A stretch of DNA of 63,927 bases, filler included, from Globobulimina sp. (taxonomy: Eukaryota), in the NCBI GenBank assembly GCA_003354225.1. It is 33 parts of 33 records of this genome, joined end to end, with 100 filler letters (N's around TTAATTAATTAA, not from the genome) between each part and the next. Parts side by side here need not be neighbours in the genome. Positions count along the whole stretch, not along the records: positions 9,706 to 11,546 come from PIVH01011342.1; 32 more parts are not named here. One strand, written 5' to 3'. The notes beneath the pieces are model-generated. The model was not told where the DNA came from, ran no database searches, and saw nothing but the letters and a program-made list of their open reading frames with translations. A program made the translations under genes and the position numbers. This document shows, piece by piece, positions 1 to 63,927 of this stretch. The stretch's first letter is position 1. Each line of letters begins with the position of its first letter.

Positions 1-1
1 A

Positions 2-519
2 GGTGGCGGTGGAGCAATTACTGGGAATATTGCTATAAAGAGCGATGTGACTGACTTAAAGAAACAAATACAAAAATTACGAAGTAAAGTGAGATCAGAA
101 AGGGAACAAATTAAGGTAGCAATGCATGCAATTTATCTAATATGATAATATGATATGATATGATATGATATGATATCTGTACTTATCATAATATTGTTGA
201 TATTGGATAATTGCATTGATTATTTAAGACGTTGTCGACTGGGATTGAGACAAAGAAAACAATGTTAGAAGCTCAGAAATCAGAGACCCAGCAGTTGAGA
301 AATGTGTTGCATGCGAAAGATGATCGTATCCAGGAATTAATGAATGATAAGGAAGCATTGGAAAGAGGTATAAATGCGTGTAGTGATCAAAAGGATGAGT
401 TGGAGCTACAATGTCAAGTCAAAGATCAAGAGGTTGAAATTGCTAAAAAAGAAAATGAAAGATTAAGAAAAAAAATACAATTGCAACAAATGTCTATGCA
501 AAATAATCAAGATTATTAA
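2..519 (+). CDS. Coiled-coil protein, 3' part, one intron (116-228)
   Basis: Frame 2 open to AAG|GTAGC; acceptor TTTAAG|ACG rejoins ORF 232..519 in phase; the intron contains a (TGATA)n tract. Confidence 0.7.
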
Positions 520-763
520 ATATAAATAGCTGATTCTTAAATATAAACGATTCCCGACAGATAATCACCACCCCCGGCCCAGGTCACATGTTTTTAGTGG
601 TCGGATTTTGGCTTTTGCAATAGCCATTTAATTGCTGCATTTATTATTGTGTTGCAAACAATCGGTCAATTTTGCATATTCAGATTCAGATTCAGCTATT
701 GTCACTTGTCTGACAGACTGACAGTGACAGAGAACAATTAAAACTGCCAAAAAACTTTATCAG

Positions 764-1700
764 TTAATTATAAGTATGCTTTGCATTTTCCAAATATTTC
801 AACAATTCGTCAGTCATTTGTGTGGTACTCAAATTACCTCCTAAATCTTTTGTACACTTCCCTCGACTCAACAAATATTGGATTCCATCTTCAATAATAT
901 TACCAATGCGAGTCTCCCCCAAATGAGATATCATCATAATTGCTGTTCGCCACATTGATATTGGATTGACAATGTTTTGTCCAGCAATATCTGGTGCTGT
1001 TCCATGAATCGGTTCAAACAATGCATAATTATTATCGCCAAGCGATGCTGAGGGCATTAGACCCAAACTACCATTCATTCCGCCCAACAAATCAGAAACT
1101 AAATCGCCATACATATTGGGACAAGATAACACATCAAATTCTTTATGACCCTCAGCCGCCATCAATCTATAAAATAAATCATTTGTTAACCACTCGTCAT
1201 ATTCAATATTATGAATACTAACATCTGAATCTGAATTGCAAAATACTTCCCTATGGCACTGCAAATATAATCCATCTGATAACGGAGTAATATCTGCTCT
1301 CGTAACCACACTCAATTTAGACCGATTGTTTGCGACACAATAGTTTTTACAAAAGTGTGCAATTCGCGAACTACATTTTCTCGTAATTCGCTTTGTTAAT
1401 TCAACAGTGTTTCCATTGTCTTTGACCAGCTCTTCTTCGGTATATAGATCTTCTGTATTCTCACGGACGCAAATTATATTTATATCCTTAAACTTGCGAG
1501 TATTCATATATGCATTTTTAATGTCGCACGAGACCGTTGGCCTCAGATTTATATACAAATCAAATATTTTTCTCAATGCTAGTATTGGACAACAAAATGT
1601 GTCAACAGTCAAATTAAAATCTCTTAATGTAGTACGGAACCATAATTTTAGCAATGGCGTGATATCTAAAAAACTCTTCCAACATACGATAGTAATATAA
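764..1700 (-). CDS. Isocitrate/isopropylmalate dehydrogenase family protein (5' partial)
   Basis: Motifs RENTEDLY, CPNMYGDLVSDL, FEPIHGTAPDIAGQNIVNP, TKDLGG. Confidence 0.9.
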
Positions 1701-1841
1701 TTTTAGCATATGTTGAATTAGAGAATTTTAGATTTCATTGAATAATGTTGATTGGTAAGAATTAGTTCCAGTGCTCAGTACCACTGTATACCTTAAATCA
1801 AGATCCTTAACATAAGAGGATGTATCAATGGATGGAATCAC

Positions 1842-1941
1842 NNNNNNNNNNNNNNNNNNNNNNNNNNNNNNNNNNNNNNNNNNNNTTAATTAATTAANNN
1901 NNNNNNNNNNNNNNNNNNNNNNNNNNNNNNNNNNNNNNNNN
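1842..1941. other. Artificial contig spacer (N44-TTAATTAATTAA-N44); recurs every ~1940 nt, 32 times
   Basis: Identical 100-nt blocks with a six-frame stop linker; contigs between them fall from 1841 to 1839 bp. Confidence 0.99.
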
Positions 1942-2180
1942 TACATAATTAGTTCTGAAACGTTCAATGAAATCTCAAAATAACTTTTTTTGAGAAACGT
2001 TATTTTTTTTGTAATATACATAAAAGGCCGTGATGATATCATATAGATAAAAAAAAATAACTTTTCTCAATTAAACAAAAAGTTATATGTTAAACAATTA
2101 TAGCATGCTAGTGATGGTGCCTATTAATAAATAAATCATGCGGAAATCTGCTTTAATGTTTTTTATTTAAAGAAATTATA

Positions 2181-3782
2181 TCATTTTTTAATATGAACTT
2201 GAAACACTTCGTATTCTTTTACAGTAAAATTATATTGTCCTGATAGTTGATTTGGATGTTGACGAAACTCAAACGAAACCGGACTAGCATAGTTTTTATC
2301 GACCTCATTACATCGGTCATACAAACAGAGTGAATATCCATTCCCAAATATCGGGCCATATTTTGGATCGTGACAAACCGCATATTTTACATCATTCAAT
2401 TTTATCTCAAATAGCTGTGCTTTATCTTTCACACAAACATTATTTTTCAAACTGAACAAGAATGCGAATTTATCCGTATTGAACTGAAAATGTCTCGGCG
2501 ACTTCCATTTACATTTACTAAATCCGCCAAATACATTGCCATTCTCTGCACACTCAATCACAACAATGGTACTTGCAATGAAATCACATTTTTCATGAAA
2601 CCGATCTGCTTCAAAACCATCCCTTGTCCCTCGGTACAACAATTGTAACCTAATATTTTCTGCATTTATATACAAATTCTTATTTCTCCCAAATATCCCA
2701 CCTAAAAACGACGAATTTGAAGTCTTGGAGTTATTCCTTGAATTATTACCCATGGTATCTCGATCAAATTTGTCTGCCATCATTTGTAGTAATTTTTTTT
2801 TCTGTTTTAAATCTAAAATGTTCGAATCAATGCCACCTTCGATTGCTTTGGTAGTCACATGGCTGACTTTCGAATAATTGCTCCATCCATTATCGTTACT
2901 GCAACACACTCGAATTAGATATCTTGTATTTGGCTGCAACGAATCTAAAATAAATTCATCCGTATCCTGCAACTTTGCTTTTGGTCGCCATTGATTTAAA
3001 TTATCATTTCCTATCGATCCAATATCTAAATCATGGTCATTCTCATCATCGTTTTCTTTTTTTTCTTCTTTTACATGTTCTTTATATTCAACAATCCATT
3101 CCTTTGGTTTTCCAACATTGGCATTCCGGTTTGGATTCATTTTAAAATGAATTTTGCAGCGCGTTAATCCGACGCCAATGACAGAGACCATCGGCGGTGA
3201 CGGTACTTCATTTATCAGCACATTGCCATAATTGGATACGAATTGCAATGCTTTCTGCGCAGTTTCTGATTTACAGTCAAATCTTAAGAAGTTATCATCA
3301 ATGTGGCCCTTTGTGGATAGGTTGATGTCATTCGTGGCACCATATTTATGGATGAATTTTTCGATTTGCAATATACGAAATTTACGTGTTTTCCGATCAA
3401 TGGTAACATCCATTGTTAGTTTGTCCGCATCGCTGCGCGCAGATTGTATGGACAATTGATAATTGGTTAGCTTCTCTTTGTTAGTTTTAATGATTGACAT
3501 TTTTTTGTTGCCCTCAAAGTTTAGTCTCTCAATTAATTGTTGTCTGCGATTGTTTAGTTTACTTATTATTGTATCAAATGCCGCATTTACTTGCGATTTG
3601 CATCTTGAATGGTTCTCTTTTAATTTATTGATTGAGAGTTGGTTGTCTTCAATGGATTGGATCACGTCTTTGTAGGTTTCGTCGATGGAATCAAATGCTT
3701 TTTCTTCTTCTGCAGATATTATGCGACGTGTAGTGTTTTGCCGCGTGACTGCTGCCGTTGTGCTTTTATCGTCATTTATTAA
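2181..3782 (-). CDS. Coiled-coil + FN3 + TLDc domain protein (5' partial)
   Basis: FN3 LQPNTRYLIRVCCSNDNGWSNYS; TLDc LLYRGTRDGF...FHEKCD...GNVFGGF...GPIFG...EYEVF; frame open to the contig edge. Confidence 0.88.
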   Translation of the reverse strand, partial: LINDDKSTTAAVTRQNTTRRIISAEEEKAFDSIDETYKDVIQSIEDNQLSINKLKENHSRCKSQVNAAFDTIISKLNNRRQQLIERLNFEGNKKMSIIKTNKEKLTNYQLSIQSARSDADKLTMDVTIDRKTRKFRILQIEKFIHKYGATNDINLSTKGHIDDNFLRFDCKSETAQKALQFVSNYGNVLINEVPSPPMVSVIGVGLTRCKIHFKMNPNRNANVGKPKEWIVEYKEHVKEEKKENDDENDHDLDIGSIGNDNLNQWRPKAKLQDTDEFILDSLQPNTRYLIRVCCSNDNGWSNYSKVSHVTTKAIEGGIDSNILDLKQKKKLLQMMADKFDRDTMGNNSRNNSKTSNSSFLGGIFGRNKNLYINAENIRLQLLYRGTRDGFEADRFHEKCDFIASTIVVIECAENGNVFGGFSKCKWKSPRHFQFNTDKFAFLFSLKNNVCVKDKAQLFEIKLNDVKYAVCHDPKYGPIFGNGYSLCLYDRCNEVDKNYASPVSFEFRQHPNQLSGQYNFTVKEYEVFQVHIKK

Positions 3783-3882
3783 NNNNNNNNNNNNNNNNNN
3801 NNNNNNNNNNNNNNNNNNNNNNNNNNTTAATTAATTAANNNNNNNNNNNNNNNNNNNNNNNNNNNNNNNNNNNNNNNNNNNN

Positions 3883-4378
3883 GCAACTATTTAGTGACTA
3901 TTTCAAAACAAAAACGGAAAATGGTGACTATTTAGGCAACTATTTAGGAAACATACGCAACTATTTAGGCGACTATTTAACTTGTGTAGGCTCAGAACCA
4001 GGCTCGCAGTGAAATGACACAGTAATTGTTGTAGAATATCACTCAGAGATGCCGCCTTGCTCGACTTTTCTTCACTGAGCAGGAGCAAGCATGAGTCGAG
4101 CATCTGCTCGACTCGACTCGACTTTCATTTTTGCCTTTTTAATCTGCTCGACTCGACTCGACTCCTCCTCATTTTTCATCTGCTCGACTCGACTCAATAT
4201 GAGCAAATAACAACAAGTCAATATGAGCAAATAAGGACAAATAAATTGCTCCAATCTGCTGAGTCGAGTCGAGTCATTCTTCTGCTTGCTGCTCGACTCA
4301 CATTTGTGTCACATAATGGCTGCTCGACTCGACTCGACTCGTTGATATATATTTGGTCGCGAGTCGAGTCGAGCAGGA
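3883..4378. repeat. Short-repeat region: ACTATTTAG-type direct repeats, then (CTCGA)n tracts in both orientations
   Basis: About six ACTATTT copies at 3883-3980; several CTCGACTCGACTC tracts at 4100-4345; inverted GAGTCGAGTCGAG at ~4261 and ~4360. Confidence 0.8.
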
Positions 4379-4445
4379 CGGCATCTCTGTTAAATATTAT
4401 CACTTTATATGTATAATTAAAATAACAATCAGAATTTTAATAAAA

Positions 4446-5378
4446 TTAGTCTGAAACAAATGGCGCATCACCTCCAAATGTTGCAGACTTTATTTGTTGC
4501 TCCTCATTATTTCTATTATCTGCGACAGTCTGCATTTCCATTGATATATTTGCATTGCTTTCATTTTTTGTATATTGATCTTTTTCAACATTGTATTGTA
4601 TATTGACAGTCCATTGCATTGTAGCAACGATGCCAACAATTGTTGCAACAATATACCACATTAAAGTTGCAAAAAGCCAATCTGGTAAACCTGCAACAAC
4701 ACTTCGAACATATCCATTGTACATAAAACCTTTTGTTTTGTCCATGCCATATTCCTCAATTAATTGTGAATCAATTTCACCCATCCAATGAAACGCAGGA
4801 ACAATCACCAAAAGTAAAGAGAACCATACTAATCCACCATAATATGTTGTAACTGGTTCCTTTATTCCTTTCATTATATCTTTTATTTTATTTAATGATA
4901 ATATCTCTTCATCAGCTCCAGGATTCTTTTTAAATAAAAAATAATGTACAATTACAGAAATAAACACATTTATTATTACACCAAAGAAAGTTGACCATGA
5001 TTTATCAATCAATGGAAATGGATCAATACTTTCTCCACCAAATGCTATTCCAATTAATATAACATCACATATCGTGCCAATTACTGTACCCATTAACACA
5101 GCCTTTGTTGATATATTTGTGTAAAGTCCGAAAACATACGCGGGGACAGCCTGCCATAACAAACCCTGTTGAATGGTTATAACAACGCCGTATTCTGCAC
5201 CAGTTTCCCATAAATAAATTGAAAATATTAAACATAAAAACATGGTGCATATACTAACAGTCTTTCCAATATATACTATTTTGTAGGCTTCCCACTTTGG
5301 ACACACCCAATTTCTAAATATATCGATTGAAATTGTATTTGAAACACCAATCAGAGCAGAATCAGCAGTGGACATAAT
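4446..5378 (-). CDS. Sodium:solute symporter-like membrane protein, C-terminal part
   Basis: IMSTADSALIGVSNTISIDIF resembles the SSS-family helix, followed by multiple TM segments. Confidence 0.65.
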   Translation of the reverse strand: MMSTADSALIGVSNTISIDIFRNWVCPKWEAYKIVYIGKTVSICTMFLCLIFSIYLWETGAEYGVVITIQQGLLWQAVPAYVFGLYTNISTKAVLMGTVIGTICDVILIGIAFGGESIDPFPLIDKSWSTFFGVIINVFISVIVHYFLFKKNPGADEEILSLNKIKDIMKGIKEPVTTYYGGLVWFSLLLVIVPAFHWMGEIDSQLIEEYGMDKTKGFMYNGYVRSVVAGLPDWLFATLMWYIVATIVGIVATMQWTVNIQYNVEKDQYTKNESNANISMEMQTVADNRNNEEQQIKSATFGGDAPFVSD

Positions 5379-5723
5379 ACCACCAATTCCGATGATAGGC
5401 AGAGAGCAATTAGAATATACAGCATGAACCATCTGAAGAGCAACAGGTTTAATTGCTGGTCCAGTAAGTCCACCTTTATTATTTGTGATTACCGTATGCC
5501 ATGTTTCTACATTTACTGCCATTCCAAGAAGTGAATTTATAACCGAAAATACATCGGCACCACCCTGTTCTGCTGATTTTGCACTTTCAATAATAGACGT
5601 AACGTTTGGAGAAAGCTTTGCTATGATTGGTCTTGAAAATACTTTTTTGACAGCTTTGATAGATTTCTCTGTCATAACTGGGTCAGCACCAAACTCCATA
5701 CCACCTTCATCAACATTTGGACA
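5360..5723 (-). CDS. pyrD: Bacterial-type class 1 dihydroorotate dehydrogenase fragment, in frame with the symporter part
   Basis: PNVDEGGMEFG, IAKLSPNVTSI, INSLLGM, GGLTGPAIKPVAL, PIIGIGGIMS. Confidence 0.85.
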
Positions 5724-5823
5724 NNNNNNNNNNNNNNNNNNNNNNNNNNNNNNNNNNNNNNNNNNNNTTAATTAATTAANNNNNNNNNNNNNNNNNNNNN
5801 NNNNNNNNNNNNNNNNNNNNNNN

Positions 5824-7250
5824 TAGTTTCAAATCCATTTTCAACCAAATTTGGATAATATTCAGGTAATTTCACTTTTTGCTCCAACCATAACTTGATT
5901 TCATGATCATTGATTGTGTTATTTTGCTGCTGATCCATAAACGTATCCAATTTATTTGTCAATAACAGATGTTGTTTATTTTGCGCTGTTATAACTGTTT
6001 GAATAGAATTCAATTTATTTAATAATACCTTTGCTTTTTTCTGCTGTATCTGGCAACTTTCATTTATGTTATTTTCCAATTTGAAATATTTTTTCTCCCT
6101 AAATTCATCACAATGTCGCTGTTGTATCTGTGATAATAACGTAAATTGATCATTTACACCATTCACTTGTGTTATTAATGCATTTGATGAGTCATTGATT
6201 TGCTGCGATAATAATTCAAATTGCTGATAGTTCGATATTATATCTTTTTTAATTATTTCCTTTATTTCTGACACTTTCTCGTCCTTTCTATGTAATATTT
6301 TTTCAGTTTCAGCACATTTTTTCTTCCATTTATTGTATAACCAATTAATTTTTTCATCAACAAATAACTTTGTATCTTTCATTCCTCTCTGTATTGCAGC
6401 TGTTTGAGATTGGAACACATCCTGACCCTGCATATCATACACATTTAATACATCAAGTGTCGCTGTTATGGATGCGGCTGCTTTAATCGTGAAATATCCA
6501 CACTTTTTTACATAATATTTGGTATAATCAAATGTGTCAATAACAGATATTGTCATATATTCAGCTGCATCACAGGATATTTTGCAAGCAATTCTTAATT
6601 TGGATATATTGGGTGGCAATGCACATAAAATCAAATTAAACCTACAATAATTATATTCGTCACAATAACATTGTAAACACCACATATGGTCAAATATCTC
6701 ACTCTGATACTTTGGAAGATGCATATTTCTTTTAAATTCATACTCTTGTTGATAATCCATATTCATCTTCTTGAAATCGTATGGGAATTTATATTTACTC
6801 AGGTCTCCTGCTTCAAACTTATGAACAAATACAGTGTGGGGGATATACTGAAACGGATCAATATCTTTCTGAAGCACTCGTAAAATCTTAACATAAATTC
6901 GTATATGGATTATTAATGCATTATTGCCTCTTAGTTTTGATGATGGTGAGACGCTGAATGGTGAGGGTGTTTTAATAGAACCAATGAAGGTGTCTGCTGA
7001 ATTAGTTTCATTACATTCAAATCTGCAACACATGATACCATCATTCCATTCTGGTGGATACTTTTTATTTTCTAATTCAATCATGAATTGATCTTTGTTT
7101 TTTTCAGCCATCCAGCATGGATAAATGCATATTTCCCATTGACAATCAGCACAACTAAAATTTCCATATGAACTGTATGTTGCGACATCAAACAAATCAG
7201 AGAAATAATCGTCTGGTTTAATTTTCACGATTGTTGACGCTTTCATATGC
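5824..7250 (-). CDS. MATH/TRAF-like + coiled-coil + start of SAM domain (3' partial)
   Basis: WEICIYP and FDHMWCLQCY MATH-like strands; C-terminal EIKLWLEQKVKLPEYYPNLVENGFE resembles a SAM start. Confidence 0.6.
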
Positions 7251-7664
7251 ATGAAATAATTGAGCCTCTGTGCAAGGAGATGATGTTTTTGACTGATACT
7301 GTCAGAAAAAAAAAGAAAACATGTCTGACAGGTATTGTACAATGCATAGTACATTCATTTTTGCCCACTGATTTAAACCAATGCAATGTTTCAACACCAT
7401 ACCAATTTGAAATCATTAGCATGACATAAATTGGTGGCAATTGCATCTCAATAAAAGTAGATAAACTAAATACATCTTTGATCCATCCAATAACCAAATA
7501 TTCATCCTTCATACCTCCCGTTCTCACAATACGACACTTCCCAGCATTGGGTAAACGAACCTTACTTTGTTTCAACTCAAAATTACCATCCTTCATATCC
7601 AATAAATATATTTTATCAGAATCATTATAATTATAATCCCATACTCCTGCTATCAGAACATAGC
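7243..7664 (-). CDS. Kelch-type protein, C-terminal end (5' partial)
   Basis: VLIAG...SDKIYLLDM blade, then LVIGWIK...LPPIYVMLMISNWY tail. Confidence 0.5.
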
Positions 7665-8228
7665 NNNNNNNNNNNNNNNNNNNNNNNNNNNNNNNNNNNN
7701 NNNNNNNNTTAATTAATTAANNNNNNNNNNNNNNNNNNNNNNNNNNNNNNNNNNNNNNNNNNNNGTGGACAAAATGTAAACAACAAAGTGGATTTAAATA
7801 AAAATAAATATACAAAAAAATTAAATTAAATATTCGTAAAATATGAATGTGATTAACACAATTTATATTAAAGAAAATAAAAATTGAATGTAAATAACAA
7901 CTAATTTCTTTACAAATGGTCCAGCGGTTGCCGCTGGTTTTTAATTAAGGTTTTGTCACCTTCAGCGTATCTTAATGGATCGACAACGAATGGCAGGATA
8001 GTCTTCACCTGCAATTTATCAACAGTGCATGAACGGGAATTCATCGACCGTGAGTAATTCATCGACAACTCGGAGTGGTTCATCGACAGCAATGATGGGT
8101 AATTCTATTGGCTTCTAAACGTCTTTTGATCGCAATTTGCCAAAAATAAGACTTACCAAACTGTTGATTGCATATTGATTGCACTGTGAAAGCACTACCA
8201 GCTGTTTGGTGATGCACATTGATCGCCA

Positions 8229-9605
8229 TGTTGGGTTAAGTCGCAATATCCATTCTTTCTGTTATATATTAGTATATTACATACAATACAATATAGGCAT
8301 TTGCAACCACATCAGCATTGAATGATCGTATATCAATTCAGAACAAAAATGCATTTCCTGAATGGTATAAAAGAAAATATATTTATCATTACAATCCAAA
8401 TAATCGCTTAGATTTCACACAATCAAATCTTATTTGACATTTATAATAGAAATTTTGAACAGAGCCTTTTTTGAAACACGTTTTTAAAACATAGGCCCGA
8501 ATTTGCGCAACGAAAATAAACTGCACCATGCAAAATTTACCTCAAGGATGTAGCACCTCAAGTATTATTGGATTGTGATTCGTCGAATGACGGATGTCAT
8601 GGTGGTGATCCTGACAAAGCATACGAATATATGCTGAAAAACTGCATCACCTCAGAAACATGCGCACCATACGAAGCAGTCGGACATGATACGGGAAGAA
8701 CCTGTGATGGCATGGCTCGATGCAAGAATTGTTCTCCAGGTTCAAGCTGTGTCTACCAAGCTGTGTCTACCGACATGGCTCCGTTAAAGGCGAAGCCGAT
8801 ATGATTGCTGCCTTACAAGACGGCACCATTGCCTGTGGCTTAGCTATCGTGACCGTAGAGAGTGATTTTTGGAATTACAAAGGCTTTGGCATTATTAACG
8901 ACACCACTGGCAATAATGACCCAGACCATGAAGTGTCCCTTGTTGGCTATGGTGTGGATAATGGCACAAAGTATTGGATTGGCCGCAATTCATGGGGTAC
9001 TACCTGGGGATTCGAGGGCTATTTCAGAATTATCAGAGGTACCAATAATTTGGGTATCGAGAGTGGATGCAGCTGGGCAACGCCCGCACAGTCACAAGTA
9101 TGGGTCAATAAAACAGAAACCGCGGATGATGCCTTCAAACATATGCAATATAAAAGAGCGGCGGAACGACCAGCACTCAACGACTGGCACACCATCAAAC
9201 CTGTCATTACTGAGCCATTGCCATCCAGTTATATCAATGTTGCTGCGTTACCTGATAAATTCCAATGGAATCCAATGGAAGGCAAGAAATCAACGTTAAG
9301 TAATGATATATTTTAGTATTTATACAGATGAAATATAATTATTGGCCAACAGATATTCCTCAATATTGTGGTTCCTGTTGGCCGCTTGGTACAACCTCTG
9401 CAGTATCTGATCGATTATCAATCATTCGCGCCGCGACAGGACAGTCAATGTGGCCTGAAATAAATCTCGCTCCACAGGTATTAATCAATGAAGATGGAGG
9501 TGGTACCTGTAATGGAGGAAACGCGCCCGGTGTGATGAGGTATATTGAGACGAATGGCATCCCGGATGAAACCTGTCAAGCCTACCAAGCAAAGAATTAT
9601 CCGCA
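8229..9605 (+). pseudogene. Tandem two-domain cathepsin Z/X-like papain protease; first domain disrupted
   Basis: Exons [50 protein letters not shown]; second domain QYCGSCW..LAPQVLIN; frameshift at a 14-bp duplication at 8743-8770. Confidence 0.8.
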
Positions 9606-9907
9606 NNNNNNNNNNNNNNNNNNNNNNNNNNNNNNNNNNNNNNNNNNNNTTAATTAATTAANNNNNNNNNNNNNNNNNNNNNNNNNNNNNNNNNNNNNNN
9701 NNNNNCTTCCCTTTATTTGCTAACATAAATATAACAGTTTAGAGATAAGTATACTTACGCTTAGTTTGAGGTGGGTTTGGCTGTCTTGTCACGAAATGCA
9801 CGGTACTGCAGCTGGGTCTCTGTACAGCATGAAATGATACAGCCTTTCTCATTTTAAGTATAGTGCTTCGTTCCCTTCATCTTTCTCTGTCTATCTGCTA
9901 TATACAA

Positions 9908-10058
9908 ACACTTTTACCCAAGTGTATACAACTATTATTGACGCACTTATACAAAAGTGCAGCGCAACGCTTTTACCCAAGCGTAGAATACCACCAATAC
10001 GGTCTTATATGTAGTTAAATATCCTGTCTTTACCCAGACAGTTGTACTTTTACCAGTA
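9908..10058. other. Array of five short hairpins with 6-nt loops; three have loop TTACCC on different stems
   Basis: ACACTT-TTACCC-AAGTGT; GCACTT-ATACAA-AAGTGC; ACGCTT-TTACCC-AAGCGT; CTGTCT-TTACCC-AGACAG; TACT-TTTACC-AGTA. Confidence 0.85.
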
Positions 10059-10240
10059 GGTCACTAGAACCGCAGTGTACCCCTATTAAAGATGGAGAGG
10101 GCACCCGTTGTGTAACGGTGTAACGGCAAGCGAGTAATACTAATAATAAAATGTACATTGCAAGTAATATAACCAATTAAATATGTAAAATAACTCAATG
10201 TCACACCACTTAAATATGTAAATAACACACAATTACTTAG

Positions 10241-11343
10241 TCAATCCGCACTTAAAAAAGAAGATTAAAATACGTAATAAAGTCATTCGGTTTTTCACGG
10301 GATTTGCCACTGCCGATCATGTGGAAATTCCCGCATTATTACATGCCACATTAAAGTATCTCTCATCGACGTATATTATTTCTGATATCAGCTCGCTGAC
10401 GAAGGAGATTTATGCGGCGTTCAAATCAAAACATGCCATACAATATATTTTGACGGCATGGGGCGAGACAATGGAGTTTGTGCTGTCCGCCATAAATTCA
10501 GTTGAAAGACCGTCCCATTTCTCCCGATTGTTGATAGAATGGGTCCAAATGGTCAAGGTCAACCTTAAATTGTTCAATATGAAGATTGCGTATTACGCCA
10601 AGAAGCCGTATTGGAATGTTGTGGTATTTTGGTCCACATTCATTGATATATTGCGGACTTATCTCATTTGTGGCACTCCGATCTGTTTATTGATGGATAA
10701 AAACTCGTTTACCAGATCCTTTCTGGATATTTCCCCGCGGTCCAATGTGGTCCAATTCCTTCTGAGCACTTTCAATGAATTTACAATGGAGGAATTTAAT
10801 AAAGGCAATAAAATCAATATTTTTGTGGACCGCGCCCCGTATTCCACCGCAAATTCGCAGCCACAACCTCCAAATCACCAAATTTCCAATGCCGTACCAT
10901 ATAAACGCCGAAACTATAACAACCGCAATAATTACAATAATAATGCAAATAATAACAGAGTGAATAACAACAACAGCCCCCCAAATACCAGGAGGCCAAC
11001 TAATAACCGCCAGAATCGTCCATGGAATACAGGTTATCCGCGCAATGGAAATAACTCATATTATCAGTCGAAGGATACATTGCGGGAATTGCGAGGGACT
11101 GCAGGCGAATGTATGTCAGAATATGGTGCCTCGTACCCATTTGATATCTGTTTATTTTTTTATTGTTTGGGCTCCTGTTTGAATCCAAAGAAGCAATGCG
11201 AACCATCGGCGGATGCCAAGTTTAAACATAAATGTGCCTTTCATCCGGATCAAAGCCATGATTTTAAATCGTGTGAAACGGCGAAATCGAAGCCAGAAAT
11301 TCATAAAAAGTTCATTGCCAAATTTAATGCGTTTAAAGCGTGA
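10241..11343 (+). CDS. Gag-like protein with Asn/Arg-rich linker and C-terminal Cys/His knuckle, resembling DIRS/Ngaro ORF1
   Basis: CLFFYCLGSC...C...FKHKCAFHPDQSHDFKSC after a low-complexity N/R/P linker; frame open from 10222, start uncertain. Confidence 0.5.
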
Positions 11344-11650
11344 CGGGCTGCTAATATGAGTCCATTAACCTATTTATATTTATTGCATGTGGTTTAGTAT
11401 TATAATCACAATGCATTTATAGTTTAACTAAATAAATAGACGTACCGTCAATATAAACCTTCTCGCCTACTATCCCTCTCCCATTGAACTAACCGGTTCC
11501 GGAACTAAAAACATTTCTCTTGGGGATAAAGAAAAAAAGACAAGGGNNNNNNNNNNNNNNNNNNNNNNNNNNNNNNNNNNNNNNNNNNNNTTAATTAATT
11601 AANNNNNNNNNNNNNNNNNNNNNNNNNNNNNNNNNNNNNNNNNNNNAACG

Positions 11651-12509
11651 CTAACAACTTACAGCCTCATACACTCGAACATAATCAATATAAAAATAAG
11701 CAGTTACGTTTGTTGGAATACCGCTAGTTCCACCACAATAACTGGCGCCACAAACAGCAGTATTCAATATAATATATTCTGGCTCATTGCCAATATGCGC
11801 TTCGTCGTTTGTTAATTTTCCAACATAATTACCATCGATCAACATGCTAATTTGTGTTGTATTCCATATTAATTGCCAAATATGAAAATCTTTGGAAAAA
11901 TCGATAGTTTGTCCAGCTGGTGGATACTTTGCAAAACCTTGTGAATATTTGGCAGCACATTCTGAGTCATCTGCCGTATTCCAATGATAAGATGTCGACA
12001 ATTCATTGTTATTCTCACCAATCCATTGTTCCATTATATCAATTTCTTGATAACATTGTCCTGACTGTTTTTGAAGCCATATAGCTGGCCAAGCATGTTT
12101 GAATTCCTCTGTTGGCAATTTTGCTCTATTTATATCATAATATATATATTTATAATTAATAACCGTTCATTTTCTATTGTTACCTGATCTCATATTTGCC
12201 GTAAACATGGGAAAATTTACCGCTTGATGTGACTACCCCGGAGGTATACGGATATGTAACATTATTTTTTGTTGTTGGTTGATATTTGGTTTCAAGCACT
12301 AATGATCCATTTTGTAAATATACATTTGCAGTTTCATATAGTTGCAATTCATATGGATATGCATGCGACGGATTGCGTATATTTGCCCAATTTGATGTAT
12401 TTAATTCTTTGCCATCAAATTCATCATTAAAAATTAACTTCCACGTTTGTGATGAACATGTTGTAAATACCATTAGCAGTGCTATTGCGGATAAAGACAA
12501 AGAAGACAT
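11651..12509 (-). CDS. Secreted GH16 glycoside hydrolase (laminarinase-like); intron 12126-12183
   Basis: Signal peptide, WKLIFNDEFDG, catalytic EIDIME, FHIWQLIW, YIDYVRVY; splicing restores EIR|AKLP. Confidence 0.93.
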
Positions 12510-12556
12510 GAAGATACTGAGTGACGAGTCAACAAAACTTTAACGTTTATTCAAAA

Positions 12557-13318
12557 ATGCAATCAAGATCAGTTAAACGTCGTTTGTCCAATAAAGACAT
12601 GCCAAATAGAAAAAGGATGAAAGTATCGCATGATAAAATTGAATATAAGTCATTGTATATTAATGATTCTGATGTTGTCGGATTATTGCAATTAGCAAAT
12701 GTTGGAGATACGACCGCAAAACAGATTATCAAACAAAGAAATATAAAACCATTTGAATCTGAAGATGATTTAATAAAACGTATTCGTGGTGTTACACATA
12801 AAAGCATTCAAAACAGTAATTTTAAATTAGTATTTGTCACACAAGTCACACAACAATTTAATAACATATTTGCATCATTAATAAATATTAAGTTATTGCA
12901 ACAGCACTCAACAGATACAATCAAAATTATAGCACAATTTGCTGTTGGTGAGATTAAAGAGTGTGGCAAAGCAAATTGCAACAATGAAATATCAATATTA
13001 GGTGGCTATGAACGAGAAAAGGGATGTTTTTGGTGGACTGTATCTGTTGCAGCAGAATTACAATGCTTAGCACATCCAAACCATTACACTTATTATGACA
13101 GACAAAACGATACAAAATTTTATATGAGGATTGACAGGAAATATGGAGATGCTTTTTATTGCAATGGTTGCACGGATATGTTGAGAAATTGTGATGCCTG
13201 TGGGAAAGCAGTTTATTTTGAGGATGATAGATCAACATATAATGTATGCTCAGGACGTCACTATAAAAGAGGCAAACTGTGTTTGGAATGTACTGTCTGT
13301 CAATTACATAAAACATAA
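12557..13318 (+). CDS. Helix-hairpin-helix (ComEA-like) domain + Cys-rich protein
   Basis: LLQLANVGDTTAKQIIKQR..PFESEDDLIKRIRGV; several CxxC pairs; basic NLS-like N-terminus. Confidence 0.65.
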   Translation: MQSRSVKRRLSNKDMPNRKRMKVSHDKIEYKSLYINDSDVVGLLQLANVGDTTAKQIIKQRNIKPFESEDDLIKRIRGVTHKSIQNSNFKLVFVTQVTQQFNNIFASLINIKLLQQHSTDTIKIIAQFAVGEIKECGKANCNNEISILGGYEREKGCFWWTVSVAAELQCLAHPNHYTYYDRQNDTKFYMRIDRKYGDAFYCNGCTDMLRNCDACGKAVYFEDDRSTYNVCSGRHYKRGKLCLECTVCQLHKT

Positions 13319-14022
13319 ATGAATTTCACTCTTCAAAATTAAAAATGTCTGAAAGTAGTAAACGGTTTTTTACGGAGTACAAAAACTCACTGCATTGCCT
13401 GTCCAATCACATGTTTTTGAATCAGTTCATGTTTCCACATTTGGCTGAATGTTCTTGGTACAATACAAAAATGAAAAACTGATTGATNNNNNNNNNNNNN
13501 NNNNNNNNNNNNNNNNNNNNNNNNNNNNNNNTTAATTAATTAANNNNNNNNNNNNNNNNNNNNNNNNNNNNNNNNNNNNNNNNNNNNGTTCGGCATTGAG
13601 GTTTGCTTTGGAGTAAGTGCGTGATGGAACGAACGCCTTTGTTTTTGTTTTGCAATTGTATGTAATGTGTTTTATGGAATTATAAATGGTGAAACCTGAG
13701 CGTTTGCATTCAATGAATTGCATCTTTGAGGTGATTGGGGGTTGTAATTTGCCATTGGTTCTTTTCCGGATTATAGTTAAGTGTTTGGGTGTTGCTGATG
13801 GACTAAGTTGGCTTTACTGCGTGTTTTTCTCTAGAAAATGCACTAAATGCAAGAAAACTATTTATGTGAAACGATCTTAAAACGCCACCTCATTATCACG
13901 GTTCATGTTTGTTGGAACGCAAGAGAAATATGTGGTATACAGTGGGGGTGGTTATCTATACATATCAACGACAAAAAAAAGATTTTCAAGGAAGTTTAGT
14001 AATCTTGACAAAAACTTGAAGA

Positions 14023-15428
14023 ATGGAACCTTTGATTAACTTCAGATTATCCATCGACAGATTAAACGAGAAAGAATTTGCATTATTTCGAAATAAATGG
14101 ATATCATTACTTGATAGAGATATTATTACATCTTTAATCTTCAACCATTTTTATAAAAATAAATCACAAGAAAATGATGATAATTACAATTTAAATATTA
14201 TTATGAATACGATCGCAAATATTATTAAACAACGGAAAAAACCAAAATCAAAACAAATTTCAATCCCTATCAATGAAACGGATGAAGAACCGATAAAAAT
14301 CATAAAATTGAATGAATTGCCATCAGAATTAATTGGTGAAATAAGTTCATTTTTGATATTGGGGGAACATACAAATTTTGCACTATCAAACCGACAGATT
14401 TATGTTTCATGCAATAATCCATCGCGATTGGTCCATTTTTGGTTATTTCCAGGCAGAGCCATCTCAAATGTTCGAACTAAATATCCATTAATTGAATGTT
14501 TTACATTTGAAGCAGACGCTTTGGCACTTTATATGATGGAACATCCAAATAATAATAATAATATCTTCAATCATTTGAATGTTTTGCAAAATATTGAATC
14601 CTTCATACAATATAATAATTTAATAAATTTAACAGCAATCACCAGATTATCACTATGCGGTGCCGATCCTGACCAGGAACCAATGGATATTTGTAAATAT
14701 CTGAGTCATTTCCCAAATTTACGATGCTTGGATGTACAGGAAATGCAGTTCACGCATAATAATAATGATGAGTTATTGCGTCAATTATTACCGGAACTAC
14801 GCGTGTTTTGGGCTGCAGATTGTACGAATTCAATGGTAAATAAAATGGTTTATGTGTATGGCGATCAATTGGAAGGCTTAGTGCTACAAAATCAAAATTC
14901 ATTAAACATTGATTCAAAAAATGGATTTGGAAAACTTATTGATTTATCGCTAAGTGCTCCATCCATAAAATCTATCCATAATATTTTAAATACAACAAAT
15001 ATTTTAAAACGATTTGCAATTTCAATGGTTCCAGAGACAAATTTAAGGTATTTGACAATATGATTTATATTTGGTAGACATAATACTTTGTAGCATATAA
15101 ATGTTGCACCAAATATAAATCATAATTATCTGAAAAACTCCGTGAAGTGCTAAGGAATTCGAAGTTGTGATATTAAAATTATTTAAAACGCAAAAATCAT
15201 TGGAATATATTGGATTTGAGATCGCCTATAATAATTGGCATAAAATTGCAAATATATTGAATACTGCGTTAGGAACAAATAAAGATAGAACGAAAAAAGA
15301 ATTTAGAATAAAATATATAGTGAAGGATACTCAACAAATTGAGATGAAAGAAATAAAAAAAATAGTTCAAAATTTGATAAGTTTAGTAAATGAGTTGGTG
15401 ACTAATGATTTTATGGTTGAGATTAAAT
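14023..15428 (+). CDS. F-box-like/LRR hypothetical protein (intron starting ~15048; 3' partial)
   Basis: KLNELPSELIGEISSFL F-box-like segment; LRR-like LSHFPNLRCLDV. Confidence 0.55.
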
Positions 15429-15528
15429 NNNNNNNNNNNNNNNNNNNNNNNNNNNNNNNNNNNNNNNNNNNNTTAATTAATTAANNNNNNNNNNNNNNNN
15501 NNNNNNNNNNNNNNNNNNNNNNNNNNNN

Positions 15529-15705
15529 AGGCAATGTCATCGTCGATGTTGGGGCTGTTTAGGGGGCTACACGATTCGCTATTACTGAGGCCGGGGGTAG
15601 CATAGCGACACTCCGTAAAAGCGCCGGTTTGATTGGGAAATCGAGCATAGGCGCCATTGCTGTCAAGCGCGGGCACATTGGCCCAATCAATAACCACGCC
15701 CATAT
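15529..15705 (-). other. GC-rich fragment resembling the end of a bacterial lamin-tail-type domain, in frame with the preceding gene
   Basis: Abrupt GC rise; IDWANVPAL..NGAYARFPNQTGAF...ATPGLSN resembles the SYGRxPDGxG...TPGxxN motif. Confidence 0.45.
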
Positions 15706-17097
15706 GAATCAATTCGAGCATACCCGTAATAAAGGTGAAAATGAGTGAACTAATCATAGCTTTTTGTTGTTTTGTTTTAAAACGTTTAATACCGACAGAT
15801 ACACATAATATTATTTTCAATACGTCAACAACGGATACAATTTGTTCAAACTTTCGAAATACAAATCGAAGTTTTGTTACCCGCTGAGTCCGACAGCATT
15901 TTGGAAAGCAAGAATCTGCATTTTCAAATTTGCTTCGATCATAACAATAACACCAGGTAACAAACAATAAAAAGGTAGTAAAAATATCGCCCACAGCTAT
16001 GATATATAGACACATAATTTCCAACCAAATATCATTACCCATATTTCCCCCATCAGTGTCGGAGGATGTAATAAGTAGTTGGATTATTACAACCAAACTC
16101 ACAAACCTACTGATCATCAGCTCTGCGATATCATGAGTCAACTTCAAATATTCAAGTTTTTGTCTCGAATGCATTACTGACGACGGTGCTAATATTGGAT
16201 ATAGCTCCATCGCTTTGAGAGTGGAGGCATTGACAAATTCTTGAAAGGTGACTGGAAGAGAAAACATGACGAATGTGTTAGTTACACTGTTTTCATGTTG
16301 TTGTTGACTGGTTGCTGCACAACAGTCATGAATAGTAATTATATTATATCCATATTCGTATCCGGTTCGCATTGTACTTTCCACGCAACAGTTGGTTAAT
16401 AAACCACAAATGGCTAAATTAACAATACCCAGACTTTGTAGAATATCATCCAGATTCGTACCTGCAAATGTATCCAATCCATGTTTACCTTTTACAACAT
16501 GCTCCTCTGTTTTTGGTTGCATCGGTTTATGAAAGCGAGCGCCCCAATTTTTACTGCCAAATGCTTCGTTGGTGGCAACATTATATAATACGCCATATCT
16601 ATTTGCGTTTTCTTCATACTCTGCACAATACGTAATGGGCGCATGTATTATATGCATTTTGTGTTTTCTTGCATATTCTAATAATCTTTTTGATTTGGCC
16701 AACATATCTTGCCTTTTTAATTCAGATTTAACAGCTGCATACAAAGCACCATCCTCATGTACAAAGTCGTTTTGATATTCTATAAATAATATAGCTGTAT
16801 CTGATGGATTTAACGAACCCCCAATACTGTTTGTTGTAGGTTCAGTGGATTCAGGTTCTTCGGATATTGCCTCGTTTTCAGTCTTATTTACGAGGTTAAC
16901 GTTGTTTGTCGACAGTAGTTTGTTGAAAGTAGGTTACATACATTTATTATTATGTTATTGTCGTGCTTTGGTTGATCTGCCTCATCGACAGATGTTGTTG
17001 ACACCATATTCTGCTTTGGTGCAGATTCATTATTGTCGTCAATGTGATACACTTGTTCAGCTTCCATATATTCTTTTAGTTTGGTTTCTATTTCCAT
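15700..17097 (-). CDS. Isochorismatase/cysteine hydrolase domain fused to a ~4-TM region; one intron (~16883-16943)
   Basis: AILFIEYQNDF, KGKHGLDTFAGTNLD, GLLTNCCVESTMRTGYEYGY, then hydrophobic helices. Confidence 0.85.
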
Positions 17098-17544
17098 TTG
17101 TTGATTTTGTTCGTGTAGTTTGAGCGTAGTCTGGTTGAGTATTAAAATTAAGAAAAAAATGTCGGCTCTTTTTTATCCTTTGAAATCTGAACCTAAATCA
17201 TGTCAGCATTATTGCTAATATCCTGCATTGTCACTATACATTTATGTACGCTGAATCGTGCCTGCACACCATGCAGCATATCAGAAGTCCGTCCATTCCA
17301 TCAATCATTTTTGTGTTCAAATACTATACGTAGATCATAAATAGTTAGGTTCAATTGATTTAAACACAGNNNNNNNNNNNNNNNNNNNNNNNNNNNNNNN
17401 NNNNNNNNNNNNNTTAATTAATTAANNNNNNNNNNNNNNNNNNNNNNNNNNNNNNNNNNNNNNNNNNNNATTTCCTTATTTTATCTTTATTTACATTTTT
17501 AAATAAAACTTGGTGTCATAGTCGTTTAAATGATGTAATATGTA

Positions 17545-17552
17545 TATAAATA
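17545..17552 (+). promoter_or_regulatory. TATAAATA, T4 gp55-type late promoter consensus, ahead of an AGGAG ribosome-binding site
   Basis: Exact match 22 nt upstream of ATG 17575 on a T4-like contig; could be chance in AT-rich DNA. Confidence 0.4.
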
Positions 17553-17574
17553 AAAAATTAAAAAGGAGATTAAA

Positions 17575-18618
17575 ATGTTTTTATCAAACATGCACAATGA
17601 TACAAAAGAAATTATGAAATTAGCCGTTGAGAAATATCCGAACCATTACATTAGTACTCCGTACTCGCCATTACACAATAATCCAAATTATTATTCTATT
17701 TATCAAAGACGAAGTGATGATGCTACAGATTTTTGGAATTATTTTGAAAAATTAAAAAAATATTTATTATACAAAAAATTTATTAAGAATGGTGAATTTC
17801 ATGTTGTGAAATTTGATAGTAAAGATTCTGTTAAAGGAACAACAATTTTTAAAACTGATAATTATAACTGGGAAGATGCAGATGAATATTATGTTGGATA
17901 TCGAACAGATTCATGGTGTAAGGAGGACTTTAAACCATTAACTATTGAGGATATTAAACTTTTAGAAAGTAACTTAACCGAAAAGGAGAAAGAACCAATG
18001 ACAAAGTACAAATTGATCAAACCTCTATCAGGAAAACTTATTATTGCAAATAATGGATGTGAAGATGAAACAATTAAGTTCATCAACAAATTTGGGTTGA
18101 AAAAAGAAATCGAATGGACAAAGGAAAATGAAGATTATTGTCTAAAACAGGATGGTTGGATTCGATTTTTTGTTGATAAAAGATTTATTGAAGAAAATAA
18201 AATTGAAGTTGATAAAGATAAATTATATTTTTGGAAATTTGATGAAAATACGGTTGTAATATTAAACAAAAGAAGTTTTGAAAAATGGACCTGGGACAGA
18301 ATATTGAATACATCGAGATCTAACGTTGATACAAATGATACAGTTTTTTGTAATGATATTTTTTCATCAATGGAATCGGCAATATATTATGCCGAAAATC
18401 ATTACAAAACTTCTTCTGTTGATAAATTTGATAGCACAATTGAAGCAATTAATTTTCATTTTCCTGAAGAAAAAAAGGAACAAACAAAAGAAGAGGATTT
18501 TAAAGAAATGAAAAAATTATGTGAAAAGTATAATATTGAAATTGATTGTGGTGATTCAGGGTTAGAAGATGAATGTGACGGAATACCTTGTAGAGAATGT
18601 CCAGCAGGAATTAGATAA
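17575..18618 (+). CDS. Phage hypothetical protein (347 aa)
   Basis: AAGGAG Shine-Dalgarno, no introns, convergent with a terminase gene; C-terminal CDGIPCRECP. Confidence 0.8.
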   Translation: MFLSNMHNDTKEIMKLAVEKYPNHYISTPYSPLHNNPNYYSIYQRRSDDATDFWNYFEKLKKYLLYKKFIKNGEFHVVKFDSKDSVKGTTIFKTDNYNWEDADEYYVGYRTDSWCKEDFKPLTIEDIKLLESNLTEKEKEPMTKYKLIKPLSGKLIIANNGCEDETIKFINKFGLKKEIEWTKENEDYCLKQDGWIRFFVDKRFIEENKIEVDKDKLYFWKFDENTVVILNKRSFEKWTWDRILNTSRSNVDTNDTVFCNDIFSSMESAIYYAENHYKTSSVDKFDSTIEAINFHFPEEKKEQTKEEDFKEMKKLCEKYNIEIDCGDSGLEDECDGIPCRECPAGIR

Positions 18619-18624
18619 AAATCT

Positions 18625-18661
18625 AACATTCTATGTTAGAAAAAATCTAACATAGAATGTT
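18625..18661. terminator. Perfect 16-bp inverted repeat between convergent phage genes; candidate bidirectional terminator
   Basis: AACATTCTATGTTAGA-AAAAA-TCTAACATAGAATGTT fills most of the 45-nt intergenic gap. Confidence 0.6.
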
Positions 18662-18663
18662 TT

Positions 18664-19310
18664 CTAAAAACTATTCGAAAATCCGTCTTCATAATCTTCA
18701 CCATCATGAATGAATACAGGAAGTAAATCATCTTTTTCAATAACAACATCCGAACTTCTCATTGTATATTCATCAACCCACCAATCTATAAATAATTCTT
18801 GATTCAACAAATAAGCAAATAAAATAAATGGAACAACAAGATCATCATGACATCCTGTATCTGCTTCATATGAACTTTTCTTAGAAACAAATGTAGACAA
18901 TTCATTTATTGTATCGAAATCAACAATTTCAAATTTATCATTTTCAATAAATTTCTTCAAATATGCACAACCTCGTTTTTTTGTTTTGGTTGTCATTCTT
19001 AAACCAATTTCACCAATTTTTTCAAGATCAAAAAATATGTTTTCATATTCTAATTCTTCATTCAATTCATTTAATGATTCTTTTCCTATATTAGATTCAC
19101 CAATAACTAAACCTTCATTATAATATTCACCTATAGCATTTTTAATTTGAGCAAACTCTCTTGGTTTAGATGTATTGTCTTTATATGTTCCTACATGTTT
19201 AAAATTATCATCTACTTTTTTCATTATTTGTATAGAAGAAGAATCTTGATCTAATCCTTCACCGTAATCACACAACAAATAATAAACAGCATCTTTTTGT
19301 GGATATTCAT
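18664..19310 (-). CDS. T4 gp17-like terminase large subunit, C-terminal nuclease domain (5' partial)
   Basis: DYGEGLDQDSS, YYNEGLVIGESNIG, GLRMTTKTKKRGC..LK, TINELSTFV..SYEADTGCHDDLV. Confidence 0.92.
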
Positions 19311-19410
19311 NNNNNNNNNNNNNNNNNNNNNNNNNNNNNNNNNNNNNNNNNNNNTTAATTAATTAANNNNNNNNNNNNNNNNNNNNNNNNNNNNNNNNNN
19401 NNNNNNNNNN

Positions 19411-21036
19411 AAAGAGCCAGAAATAATATTTTATGCGACAGGAAAGGATGGCAAAGCAATAAAGTTACATAACAGAATTGCATCGATACCCATCTCATTT
19501 GGAGGGAAGGCATTTGCAAAAGAATTGGAAGAAGAGATGAAACATAAAAGCGATGAAGAGATCATTGCATTGGCTCCATTCCAAATAATTGGACGTGGCA
19601 TCGCAGGAATTGACGAAATGTCCAAAGCAATGGATGATAATCGTTTATTTTTTGGTTTGTTACAGATTCAAATCGGTGACGGCACCTTTGCGAGATTTAA
19701 AAATATATTCATCCACTTTCAAGGAGACAGTTAATTAATAATTCATAATATGCACATTTTGACAAATAAATACATAAATAATATATGCAATAAAATTAAA
19801 GAGATGAAGGCGTTGCAGCGAGCGAGAGCTAATAAGAAATTGGGAGTCGCCAAGGAATTAATCGGTCATTGCCATGCTCCGCTAATTGTATGTAACCAAA
19901 AGTCATTTACAGTGGAATTTGTGTTCAATGCATTGCGGCGAATATTTGAATCCGATAACATTGTTTATCAAAGCGACCAGAAACGAAATGATTTGCTCAC
20001 TGTATGCTATATTAATATTTTTGTGTATACATTTAATAATTTTGTGTAAAAACGTTTGTTTTGTATACAGTTAAAAAATAATTATCTGCTCCGAATGGAA
20101 AACGTCAAAGTCGCAGCGGAACAGGAACGCAAACGGTTAATTGTGGAAAAAGTGAGATTAAAACGAGAGGCCAAAGAGAAAGCCGTCGAGGAGGAAAGAG
20201 GGAAATTATTAGAATTACAACGTGAATCTGCTCAAAAAAGGCGAGAAATGGAAGCAGAGAAAAAGAGGAAAGGCGAAGAAGAGAAAAGACTGCGATCTGA
20301 AACAGAGGAAAAGGAAAAAGAAGAAAAAAGATTGCCGTTACCAGCTAAAAAAAAGAGAAAAGGCAAGAAATACAACAAAAAAAAGGAGGATTGGAGCGAT
20401 GCCACGCCGTGGACGGGACAGCGTGTTTTGGCCGCCATTCACGCGGAAATCTCTCCATTTAATTGGGGATTATTCAAACCGTCACAGAAAGAGATCAAAG
20501 CAATAAAATGGGGGCACGGATCGCTGAATGTGTTGCGTGAGGAATTGAAGGATGACGAGGTGTTGTACGGATTAATGAGATTATCCTTTGGCTCTGACAG
20601 ATTTCGGCGCAGTCACTGGGTTTATTTCTTGTGGACTCCCGATACGATGTCGCAGCTACACAAAAAGAATCGGCTCCGAATGAAACACGTGAGTTACAAT
20701 GGAAAGATGCAGCATTTGTTGGCGCCGTGGACCATATCCTTGACAGTGGAGACAAAGCAAAAAGTGACCATAAATGATTGGATTCTGCGCGTCAAGAAAA
20801 CAGTGGTCGTGGATGGCGGAGACGACTTATTTTCGGAGGAAACCTTTGAAAAAGCACTGCGCGCTGAAACCGAATATATCGATAAATTGAAAGACAAAGA
20901 ATTCAAACTTAGGCAGCAAAGAAAGGCCAAACAGGAAATGCAGAAAATTGCAGAAATGGAGGAAGCGAATCGGAAAAGGATAGAAAAAGCAAATCAAAGA
21001 CAAAGTAATGCGTTCACAAAAATAGAATTGAAGCAA
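19411..21036 (+). CDS. Multi-ADF-H (coactosin/drebrin-like) actin-binding protein with coiled coils; introns; partial
   Basis: Two ADF-H-like blocks: GRGIAGIDEM..DDNRLFFGLLQI..RFKNIFIHF and GHGSLNVLREELKDDEVLYGLMRL..VYFLWTPD. Confidence 0.7.
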
Positions 21037-21077
21037 GTGCTAAATTCTCCGATAAAAATAATAATAAAAAAACAAAA

Positions 21078-21127
21078 TGTGATGATTGGGATTTGAACCC
21101 AAAGCGCCGTGAATAGTGCGTCATCAC
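21078..21127 (-). other. tRNA-like minihelix (acceptor stem + T-arm, no D-arm)
   Basis: GTGATGA-(18 nt)-TTGGG-TTCAAAT-CCCAA-TCATCAC-A on the minus strand. Confidence 0.5.
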
Positions 21128-21357
21128 TCATTTTTTTTTAATATTCCACCAATGATCGTAATGATCGATTCGATAATAAATAGCATAGCTTCCATCGTCA
21201 GAACAGGCCGCAATAAACATGCCATTCGCTGAGAATTTGACGTCATTCACGNNNNNNNNNNNNNNNNNNNNNNNNNNNNNNNNNNNNNNNNNNNNTTAAT
21301 TAATTAANNNNNNNNNNNNNNNNNNNNNNNNNNNNNNNNNNNNNNNNNNNNAATACT

Positions 21358-21999
21358 TCATTTGTCTTTATTTCTCTCTCTTAATTCAATGGTTGTTAAT
21401 TTTACGAATGTCCAAAATATATAAGCAACCAAACCGGCTCCAATTGCTATTATAAGACCAAAAACAGTGGCTGTGACTTTGACAAATACGCCATCAAGCA
21501 ATGACCATAAATATATTCCAGCTGCAACATTAAATAAAATTATGCCTAAGAATGTTAACCAAATTCCAATATTTTGCACCAAAAAAACAGTGGTATTTTT
21601 CAAAAAAATATGAATGGATTCCGTATACTCCCCAGATGTCATCAATTTTAAGGCATAATACATGACAGAACCAATCGTCATTCCTATACCTGAAGTTGCG
21701 ATGGAAAGCGATAACAAAAAAATGAATGCATTGAAAGTTTTAGCACCCAAATCTAAATTTTTGTCAATTGAAAATAATGCAGTTACAGCAAATCCGAATG
21801 TTAACATTCCAATTATTGCAAGTTGAGATAGGGCCTCTGCTCTGTCACTGGCTGCAAGGATAGGATCATTACCCACCAACCCATATTTCTTAACATCATT
21901 GCCAGCGATAACATTAAGTGCATCTTGCGCATCATACTCTTCTTTTTTTTCTGTTGTTTTTTCGATCAATTCAGTTCTTTTTGTTTCTTGTGACTCCAT
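21358..21999 (-). CDS. Four-TM membrane protein with Orai-like topology
   Basis: TM1 LAIIGMLTFGFAVTAL resembles Orai SALLSGFAMVAM; TM3 LGIILFNVAAGIYLW; four hydrophobic helices. Confidence 0.45.
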   Translation of the reverse strand: MESQETKRTELIEKTTEKKEEYDAQDALNVIAGNDVKKYGLVGNDPILAASDRAEALSQLAIIGMLTFGFAVTALFSIDKNLDLGAKTFNAFIFLLSLSIATSGIGMTIGSVMYYALKLMTSGEYTESIHIFLKNTTVFLVQNIGIWLTFLGIILFNVAAGIYLWSLLDGVFVKVTATVFGLIIAIGAGLVAYIFWTFVKLTTIELRERNKDK

Positions 22000-22208
22000 T
22001 GTAGTGTGAGTATTTTAAAAAGAACGGTTATTCGCAAGCTAAAGGAAAAACTTCACCACTTTTCAGGATATGTGAGGGTCTTTTACGTACCGAATACACA
22101 ATTTTAATTTTTATAATATTTCAATCTACAAACAAAAAACGATTGTTTTAGAAAAATACACTGTCGTAATCAAACAAAAAAAAAATATATATATTGTACG
22201 CGCACACT

Positions 22209-23192
22209 TCACTCAGATTCAGATGATTTTGTCTCATCTGAATCAGCACTATCATCAGTATCATATGAATCATTATCATCAGAAGAATGAGATGACTCTG
22301 ATGAGTCCGATGAATCCATATATTGCCCAGACTCCTCTTCAGAACCATCATATTGTCCATACTGTTGTTGCTGTGGAGGAGGTGGCCCCGGCACAAATTG
22401 TTGTTCCTGTCCCTGTCCCTGTTGCTGTTGCTGCTGTTGCTGCTGTTGTTCCTGTTCATGTTCCTGTTGCTGCTGTTGTTGTTGCATAGCATTCCATCGT
22501 TGTTGCCTCATCCATTGTTCCTGCTGATATCTCTGCTGCTGTACCAACCATTGTTGCTGTTGGTTCATCTGTTCCTGTTGTTCATCGATGGTTTGATTCA
22601 AATCATGTTCCAATTTCACTTTAGTTTCAATGGCTTGTTGCAACTCGCGTTCATAATAAACTTTATCCCCTCGCAACTTCACCAACTCCTCTTCGGATCT
22701 ATTCATATTCTGCACATTTTCGCCATTGATTCGCACCAAATTCTCGTAATCAATCTGCTTATTTTTCAACTCTTCATTTTGTTTCCGCAATGCATTCATC
22801 TCCGTTTTTAATTTATCATTTTCACTCTGCAATTTATCAAATATTTTCTTATCCGATTTATTTTGCAAATCCATAACATCATAAATCTGTTGTTTATATT
22901 GCTCGATATTCTTATTCAAGACTTTAATCTCATTTTCTTTTGCATTTACAGTATTTTTTAATTTCTTATTTGCGATTTTCGCCGCATTTAATTCTTCACT
23001 CTGTTTTTCTGCCATAACATTTACTTTCATTTCATTTTGTTTTTTGTCAATATCAATTTTAATATCTTTCTGTGCAGTTTCTTTGGCGATGATTCTTTGC
23101 ATAATATCTCCCTTCGTGCCCTCTGCGGATATCTTTAACGTTTTACATTTCTTTTTTAATTTCGGAAGGCTCATCTTCCTCAAATGCATGTG
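22209..23192 (-). CDS. SAP domain + coiled coil + polyQ + Ser/Asp tail protein (5' partial)
   Basis: LRKMSLPKLKKKCKTLKISAEGTKGDIMQRI SAP pattern; CAG/CAA runs. Confidence 0.7.
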   Translation of the reverse strand, partial: HMHLRKMSLPKLKKKCKTLKISAEGTKGDIMQRIIAKETAQKDIKIDIDKKQNEMKVNVMAEKQSEELNAAKIANKKLKNTVNAKENEIKVLNKNIEQYKQQIYDVMDLQNKSDKKIFDKLQSENDKLKTEMNALRKQNEELKNKQIDYENLVRINGENVQNMNRSEEELVKLRGDKVYYERELQQAIETKVKLEHDLNQTIDEQQEQMNQQQQWLVQQQRYQQEQWMRQQRWNAMQQQQQQQEHEQEQQQQQQQQQQGQGQEQQFVPGPPPPQQQQYGQYDGSEEESGQYMDSSDSSESSHSSDDNDSYDTDDSADSDETKSSESE

Positions 23193-23339
23193 NNNNNNNN
23201 NNNNNNNNNNNNNNNNNNNNNNNNNNNNNNNNNNNNTTAATTAATTAANNNNNNNNNNNNNNNNNNNNNNNNNNNNNNNNNNNNNNNNNNNNGTTGTGTG
23301 ATATAGAAAATACGAATCTTCATGAATTATTATGCATTC

Positions 23340-24776
23340 TCAAAGCGGAACAATAAACAAAGGAATTAATAATACCACATACAACATCAACCAACAGACA
23401 AACATAACAACCAACATTTTACAGTTAAACAACTTATTCCTAACAGTTAAACAACTCTTTGGGCAGCAGCAGAGCCAGCAGTGATAAATTAACATAACCA
23501 GCCACAAATATATTGCAAAGAACTCCAAGATTGTCCGCAATTTATCTAACACCAAAATGACTACAAAAGCTAAATTTGAACAATTGCAATCCTTCATTGT
23601 ATATAATGACATACGATCCCACTCAGATAATCTTAAAGGAACCAACGTATCAAACAGTTTGGATCTATATGTTTTATCTAAATCTGGCATCAACGCAATA
23701 ACTGAAATGGATTCTTTCTCGAAAAATATTGTAGCCAATGAGTGTACCAATGCATCCACTGTTTCTTCATTATTTGCAGTATGATGAAAATAAGATAAAC
23801 GCACAACGGACTCAATCCAGCTTCGAGATCTGATATTAAAACCAATCCCCACTCTAAATGTTAAATTATTATGCTTATCGTTATCAATCTGTATAATTTT
23901 CAAAATAAGCTCTGTCCAAAATTCATGTTTTGCTGCACTTTCTTCGACAGGAAATATAAACTTGTCATGATCATCAAAAGACGTCGTTTTAAATACTGGA
24001 ACATTGTTGAGTGTTATTATAATTCTGCCCTGCATGAAACGTTCAATATAATGTGTTAATATTGTTGGGAAATTGTTACATATCTCATTTGAAATCTTTT
24101 CTATTACAGGTCGAGGCCATATAATTGTGTTATCACTTACCAGCAAAGTATTGTTTAATGAGTTTTTGAGTGACAGTTTTAGTAAAGCTTTGTAATAAAA
24201 TGCATTTGCAATAATTCCAAAAGGCTGGTTGAGATAAATGATGTTGTCTCCAAATGTTAAATCAAAATGGTCATAGTAAATGTCAGCCAATTGCAACGAC
24301 GATATTTCTAATGAATCCATCAAACTCCGCGGTTTTGAATACGTTTTTGACACATTAATGTTGATTGCGGATAGTAATGACTTTGTATTGTTCAATGATA
24401 AATGTTTTGAGTTAAGATGTGTCAAAATAGATGCCGCTTGCTCATCAAATTTTTTTCTAAAATACAGATCCTTCGAATTCGACATTAATGAACGTATTTT
24501 TCCCGAATAATCCAATGCGTTGTCATTTGTTAAATTTGCGCAATTCAATAATTGTTTTATGTGAGCTATATTTGTTTGATACATATCAACCACCAAATTC
24601 CTGTACCCTGAATGGGCCAATTGAACATTTCTTGAATCTGGAAGATAACTAAAAACATGTCTTTGTACGTCTAGAATAGAGTCATTGGAAATTGATCCAT
24701 TAGAAATACGCATTGTTGAGGAATTGAAATACGTATTGTTGAGGAATTGATCCATTGGAAATTGGTTTTTTAACAA
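23340..24776 (-). CDS. Hypothetical protein with two C-terminal TM helices
   Basis: 478-aa uninterrupted ORF; hydrophobic, Cys-rich C-terminus. Confidence 0.6.
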   Translation of the reverse strand: MLKNQFPMDQFLNNTYFNSSTMRISNGSISNDSILDVQRHVFSYLPDSRNVQLAHSGYRNLVVDMYQTNIAHIKQLLNCANLTNDNALDYSGKIRSLMSNSKDLYFRKKFDEQAASILTHLNSKHLSLNNTKSLLSAININVSKTYSKPRSLMDSLEISSLQLADIYYDHFDLTFGDNIIYLNQPFGIIANAFYYKALLKLSLKNSLNNTLLVSDNTIIWPRPVIEKISNEICNNFPTILTHYIERFMQGRIIITLNNVPVFKTTSFDDHDKFIFPVEESAAKHEFWTELILKIIQIDNDKHNNLTFRVGIGFNIRSRSWIESVVRLSYFHHTANNEETVDALVHSLATIFFEKESISVIALMPDLDKTYRSKLFDTLVPLRLSEWDRMSLYTMKDCNCSNLAFVVILVLDKLRTILEFFAIYLWLVMLIYHCWLCCCPKSCLTVRNKLFNCKMLVVMFVCWLMLYVVLLIPLFIVPL

Positions 24777-25233
24777 AATGAATGGTGCAAGGAATCGTGT
24801 GTAAGATTAACACTTATCTTCACTAACAAAACAAAAACTGCTTTGTTATTTAGTATTCTTGTTAATCAATACATGAATAATATTGTCCACCTTCGACCAA
24901 CGCAATATATATCGCGCGCAATTGTGTTTAGGTCCTTGCCTTGAATGCAATCTTGAAAAAATTATCCATCATTGATTCAGCAACATTCATTTGTTTCACA
25001 CGAATTCTCTTTTTATCAGCAATGGTCCAAATCCATTCGTTATTTTTTAATTTAAACGGTTTACCCATTTCCTTCATTCTCTGCCCATTCCTTTCGCTAT
25101 ATTTCCCAATATATGAAATTCTAATATTTTTACNNNNNNNNNNNNNNNNNNNNNNNNNNNNNNNNNNNNNNNNNNNNTTAATTAATTAANNNNNNNNNNN
25201 NNNNNNNNNNNNNNNNNNNNNNNNNNNNNNNNN

Positions 25234-27073
25234 TGCTTCCAGAAATATTTGCAATTTCAAATGAGTCTAAATCCGTTCCACCACCAACAAATATCAAATC
25301 ATCCACTACAAATACCATACTATAGGAATGCAACGCATTCAATGCAGTTTCAACAGATATATCAAGTGAGATTGGATTAAATTTATACACTGTTTTTACA
25401 ACAGAATCTCCGATAATATAGATATCATTATTTGAATCGATAACTGCTTTTGCATTGCCACTGACATTCATTATTTGTGATGGTGTTGTAATTTGACTCC
25501 ATAAATCTTTGACAATATCATACCGATATATTTCATCCATTGTAGCTCCATTATAACCACCAAAATGATAAATATAATTAGCAAAATGTACACATGCTGC
25601 TGCAACAACACCATCGGCTGTTACCGGAATTTGTTCACCTTAATGGACAAAATCATATTTTAAAGCCAGTCGTTTGTATATATACAATATGTACAAGTTA
25701 AATGGTTGACAAATGACTGCTAATTGATTTATCAATTTGTGTTTTACAATTTCATATAAATATTTATATATAAATCCGATGTCAATTTTGGTTTATTTTT
25801 CTATGAAATTGTAAGATAAATTCAACACAAATGTTTCTTAAAAACGATTTCAAGATTTGTCAAGTTTATCAACCATCGAAAATGGCATTGTTAATACAAA
25901 TGACTGGGTACAACACATGAACGCACCTTGAGACCACGAATTACTGTTTGTGTTTAATATTTGAGTGTATTTGTATCGCACTGAATTATATGTCATTCCT
26001 CCAATTACATAGATATTATTATTAGCATCCATAGTGACACACGAATGGGATACGGGGAAAGGCATTGTTGGGACTGAATGGGCAATAAATTCGTCAATGT
26101 TGCTATCGAACACATAAATGGTTCCATTATTTGGTCCAAATATATAAATTAAACTGTCATTGACTATGGCGGTGCATTTTGAATGAGAACAAGCAAACTG
26201 TGCGGTCGGTGTTGTAATCGGAAGTTTTGTCCATATTTTGGGGGTATTATAATTCCATTTCCATACTTCATTTATATACTCACCTTTTTTTAATTTAAGA
26301 TAGATGGATAAAAAAGTTTAAATGCAAAAATACCTCCATTGTATTGACCACCCATTTTATATAAAATATTACTTGATGTCACACCATAAACACTCGACCA
26401 CTCTGCAGCAGGGAGTGCAATATCAGTGCTTTGGACCCAATTTAAAATCGGAGTATAGGATGACTGTGTTCCTTGCATAGTAATGCCAGAAATATTTGCA
26501 ATTTCAAATGAATCTAAACTGGTTCCACCTAATCCACCACCAACAAATATTAAATCATTTATCATAAACAAGAGAGCATTTTGATGGTATAAATCGAATG
26601 AATTTTCAATGAAAAGCTGTTGTGATTTCGGATCAAATTTATAAACATAGTCATACCCAATAATATAGAAATTATGCAATGGATCAGTAACAAGTTCAGC
26701 GTACGAACTACCACTCCATATATGAGATGGCGATACAATTAAACTCCACAAATCATTGGCTGTGTCATATTGATAAATATCTGTCAATGTAGCACCGCCA
26801 TCATAGCCACCAAAATGATAAATATAATTATTATAATACGCACATTGAGCAGCTACCACCCCATTTGCATGCGGTATATCTGTGCCTTGTGACCACGAAT
26901 TATTACTTACATTTAACATTTGTGTAAAGGAATATCGTGCTCCATTATGACCACCAATCAAATATATATTATTATTATTATCCGTGGAAACACATGGTCC
27001 CAACACATCATTTGGGGCAGCTGGAATGTTGTGATTCGCAATAAATACTTCATTCAAAAGGTCAAAAACATAA
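25234..27073 (-). CDS. Tandem kelch-repeat beta-propeller protein; introns; partial at both ends
   Basis: Repeated IYLIGG / YIYHFGGY / DLW / IFVGGG blades; two internally similar propeller units each ending LDSFEIANISG. Confidence 0.88.
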
Positions 27074-27539
27074 NNNNNNNNNNNNNNNNNNNNNNNNNNN
27101 NNNNNNNNNNNNNNNNNTTAATTAATTAANNNNNNNNNNNNNNNNNNNNNNNNNNNNNNNNNNNNNNNNNNNNATCCGAAATAAAATAGAAATATTATTC
27201 AATGCAGACAAGTCATGGATGTGTTTGCCAGATAGTCGCCCAAATACCACATTGCTTGGATGGTCTGCTTAATATCGAAGCCAATGCCAACCGGCTCAAT
27301 CATTTCCAAATTACCTTCCAAACGACGCAAATCGCGGTCACATTGCACTCTATTTATCATTTGCGAGAATCCCGTAAACCATGCTAGAATTATATGAGCG
27401 CTGTGGTTGTTAACAGTAATTAAATAGCAAACCAGCTGATTTTGAGATGTTTTCTGTGAAAACTTTTCTAGCTATGACGTTCATGAATACATGACGTGAA
27501 TGAACGGTTCATGAATACATTTTTTGATATCAATATCTG

Positions 27540-28716
27540 ATATTGCAACAGATGCCATAGTCACATAGCAGTTTTACCAAACGATCGCATGGCATTTTTT
27601 GGTGTTTCATTATCCTTTATTATATTGGCTCAATTATCATACTTCCATTTTCACCAATTATCAGTTTTATATTTTATTTAACTGAAGATCCGAACTCATA
27701 TATTTCAAATTTATTCAAATTTCAAAGACATTTAGGGTTTATAATGGAATCATTGATTGAAGCTTAAGCTTTCCCGCAGTCGGTACGCACTTTTTATAAT
27801 TCAATTTAAAATTATTTATCATTCAATATTAATTGCTTTTTAGTATTAGTGTCGGTGTATATTACTTTGGTATATCTAAGCTGTGTATTAATATATATCC
27901 GCAATGTGACATTGCTGTATTTGTAACCATTCAACTTTTATGGGCCTTTGGTATGGTTTTAGGTGTTTTAGCTTTGGAGATATCCACATTTCTGCTGAAT
28001 CAAACCAGTTATGGTTAAATGTTTTGCCTTGGATAAAATCAGCACATTCTCATAAATATGATGGTATATTATCATTGAGTCATTGACAAAAACACAAGAT
28101 TCCATTATTCGAATTTGTTGCATCAATCAAAGCATGATTGATAGTAAAAAGTTGTACACGAGCTTTGATAAAAAGTTTGTAGCATTTATCAACTCCCATA
28201 CATCAACAAATTATATGGGTATTAAATCATTGTCAGAACTACGGAGCCATCACTATGTTGTACTTTTGGTGCCGGCCATCGCCTGAATTCTTGCCAACAT
28301 GTCTGGCGTTGCTGAGCTTGCCATATCTCATCTGATTACAAAACAGGAGATTGATAATGGCCGACTCATAGGAAGGAAATGGATGTTTTCTGGGGTTTGT
28401 TTTGTACATTTTATCATTGCTCCATTTTATTATTTATCGAGGATTATAAACATTGCGTTTCCGTTTGCAATACTTATGTTGTTATATGTAAATGAGTGAC
28501 ATTGTTGATGTATATATCGTTTTTAGTGATATTGGGTATTTTGGCAATACCTGTCATGGAACAATATTATTTATGGCATATAATGCCGTCAAAGGACGTT
28601 GGAGGGCATCGATATCATTGGAAATAGTGCAATATAGATACAATGGAATTGTTATTGTTCTTGTCAGAGATTCAATGCTTAATAAAAAATACGGACTGGA
28701 CATTGCCAAAATTTGA
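27540..28716 (+). pseudogene. Degenerate multi-TM membrane protein gene
   Basis: Consecutive short hydrophobic ORF pieces in different frames, broken by stops and frameshifts. Confidence 0.45.
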
Positions 28717-29138
28717 AGAAACGAAGAACAAAAAAAACGTGAAAGCATACACTCCAATAAATAGCATATGAATATTTCTCAAATGGCGGTGTTAATTGCT
28801 GTACATTATAATTTCCATCCATGTCCTCATCATTATAACAATTATGTTCTATTGCATCGATCTCTGATATCCATGAAACACCATATTTTTTATTACTTCG
28901 TGCAAAATATAGTAGTAGTAGGGGCACATTCAGCCAGGGAGTAAGTCTGGCTCCATGCTCACCGATTGCTGGAACATCCCGGCGAGGTTGTTTATGGTAT
29001 CAAACGAGATACCNNNNNNNNNNNNNNNNNNNNNNNNNNNNNNNNNNNNNNNNNNNNTTAATTAATTAANNNNNNNNNNNNNNNNNNNNNNNNNNNNNNN
29101 NNNNNNNNNNNNNATTTTATATAATTATGTCATTATAA

Positions 29139-30881
29139 TTACAATTGTCGTAAAACAGTCTGTAAGTCTTGATTTTGCTTTTCTTTTGTAAATTTATCAC
29201 AATTTATATATGCCGCATCATAGTGTTCCTTTAATAGTTTCATCAAAACATCTCGAAAGTACTTATTTTTCTTTTCATCCTCTTTGTCATTAAATATCTC
29301 ATCATTGTTAATAATATTCATCATAAAATAATGTGCAAATCGAATATTTATATCTTTCGACACTAAAAAATTCGAATTATTAAACAAAAAATTATCTTTT
29401 TTAATGAAAAAAAAGTATAATTTGTCTATCAATGTTTTATTTGTGTGTCGATTATTAAAATAAAACTCTTTCCATAAATGTATTACATCAACACAAGGCT
29501 CTCTATTCTCATTACTATCGATATCAATATCACTCAGTCGAACTATTTCCGATTTTTTCAAACAATCAAAATCCTTTAAAACAGGCAATCCCTTACAATT
29601 ATCATCAAATAATAACTCCAATTTTTGTGTTGTAATCGGTATCGTAAACTTATTATTATTGTTTGTATTATTGTTATATTCATAAAACTTATTAAATAAA
29701 TGCTTAATTAATTTATATTCATTGTGGTTGGCTAAAAATCGAAATATTGGAATAAAGCAAGTAATGATAATTTCAATATTTTCATGCAATAATTTAGTAT
29801 CATTTAAATACATTGTACTTAGTAACAGCGTTAAATGGTAAATCTTATTTTCTTTCATTAAATTAATAATAACTTGTTCAATGCATTCGGTTTTCGATTT
29901 GTATGTATTTAATGCGATATTTTCCATAGCAATCAATTCGTGCAATTGGTTCTGGGCATATTCCAATGTATAAATTAATAATTTATCAAAAGGAATATTT
30001 ACATTTCTATGATTAATGTCTTTATAATGATTAATAACTAGATTATCATAATAATTTTTGAGAATTTGTCGGTCTCTGCCTTCACATCTTCGCGATCTAT
30101 TTGCCGTAATATTATATGTAAAATAATCACTGAAAAAACTGTTAATTAATTGCGTGCATAAAATTGGAAAGCAATCCAAATATCTTTGAATCCAATACTT
30201 GGCGGCTTCTAATCGTCCATTTTCAATCAATGTTAATATCAAAATAGATAATAATTCGTTATTTGTATTGCCATATTTTTTCTTAAATGATAATGACTCA
30301 AATAAAGACAATGACAAATCACAATTCTTGGTTTTACGAAATAAAGTCAATAATTTGCCAATTTCAAACATTCCAAATCTATTATTTGGCAATAATTCAT
30401 TTAAATTGTTTAAAAAGGCGATTATATTAAAAAAGTCATTTGCATCTAATTTATTTTTAAATATTTCATACAATTTATCATTATCTTGTCCTTTGTTACA
30501 AAATTCATTTACAAAATATAAATACAAATCTTTTCCATTGTTCAAATTCATTAACATGCCTTCAATAATAATATCATATAAATCGTAGTTATCATAATTA
30601 TCATAGTTAATTTTATCAAATTGATCCGAGGCTAATTTCTTTAAATGATAGCATTGATCCGCATGCCCAAAGTCCTCTTTTTTATTTGTAAAGATGATGG
30701 GACATAAATCAGTTTGTAGATTTTTCAAACACCGATAATCGATTTTTTTTTCATATTTCATTTTACGTTTCAACTGATTGTCAAATAACGAATAATGATA
30801 CCGCTCAGTCACTGATATGGAGGTAGATAATGATAATAACAGCCATGTATTTGACTTGATTTTCACATTTTGTTTATTCAA
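29139..30881 (-). CDS. Very AT-rich hypothetical protein, possibly alpha-helical repeat
   Basis: 580-aa ORF; LILTLIENGRLEAAKYWI resembles a PPR/TPR helix. Confidence 0.55.
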   Translation of the reverse strand: MNKQNVKIKSNTWLLLSLSTSISVTERYHYSLFDNQLKRKMKYEKKIDYRCLKNLQTDLCPIIFTNKKEDFGHADQCYHLKKLASDQFDKINYDNYDNYDLYDIIIEGMLMNLNNGKDLYLYFVNEFCNKGQDNDKLYEIFKNKLDANDFFNIIAFLNNLNELLPNNRFGMFEIGKLLTLFRKTKNCDLSLSLFESLSFKKKYGNTNNELLSILILTLIENGRLEAAKYWIQRYLDCFPILCTQLINSFFSDYFTYNITANRSRRCEGRDRQILKNYYDNLVINHYKDINHRNVNIPFDKLLIYTLEYAQNQLHELIAMENIALNTYKSKTECIEQVIINLMKENKIYHLTLLLSTMYLNDTKLLHENIEIIITCFIPIFRFLANHNEYKLIKHLFNKFYEYNNNTNNNNKFTIPITTQKLELLFDDNCKGLPVLKDFDCLKKSEIVRLSDIDIDSNENREPCVDVIHLWKEFYFNNRHTNKTLIDKLYFFFIKKDNFLFNNSNFLVSKDINIRFAHYFMMNIINNDEIFNDKEDEKKNKYFRDVLMKLLKEHYDAAYINCDKFTKEKQNQDLQTVLRQL

Positions 30882-31053
30882 AATATTCCACCATAAATCT
30901 AGATATTTATCATACGCCTTCGTGCATTTTCTATTATTATTATTTTCATCATTNNNNNNNNNNNNNNNNNNNNNNNNNNNNNNNNNNNNNNNNNNNNTTA
31001 ATTAATTAANNNNNNNNNNNNNNNNNNNNNNNNNNNNNNNNNNNNNNNNNNNN

Positions 31054-31674
31054 GTCCATTTTCATCAACAAATATAAGTTGTCATGGTCTAAATTTTTAC
31101 CATATAATACTAATGGCATGCATCTCATCAAAGAGCCATTGGCTAAATTACCCTCACTTTGAAACTTTTCTGCTAAATCTAAATTATAGGCCACTGCCTC
31201 TTTTTTCATTTTCTCTACATTGGGTGCAAATGCTAATATCCTACTTGTACACAATCCTATGTCAAATGGATCTGATTTCAACCATTCTGCATATTCCTTG
31301 GCAATAATTTGTTGATCAAATCCGTTTCCAATTTTAATCATTTTACATAGGGCATATCCTAATGATATCGCCAGCTCAGTGTCATCTGTTACCTGTCCAG
31401 ATATAACTTTGTCGCCCCATGTTCCACCACCTGGCATTCTCATTGCTTCGTCAAGAGTTTCTTTAGAAATTTTCTTTTCCGCAAATTCGCAAAACGCCCC
31501 TAAAGAATCACCAATTGCTGCTCCAATACATAAACCATATGCACGATCCAAATCCATTTTAATTTCCTCGTTTTCTTTGTGTTTTTTACCAGTTGGTTCT
31601 TCTGAGTCTGATGAAATTGGTCTTAAACGTTTGTCTCTATTTCTCTTTCGTGTGTTTTTTGGAAGTGTTGCCAT
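31054..31674 (-). CDS. ADP-ribosylglycohydrolase (ARH/DraG family), 3' partial
   Basis: GAAIGDSLG, GQVTDDTELA, PFDIG, ANGSLMRCMP. Confidence 0.93.
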
Positions 31675-31756
31675 GTAAGTGATGTAACTGTTAATTGCAA
31701 ATAGTGAAGAACTCCTTGAACTTCACTCATCTCTAATTCTCTACTAAGCTTTGATC

Positions 31757-32488
31757 ATGGCGAGTGCTAAGAAAAGAAAAACCAACCCAATAGCAGATAG
31801 TAAGATTACCAAGATGCCCAAACTGACTGCTAAGCAAGAGCAAACAGATGACGATGATGAAGAGAGCGACGCAGACAGCGCTGTATCATTAACTCGCAGT
31901 GAACAAGAAATTAGTAATTATTTAAATGGTGATATTACTCAGTCCCTGTTTTACCAACCAAAAAGTCAAGGTTTATTGGATTTTTTACAAACTCACGAAT
32001 TATGTCTACAAACTCGCGAAATTTGGCCGAAAAATTTGGGGGATAATGAAATTATAACGGTGTTCATACAATTTTATGATGACACTGCATTCGCCCTTTG
32101 GAATGAATTAAGAAATACGTACCTGAGACATTATAATCGAAAAGTTAACGCAAGATTGATGTCCACGATGTCAGCCCGCGATAATCGAACTAATATTCTC
32201 GACCTCGATTTTGTAAACCAGCCACTGACGAAATTAATAATAAATTCAATTAAAGACTCAACAAAATATAAAATTCAAATTCATGGATATTTAGGACATC
32301 TTTATATTATGGGACATCTTATTGTAGTTGAGCAAAAATGTTTGAATAACTGCTTGCAAACCGGTGATGAGTGCTTGAGCAAATACAAAGAAAGAATAAG
32401 ATGGAAAACTATCTTGATACGTCGTGGGCTTGGTATATGGAAAGTGACAGGCACTATGTATATTAAAAACATCTATAAATTTAATTAA
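31757..32488 (+). CDS. Hypothetical protein, divergent from the ARH gene
   Basis: 243-aa ORF with basic NLS-like and acidic N-terminus. Confidence 0.55.
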   Translation: MASAKKRKTNPIADSKITKMPKLTAKQEQTDDDDEESDADSAVSLTRSEQEISNYLNGDITQSLFYQPKSQGLLDFLQTHELCLQTREIWPKNLGDNEIITVFIQFYDDTAFALWNELRNTYLRHYNRKVNARLMSTMSARDNRTNILDLDFVNQPLTKLIINSIKDSTKYKIQIHGYLGHLYIMGHLIVVEQKCLNNCLQTGDECLSKYKERIRWKTILIRRGLGIWKVTGTMYIKNIYKFN

Positions 32489-32532
32489 TTTATCCTTGCA
32501 CTTTCTCTTTCGGTCCCAGAAAAATACTGCTA

Positions 32533-32590
32533 AAATATATATGATCAACTAATATATATATGATCTACTAATATATATATGATCTACTAA
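32533..32590. repeat. Short tandem repeat AATATATATGATC(A/T)ACT x3
   Basis: Three near-identical ~19-nt units. Confidence 0.8.
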
Positions 32591-32993
32591 TTTGTTCTAA
32601 AAACCATAAGGTCACTCGTCTAGAGCAGGTTTTTTTTTGTCTTTTCCTGTGATGTGCAAGGCTAACTTTGTTAACAAAAAAAAAAGAAACCAAACAAAAA
32701 AACCAAAAAAATACAAAAAATATATTATCGATCATTGTTTACTCCTCCAAAAATTGTTTAGTTGCTTCCTCCATTTGCTTCTCTTTCGCATTTAAGGCAT
32801 CAACTTGTTCCAATGTGACTCTAGTGAAAGTTTGTAATTGCATTGGTGAGAGCTTTGCGTGCTGCAAGGTGAATTTGAGATAACCATATCGTCNNNNNNN
32901 NNNNNNNNNNNNNNNNNNNNNNNNNNNNNNNNNNNNNTTAATTAATTAANNNNNNNNNNNNNNNNNNNNNNNNNNNNNNNNNNNNNNNNNNNN

Positions 32994-34833
32994 AATTATC
33001 AAAACCACTGAAAAGTACGCAATGCCCTCGACAGCCATAATAGTGGTGTTTCTGCCCAATACCTCCCAGTCTGAATACTCGCTAAATGGAAATAATGCAA
33101 TGCCAATACCGATATTGAAGAGAGATTCGCAAAGAATGAACGGCGGGAATAATCTAAAAATTGGCCGTAATATATTTGTTGCAATCTCTTCGGTTTCGTC
33201 CGACATGAAATCCAAACCTAAACAAACTAAACCTAACACCATACCGAGCACCATATATAATATAATGGTTGTAAACTGCGCCTTGGATGGCGAGCTGAAT
33301 AAAAATGACAATAAATACGTAAATGGTGTGGATGACCATAAGAATAAAAATATCACCAATATGAACCATCCGATTGCGTTTTCATACACAACTGAATTAA
33401 AAATATAAATTAAACAAATCACTAAGATGAGTGTAGGCGAACCCACTGTTACATCGGTGATATAGTTTGCTATCCAATATGATGAATACGATACGCCTGA
33501 CACTAATTGTTGGTGCTTACTCATTGAGGCCTTCTCATTGCAAATAAAGAACATTGCTGACGCTGGGATGAAAGAGAAAGCCATAACAAAGTAAATTGAC
33601 TGTTGGAATGCTAACATATACGCTAAAATTCCAGCTTGTGCGTATGTGGGCGGCAATGGATGTGATGTGATGCTAATATTTGGATTTATCGATTCATACT
33701 CATCAAATACATACTGTATCACCCAGTTATTCCATAAATTATTTGTTATTGGTAGACCATGCGACGCTGAGCCATTAATTCCAAAATAAACTCGTTTCTG
33801 TTGATTGGCTGTCATTGAATATGGTAAAAATAAAAAGGCGTTATATATTGGTTTTGTTGCTAGTGACATCTCCAATAACCAATCTTGAAAAGCATACGTT
33901 ATCTTATTCGTGGAGGGATATACGGATATCAATGGCATCAATAACTTACCAAAATAGTCTGTGGTATTCACAGTATATACATCTTCGACAGCTACGCTTA
34001 TATTTTTCAAAAATAATTCGCCATTATCTGGCGCTAAATCGTCATAAACATCATGGAAAGTGTTATTTGAATAGAAATTATCAGGGATTCGCCACCAATC
34101 TTGGCCTTGGGTGGTATTTGGAAATGATTCATTATGAATGGCTGTTGGAATATAAACCTCATCAGCCGACGGATACCAATTTGTCGGATGCAAATCTAAA
34201 GGTGGCGCAGCTTTAATTCTTCCCATTTGAATAGTACCGACACCGAAACCAAACAAAGCAATGATGAATGGACAGAATAAGGTGCAAATCATTGACTGTT
34301 TGTCTCGTAAGCTCCATAAAAATCGTTTATATAAAATGGCATATATGTGAATGAAGAATATCTTTGCTCGGTTCATGTCACTTAACGCAAACTCACCCAA
34401 TTCGACCAATTGTGAGGGATGCATACTTTCCATTAATTCCTCTTTTCCTTCTTTCTCGTCCTCTAATTTTATATTTGAACGGATAGGCTCCATCTCATCA
34501 TGGCCAACTTTGAGAAATACCTCTTCCAACGTCTACATAGTACATTATTTCAATTATTTTACATCTAAAAATATGTCATACAATGCAAAGACTAAACTGT
34601 TACAGAAATACCATATGATTTAATCTTTAAATTCGCTTTGTTGTCGTCAAAAATATTGAATAATGTCGCAAATTGAGCGGTTGATTCGAATGGTAAACGA
34701 TATGTTACCTCCGATCCAGCCAAAGTTACCACTTCTGCTTTAATGACATGATCGAATACAATTTTATCGACATCATCCTTAATATTATGCACATTTTTTT
34801 TAGCCGAATCGTCCACTATATCTAATGAAACAG
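32994..34833 (-). CDS. ABCA-subfamily transporter (regulatory region + second TMD); intron ~34533-34597; partial
   Basis: IKSYGISVT|TLEEVFLKV, EKASMSKHQQLVSGVS..SYWIANY..D, PFTYLLSFLF. Confidence 0.93.
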
Positions 34834-35199
34834 NNNNNNNNNNNNNNNNNNNNNNNNNNNNNNNNNNNNNNNNNNNNTTAATTAATTAANNNNNNNNNNN
34901 NNNNNNNNNNNNNNNNNNNNNNNNNNNNNNNNNAGTTGACTTTGATGGGGATTACAAAGATTGCGCATAAAATGAAATTACTTCGATTTATTGCCAAATT
35001 AAATGAGGATAATCCACAAAATGAAGGAAATACTGGACATTTTAAATAAGTATATTTTATCCATAAAATAATGCTATAATAAATAAATAATAATAACATA
35101 AAAAATGCGCGTGTTGTTTTTTTAGCAGGCTTAAAAAATATGCTTTCATCCAGAAACAGAATTATATTATAATATCCGACCAGTAAAGTTGAGTAAAGC

Positions 35200-36438
35200 A
35201 TGAACGAGGACAGTAAATCTGCTTCAGCTGCTTCACCGTGTAAAGAGAGCTTAATATTTAGCGGTATGAACACCGGCCATCACACCTGGATTATTCATGA
35301 CCATACCTTAATTGAGAACATATTAAACGCCAAAAATGGTGAAATGTTTGAAAGTGTTGCGTTTGAAATGGCTAAACTAAGATGGACTATCCAATTATAC
35401 CCAAATGGAGGCAATAAAGCATCCAAAGGAAGCGTAATGATCCGTTTACGATTAATATCCAAATCATTACTAAATTGCATGAATAAAATAGAATTAATCT
35501 GTTCAATGTTATGTAATGTGACAATGTCATGTTCAACATTCGAAGCAATGTTAATAAACGAATGTGGATGGATAATGAGAGTACTTCTCTTATCTGAATG
35601 GATCGCATTGAATCCTAAATATTTATCTATATCTGTTTCTATTCAGATTGTGAAACTATTATTGAATAAGATTGATAATAATTTGCTGTTATCACAGCTG
35701 TCAATCAATAATAAATTGCAAAGTGAGTGTCAAAAAAACCTGAAATTCAGTTATAACGTTTCTAGTGAGCTAATAAATATGTTTGTGAATCGGAGTTATT
35801 ATGGGAAACGATTCGAGTCTGTAATATTTAATAATATGTGGCGATTAGTAATATATCCAAAGAATTGGTTGGCTGACAAAGAATCGCAAATGTACATTGG
35901 TCTGCATTTGTGCTTTGCGCCGATATATACAAAGGGCATCACTGCAAAATATTGCATTACTTGCAAGCAATTAACGCATAAGAAATGGCATAAAACTGTG
36001 GATTTCAGTTATAAATCACCGACAAGCGGTTCTGGCAAATTTATGACATTATCAGATATGACATCATTGAAATATGTTACATTCGAAGTAAGTGTGGAAA
36101 TATTAGAGGTTATACATGATAATTATGATATGGATGGGGAGGGTGATATCCTTGATATATGGGATCCACAACAAATTGATTACATATTACAGACACATGT
36201 TTATCATGAGGAGAATGAGCATGTATTGGTTGCTGAGATGAGCGAAGAAATGAAAGTTTTAAGGAATATGATACAAGAGAAAGATGTGATAATTGATGGT
36301 TTAAAACAACAAATGATTAAACAAGAAGAAAGTATACATTTATTGTGTGAGAAATCTAAGAGTGATAATAAAGAGACTGTCAATGCGATATTATTGATTG
36401 ATGAGATAATAAAACAAATACCAAAATTTACTTTGTAG
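35200..36438 (+). CDS. Tandem MATH/TRAF domain + coiled-coil protein
   Basis: FESVAFEMAKLRWTIQLYPNG and FESVIFNNMWRLVIYPK. Confidence 0.8.
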   Translation: MNEDSKSASAASPCKESLIFSGMNTGHHTWIIHDHTLIENILNAKNGEMFESVAFEMAKLRWTIQLYPNGGNKASKGSVMIRLRLISKSLLNCMNKIELICSMLCNVTMSCSTFEAMLINECGWIMRVLLLSEWIALNPKYLSISVSIQIVKLLLNKIDNNLLLSQLSINNKLQSECQKNLKFSYNVSSELINMFVNRSYYGKRFESVIFNNMWRLVIYPKNWLADKESQMYIGLHLCFAPIYTKGITAKYCITCKQLTHKKWHKTVDFSYKSPTSGSGKFMTLSDMTSLKYVTFEVSVEILEVIHDNYDMDGEGDILDIWDPQQIDYILQTHVYHEENEHVLVAEMSEEMKVLRNMIQEKDVIIDGLKQQMIKQEESIHLLCEKSKSDNKETVNAILLIDEIIKQIPKFTL

Positions 36439-36873
36439 ATAGCATATATATATACGTATACGTTATATAAACGTGAAGTAACCGTGGATGACTTCACTTT
36501 AATTATGAGTGTCATACCAAAAGCCCATCCCTTGCCAACCCGTGATTTTTTGCAAATGGTACAAAGGCTATATTTTAGAAGTTTAAACTTTTCAAGGCGG
36601 GAGAAAACATTTCTTGTCCAGGTACGAAGGGGCTCTTGGCTGGTATGTTACAAAAAAGTGAGTCTGGAATCGGACTTGACCCACTAAAACTAAAAATGAG
36701 TTGTGTTGGTTTAATTGCATAAAAATATATTTAAAACGACAACCAAATAATCTATCGCCTTTACTATCAAATANNNNNNNNNNNNNNNNNNNNNNNNNNN
36801 NNNNNNNNNNNNNNNNNTTAATTAATTAANNNNNNNNNNNNNNNNNNNNNNNNNNNNNNNNNNNNNNNNNNNN

Positions 36874-37996
36874 AATTCCAAAAAACTAAAATATCACCGA
36901 TATTTTGTCCCAAAAACCATAATATCCTATTAATATTGTCCATAAAATTTCTTTTTTAGCTGTATTATTATCATCGTTTTTATTTACCATTAATATCCTT
37001 TTATATTTATCCAACACACCCAATTCAATTAATTTTAAGGTCCACTCATTTGTATGGCCTTTCTCGATGGAAACGATAGTGCCAAGAACGCGGATAACTG
37101 GCTGTAAATCAATCAAATCATTAATCATTTTTAATATTATTCCTTGTTCTATGATCTCATCAACAATGATCTTACACCTTTCCTCGTGTCGATTTTCTAC
37201 AAAATACATGATTGCCCAACAAATATCTGTTAATATATTTCGATCGTTGGTCGCCAATAAGGAATTGAATAAATTGATGATAGAAACGCGTTGCTCAAAA
37301 AACACTTTCTTTGACGCTTTGCGACAAAAATTACAGATCGTCCAACTAGTGTTTCTCATTAATTCCAGCGACAATTTCGTCGGAATCTGCTCGTTTTTAT
37401 CACAAATTGGTATGATAACATCGTGCAACATATTATATTTTACATATAATACATTGCGAAGAAAGGAAGAATCGCCAACAATATTACCCATACACCACAT
37501 TGCTTGAGATTTTATTTCATTGTCTGTTGTCTTTGACGATAATATACGTTTTAATGATGGAACTACGTTGTTTCTCACTAACAAGCGAGTTTGTTGACTA
37601 TTGCCAGATGCTATGTTTGCTGTTATTTAATCATAAGAGAGAGTTTTAGCGATGATATATAAATAAGACACAACTTAATATCCATAATGCTTCAAATTGT
37701 AACTTTGGTCTTGAATTAAAATGTAAAATATATATTAATTGAGGGACAATTCCTGTATTTATTACAGCTTGTAATGGAGGTGCTGGATCCGCGAAGCTTA
37801 CTAATTTTCTAATTTGTTGAAGACAGCAATACCGATAATTATAATCATGCGACTTGCAAATCCCTGCGACATATTTTGCTAAATTCTTTAAAATACGTTT
37901 GTATTCTTTAAGGTTATGTTTTGCATTGGCTTTCTTAAAACTGCTCGCTTTTATTATCGCTCTAGATCTGTTCCACGAGTTGTCCCGTTTTGGCAT
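36874..37996 (-). CDS. Divergent importin-alpha-like ARM repeat protein; introns; 3' partial
   Basis: PPLQAVINTGIVPQL, LQFEALWIL..NIASG, QAMWCMGNIVGDS, RNTSWTICNFCR, ILTDICWAI. Confidence 0.85.
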
Positions 37997-38061
37997 ATTT
38001 CAACTTCGACGGAATTCTGAAGTATAAAAATCAAGTTTTTTCAGCAGCATTTCGAATAAAA

Positions 38062-38713
38062 ATGACCATGGTTGCACTCCTTTGTGCAAATGGATGTGGT
38101 GCTTTTGTAAGAATGGATGGAGAGAGGTTCAATCACAACAAAGGGCGTTGTAAAGGTTATAGACCTAAAGACGGGAAACATTATTATAAACTTGCCGAAG
38201 GTATTTGTAACTGTATCCAATTCATAGTTTGAAACTGTATAAAATGTCTATTGCACACCAAATGGCGCAGAAGCTACAGAATATGCGAGAACCAAAGCAA
38301 TATCGAGATTGTTAAGTATTTTCCTTTCCATATATGGTACACATACATCGTATTATACACTCACATATATCTGTGAATATATTATATAGTGTTGACACTG
38401 CGAGATTTAAGTTTAGTGAATTAACACATTGCATTGATGCACAATCATATTATATACCATGCCAATTATACTTCATTGCAGTTCGAGACTGTGTTTACCC
38501 ACAAACACCGGCGGCTATCGCGACGAGGATATATATGTTTACATCTATGAGACCGATGACGATATGAACTATGACAGCAATGGAAATGATGCGGATGCAT
38601 TGCCAGAGGCCAATCGCCAGGAAGACGAAAAAAGCCTTAGAGAACAAGAAGAGCAGGAACGTGAAGATCGTTTAGCTCTTGAAGCAAAAGGGCGAGAAGA
38701 AGAAGAGACAAAA
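38062..38713 (+). CDS. Hypothetical multi-exon protein (Cys/His N-terminus, acidic part); partial
   Basis: CANGCG...H...C exon followed by GT-AG introns and an E/D-rich exon. Confidence 0.4.
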
Positions 38714-39047
38714 NNNNNNNNNNNNNNNNNNNNNNNNNNNNNNNNNNNNNNNNNNNNTTAATTAATTAANNNNNNNNNNNNNNNNNNNNNNNNNNNNNNN
38801 NNNNNNNNNNNNNTATATCGATCAATATAAAGTTTGCATTGGGTTTGCAAACTGTACATTATATACAAAATATAGACCAGGAATTATAGTTGACTAGGAT
38901 TGCAAGGCTGGATTTTAATAATTTAATTCAATTGCGATAACTTTTTAGGATTAATATTCTAGACAACAGAATGTTAAATGAATAAAATAAAATGGTGGAT
39001 GGCAAGAGTGGCGAGGCGACAGTTAATATTGTTGACTACATTGCAAA

Positions 39048-40653
39048 TTAATGATTTCTGGCACCAACAACGATGAGGTGTTGTGTAGGAAAGAAAAATA
39101 TTTTTGATGGGTTCGTCTTTTTTATGCTGTTAATATGATTGGAATGTATTTGTACAATAAATCTATATCTATTTAAATTATATATGCCAGCTTTTTTAAA
39201 TTGTGATATTAAATCGTATGATGAATATCCACCGGGTTCTAATATTTGATTCTCAAACTTTGTATTGCCAATCCATTGATATTTGGATCTCGTGGATGGA
39301 TTATCATTGATTATAAATGACCGTTGATGCGAATCGAACTCTTCATTTTGTTTTAGCGTTTCTAAGATAAATGTTACATATTTGCTTCCTGTATTTAAAA
39401 CCATTAAAGTTACATTGCAATCAATTGGTAACTTACTGGAAATGGGTAATTTCTTTGGATATTTTAAAGCGACTCGCAATGGACAATTGGATAATGTCTC
39501 ATGTCTGGCAAACACAAATGGTTCACGCAGCAACAAATAACCATAACGACCACGCAAATAACCATTATCTGTCGACGTCTCTCTCTCTCTCTCTGTCGAC
39601 CTCTCGGTCTCTCTCTTTGTGTCTCTCTCTTTGATCTTAAACGATACAATTATTTCTAACTCATTTTTATGTTTTTGTCGAATATGACGAAAAACGCGGG
39701 CAATATGTCGCAATCTGTTCTCGTGCTCTTTTTGTTTCAATTTGAACATATTTTGGCAAACTTGATTCATTGGATTTAAAATATTGAAAATATCACTCTC
39801 TGACTCTGACTCAGATACAAATGAATCCGAATTGGAATCAAATGATACTACGGACAAATTATTATTTTTGCCAGTATCCGCTACTAATTTTAAAAATGTT
39901 GTTAATGTGGACATTGGATGAATGTCTGGAATGATGTTATCGTATATTAATTTTTGTATTGACCAACTCGAGGAATAACATCCAATGTATTGTATCTGTA
40001 CAATATTATTATTATTATTTTTTTCCTCTTTTTCTTGTGCTGATTGGGGTATAAATACATTATTTTTCTCCTCTTGGCTCATATCTTTTAATTGAATATA
40101 TTTAATATCGGTGGCACAGCCACGATTTATTAATGTATTGTTTATAAAATTATTTTCAATTTCAATGCCTAAAATATGTTGATTAATATCACCAAAATGA
40201 TCTTTTGTAAATAAGGAGATATTCATAAATGGATTGACGGTCAAATACCGGCATATAATTGTTGTTCGACGCAATAATTTATCCTTTGTTGTGTAATTAA
40301 AATAAAATTGAATTAAATGTCGACCAGTTTGTGAACCATAAATCCAAATCAATAGTTTTAAGGATTTATTTGGGGCTATGTTTTGATTAAAATTTATAAC
40401 ATTATTCTCTGTATTATGTGAATATAATTGATGGGTTTTTATATTCACAATAGTTAAAAACGAAGGTTTATTGATTTCTAATTCTATGTTATATGCAGTA
40501 ATATCATGGGAGGCATTGTGTAATTCCATAATGAATGGACATAATTCACCGCAATCTATTGCAGAAGGAAAGGGCAATAAATCCGAAGCACTGCATTTTA
40601 TGAAGGCAATCGGTTGTTGAACATTATAAACTAAATTCATTTTATTGTCGATA
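39048..40653 (-). CDS. TRAPPC8/Trs85-like trafficking complex subunit, C-terminal part
   Basis: Ig-like blocks CGELCPFIMELHN, LLIWIYG..G.H.IQFYFNY, YQWIGNT..LEPG..AGIYNLNRYRF. Confidence 0.6.
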
Positions 40654-40916
40654 NNNNNNNNNNNNNNNNNNNNNNNNNNNNNNNNNNNNNNNNNNNNTTA
40701 ATTAATTAANNNNNNNNNNNNNNNNNNNNNNNNNNNNNNNNNNNNNNNNNNNNTCTTGATCAACAAGACAACATATTCAATGCTAATGGTAATGATAATT
40801 ATCGAGTGTTAAGCACTTCGATTCAATGATTCGCTTCAATTGATTTCTTAGTGTTTTGAAGAAGAATATAAAAAACTACTTTTTACAAAACAAAATTACA
40901 GAAACGAAGCGAATTA

Positions 40917-42593
40917 ATGGCTTTCCCCACGAAGAGTACTCAATACGGTTATCAACAAGGTTGGACCAATAAAACATGGGATACAGTTCTGATTACCGAT
41001 AGTAACAACCAATTTCGTTACGTTTTAACAGGCGCAATTCAATATGCCCGGGTGTATGCTATTAGACACAGTGAGTATGGTATAACAGTGCCAGAAATAG
41101 ATGATACATATTATAATTGCGAATGCTTCATGTCTTGCAAGGATGGAATGTATGAAATGTGTGAGAAATTCCATCTTGTTCGTGAGGAAGATACCAAAGC
41201 TGCAGAAAGAAGTGGACACGGATTGATGAATACATTTATTTGTAAAAATCGGCAAGAAATTCCAGCATTAAAAGGCTGGCGATTCGGTAAATTGTATGTT
41301 TATCAAAGAGATTGGAATAAAATCCGTACATATTACAATGGAAATGATTCTGTTGGATGGACATTAAAAAAACATGAACAAACATCTGTCAATCAATATC
41401 ATTCAAACAGTGTTGTTTCAGATCATTCTAAAAAGAAACAATTTAAATTGGATGAGGAGCAAAAACAGAGAGAGAGACAACGAAAAAAATTAGAAGCTGC
41501 ACGTTTGAAAAAAGAAAATGAATTAAGAGCGCGTACAAAACGGGAGGCAGATTTGAGAAAAGAAAATGAATTAAGAGCGCGTGTAAAACGAGACGCTGAT
41601 TTGAGGAAAAAAAAAGAATTAAGAGCGCGTATAAAACGAGACGGAGAAGATTTGAAACAGCAAATTGAAAGAGAGAGAAAACAATTTGAAGATGAACGTT
41701 CAGGGCAATTAAGGCAGCTTCAGCGACGAGAGACAGAATTAAAACAACAGATTGAAAGAGAAAAACAAATGAAATTCAAAGAGAAGAATTCTAAAAATAA
41801 AGAATATATTGTTGTGTATCCAACAGGTACGTGACTATAGATCCATGTATACAATTTATCAATTATCACAATTCAGAAATTAAATATATTTATATTTTAT
41901 AGGCGCAGTCTGTAGACAAAAACAAGATTTATCCTCCAAACTTATTGGTGTTGTGCCTATAGACACTGTTGTGACTGTGGAAGTGGTGGATGGTCGCCGA
42001 TGTTTAATATCATCTCCAATGTTTGGATGGGTGTCATTGCATACTTCCAAAGATAAACAAGTATTAAAAAAGATAAATACTAAAAATTATAGTGATGAGA
42101 CAGCCGCAGACAGCAATGCTACAGCTACGTTACGTGCGAATCAATTAAAACAGGAGCGATTAATGAGAAAGAAATTTGATGCTCCCGACTGCGATATTTG
42201 TTTGCAACCGTTTCACGATGGTATTGAGAAAGTGGTTGAGGGCAAATTTATACATTGGAACTGTTTTGGTTGCAGTATTTGTGATGAATATATTAGAAAA
42301 AGAGCTGCATTTGACATTGTCGATGATGGTACATTTATGTGTTCCAACTGCAGTGCTGGTTGTAATGAAAAAACAATATCTGAAACTGAGATGAAACAAA
42401 ACGACAACAAACAAGAACTTACCGCTTGGGATTTGTATATACAAAAACATGGGAAAGAAGCAAATAGCATTAATGAATTGTATACCTTTGCAAATTCCCT
42501 TTCATTGAAAATGCAGTTTCATGAAGTCGCAGATTTGTTTTATGAATCCCAAAATAAAAAGAAAAATGTGGAAAAGTATGCTCGTGATCTCCC
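40917..42593 (+). CDS. Coiled-coil repeat + SH3-like + LIM domain protein; intron 41827-41902; 3' partial
   Basis: KENELRARxKRxADLR x3; VEVVDGRRCLISSPMFGWVSL; CDICLQPF...HWNCFGCSIC...CSNC. Confidence 0.7.
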
Positions 42594-43276
42594 NNNNNNN
42601 NNNNNNNNNNNNNNNNNNNNNNNNNNNNNNNNNNNNNTTAATTAATTAANNNNNNNNNNNNNNNNNNNNNNNNNNNNNNNNNNNNNNNNNNNNTGAATGG
42701 GCGTGAATTCAGTTTTAAACCTGACGCCATACAAACAACGCCCAATAATTTAAAAGGAAAAAAACACAAAGTTAAACTGAGCATCTGCTGTATGAAATCT
42801 TAACTTCAATCATGTATCTCCTAAAAACTCCATAATGGTAAAGATGGCACATCCTATATGCATCCACTATTCTGTTATAATTTCCCATGTTACAAAATGT
42901 CAATCAGGTTTTATTGCCGAACAGTAGCAAGGACAAATGTCAATGTTGAAATGTCACTACTTAACCCAAAATGATGACTGCCATAGGAGCAAAAAGCTCC
43001 GTCCGACCGGGTAATTTTAAAATATGCTGTAATGTGTCAATGCATTGAGCTCCCGCTCAACCAATATAGGGAAAGCTAGACACGATAAAATTCCATACAT
43101 GGTAATCTAACGACGGCCTTGGTGTCCTTATAATAGAGGGCAAATAAATGGCCATAGAGGTCAGTCCGCGTTTATACCCTCTGCCCATATAAAAGGCCAG
43201 CCAAACTAATAACAATCCATTCTCCCTCTTTATCTCTTGAGTGAGGGACGGACAGATACCTGACCTGGAATCGACT

Positions 43277-43543
43277 ATGGACATTTCTAAATTTGAAGAA
43301 CGATGCCTCGGCCCAGAATCATCTACCAAAGAGGGTGACACCAAGATTGCGGCGTTGGCAGCAGTGGCCACATTCGACGAGAAAATTGAAACTTTCGAAA
43401 TCGACTGGACCAAATATGTCGACCAGAGTGACATGCCATCTCCCGATGCTGCACTGCTCAAAGAACTTGAGGACTGGGCTACCAAAGCAAAGGACAGACT
43501 TAAAATTGTTATCAAAAGTCATTTGGAGTTCTACACCAAGTAG
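43277..43543 (+). CDS. Small acidic 88-aa ORF with upstream TATAAAA (43188) and downstream AATAAA (43562)
   Basis: Coding-like composition with canonical TATA and poly(A) signals. Confidence 0.4.
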   Translation: MDISKFEERCLGPESSTKEGDTKIAALAAVATFDEKIETFEIDWTKYVDQSDMPSPDAALLKELEDWATKAKDRLKIVIKSHLEFYTK

Positions 43544-44422
43544 ATTCCGCGACACTCCATCAATAAACTAACCCAAACGGCCCTCTTCAGGGCCACCAAT
43601 ATCTCAAAAAAGCAAATAATGAATAAGGAGTTTGAAGTTAAAAGAGAGTGTTAACAATTATGTTGTTTCTTTCCATTGCGATTTTCTTGCATATATTATC
43701 TAATGTGAGAGGCTCGGTCAGTTCCTTGTTGAAGCTCAGGGCATAAATTTAGAAGTAGTTCTGTCCGTCTCTGTGTTTTAGTAATAATCGGGGTCGGCAA
43801 ATAGAAGAATTGCAGTAAAACATTAAAATGTTTTCTCAGTGTAAAAGCATTGAGGACATGGGAAATATGTAATCTTAAAGTTTCTGTAGGATGACGGATT
43901 GTGTTGTTTCGGAAAAGTATTTCAAATACAGTGACCATTAGTATCAGTACCTCTGCAAAATAGACCAAAAAGATGACATAATTTGCAGAGTACCGTACTT
44001 TTTGTTTTGACATCTATATTATATGAGACAATTGTAGATGATTGACAAGGCGTGCTCGTCTTTTGTTTGTTAAGTGTGGGTTCTTTCCTTACAAAAACAA
44101 AGCCCACCAGGTCTAAACCAGACCCCTAGGCCAGTGTATAAACAGATGAGTAACAACTTTATGGGTCAATCCGGCCAGGGGTCAAAACACTCACAATGGC
44201 GAATAAAGCGCGGTAATCCATCCTCGGTGTCGGCCATCTACCCCCTGCCGGCATAAATACCAGCAGAGCTAAGAAAACATCAGTTGACTTTCTCTGCGGC
44301 TGCTCAAACGGTCGCACACAAATTTGGAACGTTCTCACGTTTTTTCAACTTTTCGTGTGAACAAGAAAGGAAATTCAACTTTCAAAGCACTCTTTTGCAT
44401 TTTAAATATAAAGTATATCAGT

Positions 44423-44530
44423 CAATTTGCCTATAACAAAGGCACCGATCAGTAGACCAACTGATCAAAGCAGTTTTTTTGCCACAATTTGCCTACAACA
44501 AAGGCACCGATCAGTAGACCAACTGATCAA
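44423..44530. repeat. 46-bp direct repeat x2 (62-bp period), each copy with two hairpins, at the contig end
   Basis: CAATTTGCCTAyAACAAAGGCACCGATCAGTAGACCAACTGATCAA at 44423 and 44485. Confidence 0.9.
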
Positions 44531-44633
44531 GACNNNNNNNNNNNNNNNNNNNNNNNNNNNNNNNNNNNNNNNNNNNNTTAATTAATTAANNNNNNNNNNN
44601 NNNNNNNNNNNNNNNNNNNNNNNNNNNNNNNNN

Positions 44634-45025
44634 AAATGCGCCAATGTCCACTGGCAATGCGCATAAAGATAATGTTAAATTCATTTTATTATCCACTAAT
44701 TCTAACTTTAAACTCCATTTATATCCATCATAAACACTCACCGCATCCATTGCAAGCGGCCCACTTTCACACTCACCGCTTTCTTTCAACTCTGTTAACA
44801 ACGTTTCATTAATCTGCCAGTTAAATTGCATGAATTCATCATTTATTTCGAGTTTATCATCGAGTGGTATGGCGCTTGCTTGTTCTGTCTGGAAATCACG
44901 GACATTATTTGAAATGTGAATGTTTGCTATGATATGATACACACCTCAATCTCACCAAAATCCAAAGCTTGCGCGGATACTTCAGTTGTCTTATAATGCT
45001 GTTTCGAAGTTGCACAGGCTGACAT
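44634..45025 (-). CDS. MATH-like domain protein, 5' part; intron 44889-44944
   Basis: FNWQINETLL...YKWSLKL...LSLCALP; splice GAG|GTGTGT...TTCCAG|ACA keeps frame. Confidence 0.6.
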
Positions 45026-45073
45026 CGTATCACATGACACAGTTGTTTTCAAAAAAACGAAGCGAACAGTCAA

Positions 45074-45979
45074 ATGAATTCGAACAATCAACAGCTTATT
45101 ACCAATTATTTTGAGACGAACGAAAAAAAACAACCAACTATTTTGACACAAACGAACAAAAACGGACAAAAAAGTTCTTTGTGCAACACACAATTAAACA
45201 CATTGTACAGAAATAATTCAACTGAAAGAAGAGATCATCGCAAAACACCACAGATTGTTCTAAACTTCATCCAACATTTAAAAGAAACCGAAGGTTATAA
45301 TAAGCAGATACGAGACAGGTCATTTGTAGACATATGCCCATATAAATGTACACGTGACAATCTTGATCATTCTTTATGGCCTAAAAACACTTTATTGTTT
45401 TGTAATCCACCATGGAGTGCCAGAAACGTTGAAAAATGGATGCAAGAATTGGTTAAATTTGTTGAAAGAAAGAAAGGCAGCGCCGCATTGTTGACCAAGA
45501 TCGATGGCTCATGTAACCACTATTGGTTTAACTTAATATATAACAATGACCGTATTGATATGATTAAATATGTTTTAAAAAATAATTTCGCATATTCTGG
45601 ATACAATATAAAAAGTAAACAACTCAAACGAGCTCCATTTGGAAGTGTATTGGTTTTCATACAACCAAAACAAGAAAGCGTTTCTAAGAAATGTACATAT
45701 TATCAGGATGTATGCGATTGGAAAGAGTCCATATCAAGCAATAAGTACAATGAATTGGAGTGTAGACAGCAACAACATAGAAATATGGAGAGTAGCAATG
45801 ATTTTAGGCATCTGCATAATATTAATGATGATGAAGACGTAAAAATGATATCGATTGAAAAGAATCACAACAAAAATACTCGACCAAACACTATCACACA
45901 AATATACTCTAATCAACAGGATGATGGATTGAGTAAACAGAAACATGGCAATCATAATTTAAATGATGATCAGGATTAA
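45074..45979 (+). CDS. Phage-type DNA N6-adenine methyltransferase (Dam, PF05869-like)
   Basis: DHRKTP, DICP, W...LFCNPPWS catalytic motif, AALL...YWF, RAPFGSVLVF in the order expected for the family. Confidence 0.75.
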   Translation: MNSNNQQLITNYFETNEKKQPTILTQTNKNGQKSSLCNTQLNTLYRNNSTERRDHRKTPQIVLNFIQHLKETEGYNKQIRDRSFVDICPYKCTRDNLDHSLWPKNTLLFCNPPWSARNVEKWMQELVKFVERKKGSAALLTKIDGSCNHYWFNLIYNNDRIDMIKYVLKNNFAYSGYNIKSKQLKRAPFGSVLVFIQPKQESVSKKCTYYQDVCDWKESISSNKYNELECRQQQHRNMESSNDFRHLHNINDDEDVKMISIEKNHNKNTRPNTITQIYSNQQDDGLSKQKHGNHNLNDDQD

Positions 45980-46573
45980 AGTTGAAAGCAAACGTTTCTG
46001 ATTGTAAAGCTTTGGTTTGCTGCTTTTTTTGTGTACTTCAGTGCAGCTTTTTTTATAATTTTTTAAAAAACACTTTTCGACATCCCAAAGTGCTGGCTGT
46101 GGGAATAGTGGGATTGTGCCTATGATAGGTGATGAATTTTATCGTACTGAAATGTAATATGAATCGACCAATGAAGATGTGCTATATGACCTCGATATGT
46201 TTTTTTTTAAGAATAAACATAATAATTATATCCAACAGCATCAATTCATCGTTTACAATACAATCAAGTGAATGAAGAGAAGATAGATTATTCAGATCAT
46301 ATTAATTCAGATTTAATTAATCCAATCCATAATCAATTGTTTACTGAGTCTATAGATCTCATAAGTTCCGATAATTCGTATGCTTTATCAAACGACAGTG
46401 ACTATCACTCATCACAAATAATGCCGCGTTGGGGAGGCACTTTGGAGCAAAACAGCACAAAATCAAATGGAAANNNNNNNNNNNNNNNNNNNNNNNNNNN
46501 NNNNNNNNNNNNNNNNNTTAATTAATTAANNNNNNNNNNNNNNNNNNNNNNNNNNNNNNNNNNNNNNNNNNNN

Positions 46574-48082
46574 TCCGATACAATAACCCCAGTGATTGGA
46601 CCCCAACCGATGGAAAATGAGCCACTAAAACAACATTGAAATATTATCGTCAAAACGTCTGAATTTATCCAAAAAGCCAATGTCAAACCAAATAAAGCAA
46701 ACGTCATAGAAACAGCACTGGTTAATAACAATGGCCTTCTTCCAATTTTATCCAAACAAAAAGTTGACACAAATATACAACACACTTTCGCCAATCCCAC
46801 AAATGTGGTATATAATAAAATTAAGTTAGCAGAAACACCCGCTTTTGCAAAGATATGCGGCGTATAATATACGGCGGCTTCATTGCCCGACGCTTGCTGA
46901 AAAAAAGCGATTCCAACACCAATAACCAACGCATGTTTTATATCTTCATTGTGAGGGCAGATGACATAAAACCATCCGCCGCATTTAGCAATGGATTCAG
47001 CATTTTCCAGTTTGATAGTACTCTGAAATTAAATAATTGCAACAAAAATAAGCAATAACCAAAGTGTAAACGTACCTTAATTTCATTGATTTCCTTTATG
47101 ATCACAGCCTCTTTGTTGCCATACACATTACGCAGCACATTGTATGCCTTGTTTTCCATGCCTTGGTCGATGAGCCATCGCGGAGATTCTGGCATAATTA
47201 ACATACCAACAAATAAAACAATGGCCGGCAGCACACCCAAACTAACCATAACCCTCCAGGCCAGATCATCATTATCGATGCCTGTAAAAGTCCACGCAAT
47301 GAAATAACCGAACAGTATTCCAACATTGATGGCTATTTCCGCGATGGTCACCAACTTGCCACGCATGGCAGGCGGCGACAGTTCAGCAGTGTACAAAGGA
47401 GCTATTAACAATCCAATACCGGATGCTATTCCTAGCAATATCCGGCCGACTACAATCACGCCAAAACGGGTGGTCGCTGCAACCAATAATGCTCCTTTTT
47501 GAATGTTAAGTGTTTGTGACAGGCAGTCAGGCGGATTTGTGCGACGATGTATGTTTTGACAGTCACAGATATTTAATACAAACAAACCAATGAAAAATAT
47601 GACCGCAGCAATGGCGATGGTTTTTTTGCGGCCAATGATATGCGAAATGTGCCCAGCGAATAAAGCACCAATAATTGAAAATAAATTCAATGAGGATATT
47701 ATTACTTCTTTCCTCCATTGAGTTAATCCTAAATCATGTTCCATATACACAATGGCTCCCGACATTATGCCTATTGTTTAATTTGTATTATTGGGATAAT
47801 GAGATTGTATCATTTGTATGTAACTTAACCAATATCATAGCCCAACAGGATCGACGAGACGCAGGCCAACGAAGTGCAGAGATAGATAAAATGGATAGGT
47901 TTTAATCGGGATGGCTGTTCTAATTTGTATTCAATATGTTGGTGCTTATAGGATAGTAATTGTTCGTTCATTCTTGATGGAGATGTTCTATTTTGATCAG
48001 ACGATACAATGGCTTGTGGTGATAGAGTTTGCGGTGATGAATCTGACGCTAGCTGCTCTGTAGGTTGTTGATCCGCTGACAT
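46574..48082 (-). CDS. MFS sugar porter (polyol/inositol-like); several introns; 3' partial
   Basis: LLGYDIG, IGRKK, PLYTAELSP..RGKL, MPESPRWL, FFQQASG, DKIGRRPLLL. Confidence 0.93.
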
Positions 48083-48515
48083 GTCTTGCTATCAGTTAAG
48101 CCCCTTTAAGATAATATATGATCTTTGCATCATTATTTGTAGTGATATCTGGTTTGATATCCGCAACGATACAAGTTATTTGAACGTTACACTGAGTTTT
48201 TGTGGTTGAGATGACATGTTTCTTTTGAACTTAGTTGGTGGAGCTTTGTCAAGTAAGTGACAGGGAAAGAGAAAGAATGAGCGATATAAATGGTATACAA
48301 ATATAGAAATTATGACGTATGATGAGCTGGCTCTTTTCGTAAAAACGTTACCTTTTTGAAATGAACTCTGTTTGTTTGCGGGCTGTCAGAACAAAAGTAT
48401 AACATATATAACANNNNNNNNNNNNNNNNNNNNNNNNNNNNNNNNNNNNNNNNNNNNTTAATTAATTAANNNNNNNNNNNNNNNNNNNNNNNNNNNNNNN
48501 NNNNNNNNNNNNNTG

Positions 48516-50024
48516 ATGATTGCGATCAAAAAAAAGAATGAGATCGCATTGCGATATATTATCCAATACGATTATAACCCAAACATCCAAGATAAGAAAG
48601 GACGGACTGGCTTAATATTAGCACTTGAACGCGATTGTAACGGCATTATCTTAGATTTATTAGTCAGTAAACGCGATTTGAATCCACGCATTAAAGACTA
48701 TTCTGGCCGCAATGCATTGTCGATTGCACTCAAAAAGGGCTATAAAGATATTGCAAAGACGTTAATCTTATTAGGTTCTGAACCGCTTTTGGGCGAGAAA
48801 TCAGTCTTAAATCAATGGTTTATGGCCAGTAAATGTGGCAATATTGAAACCATTGAGATGATGTTAAATAATATGTCTTTCCCCATTGACATGATTGATA
48901 GCGATGATATGACTGCGTTAATGCATAGCAGTCAGACCGGACATATTAAATTAGTGAAATATTTATTACAAAGAGGGGCCAATGTTAATATACAAGGACA
49001 TAATGGATACACCGCGCTAATGTTTGCAATCGAGAATGGTAAAATTGGTGTGTTTATTGAGTTAATTTCTTTGCCGGATATATTAATTGGGCTCAATGGC
49101 GATGATGGTACAACTATTTTAATGTGTGCTGCCAAAGGGGCCATGCCTGAAGTTGTACCACTTGCAATCAATAATGATGTGGAGATAAATAGCATTGATT
49201 TTGATGGGAATACGGCGTTAATGATCGCCTCGCAATATGACAGTAGCAGTGTAGCTACAGAATTATTGCGCAATCATTGTGATTTGGATAAAAAAAACAA
49301 ACGCGATCAAAATGCATTGATTATCTGTTCCATTTGTGGCTCGTCGCAAATTGGTGCCATGTTGACCACGTTAGGCAGTACCATTGACGTACAAGATATT
49401 TATGGAAAGACTGCGTTAATGTATGCTGCCTCAAATGGGTTTGTTGGGATTGTGGTGAATTTAATAAAATATGGCGCCAATATCGATTTAATTGACAATA
49501 AAGGGATCAATGCGGCGGAGTATGCAAATAAAAATGGACAGTTAGAGATTGTGAAGATGATAAAACAAGGGACATTGCAGGATGTCACCGATATATTGCA
49601 GCAAATGGAAATATTAAAACAAAAAAATAAAGCTTTATCCAAAAATGTGCATCAATTAACTGAAATGAACAATGAATTATCGGATCGGATTAATGCAACG
49701 GAATTGGCCAAAAATCAGATTCAAAAAAAATTACATGATACTATGTCACGAATTAAATATAAAATGAATGCATCTAATAATGCCTCATCACCATCGCATT
49801 CTACATCAACACAACAACAACAATCTCATTCTGGACATGGTGCGCATTCATTTAACATCGGTGGTGTTAAGCTTAAGAATAAAATGATGGGCGTTAAGAA
49901 TAAAATTAATAATGCTATGTCTGTATCTTCGCCAAGCAATAAAAATAAAAACCAGAAAAATAGACATAAAAATAAACCGAAACATAATGCCCCACGACCA
50001 CCTTCAAAAGATATTAAATTGTAA
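48516..50024 (+). CDS. Ankyrin repeat + coiled-coil protein (5' partial)
   Basis: About ten repeats such as GYTALMFA, GNTALMIA, GKTALMYAA. Confidence 0.95.
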   Translation: MIAIKKKNEIALRYIIQYDYNPNIQDKKGRTGLILALERDCNGIILDLLVSKRDLNPRIKDYSGRNALSIALKKGYKDIAKTLILLGSEPLLGEKSVLNQWFMASKCGNIETIEMMLNNMSFPIDMIDSDDMTALMHSSQTGHIKLVKYLLQRGANVNIQGHNGYTALMFAIENGKIGVFIELISLPDILIGLNGDDGTTILMCAAKGAMPEVVPLAINNDVEINSIDFDGNTALMIASQYDSSSVATELLRNHCDLDKKNKRDQNALIICSICGSSQIGAMLTTLGSTIDVQDIYGKTALMYAASNGFVGIVVNLIKYGANIDLIDNKGINAAEYANKNGQLEIVKMIKQGTLQDVTDILQQMEILKQKNKALSKNVHQLTEMNNELSDRINATELAKNQIQKKLHDTMSRIKYKMNASNNASSPSHSTSTQQQQSHSGHGAHSFNIGGVKLKNKMMGVKNKINNAMSVSSPSNKNKNQKNRHKNKPKHNAPRPPSKDIKL

Positions 50025-50453
50025 CAAATGAAATAATAAATTGTAATATAGCATATATTCTTTTTTTTTCTTTGTTTGAGTATGTTTTTGATTTAAATTT
50101 TTTCAATTTTTTTTTGGTTCCAGTATCCGTTTATTTTTTTTTATATTCCCCGATTGTTCATATCGTTACATATTTTTGTCCTTTTCCTAGTTTCCAAGTC
50201 GCAGTTTATTGTATTTATTAAAGATTAAAATCTTATATAAAGCAGATGGAACGACGTAATCTCTGTTCATCCAAACATCAACAAAAAAACAGTCTTATAG
50301 GAAAGCCCTTATATTGCTACATTTTGAACGGAAAGCGCTATGAGACGCACTTTNNNNNNNNNNNNNNNNNNNNNNNNNNNNNNNNNNNNNNNNNNNNTTA
50401 ATTAATTAANNNNNNNNNNNNNNNNNNNNNNNNNNNNNNNNNNNNNNNNNNNN

Positions 50454-52293
50454 GATGAATGTATTGAATATGAACTGATTGGAATACAATATCAGCCCCA
50501 GACAACACAGTAAATAAACTATTAAAATTATCCGATTGCAGTGCGACCATACAGCCGCTAAACACGATGAAGGCGCAGGATAAAATTAACATAATTCCTG
50601 TTTTATTATTTCTGCTTTTATGCGAATGTATATTTTTATACACTAAATATTTAATTTTCTTTTGTGGTCCCCAACTCATTAACAATTTACATATGAATAA
50701 GTCCAATTTGTTTTGAATTGTTAATGCTATAATACATAAACCACATAACAAGCCCAGAAATATTAAATCGAAAATCGTAAAAAATAATGGAAAATTTTCG
50801 GTAACAACGCAATATGGAATCACATATAAACAAACAAAGCTAACTAATACTAATAATAAGGAGATAACCAATGTGGTGAAATTGATGCCGTATTCATTAT
50901 GGTTTATTATCTCAACAAACACAGCATCCACGGAATTGAAATATAAATTCAACGAATTGTTTAACGTAGTTGCTAATGCTTTGCGCAATGGAACAATGCC
51001 AGAGATTATGGGTATTAATAATCCAAAAACTAACGAAGCGTATAATATTGAACGAAGAGATAACATATATTCAGCCTCAACCGTAACATAATCAGCAATG
51101 ATATTTGATAATGGAATGCTTATCAATGTGGATACGAACAAACCGATTATAATTCCTGGTATACAAAATAACAATGATTTCATGTTTAGAATATAAATGA
51201 GAGATTTTTTCATCATTCCAATACTGCGTAACACGCCACATTCGAATGTCTTATTTTCTACATCAATAATCATCAAACAATATATTATGATACAGGATAA
51301 AATGCCAATTATCACAGTCATTGAGGTTGTAATTGAATTTAATAAAATCTTCAAAAAACTCAAAGCTTGCATTACTTTTAATAATGGCGCATTTACTGTG
51401 GATGACAAATCATTTGTTGTCAGCATTAATTTACTGCCAAAATTAGATATTTCAGTTCGTATTTGATTATAGCTTTTCTGATAAATATTTAATCTGTTTT
51501 TAGCATTTACAATTGTAATCTGTGCGAAATTATTAATTTTAAACTTTGATAACAATCCACTAATTTTATTATGTTGATCTGGATTGGCTTCATGTTCACT
51601 ATCGACAGCAATAGAAGCTTCAATGAATAATGATACTATATTTGCAATATCATATTCTTCGTCATTTGAGTCAAAAGCTGTATAATTTTGGATTATATAA
51701 TTTATTATTTCTAAATACATTGATATTTTATCTAAATTACCGCCTAAACTGTTTTGTATATAATTTTCTACGAATTTAGATTCAATCAACATAACACCAC
51801 CGAGTTCTTGACTCCATTTCCCATCTGGCTCATTTATGATATCTTTTACAACAAAGTCTAAATTGAAATTAAAATTACTTAATGTGGCAATCAGTAAAAT
51901 CGATCTTATTTCATCAATGCTCAATGTTTTACCTCGAATGGTTTCTAATGCATTTAACATATTCTCTTTCTCGTTATTCTCATCGATTTGTAATACAAAC
52001 CATGGTATTTGCTCGAGTGTAGCCATTGTTATATTTGTAATTGTGTCATTTACATAGACTTTTTGATCCCATTCATACGGAAAATTACATTCCAATTCAA
52101 CAATAAATTTGAATTGAACCTCTTTGTTATCGTCGTACAATGGACATTGTTCAAATTGTGTATAATTTACATACTTTGACAAATCATCAATAACACATTC
52201 ATACTTTCCGATACATTCATCGTATCCATCTTGTGTCATATTTTGATAACAATATCTGTCATTTAATACAACTATATCCTCTCCGTTAAAATT
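50454..52293 (-). CDS. FtsX/MacB-like permease domain protein (large protist type); partial
   Basis: DVENKTFECGVLRSIGM FtsX motif, flanking TMs, KNIHSHKSRNNKT. Confidence 0.85.
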
Positions 52294-52432
52294 NNNNNNN
52301 NNNNNNNNNNNNNNNNNNNNNNNNNNNNNNNNNNNNNTTAATTAATTAANNNNNNNNNNNNNNNNNNNNNNNNNNNNNNNNNNNNNNNNNNNNAAAAAAA
52401 AAAAAAAAACTTTATGTCGAGATTCGTGTTTT

Positions 52433-53390
52433 TTAACAAATTTGTCCCGCAAAGTTGGCAAACACCATGCACAGTTGTGGAAATGCTGAAGTTGTATAGT
52501 TTTCAGTTTTATTTTGTTTGAGTAAAGCTGGAAGATATTCTAAACTGTCACTGTGAATCGAATTCTTTGATTTGGAAATAGTAGTAGTGGTACAAAATTC
52601 AATCAGGAATTGTATGGAATCAATACTGGGGATGATGAGGTTGCTGTTGTTGGGGTGAGATCGTCGTACATATGCGAGTCTATCTGCAATTTGGTTATAG
52701 ACTTGTTGTGGTATGGAGTGCGATTTTATTTTCCAAAGGATTATGCGGAGATCGATGATGTGTTTTTGTGTTTCTTTAAATAGGCTGCATAGGTGAGTTT
52801 GTTGACGTTGCGAGGGCTGACTATTAGAGGTAAAGTTGGTCATTGAATCAGTGAATATGATTATGCGTCTGTTGTCACAATTGATTTTGAGGCGTTGCAG
52901 CAAAAGCTTTGTTTTGCCAATTGCCAGTAATTCACCATGATGGTTAGCAAAGCAGTGCATTTTATTTTGATCTCTGATCGCAATGCCGATGCCAGTTCGA
53001 TTATTCTCGCTGGAGGAATCGGTGGATATTAGGATGTCAGATAAACGTATTTTATATCGATAGTTTACCAATCTTGGATGGTGTCATTGCGAATGTGGTG
53101 GATTATGAAGTGATTATGGATTGGACTGTGTTTATTTAGGCAATGTTTTATGGATAAATGGTTTGAATGGATGCGATAAACATAATCTATATAGCGGTGT
53201 GTTTGGCAGATTATTTGTTTGCAGAAAGTGTTTCTTGAATGCGAGATATCTATGGTTTGGTGGATGTAGATGAAGAGAATGTTTCTTTGGTCATAACAGT
53301 TAGCTCCACATATTAGGCGCCAAAGACCATCGGAGTTATTTCGGACATCGGAGCAGAACTCAATGACGCGTTGCATGAATATTTGGTTAT
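52433..53390 (-). mobile_element. Degenerate retroelement fragment with RNase H domain (non-LTR-like)
   Basis: ISTDSS..TGIGI, GELLAI, IIIFTDS, WKIKSHS..NQIADRLA; frameshift near 53068. Confidence 0.75.
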
Positions 53391-54232
53391 GGCAGCGATT
53401 GATTTTGGAGCCAATTTTAGCTATATAGCACCACGCGGGCGTTGTTCCAATAGAAGTAACGCAATTTGCTCAGGGCAGGGCAGGTTGCACAAAGGTGGTA
53501 TTCTATTGGATTATTTGTCTGATGGTGACAGAGATTGCAATGACAAAGATTATTTGCAGTCGAAATATATGTATTTAATCTAAATGCCTCAGAATCGCCA
53601 ACAACTTCACCCACTGTAATACCTACACAATCGCCGTCTACTCCATTCAGCACAACACCTCTTATATTTAAATGTTTATATAATTTGCAGAATTTTGACG
53701 CATGGAAAACGATAAGGTTCCAATTGTTTGCAGCTTATCTAACTAACGCTACGTTACACACATTTTATCAGTTATTTACTTCCAATGATGGTTATTTAAG
53801 CAATTTTGAAATTTGTGCTGTGTTTAATGACCAAACTGTCAATGGAGTGTCTGATGAATGTCCGGATTACGATGATAATAGTAATCAAGAAGCGCAATTT
53901 TCAGCGGTCGCCCTATTTGATATTAAATATAATGGTTTATTGCACTCATTTAAATCTTTGGTAAAGAGCATATTCGAAAGTAGTGAATTTAAGGACGAGT
54001 TGACAAATAACATGAATACGAGCTTCCATGGTCGCAAAAGCGGATAAATGCAGGAATGTAATCAGATTATTACATGAGCAGTTGAGTACAATTTTAGGTT
54101 TAAACAAAGGTTTACTTGAAATTGTGCAGCCACATAACATACCAAATGGATTAAAATTGCATTTAAATATTCATATTGTGAATCAGGACGATATTGACAA
54201 AGGAGATGCGATTCGCGAGCAATATGAACATT
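53390..54232 (+). pseudogene. Disrupted surface-protein-like gene fragment with Thr/Pro/Ser stalk
   Basis: SESPTTSPTVIPTQSPST segment and frameshifted downstream ORF pieces. Confidence 0.35.
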
Positions 54233-54332
54233 NNNNNNNNNNNNNNNNNNNNNNNNNNNNNNNNNNNNNNNNNNNNTTAATTAATTAANNNNNNNNNNNN
54301 NNNNNNNNNNNNNNNNNNNNNNNNNNNNNNNN

Positions 54333-56171
54333 TTGGCGACTCAATCAAGCCGGTGGTCCATACCCTGGTTCGTAAAACATCCTCTTTGCTCGGTACATAA
54401 TCCGAGGAAAAGATGACAAATATTTTTGAGAAAAAATACTGCAAATTTGCCATAATTACATGTGTATCTCGATCCAAATCACCATTCCTTTCAACAGTTT
54501 GTTGGATAGCATTTAAATTCCAAATTAAATGCAATGACTCTGCTAAGCTCTTCATCTCATTCCAGTTTAATGGATCGGACTCTTCGTCATAGAAACCCTC
54601 ACTCGAATAACTTACAATTACTTGAATTGCCTGTTTTGTGCTTTCGTCATTTAAATCCACCAAACATTCTTTATGTTGTTCACTAATATTACAGGTAAAG
54701 CGCAATAAATCAATAATGGAATACACCAAATTTTGACAAATGACATGTTTGGATTCTAAACGTTCAGTTTCAGTCATCTCTTTGCTATAAATTGTTGTTA
54801 TCATTTTAAATAAAGTTGATTTTCCTGCAGACGCAGTGCCTAATAATATACATTTAGGCGCCGATGGTATCGATGTCAGCTCTGTTGAATGATTTGTAAT
54901 TGGTCCAATTCCATATTCAAATAATAAAAATTGACAAACATGTTCTTGATGTGCTAAGGAGGCCAACTTGTAACCATTGAAACCATTCAAATCTACTGAA
55001 TTTACGATAGTTTCATCGCGTGATACCATTGTTGTAATGCACTGAAAATCGCCAATAAAACAGGCACATAAAAATATATTGCGTCCAGTTGCGAAACTTT
55101 TTAAGTATGGAAACTTCAGATATATAATATGTAAATATGAGATCCATTCATTTTCTTTTCTAGTTAAAAAATCTAAATTGTCATAATGTTGTGTTCGCGA
55201 ATGGTTATCCAAACAGAATGGCTTTGATGTTATGGTCCGATCACAACGAAATAAATAATCCAATACATTTTTATTTTGTGTGTCGCAGACTCGCCATAAA
55301 TGCCAATGACTTCTTTTGAGTATTTCATTGCAAATGATTGGGGATCGAACATGAACGGATAACATTAATATGGTTTTACTTTGTTTAACATCATAATAAC
55401 TATAATTATTTCTGTACCATTCCCTTTCCAATATAATATTCTCTCGGATTTGTGTATCATTCCAGTCCAAATCATCAAACTCAAAATTGTTATCTTCTAT
55501 GGACAGCATCTGAGCAGTTGTAGTAAGAAATAGAATTTGGGTCGGAAAAATACAAAGAATGGGAAGCAAGACACACATCTGACTATCCAGCAAGCAATGA
55601 ATGATCCAAATAATATTTTATTATTAAATATGAACGAATGTCGGTAATTGAAGGATGGACAGAGGGTACAATTAACATCAACTTTGATCCATATTGTAAT
55701 GAGAATTAAATATACCATTTGGCTCAACCCTTGGTATATTAATAAAGGAGTATGGATATCATTCAATATTAAACTAAATAAACAATATAAGTAACGTTTG
55801 GTGGTTATTCCCATTGTTATAGCGGCACAGAATAACAATGACATGATTATGATAAATGAGAGTTTGCCTAAAATAAAATAACAAAATGTATACAGTAACA
55901 TAGTGGAAAATATATCGATTAATTTCCAAATAATAAAAGCAATCTCAACCAATATTATGTGGATGTCGTGGTATTTTATATGTTCATATAAACATAATAT
56001 CGAGGTTGCAATATGAAACATCGAACAAAGCAAAGAGAATATAACCAATTCTTTCTGTGTTGGCGCATTATATATAAATAAATGCATAAATTGGATATAG
56101 CACATTGGAATGGCGACAAATGCGGAGTATATTACTGTGATTAGTTTTGTTGCATGGAATAATTTGTCAAA
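54333..56171 (-). CDS. Multi-TM + ankyrin-like + heterotrimeric G-alpha domain fusion; frameshift ~55585; partial
   Basis: KCILLGTASAGKSTLFK P-loop; DYVPSKEDVLRTRVWTTGLIE switch I; GRNIFLCAC/GFNGYKLA ankyrin-like; upstream hydrophobic helices. Confidence 0.8.
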
Positions 56172-56563
56172 NNNNNNNNNNNNNNNNNNNNNNNNNNNNN
56201 NNNNNNNNNNNNNNNTTAATTAATTAANNNNNNNNNNNNNNNNNNNNNNNNNNNNNNNNNNNNNNNNNNNNGCCGCCTCCCCATTAATAACTGTATTAAA
56301 TAATGATATTATTAATAATAACATTAATGATAGTTATTATTGACATTATTATCAATGATAATGTTATTTAATGCCATTAATAATAGTTATTATTGACTTT
56401 ATTATTTGTTTGGTTCCATCCACGTATAATTCAGCCGATATTAATGTAATTGTTGCCGTTCGAATTGGTTCATTGCCTTATGATTAATTATTTGTATCTC
56501 TTTGTACATGTTATCATTTGTATACATTTAAACTGTTATTATTTATTATTTAATATTTACACA

Positions 56564-57583
56564 GAAATAGAAGCAAAGAATGCCGCCATCATTTCTTCAG
56601 CAAATCCAAACACTGAGCAACCACCGCTATCGATAATACACTCAAAAAAACAGAATGCTGCAAATAAGAATAAATTAATCACACAAATGCTATCAATAAG
56701 ACACCCAAAGCCGAAGAAAGCAGAGAAACGCAACGCTAACAATCAGAACATAAACGAAGAAATCGCACAAGAACGAAAAAGAGAAGTATGGGTAAATTGT
56801 TGTCAAGGGATATCATCAGTTATTGACGCATTCTTATTCCACATATTTGATAAAACGGATGGATTGTTTTCAAAACATTTTTACTCAAAAACATTAGCCT
56901 CTCATATGTTGGCTGTATTCGATTTTGATGAATGGAATAAAATTAAAATCATTGAGAAGACAATAAATTCAAAAGATAAGACAATCAAATTAATTAAACA
57001 GAAGCTCATTGGCAAATTGATTAAAGATTATTACATTAAAAAATTGTATAATTTCATACAATCATCGGATTTGAGAGCATTGAAAGAATTGGAAAATATA
57101 TCGTTGGTGTCATTTAAGAATGAATTAATATTATTCGCACATAGTTATTTTAAGATTTGGGTGGCAAATAAGAATCTATCCAATGAAGAGATGGTACATA
57201 AAGTATTGTTTACAACCAATCATACGGATTACAGACATATTAAGATATTACTTGACGTTGCATGGCATCACCAGGAATATGAGGGCTATGCTGAAACAAT
57301 TGCAAAAGCCGTTGGAAACGTATTTGGTCCGTGCCAACAGCGGATGACATTTGAAAAAATGAAAATGAAGACAGAGATACAGAAATGGCTGCCGGATGTA
57401 AAGTATTATGAAAATTTCAAACAAGATGTGGTAAATCAAAGTAAAGTCGATGGTAAAAGAGGAATCAAGACAGACACAAGATCTATTATCGGATCTGTTG
57501 CGTTTAGAAACATGGATCAACATCAAACAATGAATAGATTGCCGTATGGAAATAAGTATGACAAAGCGACAAATTCGAAATAA
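56564..57583 (+). mobile_element. Possible hAT-like transposase C-terminal exon
   Basis: YRHIKILLDVAW...EGYAETIAKAVGNVFGPCQQRMTFEKM resembles the hAT dimerisation motif; flanked by repeats. Confidence 0.4.
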
Positions 57584-57626
57584 TTATTTTATTTAGTTTT
57601 GTGTTTATGAGTTTGTTATTTTATTT

Positions 57627-58068
57627 AATGTGTTTTATTGTGTTTTTTTCTTTTTGTAATTGATTATTTATAACACTGAGACTGTATACAACCACTCAGC
57701 ATTTGCTCGCATTTGATTGTGACATAACGACATTGATCGCCATTGAATGACTGTTTATAACACTGCGATTTTAGCATTGCGTTTGTCAGTTTCAAACTGA
57801 AATAAGATATATGATATTGCGTGGATTAATTGTGGGGAGGCGGCTTCGCCGCCTCCCCCCCACAATTATTTCACTCACTGATGATATCTTATTTCAGTTA
57901 GGAACTGACAAACGCAATGCTAAAAATCGCAGTGTTATAAACAGTCATTCAATGACGATCAATGTCGTTATGCCACAATCAAATGCGAGCAAATGCTGAG
58001 TGGTTGTATACAGTTTCAGTGTTATAAATAATCAATTACAAAAAGAAAAAAACACAATAAAACACATT
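57627..58068. repeat. ~185-bp inverted repeat (57627-57810 / 57884-58068) around a GC hairpin
   Basis: Arms reverse-complementary with about six differences; central TAATTGTGGGGAGGCGGC-TTC-GCCGCCTCCCCCCCACAATTA. Confidence 0.95.
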
Positions 58069-58364
58069 TAAAACAGTCAGTGAGTCAGTCACATTTAAAA
58101 CCATCTCACTNNNNNNNNNNNNNNNNNNNNNNNNNNNNNNNNNNNNNNNNNNNNTTAATTAATTAANNNNNNNNNNNNNNNNNNNNNNNNNNNNNNNNNN
58201 NNNNNNNNNNGTGTCTTGTATTGGTATTAGACGTATTATTGTTTTCAGGAAATTATCAATAAAGCAAATCAAGCAATTTTCCTGTTTCAAGTTAATGTCA
58301 ACTGAAACGTTTTCGTGAAAATATACTACCTGAAGTTTGCGCTAAACCTGACAATCCTGACATC

Positions 58365-59794
58365 ATGGGAGGTCTAATTACTTTATGTATGCCAGACGGT
58401 GGACCATGTGGAGGAAATATAGACTCTCGCAATCGAGCCACAAGGCGACAAACGAGCCCTATCGAAGAAGAAAGACTACTTAAAAATGATGAGTCGACGT
58501 CGGATTCGAGTAATACAACAAACAGTGATTCAAAATCAGTCCAAGCCATCCAACACAAGCGTCCATCACTCGATAGCTCAATTTTCACTGTACCAACAAA
58601 AAAAATCCCTATATCCTCAATCATAGCCAAACATATTCTTAGAAACGACCACTTTGTCTCTATTCGCAAACAAATGGAAGCAAACGCATTGAGATTATAT
58701 GAAATCAATAGGATTGTATTCCAAAACGATTGTTGGTTGATCCAAGGCTCTGATTCCATCGCACTAGACGACCATAGGAATTTATTTGATATCATTATCT
58801 GGCGAGTGCCCATAATCCCGGCTTTTGCGCATTTTTATAGCGCAAAACAACTATATGCCAAATTATTTGATAAAAAGCAAAAACCTCCTCTCAATACGTT
58901 ATGTTTTTCTCTTTTTACGTCTGCGATTGTCCATTTTCGAATATATAAAATAAGTGAAGGTATCTGGTCGGTATTACCAAAGGAAAAATTTATAGAAATG
59001 TTTGATGCAAAATTATTGGAACAGATTGATATTATAAATGACCCAAAACATAGTTATTTAGCAGACGCACATAGTTTTGCGCCAAACTCTGAGGAATATA
59101 AGGATTTGATTGAGAAATTAGCGCGGATTGAAGTGATGAAGAAAGCGAATGAAATTATAATCATTGGACAGAAAATATGTGTGATTGATTTGTTGCGTGT
59201 CATTCGAAAAGAAGAGGTCAAACATGCATCCATGGCGGGAATGTTCAAAACGAAGAGCAGTTCGTTTGAGTGGGAGATAAAATGTGACGACGCCAATGCG
59301 CCTGATCCAAAGTTAATTTTATGCGTTGTTGTGATTTTATCCTCGCACATACAGTGTGTATATATGTACGTGTATTATGTAGATTTATTCGCAGTTATTA
59401 TTGCGTGGTTGGCAACATTGGGTTGCAATGTACGGAGGAAGATTTACACGAATTGTTAGCTGCATATCCGAGGTGGTTATATGCAAAAATAATTATGAAT
59501 GATGATGACGAAGAGAGTGGCAATGATGATGGGAGTGATGATCAGAAAGATGTACAGGTTGATGGTCATGTAATTGTCCCCCGATTTGATGCAACCTTGT
59601 CATTGAAATTAAAAATACCGTTAAGGGCCAAAATAGAATTTGATACTAATGAAGCGTTGCAGACATTTATTGATGATGTTGAAGGATCTGTTGGATTGTA
59701 TTTGGATGGGACTAAATTATTCGTTGAACAGAAAGACAAAGAACTCAAACAGAGAAAAACACGACGGCTGTACCCTGGACATATGATTGTTTGA
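58365..59794 (+). CDS. Hypothetical protein with MG..C N-terminus and C-terminal RRM-like domain; intron ending ~59382
   Basis: MGGLITLC acylation-like start; CVVGNIGLQCTEEDLHELL...AKIEFDTNEAL RNP-like motifs. Confidence 0.5.
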
Positions 59795-62090
59795 CATTTG
59801 TGAATTTGGATTTTTGTGTTTGTTTATTCTTTATATGTTTATTGTAACGATGGTGATTTCTTTCATGTATAATGATTGTAATCTTGCTGTGATTTCATGT
59901 ATTTTTTCGATGAATTAATCTAACTTCGTTGTTGAGTTAAGATTGAATTGACTTTTTAGGCTTAAACTTCTAAACACTTCTTTTGTGATTGGCAAGGTTT
60001 TTGGGTTAGCTAGAGTGGTTTTCAACTTTGAATACTAGGATTCGAAACCNNNNNNNNNNNNNNNNNNNNNNNNNNNNNNNNNNNNNNNNNNNNTTAATTA
60101 ATTAANNNNNNNNNNNNNNNNNNNNNNNNNNNNNNNNNNNNNNNNNNNNACTTGATAAAGAGACACGTACTTGAGAACTTTCAATGTTAAAATATAGAGC
60201 CTGTTCAGCTCCAATCGGTCTATTTACTGTAACCGAATGCCATTTGTTCCTATATTTTGATAATGTTGTAACTAATTTAGCACATTTTCCATCATCAGCA
60301 TTACATCAGCACTTTTACCATCTTCTACAAATCGAAACAGTGGGTTGTTTGACATGTTTGGAAACAAGCCGGTTATCAGCCTATCTGAAATGAAAAAATT
60401 AGTATTATAAAACAGATTATTTAACTTTCCATCTTTAACTCTTGTCAATACGGCCATATTTGAGACTTAACATATAAATACCGGTTTATTATTATATTCG
60501 GCGCTGTGATTTCTACTTCGCTGTGTGTAATAGAGTAGTTGGATTGAAACGTTATTGACCGAAATTGGCCATGTACAGTTAAGGACGTTTGAATTAATAA
60601 AATTTGGAAATAAGGCAACCTTCATTATCGATACAAATCGATATCGACACCTATATCGTCTTTATGTAGGAATCGGGGTAAAATATAATAGCAGAATTTA
60701 GAAATTATAGTTCTAAAATATAAACGAATCGCTGAGGAATTGCAAACATTGTGTGAAAATGAGGTCTTTAATCTTACTATCGTGCAACATTATTCAGCAT
60801 TTCATAGCTGATCGGTGCGCTTAGTGCTACAAGTAGCGCGTTAATAATGTTGTTGTTATATATAATACCTTTAAATGTTCTGTTCAATAATATTCTTTGA
60901 ATTCGTTAATGGCGCCAATAGTTGGCTATTCTTTGAAAATTACAATTTTTGACTGAAACAGTGGATATGCAAACAATGTTTGGTCTAGTTCAATTAGTTT
61001 AGTAAGCCTAATCGTTTGAAAATAGGAGAAGGGCGTAATCGTTATACCTTTTTTGACGGGTTAAAACCAGCCGTATCCAGCTAAGAATGGGTGTGATGAA
61101 ACATATACCAAACTGGCCACCGATAACCAGTAATGTTGCATTATAATTATTTAACTAGACATCTTGCATTATTGCCTATTCAGGCGAGTGTACTCTACGA
61201 GTGAATAAGCATAATTTTTACTTTATTATCTTGGGGGTGCGGTTCGTGCTACATATCTACTTATACATTTGGTGATTGAGTGTTTGTTTGTTTGCGGATT
61301 TGTCTTCATAATGTTTGAGAAAACTGTCGGACGGCTCGGATTGGTTGATGGCTCGTTGGATAGCTGATCGAACTTTCCCACTTTCCCTATGTTACAGTAT
61401 AGGGGTAGAGTCTGCGGTCTCGAAGCTCTCAGAGGTATTAAAAAAAGGGCTCCGAAATTCAATTTCACTCCATAAGGTGGTCAATTTTACTCAAACTTTT
61501 TTTCACAAAAATTGGTATAACTCTCCGAAGAATCCTCCGGTAAACAGCTTTTTATCACAATACATCCATATTCGAGACTTCGTTACTAGTATATACGGTT
61601 TAATATAATCGGTCAGCATGATTCGTGTTCCATATTTGGGTAATACTGTTTGATCGTATACATTTGACTTAATAAATGAAAACATAAAACTGTTTGCAGT
61701 GGGCTGGGGTTAAAAATCGAGGTTAAATGCTGATCAGTAAACACATATTCCCTAAATATAATCTACTTATCACCTAATTAACATATTACCCTTTGGTTTT
61801 ACCCTCACCATAATGTCGTCGCAGACCGTGTACAAATTATAGGCCTAATTTCACCCTCGCAATTCTGACGTCGCAGATCGTGTGCTTAGCATTGACGGTG
61901 CGTGTGTTCCCCCGACAATTTGAAATCACGGACAAATAACGAGGCAAAAACACCTTACTTCTTCGCTTCTGTACACATTACTAGAACTNNNNNNNNNNNN
62001 NNNNNNNNNNNNNNNNNNNNNNNNNNNNNNNNTTAATTAATTAANNNNNNNNNNNNNNNNNNNNNNNNNNNNNNNNNNNNNNNNNNNNCG

Positions 62091-63927
62091 TATTTAGAAT
62101 ATTTATCTAATACGCCAGCTTTATTGTTATTTAATGTAAAATGTGATGAAAATGGAATTGTTTATATTGATAAAGATTTAGTGAATAAAAATCATTTATT
62201 TTTTACCATTTGTGCTGTCAATAAAGAAACATTCAGCATTAAAAATCATTTATTATCCAATAAGCAAATGAGTAATGAAATGGATATTGATACAAAAGAG
62301 GAAGAAAAGGGAAACTTAAATTTGTGCGCTCCATTTGATTATATTGATACCCGTTTATTTCCAGGATTTGATGGTACAAAACATTTTACTGAACAACGAG
62401 AGATATCATTGATTTGTAATAAAAATAATGAAGTTATCATCCCAAACTATAAACAATCGCAAGTTGAAATATATTCATCTCTTAACAGTGTGTTTGAATT
62501 ATATTCGACGTTAAGTAATAACAAAACTTTGGAAGAATTTTCATTTTTATTTGATTCCAATTGGAAGAATTTGCAAAATCAGCAGAAATTAGAAAAAATC
62601 GATAAATATTTATGCCATGAAATGCATTTTTTTTTATATTGCAATGATAAAACATTTTTCGATGAAATAATTAAACCATTTATTAACAATAAAATGGAGA
62701 AAACCTTTATGGATCATTGGTTATTGGGTGATAAAGAAATATTATTTATGCATTACAGTAATTTTAATACCATCAATGCGTTGAATACATTTGAAAAAAT
62801 ATTGTTAGGATTTGCTTTCAAGAGCGATTCAAATAATGAGAAATATAAAATAATATACAAACAAATGTATAATTATTTCAAAGATAAACAGAAATCTTTA
62901 AAAATATCACCCAAACAACTAAAGAAATTATTTAAAACAGCATTAGCGGATAGAGACTATTTATCAAACACACCACAATCACACAAACACAAACATGCAA
63001 GAAACAGAGATAGAGATAGAGACGAACCAAACATACGAAATCGAAGAAGGAATATCAATATCAACGACATGCAATCACAAAGGTACAATAGGTCCCGTTC
63101 CAGGTCCCACTCCAGGTCAAGGTCTCCTGCCTATTCCACATCAAAAGGCCGACATCAAAGCTCAACACGGTTCCGGACCAGACAAACCGCGCGGAAATCA
63201 ACAGGTGGTAAGGCTCCAAGACGCTCATTGGAGATGAAAGGATCGCGGGCATATTCAGTTACGTCACCTATGTATTCACCCACCAGTCCCACCTATTCGC
63301 CAACGAGCCCCACCTATTCACCCACATCACCTACATATCCACCTACATCGGGAAAGGGAGCACGTATACGCAGTCGTAGTAGAAATAGAAACGATTTTGA
63401 TGGTGGTGATAGAATGGAGGAATGTGATGATGCGTCTGATGAATGGAGGACTGTACAGGAATGTGCAATTGTTGATGATTGTAGTTATCGTGAACAATTA
63501 TCAGAGAAAGCAATATTTGACGACTTATCAGCAACAAAGGAATATCAAGAAACTGGATATTATAAAACAGCAATACATGAAAAGAACCATTTTAATTTGA
63601 TCAAAGATAATAAGTTTTGGTGTGACTGGGCTTTGTATTTATTGAATGATGAAATGGATATCTGTTCCACCTCCTTTTTGTCCAAACATTTTTTTATGGC
63701 AACCAATAGTTTTAGTGAAATGATGATGAGTTTAAGCATTCTGAATTTACAGATTGGTAACGATGATAATAAGAATATTCATAAAGAGGTCAATAAGAAT
63801 ATTCATAATAAGAATGTTGGCAATAGTTCAGAAATGATATTATCCTCAAATGTTCCCTGTATTATATTTTCCAAACAATTGAAAGAAACTGTGATTTCTG
63901 AAGAAAATATTATTAATGTGGTGGTGA
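62091..63927 (+). CDS. Internal part of a very large protein with an RS / histone-H3-tail / Pol II-CTD-like insert
   Basis: Frame from 62091 has no stop to the window end (~612 codons); ordered-looking blocks [15 protein letters not shown]...[19 protein letters not shown] and [33 protein letters not shown]. Confidence 0.9.

What the first reader, a model, noticed from the sequence alone, without database searches (positions are those of the whole stretch)
9908..10058. Array of hairpins with a constant TTACCC loop on freely covarying stems, upstream of a Gag-like ORF
Seen: three perfect 6-bp stems of different sequence (ACACTT/AAGTGT 9908-9925, ACGCTT/AAGCGT 9967-9984, CTGTCT/AGACAG 10024-10041) close the same TTACCC hexaloop. 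Two variants have the same loop size (GCACTT-ATACAA-AAGTGC 9943-9960; TACT-TTTACC-AGTA 10045-10058). Compensatory stem changes around a fixed loop point to selection on a single-stranded structure, not a dsDNA repeat. Inference: a multivalent protein-binding platform, such as a packaging or replication signal for the adjacent zinc-knuckle protein, or an undescribed ncRNA. The loop reads GGGTAA on the other strand.
Basis: partly seen in the sequence, partly recalled or inferred. Interest (0 to 1): 0.7.

Follow-up and report, generated by a model that had tools for sequence, protein, structure and literature searches.

The report
Hairpin array in a retrotransposon intron
A row of tiny self-pairing hairpins with the same loop sits inside what appears to be an intron of a jumping gene from a single-celled eukaryote, in the part that only the unspliced RNA keeps, so it may be the tag that marks that RNA for copying; what binds it is untested.

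Summary
The hairpins are real (0 of 2000 shuffles gave even two sharing a loop). They lie on a fragment of a Ngaro-like tyrosine-recombinase retrotransposon, in a ~500-nt segment between a large first ORF and a start-less zinc-finger ORF. Same-phase donor and acceptor signals in all copies checked mark this segment as an intron; no spliced RNA was seen. The UUACCN-loop hairpin recurs in 8 of 23 related intron stretches: 22 hairpins, all in sense orientation, none among 79 background sites. Stem pairs 2-6 covary (85 of 110 against 52 in permutations). Other lineages carry other repeated motifs at this place. The frames for reverse transcriptase and recombinase also begin at same-phase acceptors, so this intron would exist only in unspliced RNA, where retroviruses keep their packaging hairpin. 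Best reading (0.45): a multivalent protein-docking array that marks full-length RNA for packaging by the element's zinc-finger protein. Rivals: host splicing or export element, DNA-level sites. Strand and binder are not shown. The scan noted both the spliced element and this hairpin type before, on other contigs of this genome; the earlier notes I saw did not place the hairpins in the intron.

The parts
9706..10240 (+). 3' part of inferred intron 1 of the element (the contig starts inside it; the donor and the first ORF are off the contig)
   Evidence: Homologous segment is 462-662 nt between a phase-1 GT donor and a phase-1 YAG acceptor in the 10 close copies that span it, 26 nt in one more; donors
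9768..9775 (+). G-rich conserved motif GAGGTGGG ahead of the conserved block
   Evidence: Alignment A2
9796..9855 (+). Highly conserved 60-nt block, two predicted stem-loops; function unknown
   Evidence: 17 matches at 80-100% in G000; most of its positions invariant in 16 aligned copies; 18 predicted pairs, only 1 with a two-sided change; no Rfam or tRNA match
9908..9925 (+). Hairpin 1, ACACTT-TTACCC-AAGTGT
9943..9960 (+). Hairpin 2, GCACTT-ATACAA-AAGTGC; variant loop resembling the CTACAA/CTACTA hexaloops of relatives
9967..9984 (+). Hairpin 3, ACGCTT-TTACCC-AAGCGT
10024..10041 (+). Hairpin 4, CTGTCT-TTACCC-AGACAG
10045..10058 (+). Degenerate fifth unit, two bases shorter than the form seen in L031, L018 and L022
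10218..10240 (+). Inferred 3' splice site, TAAAT ... TTAG, phase 1
   Evidence: YAG at the same phase in 21 of 21 loci
10241..11343 (+). Inferred exon 2: start-less Gag-position ORF (helical N-half, Asn/Arg-rich linker, Cys/His fingers)
   Evidence: followed by RT-RNase H and recombinase ORFs in longer copies
11149..11274 (+). Cys/His region: C-x8-C-x6-C-x9-H followed by C-x2-H-x4-H-x4-C
   Evidence: C310, C319, C326, H336, C338, H346, C351 invariant in 19 aligned proteins; zf-CCCH matched 5 of 19 members but not this one
11344..11546 (+). Spacer between the Gag-position ORF and RT; the contig ends before the RT acceptor

Best explanation
The array is a set of RNA hairpins, 5-6 bp stem and UUACCN hexaloop, in intron 1 of a Ngaro-like retrotransposon. 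Shown: the hairpins, their covariation and fixed orientation, the element's gene order and repeats. Inferred from conservation: one donor at the end of the first ORF is spliced to acceptors in front of the zinc-finger ORF, RT and recombinase, so every spliced mRNA loses this segment. Inferred from that: only the full-length unspliced RNA carries the array, and since genomic copies keep the intron, that RNA is the one copied. Proposed mechanism: several copies of the element's zinc-finger protein dock on the loops and pick out the unspliced RNA for particle assembly and reverse transcription, possibly also damping splicing at the nearby acceptor as protein builds up.
For: Position: 64-327 nt upstream of acceptor 1 in 7 element copies. 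Intron signals: YAG phase 1 in 21 of 21, GT phase 1 in 16 of 17 loci checked, one ending a base short, canonical CAAG/GTAAGT or CAAG/GTACGT donors at the matching codon in 6 of 18 distant loci shown (read by eye), acceptors before RT in 11 of 11 and before the recombinase in 7 of 7. No precisely spliced genomic copy among the 15 G000 contigs that span the donor. Structure: 22 of 37 intronic TTACC sites have stems of 4 bp or more against 0 of 79 in the rest of the window; pairs 2-6 are Watson-Crick in 85 of 110 against 51.9 in permutations, 0 of 20000 as high, pairs 7-8 at chance. Orientation: 22 sense, 0 antisense hairpins. Element-specific: for the 12-base core, two or more further pairs in 12 of 19 element sites and 0 of 18 other sites in G000 (one unassigned site left out). 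The adjacent protein has a conserved Cys/His region with CCCH-type matches in relatives. Block and hairpins persist on a contig with no element ORF (L074), which splicing alone would not need. Analogy: HIV-1 residues between the major splice donor and gag are needed for packaging (PMC7599994, passages).
Against: Only 8 of 23 intron stretches (several partial) have these hairpins; close lineages with a very similar zinc-finger region carry other motifs instead, such as unpaired GCAAAT repeats, and the label needs 4 changes on the protein tree, no fewer than 81 of 500 shuffles. One copy (L005) has a 26-nt intron with the whole module missing. More distant clades keep the intron but show no such array. 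G-U against A-C at the first non-Watson-Crick position is 8 to 7, so wobble pairs do not show that the sense strand is the one that folds. The loop is pyrimidine-rich, unlike the G-containing sites of retroviral nucleocapsid proteins (PMC7599994, passages). No spliced junction was found, so the intron is inferred. Sites in the covariation test are related by descent and duplication, so its P value is optimistic.
Confidence: 0.45

Rival explanations
1. The hairpins are RNA sites for a host RNA-binding protein that tunes splicing (retention against use of acceptor 1, 2 or 3) or exports the intron-retaining RNA. Lineages swap motif sets as they adapt to different host factors.
For: Position 64-327 nt before acceptor 1; donors in this clade (GTCTAT, GTTTAT and the like) match the host U1 candidates' 5' end poorly, as expected for regulated splicing; motif turnover without zinc-finger turnover; one further TTACC hairpin lies in the spacer before the RT acceptor in 2 copies (L035, L036).
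Against: The stemmed form was not seen outside the element: 0 of 18 other core sites extend by two pairs. The module survives without exons in L074.
Confidence: 0.25
2. The motifs are double-stranded DNA sites (internal promoter or enhancer); the flanks are palindromic because a dimeric factor binds them.
For: Clusters of short motifs that differ between subfamilies resemble enhancer turnover; the GCAAAT repeats of sister lineages form no hairpins (0 of 20); the AGATAG and ATGCAAAT strings look like transcription-factor sites (recalled, not tested).
Against: The spacer is fixed and asymmetric while the arms change in matched pairs at four positions; orientation is 37 to 3 for TTACC and 22 to 0 for hairpins; a second family (loop AGAGA or AAAGA) shows the same matched arm changes.
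Confidence: 0.12
3. The hairpins act in the minus-strand single-stranded cDNA (loop NGGTAA), for second-strand priming, circularisation or recombinase loading.
For: DIRS-1 accumulates single-stranded antisense cDNA (PMC7192593, abstract and passages); both strands fold the same stems; wobble pairs do not pick a strand.
Against: The site is far from the terminal repeats where circularisation is expected; location just inside an intron has no meaning for a DNA-level signal.
Confidence: 0.08
4. No function: a short unit was duplicated and its arms were kept complementary by templated repair of quasi-palindromes.
For: Units within one copy are clearly related; the array is absent from many intact-looking copies and the whole module from L005.
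Against: The same loop is kept on both sides of a 100/99 branch among proteins about 50% identical while the DNA between units does not align by blastn; pairing stops sharply after pair 6.
Confidence: 0.07
5. The loops mimic the 5' end of U1 snRNA (or U5 loop 1) and pair with or decoy splice sites.
For: The loop is complementary to GGTAA; an ACTTACC string also occurs about 75-100 nt after the donor in several copies.
Against: The three host U1 candidates (all under the Rfam cut-off) begin TTACATACCTGG and share only TACC with the loop; the element's own donors are not GGTAA. The U5 likeness is recalled and was not tested.
Confidence: 0.03

Closest known systems
Ngaro superfamily of tyrosine-recombinase retrotransposons (order DIRS)
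   Same: Gag-like ORF, RT-RNase H, recombinase on one strand, A1-[ORFs]-B1A2B2 split direct repeats (PMC8547959 and PMC4157794, passages).
   Different: An extra ORF of about 680-780 aa in front; three start-less downstream ORFs behind same-phase acceptors; a ~500-nt retained intron holding a conserved block and hairpin arrays. None of this appeared in the passages read.
Retroviral packaging signal (HIV-1 psi hairpin between the major splice donor and gag)
   Same: Short hairpins in the region that all spliced RNAs lose, next to a zinc-finger protein gene (PMC7599994, passages).
   Different: Here a dispersed array of one repeated pyrimidine-rich hexaloop inside a gag intron, a CCCH-like protein, no LTR; binding untested.
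Spliced Ty1/Copia elements (Arabidopsis EVD, Drosophila copia, barley BARE1)
   Same: A retrotransposon that uses a host spliceosomal intron and needs intron retention for full-length RNA (PMC5580714, passages).
   Different: There splicing makes a short Gag-only RNA; here it appears needed to give three ORFs a start. LTR/integrase elements, not recombinase elements.
Repeated hexaloop hairpins of coronavirus SL5; hepadnavirus epsilon
   Same: Repeated or conserved small stem-loops as cis signals of a replicating RNA (search listing only; roles in packaging recalled).
   Different: No sequence relation claimed; different loops, hosts and replication.

Membership tests
Ngaro-like YR retrotransposon | Reverse transcriptase and RNase H ORF | tested here: met
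   RVT_1 E 3.6e-8 and RT_RNaseH E 9.6e-7 in L036, also L031, L038; this ORF is not on the window contig itself
Ngaro-like YR retrotransposon | Tyrosine recombinase ORF downstream on the same strand | tested here: met
   Profile of 10 proteins hits PDB integrase 3nkh_A at E 5e-4; Phage_integrase in 1 of 10 members, E 3e-5; R177, R332, W355, Y367 conserved. Divergent, weak scores
Ngaro-like YR retrotransposon | Split direct repeats A1..B1A2B2 with the inner pair after the recombinase | tested here: met
   Contig C17: 98-nt A repeat and 184-nt B repeat; distant L166 shows both. Not testable on the window fragment
Ngaro-like YR retrotransposon | No methyltransferase domain | tested here: met
   No methyltransferase family among Pfam matches up to E 1 for 3 RT ORFs, 2 recombinase ORFs and 3 first ORFs
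Ngaro-like YR retrotransposon | RT groups with reference Ngaro elements in a tree | not tested
   No named reference sequences were fetched; 66 RT homologues came without informative names
PAT-like / DIRS1-like | Methyltransferase domain; inverted repeats with ICR for DIRS1 | tested here: not met
   No MT match; repeats are direct and split
Spliceosomal intron | GT donor and AG acceptor in compatible phase, conserved across copies | tested here: met
Spliceosomal intron | Removed in RNA | tested here: inconclusive
   No junction in G000 or in contigs of 3 runs laid on L037; no run is on record as RNA and the assembly looks genomic (a 53-nt GT-AG interruption in the neighbouring protease gene)
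Packaging signal (psi-like) | Confined to unspliced RNA | tested here: inconclusive
   Follows from the inferred splice pattern, not seen in RNA
Packaging signal (psi-like) | Bound by the Gag zinc fingers and needed for encapsidation | not testable with these tools
   Needs binding and retrotransposition assays
Known RNA family (Rfam) or tRNA | Match to a curated model | tested here: not met
   Window contig: 2 chance-level matches, E 1.7 and 4.2; 5 related loci: 0 at E 1; ARAGORN 0 genes in 7 loci
Retroviral-type Gag | Capsid fold and CCHC knuckle | tested here: inconclusive
   Model pLDDT 76; no Foldseek match at E 0.001, best Z 5.5 at rmsd 5.9; fingers are CCCH-like plus C-x2-H-x4-H-x4-C. 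The first ORF was not modelled

The most novel reading that the evidence does not exclude
This is the first identifiable RNA-selection (packaging) signal of a DIRS-order retrotransposon: a modular array of fixed-loop hairpins kept inside a retained gag intron, read by the element's CCCH-type fingers, which lets an element that makes all its downstream proteins by splicing still copy only its unspliced RNA. The interchangeable loop families (UUACCN, AGAGA, CUACWA, GCAAAU) would then be lineage tags that keep co-resident families from packaging one another, and ORF-less copies of the module would be its parasites.
Probability: 0.3. Interest if true: 0.8.

Novelty: new variant of a known kind. 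Interest (0 to 1): 0.58.

Why it matters
How DIRS-order elements choose and prime their RNA is open (PMC7192593 states that the primer is unknown; passages), and a marker intron in DIRS-1 is lost on retrotransposition in that study. An element that keeps a natural intron at one codon across proteins far diverged must favour unspliced RNA. This array gives a small, defined target: 18-nt hairpins with natural stem variants and a 42-residue Cys/His region on the same contig, so binding can be tested directly. Even under the splicing-regulator rival, it would be a compact natural case of one donor choosing among three acceptors.

Tried and rejected
Search for a spliced junction: a pattern for donor-side plus exon-2 bases gave 3 hits against 8 for the control, none on a contig listed for the element; they were not inspected further. 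Laying three runs on L037 gave six joints, none from donor to acceptor; no RNA holder was listed, so this says nothing about expression. I first read the 963-aa ORF of L166 as an intron-less fusion; its middle aligns with the intron region of L165 and reads like a stop-free intron, so I dropped that. An ATG in the conserved block as the start of a mini-exon was rejected by eye: the distance to the next GT differs in phase between copies and the next ATG meets stops. Wobble-pair strand test: uninformative, 8 to 7. Consensus folding of the conserved block: too invariant to show covariation. Fold searches of the exon-2 model found nothing clear. Pfam and ESM Atlas gave no family for the window protein. 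No relatives in viral contigs. The two close loci from the metagenome collection (L129, L130) have the intron and block but no canonical TTACC hairpin, so the array itself is seen in one assembly only. Literature: searches listed no paper whose title or abstract start describes introns or such hairpins in Ngaro/DIRS elements; subscription papers and Repbase entries are not covered, and no supplements were read.

Full report
1. Observation. The window is a string of 33 unrelated contigs of about 1840 nt; the finding lies on the one at 9706-11546. The five hairpins are as described. In 9706-10221 four perfect 6-bp stems close 6-nt loops, three of them TTACCC. None of 2000 dinucleotide shuffles had two hairpins with one loop; of the other 32 contigs one has two and none three. 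The 17 other TTACCC sites in the window have stems of at most 3 bp. Folding energy of the whole stretch is only mildly unusual (z -1.88 and -1.40). Rfam gave two chance-level matches.

2. The element. The ORF at 10222-11343 (373 aa stop to stop) has 37 matches in the own assembly and one in the public protein set. Longer contigs show the order: first ORF of about 680-780 aa, a gap of about 500 nt, this ORF, an RT-RNase H ORF, a fourth ORF of about 430 aa. The fourth is a divergent tyrosine recombinase. Contig C17 and the distant L166 carry A1..B1A2B2 split direct repeats, and no methyltransferase family matched. These are the structural criteria for Ngaro-like elements (PMC8547959 and PMC4157794, passages). 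An RT tree with references was not made. The assembly looks genomic: the neighbouring protease gene has a 53-nt GT-AG interruption whose removal restores the frame, and unrelated genes abut the element on both strands.

3. The hairpins are in an inferred intron. The ORF has no start codon before residue 84, yet conservation begins near residue 7. At that point 21 of 21 loci have YAG in phase 1 (three positions placed by hand). The first ORF ends in a conserved K-V-E-G-L, whose Gly codon holds a phase-1 GT in 16 of 17 loci checked, the other ending one base short. In 18 distant loci the two ORFs are split at the matching place, six with textbook donors (read by eye). No spliced junction was found, but no RNA data were available. 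All 15 G000 contigs that span the donor run on into the intron, so no processed copy was seen. One, L005, has only 26 nt between donor and acceptor.

4. Anatomy of the intron. After the donor come an AT-rich stem-loop, a G-rich motif, a 60-nt block that is nearly invariant in 16 copies, then a variable region of repeated motifs, then the acceptor. The array lies in the variable region, 64-327 nt before the acceptor in seven copies.

5. The hairpin is a family trait. In 23 intron stretches (21 with an acceptor, several partial, plus L055 and L074; 10,648 nt) there are 37 TTACC sites; 22, in 8 stretches, have stems of 4 bp or more, against 0 of 79 in the rest of the window. Taking sites by sequence alone (TTTACCNA; 25 sites, 22 distinct), pairs 2-6 are Watson-Crick in 85 of 110 cells against 51.9 when right arms are permuted (0 of 20000), with three pair types at positions 2, 4 and 5 and two at position 3; pairs 7 and 8 are at chance. 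These sites are related by descent, so the P value overstates independence. The 12-base core occurs 38 times in G000 against 83 for the reversed control; two or more further pairs occur in 12 of 19 element sites and 0 of 18 others (L048 left out as unassigned, one site read by eye). Orientation is fixed: 22 sense hairpins, 0 antisense. A second family with loop AGAGA or AAAGA shows matched arm changes too (10 sites listed), and a third has CTACAA or CTACTA loops, close to the window's ATACAA. Against a universal role: UUACC arrays are missing from the L032/L033 group and from a group with unpaired GCAAAT repeats. On the exon-2 protein tree they fall on both sides of a 100/99 branch, which suggests an old motif lost or replaced several times, and they do not track the tree (4 changes; 81 of 500 shuffles as low). 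Distant clades keep the intron, some with their own covarying stem-loop near the donor, but show no such array. Wobble pairs do not resolve the strand.

6. The protein. Seven Cys/His residues are invariant in 19 aligned proteins; five relatives match zf-CCCH, the window protein does not. The model is helical with a disordered linker and has no clear fold match. That CCCH fingers bind single-stranded RNA is recalled knowledge.

7. Mechanism. If one donor serves three acceptors, the segment holding the array is absent from every spliced mRNA and present only in the full-length RNA. In DIRS-1 a marker intron is lost in new copies (PMC7192593, passages), so keeping a natural intron implies a bias towards copying unspliced RNA. 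In HIV-1 the region between the major donor and gag is needed for packaging (PMC7599994, passages). I therefore favour a multivalent docking array that marks unspliced RNA for the element's zinc-finger protein (0.45). A host splicing or export factor is the main rival (0.25): donors are weak against the host U1 candidates, motifs turn over while the fingers barely change, and one more hairpin precedes the RT acceptor in two copies. Duplex-DNA sites (0.12), a signal on single-stranded cDNA (0.08), neutral duplication (0.07) and snRNA mimicry (0.03) follow. L074 holds block and hairpins with no element ORF on its 1486 nt, which fits a cis role beyond splicing; L005 lacks the module, which fits dispensability or a dead deletion copy.

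8. Relation to earlier notes and literature. The scan had already described the spliced element (e1-7350058, e1-7350060 and others) and an array of seven NGGTAA hairpins on another contig with binder and strand unknown (e1-7368634; probably my L018, which has seven). These are unchecked notes and not independent support. What I add is the placement of the array in intron 1, its family-wide covariation, orientation and turnover. Searches listed no paper on introns or such hairpins in Ngaro/DIRS elements, judged from titles and abstract starts; passages were read in PMC8547959, PMC7192593 (with part of the abstract), PMC4157794, PMC5580714, PMC7599994, PMC12477816 and bioRxiv 10.64898/2026.05.21.726589, and the last two held nothing on the question. 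Subscription literature and repeat databases were not covered.

9. Verdict. A real, selected, orientation-fixed hairpin array in an inferred retained intron of a Ngaro-like retrotransposon; function inferred, not shown. New variant of a known kind; interest 0.58.

Noticed in passing
window 9796-9855; 17 matches in G000; L129, L130: A 60-nt block in the intron is far more conserved than the coding DNA around it (most positions invariant in 16 copies whose proteins are 42-56% identical to the window's). It has no Rfam match and is a better candidate than the array for a universal signal such as RT binding or priming.
   Followed up: partly
L074 (G000:C15929) 830-1486 and L048 (G000:C29751): Intron module with intact block and TTACC, AGAGA and CTACTA hairpins on a contig with no element ORF; L048 is an 81% identical partial copy. 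Possibly a non-autonomous derivative.
   Followed up: partly
L005 (G000:C24683), first 37 bases in element orientation: Copy in which only 26 nt remain between donor and acceptor; both splice signals are kept and the module is gone.
   Followed up: partly
L129, L154, L158 (ends): Contigs of 7.1-8.2 kb whose first and last 119 bases are identical, that is, assembled as circles; either collapsed repeats or circular intermediates. L164 reads from the recombinase through the repeats into the first ORF.
   Followed up: no
L133, L140, L156-L161, about 45 nt after the donor: A distant clade has its own conserved intron module, with a stem-loop whose arms differ between copies but stay paired.
   Followed up: no
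L166 (G000:C110), residues about 470-535 of the 963-aa ORF: The intron appears to be in frame and stop-free in this copy, so unspliced RNA could give a read-through protein.
   Followed up: partly
window 11480-11546: The contig's last 60-odd bases depart from the Gag-RT spacer of the closest relative L024 and match nothing else in G000; possible insertion, deletion junction or chimeric end.
   Followed up: partly
L167-L169: Three U1 snRNA candidates below the Rfam cut-off begin TTACATACCTGG, which would pair best with GTATGT donors rather than GTAAGT.
   Followed up: no
window 9300-9352: 53-nt GT-AG intron in a papain-family protease gene on the neighbouring contig.
   Followed up: partly
G000-wide: The RT family is large and diverse: 95 matches, many on contigs with intact ORFs of about 600 aa.
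   Followed up: partly

Follow-up and report, generated by a model that had tools for sequence, protein, structure and literature searches.

A contig of the foraminifer Globobulimina sp. raises the question of whether arginine-serine (RS) runs, a histone H3 tail and heptads of the RNA polymerase II C-terminal domain (CTD) are really joined within one giant non-histone protein and, if so, how they came together and what they might do there. The window, that is the whole stretch of DNA analysed (63,927 nucleotides, filler included), consists of some 33 contigs of ~1.84 kb with N/TTAATTAATTAA linkers between them, and its 66 N-runs of 44 bases fall into 33 pairs spaced ~1.94 kb. One of these artificial joiners (N44 + TTAATTAATTAA + N44, 61989-62088, without strand) marks the start of the separate 1838-base contig that holds the motifs. 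Their reading frame begins at 62091 only because this linker ends at 62088. Read as one open frame on the plus strand, 62091-63927 encodes 612 amino acids without a stop, as an earlier note on this DNA had stated; the frame spans the contig, which holds only part of a much longer gene.

The cassette and its host protein

All parts of the cassette lie on the plus strand. The translation reads, in order, a 13-residue RS block, a look-alike of the H3 tail, YSVTSPM, three perfect YSPTSPT heptads, YPPTSGK and then RIRSRSR. The three motif types announced by the earlier note (RS, H3 tail, CTD heptads) are thus all present, and re-reading of the translation showed the coordinates that it gave to be exact. 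RS block 1 (63090-63128, residues 334-346) is followed by a spacer of 15 residues (63129-63173), the H3 look-alike (63174-63248, residues 362-386, corresponding to H3 residues 2-26), the five CTD-type heptads (63252-63356, residues 388-422) and RS block 2 (63363-63383). The linker that contains them starts with a basic, low-complexity stretch bearing HKHKH, RDRDRD and RNRRRN runs (62970-63089; pLDDT below 50 from residue 294) and closes with an acidic segment (63384-63479; pLDDT below 50 to residue 463) at a place where homologues are also acidic. The frame of the cassette has no stop in 63090-63390, versus 1 to 10 stops in each of the other five frames. The cassette is also set apart by its composition, with a GC content of 44-53% versus 21-30% in the flanks and a GC3 of 0.43 versus 0.23 and 0.29. 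No direct repeat of the kind left by a target-site duplication was seen flanking the insert, the only repeats seen being internal ones.

RS block 1 is itself a tandem repeat (TRF period 12, 2.4 copies, 88% matches; GC3 0.65). It looks like local 12-nt slippage rather than a borrowed piece of an SR protein, which weakens the earlier view of this RS block as a mark of SR splicing factors. The heptads (repeat D1) have a TRF period of 21 with 81% matches and vary at synonymous sites. The first codons of the spacer repeat the SP-x-YS DNA of the heptads (63125-63136 versus 63287-63298, 83%; repeat D4), and the start of the spacer may be a decayed heptad.

The likeness to histone H3 is clear. When a 34-aa stretch was compared by phmmer with PDB sequences, the best 60 of 137 matches were H3 tails only (best E 8e-07). 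In the printed alignment, 18 of 25 positions are identical to H3 residues 2-26, Q5-R17 is unbroken, K9, S10, T11, K14 and K23 are retained, and K4 and K18 are replaced by Arg, exactly as had been claimed. Position 18 is Gln in a ~93%-identical version described below. A degenerate DNA pattern for 10 of the residues matched once in the window and not at all in 100 shuffles. All seven departures from H3 fall outside Q5-R17, so that 7 of the 12 outer positions are changed and the 13-residue core is intact; the chance of an unbroken core is 0.0016 for a run chosen beforehand, rising to no more than 0.02 when all 13 possible runs are allowed for. The piece also contains G-K-A (K14), eight residues and then K23 (residues 373-383), which fits the consensus small-K-small-(X)6 or more-K. 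A Pfam scan of the 612 residues found no histone-fold domain (PF00125), and the heptads come directly after the H3-like stretch.

Two conserved blocks, predicted to be folded, enclose the linker. The N-terminal one (62091-62969, plus strand, residues 1-293) consists of beta strands followed by a helical bundle; homologues align to residues 2-293, and pLDDT is mostly 86-98 over residues 91 to 290. The C-terminal one (63480-63927, plus strand), with TKEYQE..YY, FW.D and FLSK motifs, runs off the contig end. A homologue (P0020) shares 57% identity with residues 445-612, and pLDDT is 81-97 for residues 491-560. Residues 294-463, a linker of ~170 residues, have a pLDDT below 50 and are predicted to be disordered, whereas the flanks are mostly at 90 or above, in agreement with the earlier description of a cassette between two ordered blocks.

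A phmmer search with the host protein found 1608 matches with E no higher than 0.001, and the two strongest (E 3.8e-97, query 2-612; E 2e-90, query 2-608) show that both blocks are homologous. The family members are ~2100-2450 aa long. The best relatives are foraminifera, for example Reticulomyxa filosa ETO22119.1 and ETO31836.1 (RFI_15081 / RFI_05282-like) and the EukProt entries of Nonionella stella and Bolivina argentea. The flanks share 39-69% identity with foraminiferal members, versus 24-30% with nameless members of ~2100 aa, and look-alike clusters in the Atlas are labelled Verrucomicrobiota, Planctomycetota and Eukaryota. The earlier suspicion of a very-large-protein family in Planctomycetes and protists is supported. 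Searches of full-length members against Pfam, NCBIfam and PDB sequences gave no match, and in a Foldseek comparison of the flanks with the PDB no match reached E 0.001. A resemblance to the alpha-2-macroglobulin / C5 fold (Z 5.0-5.2; best overall Z 6.7, VIA-align wide) was rejected as lying below the noise level stated for helical models by the tool, and the flanks were given no fold.

Family members share a variable linker at the same place, 68 to ~450 residues long among 75 anchored members. The earlier note had asked whether the insert occupies a variable linker and recurs in homologues: the linker does vary among them, but the cassette does not recur. It is absent from all 151 other members that were examined and was seen again only in near-identical and ~93%-identical versions. 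Another member (P0018) has a whole ubiquitin domain at the same linker site (PF00240, 93 bits).

Wider searches were also made. Residues 325-440, compared with 5.8 billion clusters, gave 516 matches out of 2400 candidates at near lengths and 1754 out of 5081 at longer ones. The best 120 matches of each search all carry PF05001 and cover at most 69% (near) or 66% (longer) of residues 325-440; with RPB1 flooding both lists, these searches argue only weakly against the presence of the cassette in other proteins. The sole match to an H3-like 41-mer (P0393, from 15 candidates of 336-1071 aa) is a real histone-fold protein and was discarded. An Atlas search with the cassette gave no usable match, and a scan of JGI metagenomes with the N-terminal flank found no orthologue, its three loci being only 38-49% identical. 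No published description of the cassette was found among the best 10 of 289 papers on foraminifera, histone H3 and CTD heptads, none of which dealt with foraminifera, and the literature on templated insertions yielded genome-editing and repair papers only.

Independent versions and possible coding constraint

Contigs from three studies bear on the reality of the cassette. Those of X1 are identical to this contig over 62978-63229 and differ from it once over 63260-63615. In a second study (X2), one contig spans 62906-63118, again differing once, and another, of 752 bases, covers 63168-63927. A contig of X6 spans 62946-63258, and in a third study (X7) a 552-base contig spans 63000-63518 with 34 substitutions; this ~93%-identical version holds the whole cassette in frame and in the same order. 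The X1, X2, X6 and X7 contigs bridge the junctions and thereby give independent views of both of them and of the RS-H3-heptad order. The earlier note had named an amplification chimera as the danger to be checked, and the junction-bridging contigs contradict such an artefact. The cassette is a genuine in-frame coding insert and not an assembly chimera.

The differences between versions have a coding character. Indels listed against the other versions are of 3, 6, 6, 3 and 21 nt, all multiples of three, or are balanced a few bases further on (+1/-1 at 63432/63435; -2/-4 at 63577/63580). Substitution counts against X7 are small, 22 of the 34 differences being listed and 12 left out; among those listed, 63090-63390 shows 8 synonymous and 5 replacement codons, versus 0 synonymous and 5 replacement in the low-complexity stretch just upstream (Fisher p = 0.036), which also has a 6-nt insertion. 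Within the cassette, RS block 1 has 2 synonymous and 0 replacement differences, and the spacer 2 and 3, respectively. We tentatively infer that the cassette may have been under selection as protein. The synonymous differences between heptads, read by the earlier note as a sign of selection, have lost weight in this respect, because the repeats of a real CTD array also differ and such an array matches the heptads at 90% or more. A copied stretch of a real array would look alike.

Origin and possible roles of the insert

Likely sources of two of the pieces were found among the same data. A contig of X6 matches 63182-63221 (~40 nt) at 90% or more and beyond the match reads ATG GCA AGA ACA AA.. 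upstream and AAA CAA TTA GCA ACC AAA GCA downstream, as the start of a true H3 gene does. Heptad contigs with a depth of 222-507, versus 4-12 for the host gene, match 63291-63338 at 90% or more, and that of X2 continues as more YSPTSP heptads on both sides, as expected of a collapsed CTD array. These matches to a true H3 gene and to heptad-array contigs point to copying, and the H3 and heptad pieces were most likely taken from the organism's own genes. However, shared codon bias could account for part of a 90% match over 40 nt in which 13 identical residues are encoded, and the true H3 and heptad contigs could belong to another organism in the same sample.

We tentatively favour, as the best reading, a cluster of short nuclear-import and docking motifs that was captured and retained. 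The H3-like piece would have been pasted from the 5' end of the organism's own histone H3 gene and the heptads from its own RPB1 CTD array, landing in a linker where Arg-Ser and Arg-Asp runs were already plentiful; the first of the RS runs would have grown by local 12-nt slippage. The patch would have been retained as protein, and the linear-motif cluster would label the giant protein with the same addresses that nuclear proteins carry. The bipartite H3(1-28)-type import signal (small residue-K14-small residue, eight residues, K23) would be intact, the RS runs may be a second import or speckle signal, and the heptads and the ARKS core may offer docking and phosphorylation sites common to the chromatin and transcription machineries. 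Against this, not all H3 sites are kept, K4 and K18 being Arg (position 18 Gln in the 93% version), and the family works without the cassette, since 151 other members lack it.

The main rival is a neutral passenger, possible but somewhat doubtful: break repair would have pasted H3 and RPB1 CTD stretches into a tolerant linker, where they would be harmless and young. The linker is indeed hypervariable in length and composition, and accommodates a ubiquitin domain in another member; the cassette is missing in the 151 relatives, and its GC and GC3 still differ from those of the flanks, which is what a recently arrived insert would show. The nearest versions are only 0-7% diverged, which leaves a short time behind the evidence for retention. 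Yet the two pieces read in sense and in frame, each has a nuclear tail motif as its source, and each sits inside RS runs. The H3 piece has changed at 7 of 12 outer positions around an untouched 13-residue core, and synonymous differences outnumber replacements in the cassette, not in the stretch just upstream.

A decoy or scaffold, as the earlier note had proposed, appears improbable. In this reading the cassette would sequester or gather the writers and readers of H3K9/S10, the kinases and phosphatases of the CTD, and SR kinases, and would so regulate them or unite them on the giant protein. ARKS with K9, S10, T11 and K14 intact, three perfect heptads and RS runs do occur within 100 residues, and short H3-like mimicry in disordered tails is treated as established in the review consulted (PMC6028506). 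One 25-residue tail and five heptads in what is probably a low-abundance giant protein would nevertheless make a weak sponge in competition with nucleosomal H3 and a full CTD, and again the family works without the cassette. Nuclear import or targeting would fit the retained residues at least as well as a decoy or scaffold, and is simpler.

It is most improbable that the cassette lies outside the mature protein, as an in-frame intron or another untranslated segment. There is a GT at 63085-63086 after AAG, the composition is sharply unlike that of the flanking exon sequence, and the RNA nature of runs X6 and X7 is a guess. Introns of AT-rich genomes are generally AT-rich, whereas the cassette is richer in GC than its coding flanks. 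It is moreover open only in the frame of the protein, encodes exact protein motifs, and has in-frame indels and a synonymous excess in the 93% version. Finally, a chimera of the host gene with H3 and RPB1 reads, to which the short contig, the very fragmented assembly and the matches of at least 90% to true H3 and heptad-array contigs might have pointed, is scarcely credible given bridging contigs in three studies, one of them diverged by 34 substitutions with the same order and frame, and an H3 piece that differs from H3 at 7 of 25 residues and is not an H3-gene read.

A bolder version of the import and docking reading is unlikely: a free-living protist may have domesticated pieces of its own H3 and CTD between RS runs as a composite 'nuclear tail' module, whose protein would be imported, phosphorylated, methylated and read by the chromatin and polymerase machinery. 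If so, it would be a cellular histone-plus-CTD mimic derived from gene copies and far longer than any described mimic. A functional cassette would be a natural experiment in which nuclear tail codes were transplanted onto another protein, a clean case of new linear motifs arising from gene fragments pasted into a disordered linker, and an entry point to where a large uncharacterised protein family resides and how it is regulated. If the cassette is neutral, the linker is still shown to collect coding fragments, such as the ubiquitin domain of another member. A 100-residue peptide is of an easily testable size.

Comparison with known nuclear motifs

Like the RPB1 CTD, the cassette has tandem heptads with Y1, S2, P3, T4, S5 and P6, among them three perfect YSPTSPT, and its heptad DNA is at least 90% like a long heptad array in the same runs. 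Unlike the CTD, it has only five heptads, two of them degenerate by direct reading; Pfam PF05001 scores 14.8 bits on them versus a cutoff of 20.3, and the Pfam scan of the 612 residues found none of the RPB1 polymerase domains (PF04997, PF00623, PF04983 and others). With the RS domains of SR splicing factors it shares Arg-Ser dipeptides, six in block 1 (HS included) and three in block 2. The runs are short, however, block 1 looks like 12-nt slippage, and no RRM domain was found in the Pfam scan of the 612-aa fragment, the rest of the protein lying beyond the contig.

H3 residues 1-28 are described as a defined import signal, in which Kap123 binds K14 and K23 through small-K-small-(X)6 or more-K (PMC5677370), and this N-terminal signal is read by Kap123/Importin-4 (PMC5677370; PMC7752055). 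The cassette resembles it in covering H3 2-26 and in keeping G13-K14-A15 and K23, eight residues apart. It differs in lying inside a giant non-histone protein and in the changes at K18, Q19, A21, T22, A24 and A25.

By its sequence, the H3 piece has the form by which a histone mimic is recognised, a tail-like motif in a predicted disordered region of a non-histone protein. Cellular H3K9-like mimics include SETDB1 and NOP16. G9a and LIG1 are further cellular carriers of H3K9-like motifs. Short H3-like motifs in disordered tails are an established means of mimicry, as with influenza NS1 226-ARSK-229, and a review puts the core of a short linear motif at 2-5 residues (PMC6028506). Like these mimics, the cassette has an H3-tail-like sequence with an ARKS core in a disordered part of a protein without a histone fold. 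Described histone mimics are tiny motifs (~4-6 residues), mostly in viral or chromatin proteins, whereas here 25 residues align, 13 of them identical in a row, in an unrelated giant protein. Unlike them, too, the H3 piece was apparently copied from an H3 gene and not converged upon, and it is internal rather than terminal, joined to CTD heptads and RS runs.

The cassette and its recovery from independent runs

In the window, 66 N runs, each exactly 44 bases long, form 33 pairs that flank TTAATTAATTAA at a spacing of ~1.94 kb (from 1842-1885/1898-1941 to 61989-62032/62045-62088, for example). It is a pseudo-molecule of about 33 contigs (1838-1841 bases, in descending length) joined by N44-TTAATTAATTAA-N44 six-frame stop linkers, and adjacent 'genes' in it are therefore not genomic neighbours. 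Overall GC is 27-39%. Long ORFs on other contigs have matches in eukaryotic families (G-protein alpha, TRAPPC8 Ig-like, TLDc, ankyrin, ABC-2 transporter). An FtsX-like permease C-terminal domain (50398-52239), an ABC-2 transporter (32946-34529) and an isochorismatase (15473-16744), all on the minus strand, lie on contigs that are AT-rich, as is the rest of the window, and that may stem from the host or from associated bacteria.

The cassette is carried by the last contig (62090-63927), where 62091-63927 translates into 612 residues without a stop. The coordinates given in the earlier note proved exact: a first RS block of 13 residues (63090-63128), an H3-tail look-alike of 25 residues (63174-63248), five CTD heptads (63252-63356), namely YSVTSPM, YSPTSPT x3 and YPPTSGK, and a second RS block, RIRSRSR (63363-63383). 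When the H3-like stretch was compared with all PDB sequences by phmmer, histone H3 tails were found in the best 60 of 137 matches (best E 8e-07). The alignment bore out the claimed likeness, with 18 of 25 residues identical, Q5-R17 unbroken, K9, S10, T11, K14 and K23 retained and Arg at K4 and K18. A 10-residue string, searched as a degenerate DNA pattern, matched once in the window and in 0 of 100 shuffles; the heptad DNA pattern matched three times in the window, always within the cassette. The heptads scored 14.8 bits against PF05001, below the Pfam cutoff of 20.3. The observation of RS, H3-tail and heptad blocks is confirmed.

Contigs from four public sequencing runs (X1, X2, X6 and X7) were aligned to the cassette stretch at a likeness of at least 90%. 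Contigs of X1 (study P1) are identical to the window over 62978-63229 and differ from it once over 63260-63615; this run, possibly the window's own source, was left out of the independent count. In X2 (study P2, of another year and label), contigs cover 62906-63118 with one difference and 63089-63191 with none, and a 752-base contig spanning 63168-63927 has 12 substitutions and lacks 21 nt in frame. A diverged version is present in X6 and X7 (study P3): a 552-base contig spans 63000-63518 with 34 substitutions, and further contigs span 62946-63258 and 63234-63386. Because contigs bridge them, the RS-H3-heptad order and both junctions are found in three studies, one version being ~93% identical. 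An assembly or amplification chimera, against which the earlier note had proposed looking for reads across the insert junctions, is excluded by these bridging contigs, including those of the ~93% version.

The 21-nt deletion of the X2 contig, at 63792 (~63769-63808), falls among the 12-nt repeats around NKNIH.. in the C-terminal block, so a second low-complexity spot is polymorphic in length. X2 also holds two versions of the RS-spacer (63089-63191), one equal to the window and the other with four differences (63119, 63139, 63150 and 63167), which are those of the 93% version in X6/X7. The pair represents either allelic variation or a second copy of the gene.

Origin of the pieces

An X6 contig matching 63182-63221 continues upstream as ATG GCA AGA ACA AA.. 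and downstream as AAA CAA TTA GCA ACC AAA GCA, and reads as a true H3 gene start (M-A-R-T-K...K-Q-L-A-T-K-A). Short contigs at a depth of 222-507, as against 4-12 for the host gene, match 63291-63338; in a high-depth X2 contig, more YSPTSP heptads, their seventh residue being T, A or Q, follow on either side. These high-depth contigs look as a collapsed RPB1 CTD array would. Since the H3-start and heptad contigs match, the same samples contain genuine coding DNA of H3 and CTD type to which the H3 and heptad pieces are at least 90% identical over ~40 nt. Alternatively, both matches could be due to shared codon bias together with foreign DNA in the samples. Cassette and flanks differ in composition, with GC of 44-53% vs 21-30% and GC3 of 0.43 vs 0.23 and 0.29.

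We infer that two gene fragments were copied at the DNA level into a linker rich in RS and RD. Tandem 12-nt units (2.4 copies, 88% matches) make up the first RS block, which probably grew in place. Immediately after it, 63125-63136 (SP-A-YS) repeats the heptad junction SP-T-YS of 63287-63298 at 83%; the spacer possibly opens with a decayed heptad, and an older run of heptads may have taken in the H3 piece.

The host protein and its variable linker

A phmmer search of 1.84 billion cluster representatives with the host fragment gave 1608 matches at E <=0.001, 94 of them at <=1e-30, and full-length family matches are mostly 2050-2500 aa. The best named relatives are foraminiferal: transcriptome proteins of Bolivina argentea and Nonionella stella (39-45% identity, two spanning the entire query), a 222-aa Nonionella fragment (69%) and Reticulomyxa filosa ETO22119.1 and ETO31836.1 (42%). 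These relatives place the source organism in, or close to, the foraminifera. Look-alike clusters in the Atlas are labelled Eukaryota, Verrucomicrobiota and Planctomycetota, in agreement with the likeness of the flanks to a Planctomycetes and protist family that the earlier note suggested. The family had no match in Pfam, NCBIfam or PDB sequences. AlphaFold2, run on an alignment of 42 sequences, predicts the flanks with confidence (238 residues with pLDDT >=90) and residues 294-463 as disordered (pLDDT <50). Fold searches with the modelled flanks returned nothing above noise. Below the noise level, at Z 5.0-5.2, the flank model (P0001, residues ~96-608) weakly resembles alpha-2-macroglobulin and complement C5, with an rmsd of 9.6-9.9 over 249 aligned residues; this may serve only as a lead to the family fold.

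Using LF.TAL upstream and TKEY.E downstream as anchors, a simple pattern anchored 75 of 152 family sequences. Linker length ranged from 68 to 453 residues (median 138), values that are approximate because the pattern took the upstream anchor too far upstream in several sequences. On a point that the earlier note had proposed to check, the insert does occupy a variable linker, whose composition as well as length varies greatly among homologues. At the same site another family member, P0018, bears an entire ubiquitin domain (residues 1536-1607, region 1534-1607; 93 bits to PF00240). The linker of this giant-protein family is insertion-tolerant and collects foreign coding modules. The cassette did not recur in homologues: ARKS[TA]GG, GGKAPR and YSP[TS]SP were found in 0 of 151 other family proteins, bare ARKS in four, SP[TS]SP in one and an RS run in one. 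By these patterns it appears private to this lineage.

Proposed role and comparison with known histone mimics

SR proteins use RS runs as signals for import and for targeting to speckles. Both CTD heptads and ARKS serve as sites of docking and of phosphorylation. PMC5677370 describes H3 residues 1-28 as a defined nuclear import signal; two pockets of Kap123 take up K14 and K23, and the consensus is small-K-small-(X)6 or more-K. The cassette retains G-K-A, 8 residues, K. The most economical reading would be a motif cluster that brings the giant protein into the nucleus and tethers it to chromatin and the transcription machinery. A decoy or scaffold, as first proposed, is a possible narrower version.

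The main competing explanation is a recent passenger insert that does no harm. Indels and substitutions point to coding constraint on the cassette. The listed indels relative to the run contigs are all multiples of three or compensated within a few bases. Among the listed differences of the 93% version, the cassette (63090-63390) has 8 synonymous and 5 replacement changes and the low-complexity stretch 63000-63089 has 0 and 5 (Fisher's test, p = 0.036, with 12 of the 34 differences left out). Within the cassette, counts are 2 and 0 for the RS block, 2 and 1 (R378Q) for the H3 piece, and 2 and 1 (G421P, giving YPPTSPK) for the heptads. All seven departures from H3 lie outside Q5-R17, with a chance of 0.0016 for a fixed run and <=0.02 for any of 13 positions.

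The Pfam scan of the 612 aa showed none of the domains that define the H3, RPB1 and SR families, so the host protein falls outside them. In two cassette searches, the best 120 matches listed for each span at most 69% of the stretch; RPB1 matches dominate, so protein searches are weak evidence of absence elsewhere. The sole match to an H3-like 41-mer bears a real histone fold. No description of such a cassette was found among the papers listed in searches on histone mimicry, foraminiferal H3/CTD heptads or templated insertions. Overall, the earlier interpretation is partly supported. The cassette appears to be motif mimicry in a disordered linker, probably made by capture of host gene fragments. 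Histone mimicry is established; the review PMC6028506 gives a motif core of 2-5 residues and describes NS1 226-ARSK-229. Cellular cases include SETDB1 and NOP16. The present cassette differs from known mimics in being longer (25 residues aligned, 13 identical in a row), in its apparent origin by gene-fragment copying, in being joined to CTD heptads and RS runs, and in its host, an unrelated giant protist protein.
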